Origin: Amoebidium appalachense
Lineage: Eukaryota; Protista; Ichthyosporea
Length of the DNA: 64,000 bases
Direction of reading: 5' to 3'
Assembly: GCA_963693365.1 (NCBI GenBank)
Contig: CAVNZM010000008.1
Span: forward strand, 3,811,572-3,875,571
Shown here: piece after piece, positions 1 through 64,000 of the stretch
Position numbering within the stretch: the stretch's first letter is position 1
Layout: every line of letters begins with the position of its first letter
The notes under the pieces: model-generated
Database searches by the model: none
What the model was told of the DNA's origin: nothing
What the model saw: only the letters and a program-made list of their open reading frames with translations
Position numbers and translations under genes: made by a program

Positions 1-3000
1 TTCCTGAAAAACAGGTGTAGAAAACTGGGAAGGAGAGGTGAACGAATTCGGGGTCCCACCGTGTACCGGGGCCCCTACCTTCACCATACTATCCTTAAGA
101 GAGGAGATGTCTACTTCAGCAGCCCACACATGCTGATTTGACACGTTGATTGAATCTACTTCAACATTTACTCCATCAAAAGGGTGTGTTTGGGTGAATT
201 TATCATACTCGATGTATGCATTTCTACTGAGTGCATCACAATCTTTCATACTTTCACCTTTTGCATAAAAAGCCTTGTAATCAAACGAAGCTAACTCTGC
301 AGCCCACCGTTGCATGCGTTCGTTGGTTAGCTTAGTAAGACCTTTCATGGCTAAAGTAGGTTTGTGATCAGAATACACCTCAAACGTCCTACCTACCAAA
401 ATATGTCTCCACTCTTTGGTAATGAAATGATAGATAGCATGACTTTCCCGTTCTGGATTACTGTAACGTCGTTCCGTGGGGGAAAATACTCGACTGCCAT
501 ATGCAACTACTCTATCTACTTTATCCTGTTCTTGATACAGTATGCCACCCTCACTGACTAAACTGGCATCTACCCGAACTCGGAAAATACCTTGTGTGGG
601 GGAGAAATCGGGGTGAACGAGAACATTATCACTTACCAATACTTCTTTTAACCGTTCAAAAGCTTCTAAAGCTTCAGAGTCCCACAACACGGGGGCTTTT
701 CTGTCACCACCTGTCTGCTTAGTAAGAGGGTGAGCAATTTCGGCATACCTCCGTATAAAACGACGGAGGTAATTGGTTAGTCCTAGAAACTGCCTGAGCT
801 GAGTGACCGTTTTAGGGTGAGGCCATTCTGTAATAGCCTTGATTTTACTAGGATCAGGAATAACACCATCCTTCGTGATCCTATGACCCAGGAATTTAAC
901 ATCTTGCACCCCCACTATGGTCTTTTTACCACTCACTTTCATACCAGCAGCTTCCAACACAGAGAACACTTTTTCACAATTAGAAACTAATTCTTCAAAC
1001 GTTCTCCCTTTGACACATGCGTCATCCATATAACACGCCGTATACGATAAACACGGACGCAAGATATCGCGCATAATACGACACAAATTTGCAGGTGCAT
1101 GCACAAGACCTTGGGGCATCACAGTAAACTGCCACAACTCACCATCGAATGCAAAAGCAGTCTTCTCCTTATCCTCTTCCCTAAGCCGACACTGAAAAAA
1201 TGCATTTTTCAAATCGAGGACACAGAACCACTTATAGCCATGAAAACTATCAAGTAATTCATCAATACGGGGAAGGGGAAAGAGATCCTTTTTAGTGACA
1301 GAGTTAAGGCCGCGTAGGTCTGTGCACATCCTGTAGGACCCGTCTGGTTTTTTAATTAAAAGTACCGGTGACCGCCACTGACTTTTACTAGGCTCTAAAA
1401 TCTGCATTTCTCGAAATTCACTAATCATTTGCCTACCTGACTCTAATTTCGATTGCTCCATTCGATACTGAGGCATCACCACAGGACTGGCATCACCTGT
1501 ATCAATTGCCACTGTATATCCCTTCACAAAACCGTGATCTTTTGGATGCCTAAGAAATACATTTTTGACTCGATTTAACATGGGAAGAATTAAGGCACGT
1601 TGCTGATCCGTCCAACCTGGATCTACCATACCCCAGGGGAGACTCACTTCACCGGAATCACCCTCCTTGTTACAGTTACTACTTGCACCTTCACCTGCAC
1701 ACACTCCGTCTGCTTTACCAATATCATCACTAGAAGGGCCCTTTTCTGTGGATGAGGGATTGACACCTACTGCATCGGACTGATGACCAGACACCGTGGT
1801 AACCGCAGACACTGAAACACCATCAACCGTAGGCGAGCGACTTCCTGTTGGTGTTGATGTCTCGGGCTGGCCACATGCTTCCGGATTACTAAGTTTATCT
1901 GAAGGTAGCTCGGGGGTGGGGATAACTATTTCTGCAACAACTGTATCGAAAGGCAGCTGCCCTTCGATATATCCCAATCGCGTGCCAGCAGGTATTACTA
2001 ATTCTGAATCAAAATTTCGATTTTCTACTTCGATCATGATTGTTTTATCAGCCGCCACTTTACTATATGAAGGACTCACAAATGGAAGTAACCTAGCTGC
2101 CGGAACAAAGACACCTATATCTGCCACGACAGCAAATTTGTCTAAGTTCACCCGGACGAATGCACGACTGTGGGGAGGTACACAAATTTCGCTGACAGTG
2201 TGTGCAGTACTTTGATACCCCTCCGTACCCGTGTGCAAACGTACACTACCACCCTTCTTCAAATGCAACTTATTAGATTCTTCATCTAACAATTTAACAT
2301 GTGCCTTTGAAAATGGACGGCCTAAAATCATACTCTGACCCATGTTTGCACAAACAGCAAACGTGACAAATAATGTGTGGGAACCAATGGTACATGGGAG
2401 AGTGACCCGGCCCACCACATTCAACGATGCATCAGGATTGGCAGTCTTCACACCACTCACTAAGTTATTTGAAAACATTGTAACACGTGCGCCCATCTTC
2501 ATTAAATTACAAATAACTTTTTCATGCACACAATTAATGTTTGCACCACCATCTAAAAGAGCATCATGATTTTGAACATCACCCAATACCACAGGAACAT
2601 ATAACCGTGCTTCTGGCTGAATTAAAGATGCAAACACTTCCTGTAACACAGAAATTTCCACTTCACTACTTTCCACACTAGTCTCTATCACCGACACAGA
2701 AATATTGGAAGGGGGGAGGGGGTGGGGGGGGTGGGAGGGGGTGGGGGAAGGGGAAAAGGGGGGGACGGGAGGAAGGGGGGTGGGGGGTGTGGGGAAAGGG
2801 GGGGGAAAGGGGGGAACGGGGGAAAGACTTAGCTTCATGCTGATTCTCAACGAGAGAGGGGGTAAATTGCACCACAGCAGTTTTAACTGACTGATTTACG
2901 GCACCAGGCCGTGAGTGATTTATTGTCTTATTTACTTCAACAGTATCTGTATAACAAGACACGTTGATTTTAGACATTTCACTATCACTGCACATAGCCT

Positions 3001-3037
3001 CAACTGCAATATACTCTACCCCACTCTCAGCGCCCCG
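1..3037 (-). CDS. pol: Pol (copy 1, partial); apparent net +4 nt frameshift in the G/C-run linker
   Basis: Matches copy-2 pol. The frame breaks only in the homopolymer-rich tract at about 2710-2820, which may be a sequencing error. Confidence 0.75.
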
Positions 3038-4435
3038 TCAACGCCGACGCTCGGCCAAAATTTTAGCCGACGCCTGCTGAGCATGGTCTTTCCACCTAAT
3101 ACCTTCGGGGGCTGAGGGAAAAGTCTTAGGCAATTTTCGGTTGGGACAGTCCCGTTTCTGATGCCCTATCCCCGTACAATGAAAACAAACTCGATCTGAA
3201 ATAGGCACTACTGGTCTCTCACTACCCTGTTGGCTACCGTGCTTGCCGTTTTTCTGATAGGGAGCCGGGCGACGGGGTTGACGGTCATTTTTGGCCTTAC
3301 CACCGACAGCCTGGAAGGCAGCCACCTGAGCCGATAAGCTAGCTATCTGAGCCTGCAGGGCAGCAATCTCCGGAGCACCAATACCACTACCGTTGTTACC
3401 TGGGGTGGAAACACTATTGACCTGCGCTTTCTTGGCCGCCTGCCGACTAGCGAAACGACCCTCGAGCTTGTTAATAATTTTTGACTGAGCCTCATCGAGC
3501 CTGCTATTTGCCTGAGCTATTTCCCACAACTGCGCATCTGCCTCAAACGTATTCCTGTATAAACTACGTTGCATTTGACCGCTGACGTCGGTGTTCAAAC
3601 CAGCTAACTCCAGCAGACGGCGAAACGTGTTGGTATGTGCCGTCACTTGGCCACCAATACTGGCAGCCGTGGCATCCGACGTGGGAGTGAAACGGAGGGC
3701 CCGGATCTGTGTCTCATATGATTCACGCCGAATGTTGGTCAGCCAGTAGTTCTCGATGAAACGCAGCAGCCACTCAGACGCCGTCAGTTCGACTTCGACC
3801 TGCAGAATCTCACCCTTGCCCTTGTGCATAGGGCGAGTCGTCTTCAGTGGTGTCCGAGAAGCCAGGTGAAAGAGAGAGGCCTCCGAACGCTCCTCTCCGT
3901 CAATGCTGAGGGCACGAACCGGCACCGTCTTCTTGTCGTTTTCAGGGTCCATGTAGTCGTCAAGGAGGGTAGCCATCTCCAACACACGAGGATCACCACT
4001 TGCCCGGTTCACACTCTGCAGAATCATGACTTGCCACTGGGCCAGGGAAGTGTCGGGGGACAGCTTGGCGATGCGATCGATGAGACGGTACCATTCAAAC
4101 ACGTTATCAGCCTTGGAGAGTTGAGGAAGCTTGAGCTTCTCCATCATAGCTGCAGCAGCAGCACACACTTCAGGAACCTGAGAAGCCCTGGCCGCAGGAG
4201 CGTCGTAGAACACTTCATCCATCACAATAGGGTCTTGCCACTCCATCACACAGGGGGGCAGAGCGTCGAGAAACTCTGGGTCTATCTCATCCTGCGGATC
4301 CATAACTTGGCCGCGCCACTGGGTGAACTTGCTGACGGTGGCATCCTTGAGCTTGCCGAGGGGGCCAAAAACAAGAGCCTGGGCGAAGGTTGCACTCAGC
4401 CCGGCGACCGGCGAAAAGGGGGGTTCAGGCTCCAT
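3038..4435 (-). CDS. gag: Gag (copy 1), same protein as copy 2
   Basis: The ORF track translation is identical to the copy-2 Gag. Confidence 0.9.
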   Translation of the reverse strand: MEPEPPFSPVAGLSATFAQALVFGPLGKLKDATVSKFTQWRGQVMDPQDEIDPEFLDALPPCVMEWQDPIVMDEVFYDAPAARASQVPEVCAAAAAMMEKLKLPQLSKADNVFEWYRLIDRIAKLSPDTSLAQWQVMILQSVNRASGDPRVLEMATLLDDYMDPENDKKTVPVRALSIDGEERSEASLFHLASRTPLKTTRPMHKGKGEILQVEVELTASEWLLRFIENYWLTNIRRESYETQIRALRFTPTSDATAASIGGQVTAHTNTFRRLLELAGLNTDVSGQMQRSLYRNTFEADAQLWEIAQANSRLDEAQSKIINKLEGRFASRQAAKKAQVNSVSTPGNNGSGIGAPEIAALQAQIASLSAQVAAFQAVGGKAKNDRQPRRPAPYQKNGKHGSQQGSERPVVPISDRVCFHCTGIGHQKRDCPNRKLPKTFPSAPEGIRWKDHAQQASAKILAERRR

Positions 4436-4499
4436 GTTGGGGGCGAAAGCAACAGCCGAGACGGAAGTTTTGCAATATAGCAATTGGATTGGTGTAGCT

Positions 4500-5276
4500 T
4501 GTAAAGTATCCTCACGGACACTTCAGTGTAAAATGTATGTGTATGAGTGTAAACGGGGTTCACTCTGAACTGGATTTCAGAGGATCGATGCGTGCGTTTA
4601 TATACGGATGGTCGACCCGGACAAGATTACTTGACCAATTACACAACTCCCTAGCCGACCAATCATATTACAGATTAGTACAGGGCTAGTAATTACTGTG
4701 TGTGACTACTTGGTCTCTTGCCGGTTCTAACACTCATATATAATCTTTACTGCTGCATGACTTATGACTTACACAGCCCCGAAATATACTCCAAATAAAC
4801 AGGTACCAGTACTTTTCCTGTTTGTGACTTTGGTTACCAGTTACCTTTCGGAGTGCTGTCTCTCTCACATGTGTAACTGCAGGTTTACAACGACCACTCA
4901 TTGCAGCTGGACTTTACCGGGATGCCCTCAACATGACTGGTCGAATATGAGACTCCCCAATCACTCACAACCTGCTTGTTAGTTATTCGTTCTCTATGGC
5001 CGCAGCATTTACGTGTTCCAATCAACACAGAAGAGGCCATAAGTGTCCACTCACGCGAGTCTCACTGTAGTTCGTTTCCAAGTAACCGAACATATGTAAT
5101 TGTATTTGATCATCCGATTGGAAAAGCAGATATAACATTTATGATTGGCTCATTCATCAGCAAACGCCGACATCTGACTGGATGAGCCGGCACCGACGAA
5201 TTGTAAATAAAGCAAATAGATCTGAATAGATCTGAATCGATCGATTGACACGAATGCTCGCCGCGGAGACATAACA
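4500..5276 (-). repeat. Shared internal LTR (3' LTR of copy 2 and 5' LTR of copy 1)
   Basis: A single LTR copy lies between the pol stop/PPT of copy 2 and the gag of copy 1. Confidence 0.8.
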
Positions 5277-5287
5277 ATCCCCCCCTC
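5277..5287 (-). other. Polypurine tract (plus-strand primer)
   Basis: Minus strand reads GAGGGGGGG-AT immediately before the LTR TGTTA, about 40 nt after the pol stop codon. Confidence 0.85.
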
Positions 5288-5325
5288 AGCAGGAAATCTG
5301 AGCTCCGACGAAGAAGAGACAAAGT

Positions 5326-8300
5326 TTAACACATCGATTCAAGTTTCTTTTCCCGCCGTGGGAACAGAACATCGCGCAACTGCCGTCGTCGTAAAAGACG
5401 AGCCGTGCGTGCATCTGTAGCATTTGGTGTCGAGTTAACACTCACCGACTGAGTGACGTCGACCTGTTTGTCTACCCGTGGTGTTTTTGGATTTCTAGGA
5501 ACAACAACCTTAGGATGAGAAGGTTGTCTAACTACCCGACGTTCGTATGCTTGGATTAACTCTGGGCACCATAATAAAGACTCTGGACGCCACTGATTGA
5601 AAGCCGTGTCGTAGCCTGCAAATTTGACTCGATAATAAGTGGTTGCATGGCCGTTGACTGTAACTACTTTCTTATCCAAAATTTTCTCTACCGTGGTGTC
5701 CATGCCACCTAACTCTGGAATACCGTTATGCTGGGTGTTAGGACACTGAGAAAACGTCGAAAGAGCACGGAAGGCAAATTCGTGGTAAGCCTTAATGTCG
5801 TCGACGTTATACTGGCGAATATCGTGCTCATTCACCGTATGCCGGAGTTTGTATTCAGTACTACCTATCCGGGCTAACACTATATATGGACCCAAGAACC
5901 GTGGTCTCCATTTCTTCACGGGGCCACCCTTAGCACGGGTGAAATTCCTAACCAACACCTTACTGCCCACTTTAAAAGTACGGAGAGGAATGTTAGTGTT
6001 AGTGCTGTTAGTAAGAGATTCATGTGCTTGCTCTGTACGTTGCCGTGCCACTTCACGGGCATGCAAAACTCGAGCCAACACCTCCTCCCTATACTTAGTC
6101 CACTCTTCCATACGGAGAGGACCAGAGAAGGCAGGAAGCATACTCACATCTAAGAACTCGGTACACTCCTGACCATGCACAAGAAAATACGGAGAAAAAC
6201 CAGTGATAGCATTAGGTGTGGTACGATAAGCATGCACCACAAAAGGAAGTACACTATCCCAGTCAGCGTGCTCCATATCCACATATTTTGCTAAACACGA
6301 TTGAAACACTGCATGTGCACGTTCAGCAACGCCATTTGCTTGAGGGTGGTAAGCAGACGTATGCAACAATGACACACCCAACAGTTTACACACCTCACTC
6401 ATTATTTCAGACAAAAATGAGCTACCCCTATCACTTAACACAGAACGGGGGGGGCCAAAACGAAGACAAACATGATGCAAAAACACACGTGCCAACGTCA
6501 CTGCATCACTTGAACGAATAGGGACAGTTTCAGTCCAACGTGTAGCTAAATCAGTGAGAGTAACAATATAATGATTACCCTGCACTGTTTCGGGGAAAGG
6601 CCCCATCACATCCATAGCTACCCGTTCAAAAGCCTTAATAAAAGTACCATGATACTGGGGGACCCGACTTCGCATGTGTGTGGATTGATTGTGAAATGCA
6701 CATGCATGACATCCCAACACCTTTCTCTCCACATCCTTACTCATGCCAGGCCAATAATAATTCACTTGCACACGTTGATATGTACGGGACACACCTAAAT
6801 GACCCGCCCACGGAGCATCATGCATGTGTTCAAGCACCATATCAACCAAACGAGGGGGAACCCACAAACGTTGACCTTGTGGCCCACTTAAATGATAAAG
6901 AACACCATCTTGCAACACACATTGGAGAGCACACCTTTTTGTACGATTTTCCCATGTCCGACGTTGGCCTTTGGTGGGTTTATCCACCGAAAAAACCATA
7001 TCCCCTGGACGTTGCTCCACTTGACATATCACGTCGTGCAAAAACCTGTCACTGCGTTGTGACGACACCACCTGTTCCTGAAAAACAGGTGTAGAAAACT
7101 GGGAAGGAGAGGTGAACGAATTCGGGGTCCCACCGTGTACCGGGGCCCCTACCTTCACCATACTATCCTTAAGAGAGGAGATGTCTACTTCAGCAGCCCA
7201 CACATGCTGATTTGACACGTTGATTGAATCTACTTCAACATTTACTCCATCAAAAGGGTGTGTTTGGGTGAATTTATCATACTCGATGTATGCATTTCTA
7301 CTGAGTGCATCACAATCTTTCATACTTTCACCTTTTGCATAAAAAGCCTTGTAATCAAACGAAGCTAACTCTGCAGCCCACCGTTGCATGCGTTCGTTGG
7401 TTAGCTTAGTAAGACCTTTCATGGCTAAAGTAGGTTTGTGATCAGAATACACCTCAAACGTCCTACCTACCAAAATATGTCTCCACTCTTTGGTAATGAA
7501 ATGATAGATAGCATGACTTTCCCGTTCTGGATTACTGTAACGTCGTTCCGTGGGGGAAAATACTCGACTGCCATATGCAACTACTCTATCTACTTTATCC
7601 TGTTCTTGATACAGTATGCCACCCTCACTGACTAAACTGGCATCTACCCGAACTCGGAAAATACCTTGTGTGGGGGAGAAATCGGGGTGAACGAGAACAT
7701 TATCACTTACCAATACTTCTTTTAACCGTTCAAAAGCTTCTAAAGCTTCAGAGTCCCACAACACGGGGGCTTTTCTGTCACCACCTGTCTGCTTAGTAAG
7801 AGGGTGAGCAATTTCGGCATACCTCCGTATAAAACGACGGAGGTAATTGGTTAGTCCTAGAAACTGCCTGAGCTGAGTGACCGTTTTAGGGTGAGGCCAT
7901 TCTGTAATAGCCTTGATTTTACTAGGATCAGGAATAACACCATCCTTCGTGATCCTATGACCCAGGAATTTAACATCTTGCACCCCCACTATGGTCTTTT
8001 TACCACTCACTTTCATACCAGCAGCTTCCAACACAGAGAACACTTTTTCACAATTAGAAACTAATTCTTCAAACGTTCTCCCTTTGACACATGCGTCATC
8101 CATATAACACGCCGTATACGATAAACACGGACGCAAGATATCGCGCATAATACGACACAAATTTGCAGGTGCATGCACAAGACCTTGGGGCATCACAGTA
8201 AACTGCCACAACTCACCATCGAATGCAAAAGCAGTCTTCTCCTTATCCTCTTCCCTAAGCCGACACTGAAAAAATGCATTTTTCAAATCGAGGACACAGA

Positions 8301-10107
8301 ACCACTTATAGCCATGAAAACTATCAAGTAATTCATCAATACGGGGAAGGGGAAAGAGATCCTTTTTAGTGACAGAGTTAAGGCCGCGTAGGTCTGTGCA
8401 CATCCTGTAGGACCCGTCTGGTTTTTTAATTAAAAGTACCGGTGACCGCCACTGACTTTTACTAGGCTCTAAAATCTGCATTTCTCGAAATTCACTAATC
8501 ATTTGCCTACCTGACTCTAATTTCGATTGCTCCATTCGATACTGAGGCATCACCACAGGACTGGCATCACCTGTATCAATTGCCACTGTATATCCCTTCA
8601 CAAAACCGTGATCTTTTGGATGCCTAAGAAATACATTTTTGACTCGATTTAACATGGGAAGAATTAAGGCACGTTGCTGATCCGTCCAACCTGGATCTAC
8701 CATACCCCAGGGGAGACTCACTTCACCGGAATCACCCTCCTTGTTACAGTTACTACTTGCACCTTCACCTGCACACACTCCGTCTGCTTTACCAATATCA
8801 TCACTAGAAGGGCCCTTTTCTGTGGATGAGGGATTGACACCTACTGCATCGGACTGATGACCAGACACCGTGGTAACCGCAGACACTGAAACACCATCAA
8901 CCGTAGGCGAGCGACTTCCTGTTGGTGTTGATGTCTCGGGCTGGCCACATGCTTCCGGATTACTAAGTTTATCTGAAGGTAGCTCGGGGGTGGGGATAAC
9001 TATTTCTGCAACAACTGTATCGAAAGGCAGCTGCCCTTCGATATATCCCAATCGCGTGCCAGCAGGTATTACTAATTCTGAATCAAAATTTCGATTTTCT
9101 ACTTCGATCATGATTGTTTTATCAGCCGCCACTTTACTATATGAAGGACTCACAAATGGAAGTAACCTAGCTGCCGGAACAAAGACACCTATATCTGCCA
9201 CGACAGCAAATTTGTCTAAGTTCACCCGGACGAATGCACGACTGTGGGGAGGTACACAAATTTCGCTGACAGTGTGTGCAGTACTTTGATACCCCTCCGT
9301 ACCCGTGTGCAAACGTACACTACCACCCTTCTTCAAATGCAACTTATTAGATTCTTCATCTAACAATTTAACATGTGCCTTTGAAAATGGACGGCCTAAA
9401 ATCATACTCTGACCCATGTTTGCACAAACAGCAAACGTGACAAATAATGTGTGGGAACCAATGGTACATGGGAGAGTGACCCGGCCCACCACATTCAACG
9501 ATGCATCAGGATTGGCAGTCTTCACACCACTCACTAAGTTATTTGAAAACATTGTAACACGTGCGCCCATCTTCATTAAATTACAAATAACTTTTTCATG
9601 CACACAATTAATGTTTGCACCACCATCTAAAAGAGCATCATGAATTTGAACATCACCCAATACCACAGGAACATATAACCGTGCTTCTGGCTGAATTAAA
9701 GATGCAAACACTTCCTGTAACACAGAAATTTCCACTTCACTACTTTCCACACTAGTCTCTATCACCGACACAGAAATATTGGAAGGGGGGAGGGGGTGGG
9801 GGGTGGGAGGGGGTGGGGGAAGGGGAAAAGGGGGGGGACGGGAGGAAGGGGGGTGGGGGTGTGGGGAAAGGGGGGAAAGGGGGGAACGGGGGAAAGACTT
9901 AGCTTCATGCTGATTCTCAACGAGAGAGGGGGTAAATTGCACCACAGCAGTTTTAACTGACTGATTTACGGCACCAGGCCGTGAGTGATTTATTGTCTTA
10001 TTTACTTCAACAGTATCTGTATAACAAGACACGTTGATTTTAGACATTTCACTATCACTGCACATAGCCTCAACTGCAATATACTCTACCCCACTCTCAG
10101 CGCCCCG
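5326..10107 (-). CDS. pol: Pol polyprotein (aspartic protease, RT, RNase H, integrase, GPY/F, chromodomain), in frame with gag
   Basis: ALLDGGAN (protease), WRSPVLLIKKPDGSYRMCTDLR and YMDD (RT), VDAS...SDHKP...DALSR (RNase H), HMHDAPWAGH...CHAC, AMD, SDRG and NGVAER (integrase), FLGPY, and VEKILDKK...YYRVKFAGY...QWRPE (chromodomain). The frame is open from the gag stop. Confidence 0.95.
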   Translation of the reverse strand, partial: RGAESGVEYIAVEAMCSDSEMSKINVSCYTDTVEVNKTINHSRPGAVNQSVKTAVVQFTPSLVENQHEAKSFPRSPLSPLSPHPHPPSSRPPPFPLPPPPPTPHPLPPSNISVSVIETSVESSEVEISVLQEVFASLIQPEARLYVPVVLGDVQIHDALLDGGANINCVHEKVICNLMKMGARVTMFSNNLVSGVKTANPDASLNVVGRVTLPCTIGSHTLFVTFAVCANMGQSMILGRPFSKAHVKLLDEESNKLHLKKGGSVRLHTGTEGYQSTAHTVSEICVPPHSRAFVRVNLDKFAVVADIGVFVPAARLLPFVSPSYSKVAADKTIMIEVENRNFDSELVIPAGTRLGYIEGQLPFDTVVAEIVIPTPELPSDKLSNPEACGQPETSTPTGSRSPTVDGVSVSAVTTVSGHQSDAVGVNPSSTEKGPSSDDIGKADGVCAGEGASSNCNKEGDSGEVSLPWGMVDPGWTDQQRALILPMLNRVKNVFLRHPKDHGFVKGYTVAIDTGDASPVVMPQYRMEQSKLESGRQMISEFREMQILEPSKSQWRSPVLLIKKPDGSYRMCTDLRGLNSVTKKDLFPLPRIDELLDSFHGYKWFCVLDLKNAFFQCRLREEDKEKTAFAFDGELWQFTVMPQGLVHAPANLCRIMRDILRPCLSYTACYMDDACVKGRTFEELVSNCEKVFSVLEAAGMKVSGKKTIVGVQDVKFLGHRITKDGVIPDPSKIKAITEWPHPKTVTQLRQFLGLTNYLRRFIRRYAEIAHPLTKQTGGDRKAPVLWDSEALEAFERLKEVLVSDNVLVHPDFSPTQGIFRVRVDASLVSEGGILYQEQDKVDRVVAYGSRVFSPTERRYSNPERESHAIYHFITKEWRHILVGRTFEVYSDHKPTLAMKGLTKLTNERMQRWAAELASFDYKAFYAKGESMKDCDALSRNAYIEYDKFTQTHPFDGVNVEVDSINVSNQHVWAAEVDISSLKDSMVKVGAPVHGGTPNSFTSPSQFSTPVFQEQVVSSQRSDRFLHDVICQVEQRPGDMVFSVDKPTKGQRRTWENRTKRCALQCVLQDGVLYHLSGPQGQRLWVPPRLVDMVLEHMHDAPWAGHLGVSRTYQRVQVNYYWPGMSKDVERKVLGCHACAFHNQSTHMRSRVPQYHGTFIKAFERVAMDVMGPFPETVQGNHYIVTLTDLATRWTETVPIRSSDAVTLARVFLHHVCLRFGPPRSVLSDRGSSFLSEIMSEVCKLLGVSLLHTSAYHPQANGVAERAHAVFQSCLAKYVDMEHADWDSVLPFVVHAYRTTPNAITGFSPYFLVHGQECTEFLDVSMLPAFSGPLRMEEWTKYREEVLARVLHAREVARQRTEQAHESLTNSTNTNIPLRTFKVGSKVLVRNFTRAKGGPVKKWRPRFLGPYIVLARIGSTEYKLRHTVNEHDIRQYNVDDIKAYHEFAFRALSTFSQCPNTQHNGIPELGGMDTTVEKILDKKVVTVNGHATTYYRVKFAGYDTAFNQWRPESLLWCPELIQAYERRVVRQPSHPKVVVPRNPKTPRVDKQVDVTQSVSVNSTPNATDARTARLLRRRQLRDVLFPRREKKLESMC

Positions 10108-11505
10108 TCAACGCCGACGCTCGGCCAAAATTTTAGCCGACGCCTGCTGAGCATGGTCTTTCCACCTAATACCTTCGGGGGCTGAGGGAAAAGTCTTAGG
10201 CAATTTTCGGTTGGGACAGTCCCGTTTCTGATGCCCTATCCCCGTACAATGAAAACAAACTCGATCTGAAATAGGCACTACTGGTCTCTCACTACCCTGT
10301 TGGCTACCGTGCTTGCCGTTTTTCTGATAGGGAGCCGGGCGACGGGGTTGACGGTCATTTTTGGCCTTACCACCGACAGCCTGGAAGGCAGCCACCTGAG
10401 CCGATAAGCTAGCTATCTGAGCCTGCAGGGCAGCAATCTCCGGAGCACCAATACCACTACCGTTGTTACCTGGGGTGGAAACACTATTGACCTGCGCTTT
10501 CTTGGCCGCCTGCCGACTAGCGAAACGACCCTCGAGCTTGTTAATAATTTTTGACTGAGCCTCATCGAGCCTGCTATTTGCCTGAGCTATTTCCCACAAC
10601 TGCGCATCTGCCTCAAACGTATTCCTGTATAAACTACGTTGCATTTGACCGCTGACGTCGGTGTTCAAACCAGCTAACTCCAGCAGACGGCGAAACGTGT
10701 TGGTATGTGCCGTCACTTGGCCACCAATACTGGCAGCCGTGGCATCCGACGTGGGAGTGAAACGGAGGGCCCGGATCTGTGTCTCATATGATTCACGCCG
10801 AATGTTGGTCAGCCAGTAGTTCTCGATGAAACGCAGCAGCCACTCAGACGCCGTCAGTTCGACTTCGACCTGCAGAATCTCACCCTTGCCCTTGTGCATA
10901 GGGCGAGTCGTCTTCAGTGGTGTCCGAGAAGCCAGGTGAAAGAGAGAGGCCTCCGAACGCTCCTCTCCGTCAATGCTGAGGGCACGAACCGGCACCGTCT
11001 TCTTGTCGTTTTCAGGGTCCATGTAGTCGTCAAGGAGGGTAGCCATCTCCAACACACGAGGATCACCACTTGCCCGGTTCACACTCTGCAGAATCATGAC
11101 TTGCCACTGGGCCAGGGAAGTGTCGGGGGACAGCTTGGCGATGCGATCGATGAGACGGTACCATTCAAACACGTTATCAGCCTTGGAGAGTTGAGGAAGC
11201 TTGAGCTTCTCCATCATAGCTGCAGCAGCAGCACACACTTCAGGAACCTGAGAAGCCCTGGCCGCAGGAGCGTCGTAGAACACTTCATCCATCACAATAG
11301 GGTCTTGCCACTCCATCACACAGGGGGGCAGAGCGTCGAGAAACTCTGGGTCTATCTCATCCTGCGGATCCATAACTTGGCCGCGCCACTGGGTGAACTT
11401 GCTGACGGTGGCATCCTTGAGCTTGCCGAGGGGGCCAAAAACAAGAGCCTGGGCGAAGGTTGCACTCAGCCCGGCGACCGGCGAAAAGGGGGGTTCAGGC
11501 TCCAT
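10108..11505 (-). CDS. gag: Gag (copy 2) with CCHC zinc knuckle
   Basis: First ATG (MEPEPP) at 11505; C-terminal CFHCTGIGHQKRDC fits CX2CX4HX4C; ends in TGA at 10108-10110. Confidence 0.9.
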   Translation of the reverse strand: MEPEPPFSPVAGLSATFAQALVFGPLGKLKDATVSKFTQWRGQVMDPQDEIDPEFLDALPPCVMEWQDPIVMDEVFYDAPAARASQVPEVCAAAAAMMEKLKLPQLSKADNVFEWYRLIDRIAKLSPDTSLAQWQVMILQSVNRASGDPRVLEMATLLDDYMDPENDKKTVPVRALSIDGEERSEASLFHLASRTPLKTTRPMHKGKGEILQVEVELTASEWLLRFIENYWLTNIRRESYETQIRALRFTPTSDATAASIGGQVTAHTNTFRRLLELAGLNTDVSGQMQRSLYRNTFEADAQLWEIAQANSRLDEAQSKIINKLEGRFASRQAAKKAQVNSVSTPGNNGSGIGAPEIAALQAQIASLSAQVAAFQAVGGKAKNDRQPRRPAPYQKNGKHGSQQGSERPVVPISDRVCFHCTGIGHQKRDCPNRKLPKTFPSAPEGIRWKDHAQQASAKILAERRR

Positions 11506-11569
11506 GTTGGGGGCGAAAGCAACAGCCGAGACGGAAGTTTTGCAATATAGCAATTGGATTGGTGTAGCT

Positions 11570-12346
11570 TGTAAAGTATCCTCACGGACACTTCAGTGTA
11601 AAATGTATGTGTATGAGTGTAAACGGGGTTCACTCTGAACTGGATTTCAGAGGATCGATGCGTGCGTTTATATACGGATGGTCGACCCGGACAAGATTAC
11701 TTGACCAATTACACAACTCCCTAGCCGACCAATCATATTACAGATTAGTACAGGGCTAGTAATTACTGTGTGTGACTACTTGGTCTCTTGCCGGTTCTAA
11801 CACTCATATATAATCTTTACTGCTGCATGACTTATGACTTACACAGCCCCGAAATATACTCCAAATAAACAGGTACCAGTACTTTTCCTGTTTGTGACTT
11901 TGGTTACCAGTTACCTTTCGGAGTGCTGTCTCTCTCACATGTGTAACTGCAGGTTTACAACGACCACTCATTGCAGCTGGACTTTACCGGGATGCCCTCA
12001 ACATGACTGGTCGAATATGAGACTCCCCAATCACTCACAACCTGCTTGTTAGTTATTCGTTCTCTATGGCCGCAGCATTTACGTGTTCCAATCAACACAG
12101 AAGAGGCCATAAGTGTCCACTCACGCGAGTCTCACTGTAGTTCGTTTCCAAGTAACCGAACATATGTAATTGTATTTGATCATCCGATTGGAAAAGCAGA
12201 TATAACATTTATGATTGGCTCATTCATCAGCAAACGCCGACATCTGACTGGATGAGCCGGCACCGACGAATTGTAAATAAAGCAAATAGATCTGAATAGA
12301 TCTGAATCGATCGATTGACACGAATGCTCGCCGCGGAGACATAACA
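11570..12346 (-). repeat. 5' LTR of copy 2 (about 750-780 bp; 3' boundary uncertain)
   Basis: Starts TG and is identical to 4500-5276. Contains TATATAAA near 11667-11674 and ATTGG (CCAAT-type) boxes upstream. Candidate TTTACA ends at 11570, 11597 and 11618. Confidence 0.75.
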
Positions 12347-12496
12347 GAGACCGCCTTAACACAAGCAACCTGCAGGCCAAGAACCATCGACAGGCCTACC
12401 CACCCTTTCAGGAACGACATATCGGGGGTGTGTGTGTGACATATACTAATCCGTCTCAGCAGATCATCCTACAATAAGTCTACGATCAAGATCGGG

Positions 12497-12547
<51 letters not shown>

Positions 12548-13133
12548 CGGTCCACAGATCATCAAGATCAAGTCCGGGGCCTCAAGATCAGCTGTACATG
12601 TGTAGATACAGCTGCGGGCGCCGGGCATCTATGCCATCTTGCCGGTCTCTGCCGGCGCAGGGCAAGACCACGTCAGCTGGAGCAGCCGACCAATAGGATT
12701 AGAAATAGTGTATATGTAGGATAGATCGTAGGAGGACTTTGGAATGTAATAAGTTCGGGCAGAAGCCCTTGTAAATTTTGGCAAGTTCAGATAGTGCTCT
12801 CTGCCAAATGTATGCATATCTTGTAGTACAGGAAAGAGTAGAGGGGGGGGAGGGGGGGAAGATAGTATGAAATGTGGACTTAGACTCTGCGGTGCCACTA
12901 GGGGAAGGGAGAGGGGAGAGACAAGGATATTCATATTAGTGTGAGCCAATAGACTTAGCTCGTGCAGGCGCACGATAGAGTTCCTTAGATCGGAATGTAT
13001 GGAATGTGGCATCGTGGGGGGGGGCCAGGTGATGATGATCTTTGAGGGCCCGGCGGCGGCAACCCCGTGATCATTTCGGGTCAGGCTGGAGTAAGCCTGG
13101 TCCGGAATTCAGCTGAAGATCGTGACGCACCCC

Positions 13134-13315
13134 GGGAGATTAGGAGGCCTTAGGGCCACGTGGCGAGAGAGAGACACAAGCGCACATGTGCACCCACACC
13201 CACACAATCGCACGCACGCACGCACACACGCACGCACAGACACAGACGCCGCCTTCTGTAGTACACCATGATCCACACAGACACGCACGCACGCACCAAG
13301 GCCTCCTAATCTCCC
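13134..13315. mobile_element. 182-bp MITE-like element with perfect 18-bp terminal inverted repeats
   Basis: GGGAGATTAGGAGGCCTT (13134-13151) and AAGGCCTCCTAATCTCCC (13298-13315); non-coding interior; no target-site duplication seen. Confidence 0.5.
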
Positions 13316-14244
13316 AAGGAGGCCTTGGCACGCACACGCACTTTCTCTCTCTCCCCGGCTGCATACAACCATCCTTTTGCTTTGGTCGTGGTTTACCATA
13401 TCTAAATATTATATAACCCTCTTGTTCAGCCCTGCCATCGTCAGCATGTGCTCTTAGTAGAGCTGCGTACGCACTACCCAGTTTGAAAATATGGCCATGC
13501 GTATCAAATACTGTTACAAGCATGCCGCAATGTACCCACCAGAAGAATTATGTTCCTGTGGTAACACTGTATTACTTGGCAACCGTCTAAAGCTTCCACG
13601 CACATAGGAATCTACAGGTAGCTGCTTATGTAGTACTGTTGTGTACTGAATACACGGTTGGCCCACTTTCTTCAAACAACCAAAAATCTACAATTTTCTA
13701 AAAGCGGCAACAAACAGTACCACACATGATTTTCTTTAAACTTTTCTATTTACATACACTTTCCATAAGATCCCTTAACCTCTTCTATTTACATAAGCAT
13801 GCTTCTGATCTGTGCTGCAACCTTATAGCCCCCTCCCCCCCCCCCCCCCCTCCCCCCAAAGCCTCCACCTTCCCCCACCACCCGGAGACTGAACAAGGTT
13901 TCTAAAAAACACGTTATCTCGAACTGGTTCTACATAGCCAAACCCAGTTTACAACTTGAACTTCCAGTTCGTTATTCCCCTAAAGACAAATATACGGGAG
14001 GGGAGGGGGGGGGGGGGGGGGAGGGAGGGTCATGTACGAAAAAACGGATACCAGAGCGCTCATAAGCCTGGGCTTGTGACCTATCAGATATTTACACCCT
14101 GCAGATGGTTTGAAACCCACTGAAATTCGACATTCGTGCATGCAATTTTATAACACTTGGAATCACAGAGATCGACTTCGTGCAAAATCTATCCAGTTGT
14201 GGCCTCCTTGACGTTCCACCAGGCAATTACATGGAAACATTAAA

Positions 14245-28699
<14,455 letters not shown>

Positions 28700-30478
28700 G
28701 TTTCCGAGTTTCCTAACTGCCTTGAGGGATTCCGCACAAAGCAGGTCTAAGACCCAACAAATTTATTACCACCTGTATTACGACTGCCCTTTCCAGAGTT
28801 GATCATGATGAATTTCACGTGTGTCTGGACTGTTTCAACTCGCTCGGGAAGTGGGCCAAGTTGCAGCATTGTGTCTTCCAGCTGTTCGAATTTGTCCGCC
28901 CAAGCTGCCCAGACCAAAGGGCGGCAACTTAGATTCATTGATGGTTGATTTGGATTGGATAGACTCAGACTTCTGGACACACCCGACGGCCGGCCCCGTA
29001 GATGTGATCTCAAAACGAAACGTATAAAGCCTTCAGTCTGTTTATGTATATGTATAGAATGAAATAAACGAGCTCTAACTCTTTTCGAGAAATTTTTTTA
29101 GAGGAAAAAGCATTATGTACTGTTTAAAATTTCTAACCACATACCCATATTCGCTCCCACATGCAAATTCAGACGTAGTAGAGGCTGCAACCTATCGGAG
29201 TGGGCCAAAATCATGCACAGTAGTGCCGCATGGTACTCTGCGTGGTGCGTGTTCACCCACTCCTGTGACCCGTGACCCGTCCAGCAAACGAGAAAGCCAG
29301 ACACGGCGGAAACAGGAAACTGAACACAGCTCGAAAACCAACTTGGCGTAGGAAAGCACAAGGAAAAAAGGGTTTGGAAACGAACAAGACAAGATCAGTC
29401 AAAAGCGCGAGCTGAAGGGGTAAAGAAATTATTGAGTTCTGGTTAGGCATCCTGTAGGACGAAACTCGCTCGTAACCCTTGGGGCCGCTTCAGCATAACT
29501 TCTGGAACGATACATCTCACTTTCATTCAGTGCCTGTCTCCTGGTATTCTGGTAGCAATGAAGGGCCGCACGTAGAGAAGCTTACGCAGCTAATTTAAAA
29601 CGGCAATTTTTCGTGCAATAGGCCATCCCCTCGTTTTCTCCACAGGCACCGAGGCTGCAATTGTGAATCCCTGACGCTAGGCCTCTGTTTTGTTGCTTCG
29701 GATAGAGCCAGCAAGTTCTTGTATGATTCTAAGGGCAGTAACGCGTACGTGTGACATGACGGAGCTTGGCGAGCGAGTTTCCCGCACAGGTTCTGAGTAA
29801 TCACATACTCAGGCTACCGGTAAGCAACCCTCCTTTTTTGGTCCTTCAGTACCTGTAGATACTGTCAAGTCTACCAACCTCACTTTGTGCCCAAAGTAAA
29901 CTTGTTTTCCTTGTGGTTGCACGAAACTGCATCTCTAACAGGCTTAACAGTTCTTCCGCCCTTTTGAACTTTTTGTGATAACAGCCTGTTTCAGGTTGCT
30001 CGAGATGCCTTTCTTTTCTCAGTAAAAAATCATTCGAAGATCATCGTCGAAAGTAGGTCTGTAAACACTTTTCGGGTGCTGGATGTAAAAGAGAGTCGAT
30101 CAGCTGAATATGGTAAGGGCGAAATCCTCTCATTTTATTTCTTAGCTTCCATGTTAGTTCGTTCCCTTCCCCCCCCCCCTCCCCCCTCCCCGCCCTCCCC
30201 CCCTCGGGGGGCCCCTGCCCTGCCCCTCCCGAAGGCTGGAACCCCTGATGTGGCCCTCTTGAAACAGTACTCCTGTTTTGGGGGCATCGTTTTAATTTAC
30301 TAAGTGTAAACCGGTGTTCTTTTTGTCTTGGTTTTGTTTTCTTCGCTTCACCAAAAATGAAGCCATCATTCTATCGTCTGAACATACCCCCCCCCCCCCC
30401 CCCCCCCCCCCCCGGTTTCCTCTTTGCCCAATCTGTCACAGGAAATCGCTGGTTCCTGTTGTTGACAGGGCGTCAAGC

Positions 30479-44109
<13,631 letters not shown>

Positions 44110-44742
44110 GTGCACAAAGCACTCGCATAAGATATCATACTGTATTGTGAACATTCGTATTACCAGAGCAGTGGGTTGTTAACGTGTATGAGGTTTTATA
44201 TCAGATGAACAATGTAGTCAATCATTAGCCTCACTTTTTGCGAAACAGTCTTGGGTTTACAAAGTGTCTTTTTTGCACCATCATGTTAGTGTGCTTGTGC
44301 GTGTGGACTTACGGCTCAGGACTTGCTGTGTACATGTTTTCAACGTGTCGGTGTTACATTAACATTTGACTCGGAGATGTGTTTTGATGCATGTGCTCTG
44401 AACTATTCCTTCTCTATGTTTGTCCCAATTTTCTCTCTTTTCCACCCCTTTTTAGTTGTTTTACGTCTGGCATTTTGGAGTATGTCTGGATATTTTTTTT
44501 TTGTTTTTTTTTTCCCGGAAACCTTGTTGAAGGTTGGATACCGTGACTTCCAAGGGTAAGGGTGGGCACTCTACACGTATGGTCTATATGAGAACGAATG
44601 GTGGTGGTTTCCTGGGGGGGGGGGGGTGTAACGAGGAGTATGCTTCAGAATTAGGACGTCTGAGCAATACATACATGGGGGAAGGGGGGGGGGGGGGAGG
44701 GGGGGGGAGGGGGGAGGGGGGAGGTTTTGTGGGTGGGTGTGT

Positions 44743-44780
<38 letters not shown>

Positions 44781-45089
44781 TCATGGGTACTTGAGATGTT
44801 TGGCGTTCAAACTTGTGTCAGGGTGTCTGATAGTGGGAGAGGGTGAGCCTTGTGCCGCCTATGCAATATATCATAGAAGCACGTATGGATGAATCTTACT
44901 GTGGAATCTGAAAAATAAAAAGAAACATTGCTTTACATACAAAATGGGTCGTCCGCCACTGAGAACCCCCCACAATGTGATCGATATCGCTCTGCACATT
45001 GTTAACTTTCTTTTGGACAGCTTCGAATTCATGCATGTTCTTTAAAACCCGCGACTTGGCCGCTACTGTATTCTTATCACGGTGGGGAA

Positions 45090-45128
<39 letters not shown>

Positions 45129-45722
45129 TCGGCCAGTCTCCCCACATCAGTCTTGGGGCTTTAATGGCCCTTAAAGATCATGGTGGTGTGTGGGGGATGA
45201 TGGTGGGTTCATGTGCACGTGCACTCGATCATGATTACTTCCCACAATATGTGTGGTAGCAAGCGCTGGAGTGTGTGCAACAAGATCAAGTTGTTGGGTC
45301 GATGGGGACGACATGTGCCTGTGGGAAGTTCGCTTGGGCAGCGCTCTGCCTGCTATATCAGTGCACGTGCGGCTGTTCTACACGACGAAGTGGGATATAC
45401 AACGAATTTGAAGGCTTCATCATGATAACTAGTATGTATGTACCCTTTTGGTGTGCCCATGTGAAGGGAGGGAGAAGGGGGGGGGGGGGGGGGGGGGGGG
45501 GGGGATATCCGGAGAAGGGAGGTAGCACTGAGTACTAGTGTTGAGTGGTCTTAGACAGCAACTTGGACAGAATTTAGGAGAAGGGTTGTGAGATAGGAGC
45601 CATCTCATAGTATATATGCTGAGCACTTTTAACGCTCACACTTCCTAGTGCAGTTTGTGTGGGCTATGATGAATCAGATGGCGCATTTGGAAGAAAGGGC
45701 CGGAAAGCGCTGGGGGGGGGTC

Positions 45723-46240
45723 GTCACAGGAAATTTTTGCACCCGAAACTTGCACTGGAGGTTGATGTAATAATATCGATTTCCGTGTTATTTGGGTTTT
45801 CACTGGGTGTTTTCGTGCTCATTGGTCATGTTAGCATTTGAATACTATGTATAACACGTTTCTAATAGCTGTTTTGTTGAGTTTCTAGCATTTTTTTTGG
45901 GCAGCCAAAGAAAGTCAGCTTTATCAGTGTACATGTCCCCCTAGACCCCCTGTTAAGGCGTAACGGGGGGGGGGGGGGGGGGGGGGGGAAGGGGGGGGGG
46001 GGAGGGAGGGGAGGCATAGATGCAAGTGGAAGCCGCTGGAGTTGGCTTAAGTGACGATACTCCAGCATAGGGCTGAAATCCTACAGAGAAACATATAATC
46101 ACCTAAAGAGGGCAAAAGTATTCAGAAAAAACAGAACATAGACAAAGCTCCATTTCGAACCAGGTTAGGTAAACTTTTTCTATGCAGTCTAGCTAAGACG
46201 ATCTAGTACAAAAATACCTGGTGCAAAAATTTCCTGTGAC
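45723..46240. mobile_element. 518-bp MITE-like element with perfect 21-bp terminal inverted repeats
   Basis: GTCACAGGAAATTTTTGCACC (45723-45743) and GGTGCAAAAATTTCCTGTGAC (46220-46240); non-coding interior; no clear target-site duplication. Confidence 0.7.
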
Positions 46241-47280
46241 AGGGGAGAGGGGGGGGAGGGGGAGGGGAGAGGGGAGAGGGAGGGAGAGCCGGGGGGAGGG
46301 GGGAGAGAGCGAGAGAGGTAGGGGCGGAGGGCGGGGGGGGGGGGGGGGGGGGGGGGGTGCTGGGGGGGTCCCCGTGTGTGTGCATGGTTCACGTGCGTGA
46401 TGTACATAGGTGTGTGTCAGTGTGTACGTGTGCATATGCCTGTATGAGCGCACAGTATCACGTGTGTGTGTGTGTGTGTGTGCGTGTCCGTTTGTGTGCG
46501 CAACTTGTTGTGTGTAAGAGCGTGTACGTGCATGGCACCGCATCTGTGCATGCTTTTGCTACGGTGCATAGCCTTATCTGATTCATGTACCGTAAGTTAG
46601 CGGTGACGAGTTATACCCTCTCATACGCATGTGAATGCTTCATCATAATGTGTTTGCCGTCTGTCCGTTGCATGGACATATTCCTAGATTTTGGTAAAGT
46701 TTTCACACACAGTGTGCAAGTGTCACAGTGCACGATTGTTGAAAGATGGGTCAGTGTACGGGGGTAGTTTTTGATTGCAATTGCAGACACGCATTGGTGT
46801 ATATATGCCAGGTGTCACCGTGCTCACCCGCCTGTGGGCATGGTGCCTTGATGTGCCAAGATCTTCGAAAGCCCAGCCATGCCCTCCTCCTCCTCCTCCC
46901 CCTCCCCCCCCCCTCACCCCCCCCCCCCCCCCCTCTATCGATAACCCCCCCCCCCCCCCCCCCACTCTCCAAACACACACACTGTATGTTACGACTGTTT
47001 TTGTTCGCTCAATTCAACTATTCGGGGCGCTTTTCCCAATATACCCGAGCCATACGCAACCCCCCCCCCCCCCCTCCCCTTGCCCCTCGAAATTTCTAAC
47101 ACAGCCCTCAGTAGCCATTAGCTCTGCAGCTTAGAGTAATCAACAACATTTGAAATTTACTCGAAAGGAATCAGCTTGAAAATTCAGCCATAATTCGCTA
47201 GGGTATAGTAGTAATTTAGTAATATTTACCCGCAGGTTTTGGTGTTGGGATGCGGTTTTAAAAAAAGAAAAGAAAAAAAA

Positions 47281-47320
<40 letters not shown>

Positions 47321-47487
47321 AAAAACTCTGAGACCACCGGGCGGTTGAAACCACTAAGAAGGACGTCCATCGGGCTCACAATAAAACCAAACACAAACTC
47401 CGGCTGTAATACACAGAGCCTCGTCAAGTATTTATTAGGTGCATCGCGGTCACCATGTATCGGGTTACTTAAAAATAGGCTTGACGA

Positions 47488-47883
47488 CTAAACCTTAGAG
47501 GTAGGAATACCATTTACTCCCCAGTGTGTGTAGCCTGCGGTGCGGTCGAAGTTGGGGTTTGGTGTTGTGCAAGCAGTGAGTACAACTTTCCGAGTGGTAC
47601 GATCCACATCCATTCACTTGCCCACACCGATATTTCTCAACTGCCACGTTCCCCGATCACTCTTGGGCACTCCATAGAAGAACCAATCCTGGCTCGTGTT
47701 TTTCTTGTCGCACCTCCCCATAACCAGAGTGTTGCTCTTTCCGTCCGCACCCAAGCACGTTTTCTTATCTTTGGACAGGGTCAAGCGGAAGACAACTTTG
47801 CTGGTGGCTTGTGTGTCAGCCGTCCCCTGTGGAAACATATTGACGTACATGTCTTGAGTGGGGAGGGATTTGTCAGAGGGTCC

Positions 47884-47918
<35 letters not shown>

Positions 47919-49022
47919 GAACCGCAGAGTCGTGGGTAATACGTCTGGGTCGCCGAGAATGTACGACAGGTCGTACTCTGAGATCACAATTTGGCCGTTT
48001 TTGAGACCGAGAAGGCCACGGAACCACCTAGAAGCACTGCTATCGTCAGTCATTTTGAACCTTGTGAATCCAACAACAGAGTCCACCTCCCGCAGTGATA
48101 CATATCCAACCGAGGTGCTGGTGCTGTTGAAGGGTAGCCACAACCCAGCTTCTGTGAGGCACAGACCGAGGGGAGTGATGCGAGCATTAACACTCAAGGC
48201 CCGGGGAATGTTTTTGACTGAAAACTTGGCCGATTAGGCACGCTCTGGCACAACCTGACACTGCGCCTGTGTCATCCCAGTCATCCCCAATACGTTATTT
48301 CCCTTTCCGGGCCAGGCATCTCTATCAACGCACACGAGAAGGTCTGTGCTGTAGATGGAGGGGAGGGCCGTGGCGAAAGATGTCCTCGACCACGAAACTG
48401 TGACCTCAGTTGACTGCGTGGGGGCACCATCCGGGAGGGGCTTACGCAGGCTTGTCTTGACATCCACCGTGTGGAAGGTTCCTTGAGGGTTTGTAACGGC
48501 TGGATCACTTGGGCAGTTGTCGGAAGAGGCGGAGATGTCTTCGACTACGGCCCCTTAAGCTTTGAGCTTGCGACGCAGGTTCTCTGCCCGTACCGCGGTG
48601 AATGGTTCATTCCAGCCAAAAACGGCACTCACAGAGGAACGCCATGGCAATCCTTGGGGTGAAGTCGAGTTGTAGATAATGTCCCCGAACAAACGGTGTG
48701 AAAACTCAGCTTTCGTAGTTGTCACACAGACCGGCTCGGAGTATAATATACTATCTGGATTACGGAAAGGGTAGCAAAGGGTATAGGAAGTTGCTGCAGG
48801 AACGTCATCCCAAGTCGCTTTAATCTCAACATATGTCGTACCCAGGTAGCCTAGTTCTTGGGAGAATCTGAGCACCGCTACCCACTCAGGGCCATGCTTC
48901 TCGTCCCCCCATGCCACGTTGACTTTGAAGTTCTTTGGCGCAGAGAGACTGACTGCACTCGCGGCATTGGTGGCGGCAGCGCCGCACAGAAGGGCCGACG
49001 TAAACGGGAGCGCTGGCTTCAT
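47488..49022 (-). pseudogene. Intronless secreted protein with FN3-like beta domain(s) and a C-terminal ricin-B (beta-trefoil) lectin-like domain, interrupted by 3 in-frame stops and a poly-C frameshift
   Basis: Signal-like MKPALPFTSALLCGAAA, then LSAPKNFKV...ATWDDVPAATSYTLCY. ORFs 48555-49040, 48234-48467 and 47781-48197 share one frame across two TAA codons. Then KTCLGADG...VMGRCDKKNTSQDW...QLRNIGVGK*MDV...VVLTAC. TATAAAA near 49125 and AATAAA near 47431. Confidence 0.7.
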
Positions 49023-50001
49023 CGTTGTGCCTGAGAACAACTATTTGGTTGTCTTATCCTGTGGTTCTCACACTTTTCAGTGTTTCAGTTATGGTATTTA
49101 TGCAAATTATTATTGTTGATTTTATAACCTTTGTGGCTTGGACCGAAGGGGACGTATATACATGATAAATTTAGGCTTCTTAGGTCACTGGGAGCTCCAT
49201 CACCACTGCCCACAGAGCCCCCTGATACGTATACCTGCTCCCAGGCTGTGGTTGCATACCTTTGCGCGGCACATATGCAAGTGTAGGACATGTAAACATG
49301 AGCGATGTTCGGCATGAAACAAAGTTGGGGCATTGCGCGGACGACTCATGGGGCCGAAAAAAGTGAAATACGGGAAGGCCACTCTCTACTTGATTACGAC
49401 GTACAAAAACAAATAGCTCTAAAAGTGCTTTAGTATATCCGTAAGTATTGTTGGCTAATTAGCATACACCGCAGCCAAAGCAGCTATGTATATACCGGGA
49501 ACCTAGATAAATGGCGAAAACCGCAAGTTCGCAGGTGATCCGACCGTAATATGAGATTAGATCTAACCGATCTCAGTTGTGATAGGCAATTGGTCACCTT
49601 TTGTTTTCATTGGTCCAAAATGACGCAATTCGGGACAGGGATCTAATTAGATCTGGGCCTATTACTAAACCCGCTAAATCATTATATATGTCAACAAAAC
49701 AAAAGCCTAAGCGTAAGTCTGTCTCTCGGATTATCTCCATCCCTCTCCTTCCCTCTGCTTTTCTTTAATTGTAATGATGTAAACAGGCATTACAGCCGTG
49801 ATGCACACATGTTTGATAAACGTTGTGCACAGTGTACCTTTGGCACTCTAATGTTAGCTAGATCTCGCGATATTTTTAGCTTTTCATCAGCGAGTGCACG
49901 TGCTGTCGAATAGTGAGGCTCTGTGCACTCATAACGAGCTGGGGAGGCCTAGACAAATAGGAGTAAGTACAGGAAGGAGGAGAAAAAAAATATATATAAA
50001 A

Positions 50002-50230
<229 letters not shown>

Positions 50231-51334
50231 GATGGGGGCCGGGAGAGAGAGAGGATATTTATTTAGGGGAGAGAGAAGGGGGGGGGGGGGAGCTTTAGAG
50301 AAAGAGAGAGAGAGAGAAATGTGTTTGGGGCGGGGGGGGGGGGGGGGGGGGGGGGGAGGGGGAGAGAGAGAGACTCGCGCAGAAGAGGGAGAGATCTAGA
50401 AAGAGTGAGTAGGACAGAAAGTGAGAAAGTCAGGCCCTGAGAAGCATACGTAAAAGAAGAGGATTTGCCACGGATAATGAGATAATGTGCATATGCTGTG
50501 CATGCCAAGATTGACACCCCAAACCCCGGGCCCTCCTGGCTCATGGACTGCTGTGCGGAGCGCCCTATGCAACTAAGCAACCTATTTCTGAAACACAACA
50601 CCCCGTCCCCCCCCCCCCCCCCCCCTCCTCCCCTCCCCCCCCCCCCCCCCCCCCAACACACACACCTCTTTTACAGATTCACCCTACATATTATGGCAGT
50701 CCCACGCCCTCCCCCTCTCACTGGTACCCACCGGCGTGGCTGGGCTGAATACCCTAGGCTAAGCGTGTGCAAATAGTTAGGATTATTCAGGGCGTGTTAG
50801 CCTAGCTCATAATACCGTAGCACCCTAGCTAGAGTACTATCGGTGGTGGGTGGAAGACGGTAGCTTCCCTTGAGGGCCCCAAGGGGTCCCTCCGGGAACA
50901 AAACGGGGGAAAAAAAAAAAAAAAATCCCCCTCTCACTGGCTTATACACATGAGCAAACCGGCAAGCACTTAACCCCCCCCCCCCCCTCCCCCCCCCCTC
51001 CCCCCGCCCGCTCCCTCCCCTTCCCCCCCCCCCCCCCCCCCCCCCCCCCCCGCCCTTCCCCCCCCACAATTAATTCAGCGAAACACTCAGAGTATGCTGC
51101 AACTACCCCCCACCCCATGCACCCCCCCCACACACACGCCCACCCCCCACCCTTTTCGACCGGCTGCTATATACCTATATTACTGCAGTATAGATAACAC
51201 AGCAGAATGAGAGGGGGGGTTGTTGTGTTTGTGTCGGGATTCAAAGATCAACGGTGTATGTGTGCATGTAGATTCAAGGGTTGCCAAATTTTTAAAGGTG
51301 GGTGGTTTGTATTGAATTTTGCGCGTGCTCGCAC

Positions 51335-51359
51335 GTGTGTGTGTGTGTGTGTGTTTTCC

Positions 51360-51430
<71 letters not shown>

Positions 51431-51460
51431 ACGCGCGCACGCTTGTGTGTGTGTCTCTCT

Positions 51461-51509
<49 letters not shown>

Positions 51510-51522
51510 GGCGCGCGCGCGC

Positions 51523-51580
<58 letters not shown>
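51335..51580. repeat. Compound (GT)n/(GC)n alternating purine-pyrimidine tract
   Basis: Read directly. Confidence 0.9.
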
Positions 51581-51582
<2 letters not shown>

Positions 51583-52415
51583 TGTCTCTCAGACTGGTGT
51601 TGCGTGTGTGTTCGTGACTCCCTGTGTCCGTGCACACGGCGCAGGTTGCACATCTCCGGCATATCATCGATCATGCATGTAGTGGCTGTGTATGTGCATG
51701 CGCCCGAGCGTGTGTGCATATGTGCATGTAAGTCTGTGAGTGCGTGTGTGAGTGTGTGTGAGCACACTGTGTGTCTAGAGCACAGGTGTGTTTAGTGTCT
51801 GCCCGGGTGACCCCCGGCCACATGTTCGAGTGCTTAGAAACCGATGAGAGAGAGGCATATTATAGATAGACAGAGAGAGAGAATTTGCATGTGATTGGTC
51901 AGTTAGAGTGCCAGAGAAGGGGGGGGGGGGGTCGAGAGAGAGAGATATATATATAGGGAAAGAGCAGGGGGGGGGGGGGAGGTAGGGAGGGGGAGAGAGA
52001 GAGAGAGAGAAAGAAAGGGAGGGAGGGAGGGAGGGAGGAAGAGAGGACGGCAGGAGTAAGGGAGTCGCGGGAGGGAGGGGGGCACAGACAGGAAAGAATA
52101 TGTGTATCGCAGCTCGTGTCTGTGAGCACGTGGACTGGTCTTGTGCATATGTGTGACCTTACGTGGTGCATTAAGCGGGCTTGCTAGAAATGCAACCCTG
52201 TGTGTGTGCGAGCAGTGCCACACACGTGATTGCATACGTGCATGTGGCGGGCACATGTGTGTATGTGTGTGTCTGTGTGCGCGCACATGTAGGTATGGGC
52301 ATGCGCTATACAACACCGTTTGTGTTTGTGCATGACGCTTGCAAAGCACAATGTTAATAAGCGGAAGCTTGAGCGTGTTTGCTTGTCACAGTATGTGCAA
52401 GGCACCCGGAACCCG

Positions 52416-52468
<53 letters not shown>

Positions 52469-52472
52469 CCAC

Positions 52473-52531
<59 letters not shown>

Positions 52532-52966
52532 CGTGTGTATCTATCTGAGCAAACATATTGGTCGATGTTTTTCTAGGCGTGAGCCTCACAGCCTGTGTGT
52601 GATGTCTACGTGAAGGTGTAAATGTGTGTTGTTACATGGCGTGCGGATACGGCGTTGTCCTTCCTAACTATTTTTTTCGATATGTTCATGTTACACTTTG
52701 CACGCGAGTATAAATGTAAACTTGCATATGTGCCTGTGTTTCTTGCAGGTGCACGGGCTGTTTTTTTGTGATACTTGTGTGCGTATGTGTGCCACTGTAG
52801 GTGACACCGTGTGTTGTGCGTGTGCGTACGCGCACGTATGTACTTGTGTGCTGTGGTACGTGTGCGTGCATGCTTGTGCTTTTGTGTGTGTGTGTGGGGT
52901 GGGTGGGACGGTGGGCCCCTTTCTCCCTCCATACCTTTAGGTCAGCCAATGTGATTAGGGGGATGG

Positions 52967-53006
<40 letters not shown>

Positions 53007-53609
53007 GACGCAACTTTATGAAACACGTAATGCCCCCACCTTGCCACCGCTTCCTCGGAGGCTCCCACAATGCATATGGGCAGGCTCCTCCCCTGGCTCG
53101 GAGGGGGGAACAGGTAGGGGGTGAGGTGGGGGTATTTATGAGGGGGATCCGATTCAAAATTCCATGCCACTGGAACATTGGGGTGGTGGGTTTCCCCCTT
53201 TCACAAGTGGAGCACTACTACGACCCCCCTTCCCCCCCTAGCTCCTTGCCCCCCTTCCTCCCGGTTCCAATTGGAGAATACCTTACCTGCCCCACGGAAT
53301 CAGATTCCACTGGTTAAACAAGAACGTGGACTGTATACGTAGGGGCAAATGACAGAGCAGTCTTACCCTCATGCATGTTGCATGCATTTGATGATCTTTA
53401 TTTTTTTGTCAATATTAATAGCGCTTGTTATTTCAGTACTGTAGTAATGAAATTTTGGCAAGTCACGGTGTATTATCGTGGGCCACTCGAGCTCAGTGAC
53501 TTGAATGTACAAGCAAATTTCTGAAACCAAGATTACAACAAACATTTATCTCCTAAATTTTACTTGACGAAATAGCTATTTCACAGCCATATATGAGATT
53601 TTTTATAAG

Positions 53610-54257
53610 CTACACAACAGCAGTCCCCGACTTCCTTACACCAAGCAAATAATCACAATCGGGGCAGCGATGCTCTGTGTCCATCAGGTCGGGGTGGAAA
53701 CAGGGAATGCAGCAGCAACAGCAGATCCAGCAGCCATAAACGCAACAGGCCAAAGCAGAAACATACGAGACCATCCCATGAACACGCTTGGTCTTGGACA
53801 TAACGTCTTTCTTGCATCGACGGCAGTGGCACAACTGTGGCTTAGTTCCGAGTCTCACTTCAAATTTCGGCTGGTCATACATAAATGTCGTGGTCGTGGG
53901 CTGGGCATCCTCAGGTGTGGCTGTCGGCGGCGGGTTAGGCTCTTCGTTGAAAGAAGGAGGGGAGCTAAGTGGCTGTGGTTCGGCTGCAGTTATGTTTTCT
54001 GTTAGATGGGCTGTTTCATCAGGAATCACATGGGTGTTCTGAGCCAAAGTGGGAGCTGGTTCAGCGGAAGGATCAGATTCTGGGTAAATAGCTGCAGATG
54101 CCTCAGGGAATGGATAATTCTGAACAGGTATTAAATCTGGATAGAGGTTGCTCTGAACTGTGGCTTGAGTGATGGTTTCTGGTTCTGGTTGGTGGTATTG
54201 GTAGGTGGGAGGTTGCTCGAGATCCAGATCCGGATCAGGGGGATTCTGTGTCTCCAT
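53610..54257 (-). CDS. LITAF/SIMPLE-domain protein (single coding exon)
   Basis: Pro-rich N-terminus with PPTY (PPxY), CRRC knuckle, hydrophobic Cys-rich stretch CCVYGCWICCCCCIPCF, and DTEHRCPDCDYLLG (HxCxxC). Confidence 0.92.
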   Translation of the reverse strand: METQNPPDPDLDLEQPPTYQYHQPEPETITQATVQSNLYPDLIPVQNYPFPEASAAIYPESDPSAEPAPTLAQNTHVIPDETAHLTENITAAEPQPLSSPPSFNEEPNPPPTATPEDAQPTTTTFMYDQPKFEVRLGTKPQLCHCRRCKKDVMSKTKRVHGMVSYVSALACCVYGCWICCCCCIPCFHPDLMDTEHRCPDCDYLLGVRKSGTAVV

Positions 54258-54670
54258 GTTTGTCGGGAATCGAAGCTGTAAATAGAAGATGCAGATAGGG
54301 CTAGATGAGTGGGTGCAAAAATGACAAGTCTTAACAAAATCGAACGTAGGTAGCAAGAAGGAATGCTCCGTGCCTGTTTTTGGTGTTTGGGTTCGCTTGT
54401 GAAGATAGTGTGTGTGCGAGTGTGTTGTGTGTGCTCAAAAGGACGAATTTATAGTGCCGGAGGAGGGTAAAATGCTTGGGGTTTACGCTGTTTACTCGAG
54501 GCAAAGAGAACCAGTCTCAGGTATGGGGGGGGGTTTTGCTCGGAATATCCCCTCAGCGGTATATCATGATCACGTACATAGATGTCGGGTGGTGACTATA
54601 TATCAGGGTTTACTTTCTCTACGAGACACCATAAAGACTACAAGGAGAAATCAATTAGTTGGGGTTCCCC

Positions 54671-54713
<43 letters not shown>

Positions 54714-54734
54714 GGGACACTCGGTATCAGCTGG

Positions 54735-54793
<59 letters not shown>

Positions 54794-56472
54794 TGTGTGT
54801 GTGTGTGCGCGTGCGCTATAATTTTGTAGTGATGTGTTTCTCAAGCCAATCAAGAATAACCAATCGGCAGCAAAATAAACTAGAACATCAATTTCTGCTT
54901 TTCGTCAGGAGCTGATCAGACTCGCGGAGCGCTCACAGCTCTCGTGAGCAAGTGCACGTGAGCCGCACGGATGATTCTCGCCTCTTTTGCCACATTCAAC
55001 GTGGCCATGTCCACGTGCAAGAGCCGAGAGTTCTGAGCTTTACTAAAGCAAACCCATACCATTATAAACGTGGCCGCCTTCCGCCTTGACAATGATGATT
55101 GCAGGTCTCGAAATATAATGAGGGCCACTCCCGATTCCTAATCTAGAGATCTACGTATACTATTGATATTAACTAGTATTAGCTCCCTTTCTCTGGCTCT
55201 CTCCTCCCCTAATCCCCCCCCCCCCCCCCCTCCTCTCCCCCCCCCCCCCCCCCCCCCCCCCCACTCATCCATCCGCCTGAACCCCCCCCTCCCCCCTCCG
55301 GAATCCCAGCTTTTCGAGACTTCTCTCCATCTCCCCTCCTCCACCCCTCACTCCGCCCCGGACGATCCGTCCCAGGTAGTGATCTTCCACCCGTCCACCC
55401 TTCGAACTATCCTCCTCCACCCTACGCTCTCATAAATGATTGTGTGGGGTGGAGAACTAAATAGTTTTCTTTTCGAGGATGTCCTCCCGTTGCGTGCGAA
55501 GGACACCTATTGAAATACGGGCTGAAGGACCACTAATTACTACATCGGCGCTTTCGATAAATAAGTCTACGCCTGCAGCCTCCCATAACTCTGCGAGGTG
55601 AGGGGAGGTGAGGGGCAAAACTGTAAGAGAAGGATCCGCATATGCGGAGGAGGGCGTGGCGGTTGCTATAGATATGAAAGGAAACGACCCGGTCGTGAGA
55701 CAAAGCAAAGCTGGGATGAGCGCAGGGGATGATTCTACGTAGCGCGTAAGATAGTGGAATTTACTAAGTTTACTGGTGGTGCACAAGGCCCTTAGTAGCT
55801 TTATGTGAAAAAGACTCTGAGACTAATTAGAAGAAAGCAAAGTACAAAGTAGACATGTACAAAAAACGAGTGCTTGCCCGAGCGAAACTTCAAGTTCTTG
55901 GAATGTGTCAAACATTCCATAGCCTGAAACAGCGAATCGTTGTGGTCGATTTTCCCGCCAGAATTCAATTTCTTTGCCGCAACCGTTACCTCCTTCCTCC
56001 GTTTCCTCCGTCATCCTGCCTATCTTCGGGCTAGCTGCGGCACAGAAAAAGGTTGGCGCTGTTTTTTGCTTCTTATTGCTTCATAGAGCACATGTATATA
56101 TTTTATTCTGGCTAATAGCTTCTTTAGTCTGGTTACTTGCCGACATTTGTTGAGGCTGATTGAGAGTAGTGAAGGATGTATTTTAGTTAGCATCGCAGGG
56201 AAGCCTTACACGCACGGTAACAAGGTTCCAAAGGGTTAAGAGATGAACGAAGCAACTTTCAGTCTCTTGGAACACCCATGAACTGGAGTGAAAAGTGAGA
56301 GAACATTTGGCCTTTTTGGTGACCACAATATTCGTTACCCCAGTGGGCCTTGCGTCAAATGTCCACCTGAACAACTCTTACTCATCAGTCCACCAGAGCA
56401 GAGCAAAGGGCAAGTGGTTTTCAGATTTTACACTCTATAAGCTTCAAACCACGCACAATTTGTTGATCAAAA

Positions 56473-62515
<6,043 letters not shown>

Positions 62516-63920
62516 CACCTGTAGTAATTATTGTATGTGATACTGTGTTGTTGCACGCGCTTTTGGTTGATTCTTTCGAATGTGAAAAAGATACTATGCC
62601 TTTTGTATGTTCTCTCCAGGTTTAAAAGTACCAAAACTGATGATGGTTTTGGCGCGGAGGTGTTTCCTATCATGCGCCCAGCTGTTGATGATAGTGACAC
62701 CTAATAAGAATAATCATCACAAAACATATTCTTATGGGGGCTCTACTGTTGAACTAGTCTTTCGACCTCTGCGTAGCAACATCGTACACAACTATATCTG
62801 AAAAAACATGTAATACTAGTAATAGAGTAATCATTATGAGTTGGTACAATGTTAGAAACATGAAAGTGAATGGGCAAAGACACACATAGATTCGTTGAAT
62901 GCCCAATAAACACCCAATGGTGAACATTTTTTTTCCCCCCCTTTCTTTCTTTCTTTTTTTTTATTTTTAAATCACGTTTGGTCCCGAAGGACCTTTGTAG
63001 GCCTTCAAGGGAACTACCGCCTACCACACAGCTATTAGTTAGGGTGAGATCTATGTGATCAGCTAAGCTAATTTATCATTCACAAAACCTAACTATTAGA
63101 CACACTTTGCCCAGGGTTAAACTACCCCAGCCACGCTGGTGCATAAGAGGTATGCTGATCAAATCCTGCCTGCACAGTGGCACATGCACAAAGTACAACC
63201 GCCTGCATACTTCGAGAGGCTTCGAATTCTGATTTTCTTTGGCTGCCAGCCACTAAGATCGGAATAAACGATGGTTACAGTGGAAAAATGTAAGCACGAC
63301 GATACTTTATATCACGAGGCTACACAGAGGCACACACACTTTACGATGGTGATTGTGGCCATGGTGAGCGGTGGCCATGAGGTCTCGAACATAGAGTGAC
63401 TCGAATGTGTGGTCTCCGGGTCCCAGGGCGACTGTAGGGGGTGTTACGTAATCGCCATTCTTAAAAGTCGAGTTGCATGTTTTGGCATGGTTTTTATGGC
63501 AGTAATGTGATAATATTCGTACACTTTCCTGCTGGATCCTGCAGTGATCGCTTCCGATTGGCTGTTCAATCTTGCCCCGGATCCGTGCTTGTCAAGGTGC
63601 ATCGATACTGTGTATTTACACGTGTAAATGCTTGTTAACCGTTTTCAAGTGCAGTGGGTGAAATCCTGCTGAATGTGTCATTTCCAGCATATGTTTTGAA
63701 GCTGTAATCTACGTGTTGGAAGTAGGCAGTCGTTAGTAGTATGAACGGCTAGCCGCGCAGACCCACATAGACAGGAGGAACGGAGACATACACCCCCCTA
63801 TTCCCCCCAACACGCTGTGGTTAATCAGGTGCACGTTACAGTTACTTGCTGATCATTATTTCAAGCCTTTAGATCCTACGTTCTCTTTTCGGTTTTAGGG
63901 GGCTTCCAGAATCTTTTATA

Positions 63921-64000
63921 ATGGAGGACGAGGATCTTTTTGCTGTTTTTGCGCAGGGCGGTCGGCGTGCCAAGCGAGTGCCGACTGAAACTGCAGCACC
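63921..64000 (+). CDS. 5' end of a gene, possibly the exosome helicase MTR4 (runs off the window)
   Basis: MEDEDLFAVF resembles the N-terminal DLF(D/S)VF motif of Mtr4 and follows a microsatellite-free promoter-like stretch; only 26 codons are visible. Confidence 0.35.
   Translation, partial: MEDEDLFAVFAQGGRRAKRVPTETAA

Follow-up and report, generated by a model that had tools for sequence, protein, structure and literature searches.

A predicted long-range stem behind an in-frame UGA-CGG stop: a candidate readthrough signal between gag and pol of a chromodomain-bearing Ty3/Gypsy retrotransposon

Readthrough signals of Beier-Grimm type II combine UGA-CGG or UGA-CUA with an extended 3' stem-loop; they are found at the alphavirus nsP3-nsP4 junction and also in tobra-, furo-, and pecluviruses and a coltivirus (PMC3159437, PMC13517186). 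The signal of VEEV consists of UGA-CGG, a spacer of 8-9 nt, and a stem of 11-12 bp with a 1-nt bulge in its 5' arm; the spacer is 9 nt in EEEV and WEEV, and the span reaches 177 nt in Sindbis virus (PMC3159437, PMC13517186). VEEV readthrough is 10- to 14-fold higher with the stem than without it, and cases of UGACGG that lack it give less than 1% (PMC3159437, PMC13517186).

For retrotransposons, gag-pol readthrough has mostly been inferred from layout. The gag and pol of skipper are reportedly stop-separated; Leng et al. (1998) is cited in a list of stop-codon elements. The original prediction named skipper as the Ty3/Gypsy precedent; a precedent exists, but it is wider, as Tj1, Tosmo1-3, and Tcry1 have TGA-CT (PMC4600332, PMC10085805), and Tj1 transposition requires its gag stop (PMC4600332). 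Tca2 of Candida albicans is a copia-type element with a stop-separated gag-UGA-pol; its UGA and structure look very similar to those described below, and the junction alone gave no readthrough in a Saccharomyces cerevisiae reporter (PMC2194720). Stop-separated gag-pol is not described for choanoflagellate and Capsaspora elements in the available parts of two studies (PMC6875170, PMC4007536). An alphavirus-type long-range stimulator was not found for any retrotransposon in the literature searched.

The window analyzed here is a stretch of 64,000 nucleotides from Amoebidium appalachense; all features below lie on its minus strand. It contains two tandem copies of a chromodomain-bearing Ty3/Gypsy LTR retrotransposon that have the LTR at 4500-5276 in common. 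The element is young. In copy 2 this LTR is identical to the 5' LTR at 11570-12346 (777 bp each, TG...CA ends), the 3' end of which, 11570, was placed by loose ends in four sequencing runs. gag (10108-11505) starts with the ATG at 11505, ends with TGA, and encodes 465 amino acids with a CCHC knuckle from residue 417; Gag was aligned with 16 relatives. The pol frame (5326-10107) is followed by a polypurine tract (5277-5287) adjoining the LTR. It encodes, in this order, a linker, a protease motif (LLDGG, 159), RT (YMDD, 668), RNase H, integrase, SH3, and a chromodomain, and Pfam returned the same succession from protease to integrase. The chromodomain (PF00385, E 3e-8) lies at the integrase C terminus and is present in seven of the eight Pol relatives as well. 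The best PDB match of the element is Ty3-G Gag-Pol (E 1e-86). In a quick RT tree, covering 57 of 121 rows, rooted at the midpoint, and not including reference chromoviruses, the element and relatives P0001-P0008 were united in a single clade, the branch of which is long (1.44; SH-aLRT, 100). The internal part of copy 1 (1-4499) runs off the window start, and its pol frame is disrupted by four indels at 2723-2800 in a C-rich tract. Neither a TGG-type primer-binding site after the 5' LTR nor an 8-nt complement in the LTR was found, a search of the element for a self-priming complement of the leader gave none, and an Rfam scan of 5200-12400 at E values up to 1 returned zero matches.

At the junction of copy 2, gag ends with TGA (10110-10108) and CGG GGC GCT GAG comes next in the same frame, as originally predicted; translation could then run uninterrupted through 1,593 codons until the TAA at 5328-5326. 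The candidate readthrough site is the UGA-CGG at 10105-10110, in the context CGT-TGA-CGG. Copy 1 also has the junction ascribed to it (TGA at 3040-3038; UGA-CGG at 3035-3040): 225 nt are identical (9886-10110 versus 2816-3040), and its stem arms, 3028-3015 and 2866-2854, are those of copy 2. The UGA-CGG was unchanged in 7/7 sequencing runs, and a sense codon replaced the stop in neither window copy nor any run; the runs, seen as contigs of near-identical copies only, represent five samples under three organism labels, and X1 is possibly the source of the window. Since the stop is present in both copies and all seven runs, it is neither a chance mutation nor an error of assembly. Synonymous changes account for 23 of the 37 listed variant sites, and the frames therefore appear to be under selection. 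In run X20, guessed to be RNA, a single contig reaches from 11599 across the stop as far as 10063, and pol positions 9000-10062 have no cover except for short pieces on the C-rich tract; as this is a contig study, the pattern is no evidence.

Both remaining frames close within 22 nt of the stop, at 10099 and 10088, so that a single frameshift into pol is excluded. Frameshifting of the -1 or +1 type was accordingly rejected, pol sharing the frame of gag, and AAATTTT at 10133, which resembles a slippery site, is in the wrong register and would lead into closed frames. All 28 Trp codons of the element are TGG, which indicates that UGA is not reassigned in it, and no other in-frame TGA occurs in 2,058 codons. 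Together with the empty Rfam scan, this makes a reassigned or selenocysteine UGA unlikely.

Folding the sequence after the stop, a check proposed with the original prediction, showed that this region is more stable than expected by chance (z = -3.45; 0/200 shuffles as stable). Among 65 windows along the element, each compared with 24 shuffles, the 190 nt after the stop had the lowest z score (-4.43), and the next two lowest windows overlap them. The original prediction had placed here a stem of 18 bp around a loop of about 130 nt. What holds is a 13-bp core after a 9-nt spacer, in which 10098-10094 pair with 9924-9928 and, beyond a bulged U at 10093, 10092-10085 pair with 9929-9936, for a total span of 175 nt (5' arm, 10085-10098; 3' arm, 9924-9936). 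Core pair probabilities were 0.74-0.98 in the four larger contexts (300-2,000 nt) and 0.61-0.93 when the first 8 nt after the stop were blocked. The upper 6 bp, the proposed AUUGCA/UGCAAU helix, are unlikely (P of only 0.05-0.10), and an alternative 4-bp extension is preferred (P of about 0.4-0.55). The model is thus one of 13 bp (+4) enclosing a folded interior of 148 nt (9937-10084), which contains a predicted long inner hairpin and the AUGs at 10065 and 10047. For a type II signal we took as the criterion a basal stem of 10-12 bp or more that starts 8-12 nt after the stop and spans 100-200 nt; as a prediction only, the 13-bp stem with its 9-nt spacer and 175-nt span has these properties.

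How exceptional is such a stem in this element? An equally strong duplex 7-12 nt behind an arbitrary position occurred at 1.3% of 6,032 positions, namely, at none of 4,552 in pol and at 5.0% of 1,444 in the GC-richer gag. Shuffling gave P values of 0.0015-0.0095, the highest of which was obtained with the C-rich tract included in the target. The strength of the stem alone is unexceptional, because gag contains the 5' arms of eight stronger 16-nt duplexes, and chance pairing is favored by the G-rich 5' arm lying near a C-rich tract. The exceptional features of the stem are its position and the local z score. Both arms are invariant in every covering contig, but this says nothing special, since most of pol 9000-9777 is equally invariant.

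Family relatives were compared at the protein level. None of 34 Gag matches (HMMER) was fused to Pol or longer than 548 amino acids, and none of eight Pol relatives carried Gag in a search that included fused lengths. Seventeen of 21 knuckle-bearing relatives (14 of 18 clusters) end 30-39 amino acids past the knuckle, compared with 35 in the element, and Gag P0121, which is 74% identical, terminates at the same residue. A separate Gag thus appears to be family-wide, as judged from relatives known from proteins alone, among which a frameshifting member would likewise show a separate Gag. DNA of diverged relatives was not found in viral, metagenome, or genome contigs; the one genome-contig match, a 708-bp contig at 38%, falls outside the family. 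Shorter relatives of the Pol N terminus were sought and not found, the ESM Atlas contained generic Gag/CCHC clusters only, and the family Gag alignment was too diverged for deriving search patterns.

Codons 12-15 of pol encode V-E-A-M (10063-10074), mostly upstream of the first AUG. The motif V-[END]-[AS]-[IVML] occurs 16 times in 17 family Gags, compared with 2.7 expected; as a cleavage-like motif it was defined after the alignments had been inspected, and here it includes the AUG codon itself. In the element it recurs at Gag 339 and Pol 959, and relative P0001 has VEAV at residue 2, its called start lying just before. The motif is absent from five of nine family Pol sequences checked. V-E-A-M just past the stop is a possible protease cleavage site.

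Readthrough is the best explanation of the junction, because the stop is fixed, frameshifting is closed, UGA is not reassigned, the family Gags stop similarly, and the geometry matches that of alphaviruses. The structure-stimulated readthrough originally proposed is partly supported, with a stem shorter than stated. We consider it probable that Gag-Pol of the element is made by UGA readthrough, and slightly more likely than not that the predicted long-range stem stimulates it. Most ribosomes would terminate at the UGA and release Gag; if alphaviruses are a guide, a few percent would decode the UGA as an amino acid and go on into pol, a fraction that the predicted 13-bp stem, 9 nt downstream of the stop, probably boosts. 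The element's protease would then free Pol, perhaps by a cut at V-E-A-M.

Readthrough might depend instead on the local UGA-C context, or on factors of the element or the host, with the stem incidental or serving packaging, dimerization, or RNA stability. This would agree with fission-yeast gypsy elements, which conserve only 8 nt around TGA-CT and for which the available excerpts describe no downstream structure, with the approximately 1% readthrough that VEEV reporters keep without the stem (PMC3159437), and with the frequency of comparable duplexes in gag (5% of positions). We hold it to be unlikely, given that the strongest local fold of the element begins exactly at ribosome-edge spacing and that UGACGG cases are reported as stem dependent (PMC13517186). 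A further reading is that the stop arose by nonsense mutation in a non-autonomous lineage, or is an error in the sequence, and that a single-ORF master copy provides pol; it would be consistent with all DNA seen coming from near-identical copies. That reading is largely refuted and extremely improbable in view of the missing sense-codon variant (0/7 runs), the shared end of Gag P0121, the lack of fused relatives on either side (0/34 and 0/8), and a fully open pol with its catalytic motifs present.

Two further readings do without readthrough. Pol could come from a minor spliced RNA that skips it, as the host is intron-rich (GT-AG exons of a Na+/H+ exchanger), 10 donor-like sites lie in gag and 14 YAG acceptors beyond the stop, and 16 of 32 pairs (4 donors by 8 acceptors) keep the frame, including the acceptor at 10074 just before V-E-A-M. 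We regard splicing as improbable: with each of the four tested donors the zinc knuckle would be lost wholly or for the most part, the CGG and the correctly spaced stem would have no explanation, and a joint across the stop appeared in 0/7 runs, although contigs drop rare forms and only one run was guessed to be RNA. Alternatively, translation of a separate Pol could begin at the AUG at 10065 or 10047, through reinitiation past the gag stop or on an RNA made from an internal promoter. The Gag part of Gag-Pol normally brings Pol into particles, and free Pol would have no such part for particle entry. An in-frame AUG does lie 14 codons past the stop, upstream of all Pol domains, the start of P0001 is called just before its VEAV motif, and a minor promoter exists at the Tca2 junction (PMC2194720). 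However, this AUG stands in a modest context (GCT AUG U) within the predicted structure, Tca2 Pol still derives from the gag-pol RNA (PMC2194720), and pol of Tj1 is without any AUG (PMC4600332), so that separate initiation seems improbable to us.

Going beyond readthrough as such, an unnamed deep chromodomain lineage of Ty3/Gypsy may have reached independently the full alphavirus device, with UGA-CGG, a 9-nt spacer, a bulged basal stem whose second arm lies about 150 nt downstream, and a protease site after the stop, and may use it family-wide to set Gag:Pol; we put this forward tentatively and find it rather doubtful. If true, this would give retrotransposons their first case of readthrough stimulated by a long-range stem and would extend the alphavirus-type signal beyond RNA viruses to mobile elements of the nucleus, and the shared stop context, spacer, bulged stem, and span would point to convergence on a ribosome-defined geometry. 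The junction would also offer a compact, non-infectious cassette with which the weakening of UGA termination by a distant stem could be studied in a non-model eukaryote. RNA and protein of the element should be detectable, since it is young and nearly invariant across samples.

Among retrotransposons, Tj1, Tosmo1-3, and Tcry1 of the Tf1/sushi group of fission yeasts resemble the element in being Ty3/Gypsy members with gag-TGA-pol in frame and a C after the stop. They differ in their context, GAA-TGA-CT(A/G) as opposed to CGT-TGA-CGG, and in self-priming, and no downstream stem is described for them in the available excerpts (PMC4600332, PMC10085805). The skipper element of Dictyostelium discoideum is likewise a chromodomain-bearing Ty3/Gypsy member (PMC5911963). 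Tca2 shares the in-frame UGA and a structure predicted to lie beyond it after a spacer of 8 nt, but has its integrase before RT and a local pseudoknot rather than a long-range stem (PMC2194720). In Moloney murine leukemia virus (gag-UAG-pol), structure-stimulated readthrough also sets Gag:Pol, the structure lying some 8 nt past the stop; this, however, is a retrovirus with UAG-G and a compact pseudoknot (type III). Alphaviruses have no sequence kinship with the element, whose candidate signal stands between gag and pol of an LTR retrotransposon and whose predicted stem is 13 bp as opposed to 10-12 bp. They share with it UGA-CGG and a polymerase encoded behind the stop and, with its predicted fold, a 9-nt spacer, a short basal stem with a 1-nt bulge in the 5' arm, a long folded interior, and a comparable span (126-177 nt, versus 175 nt here).

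One LTR retrotransposon occupies positions 1-12346 of the window (12.3 kb, minus strand), arranged as a head-to-tail tandem pair (LTR-internal-LTR-internal), with two identical LTRs of 777 bp each that have TG...CA termini. In four runs, loose contig ends mark the LTR 3' end (11570). In copy 2, all on the minus strand, gag extends from an ATG at 11505 to a TGA at 10110-10108 and encodes 465 amino acids with a CCHC knuckle. As originally predicted, the UGA is followed by an in-frame CGG and pol is open to its end: it continues in the gag frame for 1,593 codons to a TAA and contains a protease motif, reverse transcriptase (RT), RNase H, integrase, SH3, and a chromodomain. Ty3 Gag-Pol was the best match among solved structures. 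Copy 1 (stop at 3040-3038) was likewise found to carry the same junction, and the 225 nt 3' of it are identical to those of copy 2; its pol frame is broken farther downstream, inside a C-rich tract. Between the two copies there are one substitution and four small indels, all indels being within this tract (9778-9885, minus strand), which encodes a proline-rich linker lying between stem and protease and has an in-frame 3-nt insertion in one run. The indels that break pol of copy 1 may be homopolymer assembly errors. For the priming of reverse transcription, neither a TGG-type tRNA primer site in the 64-nt leader (11506-11569, minus strand) nor an exact 8-nt complement to it within the LTR was found. 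Beyond the element, the host DNA in the window is eukaryotic and rich in introns and microsatellites. Host genes lie among the microsatellites at 20800-25300 (minus), 34798-35184 (plus), 38133-41031 (plus), and 53610-54434 (minus), with matches to Na+/H+ exchanger exons, a cyclic-nucleotide-binding domain, a LITAF-like zinc ribbon and, weakly, F-box and LRR, in a domain scan that covered 103 of 421 candidate or added frames. A 138-bp direct duplication (14731-14867 and 17642-17779) is 98% identical.

The gag stop is real and fixed. The window was compared with 7 of the 24 sequencing runs listed (X1, X5, X6, X9, X11, X18, and X20; five samples, three organism labels), all of them assembled contigs from which rare variants drop out, and X1 possibly shares its source with the window. 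A sense codon in place of the stop was found in none of the 7 runs, whose listed variant rows contain no alternative letter at UGA-CGG, and no contig of these runs has a joint spanning this site. The listed contigs over the stop showed no unexplained differences in X9, X18, and X20. The X5 contig over the stop has further differences; their probable location is the C-rich tract, given that X6, from the same sample, shows one difference across 9888-10191. In X1, X6, and X11, a single contig covers both stem arms, and they are unchanged. Of the variant sites listed across gag and pol (9000-11505), 37 in all, 23 are synonymous. In gag (10162-11356), several runs carry two haplotypes in patches at comparable depth.

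Folding of the 200 nt from the stop, a check proposed with the original prediction, gave -60.7 kcal/mol (z = -3.45), and none of 200 shuffles was equally stable. Along the element (65 segments of 190 nt, 24 shuffles each), the lowest z (-4.43) was that of the segment starting directly after the stop, and the second- and third-lowest segments overlap it. The predicted basal helix, in which 10098-10085 pairs with 9924-9936, consists of 5 bp, a bulged U, and 8 bp. Its pair probabilities are 0.74-0.98 when 300-2,000 nt are folded together, and 0.61-0.93 if the 8 nt next to the stop are made unavailable, mimicking the ribosome. Of the proposed stem of ~18 bp closing a ~130-nt loop, the basal part is retained, as 13 bp, and the upper six pairs (probabilities of 0.05-0.10) were rejected. 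In the longest folding contexts the stop is within a small local hairpin, which the ribosome would melt. Duplexes of equal strength at the same spacing occur at 1.3% of 6,032 positions (0 in pol, 5% in gag), eight duplexes starting in gag are stronger than the stem, and shuffles matched its duplex strength at its spacing in 0.15-0.95% of trials. A search of 5200-12400 against Rfam (E up to 1) found no match. The stem region is invariant among the copies seen, and no diverged family DNA for covariation was found in the viral, metagenome, or genome contigs scanned. The single genome contig matched there (L001, 708 bp, Candidatus Burkholderia crenata assembly) has a Gypsy-like RT/RNase H piece at 9-650 with 38% identity and is probably eukaryotic DNA within a bacterial assembly. 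The sole AATAAA of the 7-kb element (9989-9994, minus strand) lies in the stem interior, 114 nt beyond the gag stop; a gag-only short transcript is conceivable, but a single hexamer is about the chance expectation.

In a rapidly built RT-RNase H tree (57 of the 121 available rows, midpoint root, no reference chromoviruses), eight Pol relatives (45-52% identity) group with the window element on a long, fully supported branch (SH-aLRT 100), which shows a distinct clade without placing it among chromoviruses. The window element, with these relatives (P0001-P0008) and those of Gag (within P0121-P0162), belongs to a deep Ty3/Gypsy clade from which the matches obtained include no named member. Among the Gag relatives, the sole named one is EFX62684.1, a hypothetical protein of Daphnia pulex with 29% identity, and the Daphnia origin of its DNA is uncertain. 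Gag was fused to Pol in none of the eight Pol relatives (876-2,788 amino acids searched). Searching 1.84 billion representatives with a Gag profile gave 34 matches, none above 548 amino acids in length; a 608-amino-acid cluster mate found later terminates at the same motif. C-termini were measured in 19 of these matches and 3 cluster mates, 15 being omitted because they match near the knuckle only or lack it. Of the 21 measured Gags with a knuckle, 17 end 30-39 residues past it, compared with 35 in the window Gag, and the remaining four end at 12, 20, 22, and 48; P0121 (74% identity) has the same terminal residue as the window Gag. Gag P0127 and Pol P0001 come from contigs of equal length (7,572), as do P0158 and P0122 (6,743), so that each pair probably represents separate ORFs of a single element; the relatives are known as proteins alone, from which the stop codon and pol frame are not readable.

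A single frameshift into pol is ruled out, because the two other frames close at 10099 and 10088, and reassignment of UGA is unlikely, since each of the 28 Trp codons is TGG and the element has no further in-frame TGA. Splicing, separate initiation, and readthrough remain as routes to pol. Splicing across the stop is possible on paper, given 10 donor-like and 14 acceptor-like sites and a frame kept in 16 of 32 pairs (4 of the donors by 8 of the acceptors); however, every tested pair would delete most or all of the knuckle. Separate initiation could occur at AUG 10065 or 10047. We consider readthrough of the gag UGA likely and lean slightly toward its stimulation by the stem. Readthrough would account for most of the features together, namely the CGG with its downstream stem and the spacing between stop and stem, and would also be compatible with the motif V-[END]-[AS]-[IVML], whose placement suggests a protease site. 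Defined post hoc from alignments already viewed, this motif was observed 16 times in family Gags versus 2.7 expected. In the window polyprotein it is confined to Gag 339, Pol 959, and Pol 12-15, where the final residue is an AUG codon, and is missing from 5 of 9 family Pol sequences.

The gag and pol of Skipper are separated by a stop. Stop-separated gag-pol is already known in Ty3/Gypsy: passages in bioRxiv 2022.12.06.519325 and PMC10085805 describe a common GAA-TGA-CT junction in Tj1, Tosmo1-3, and Tcry1, which share the gag-TGA-pol layout with the window element but not its TGA-CGG. Other reports state that Tj1 transposition requires its stop (PMC4600332), that Skipper has a chromodomain (PMC5911963), and that the Tca2 junction by itself gave no readthrough in yeast and contained a minor promoter (PMC2194720), a result that cautions against inferring function from layout. 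The literature searched, outside which lay supplements, the Gao et al. 2003 survey, and most subscription papers, yielded no description of an alphavirus-type long-range stem in any retrotransposon; the term "retrotransposon" is absent from PMC3159437 and PMC13517186. In the former (Firth et al. 2011), VEEV combines an 8-9-nt spacer with a stem of 11-12 bp, bulged by 1 nt on its 5' side, and a loop of 101 nt, the spacer of EEEV/WEEV is 9 nt, and the Sindbis loop is 154 nt; the stem boosts VEEV readthrough 10- to 14-fold, with rescue by compensatory changes. The latter, a 2026 review, gives spans of 126 and 177 nt and states that UGACGG cases require the stem. The feature noted in the window is real. 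It belongs to a young element from a deep Gypsy lineage and combines UGA-CGG with a long-range stem, predicted at 13 bp, that follows the alphavirus geometry; the UGA-CGG and, as predicted here, the bulged basal stem are shared with alphaviruses.
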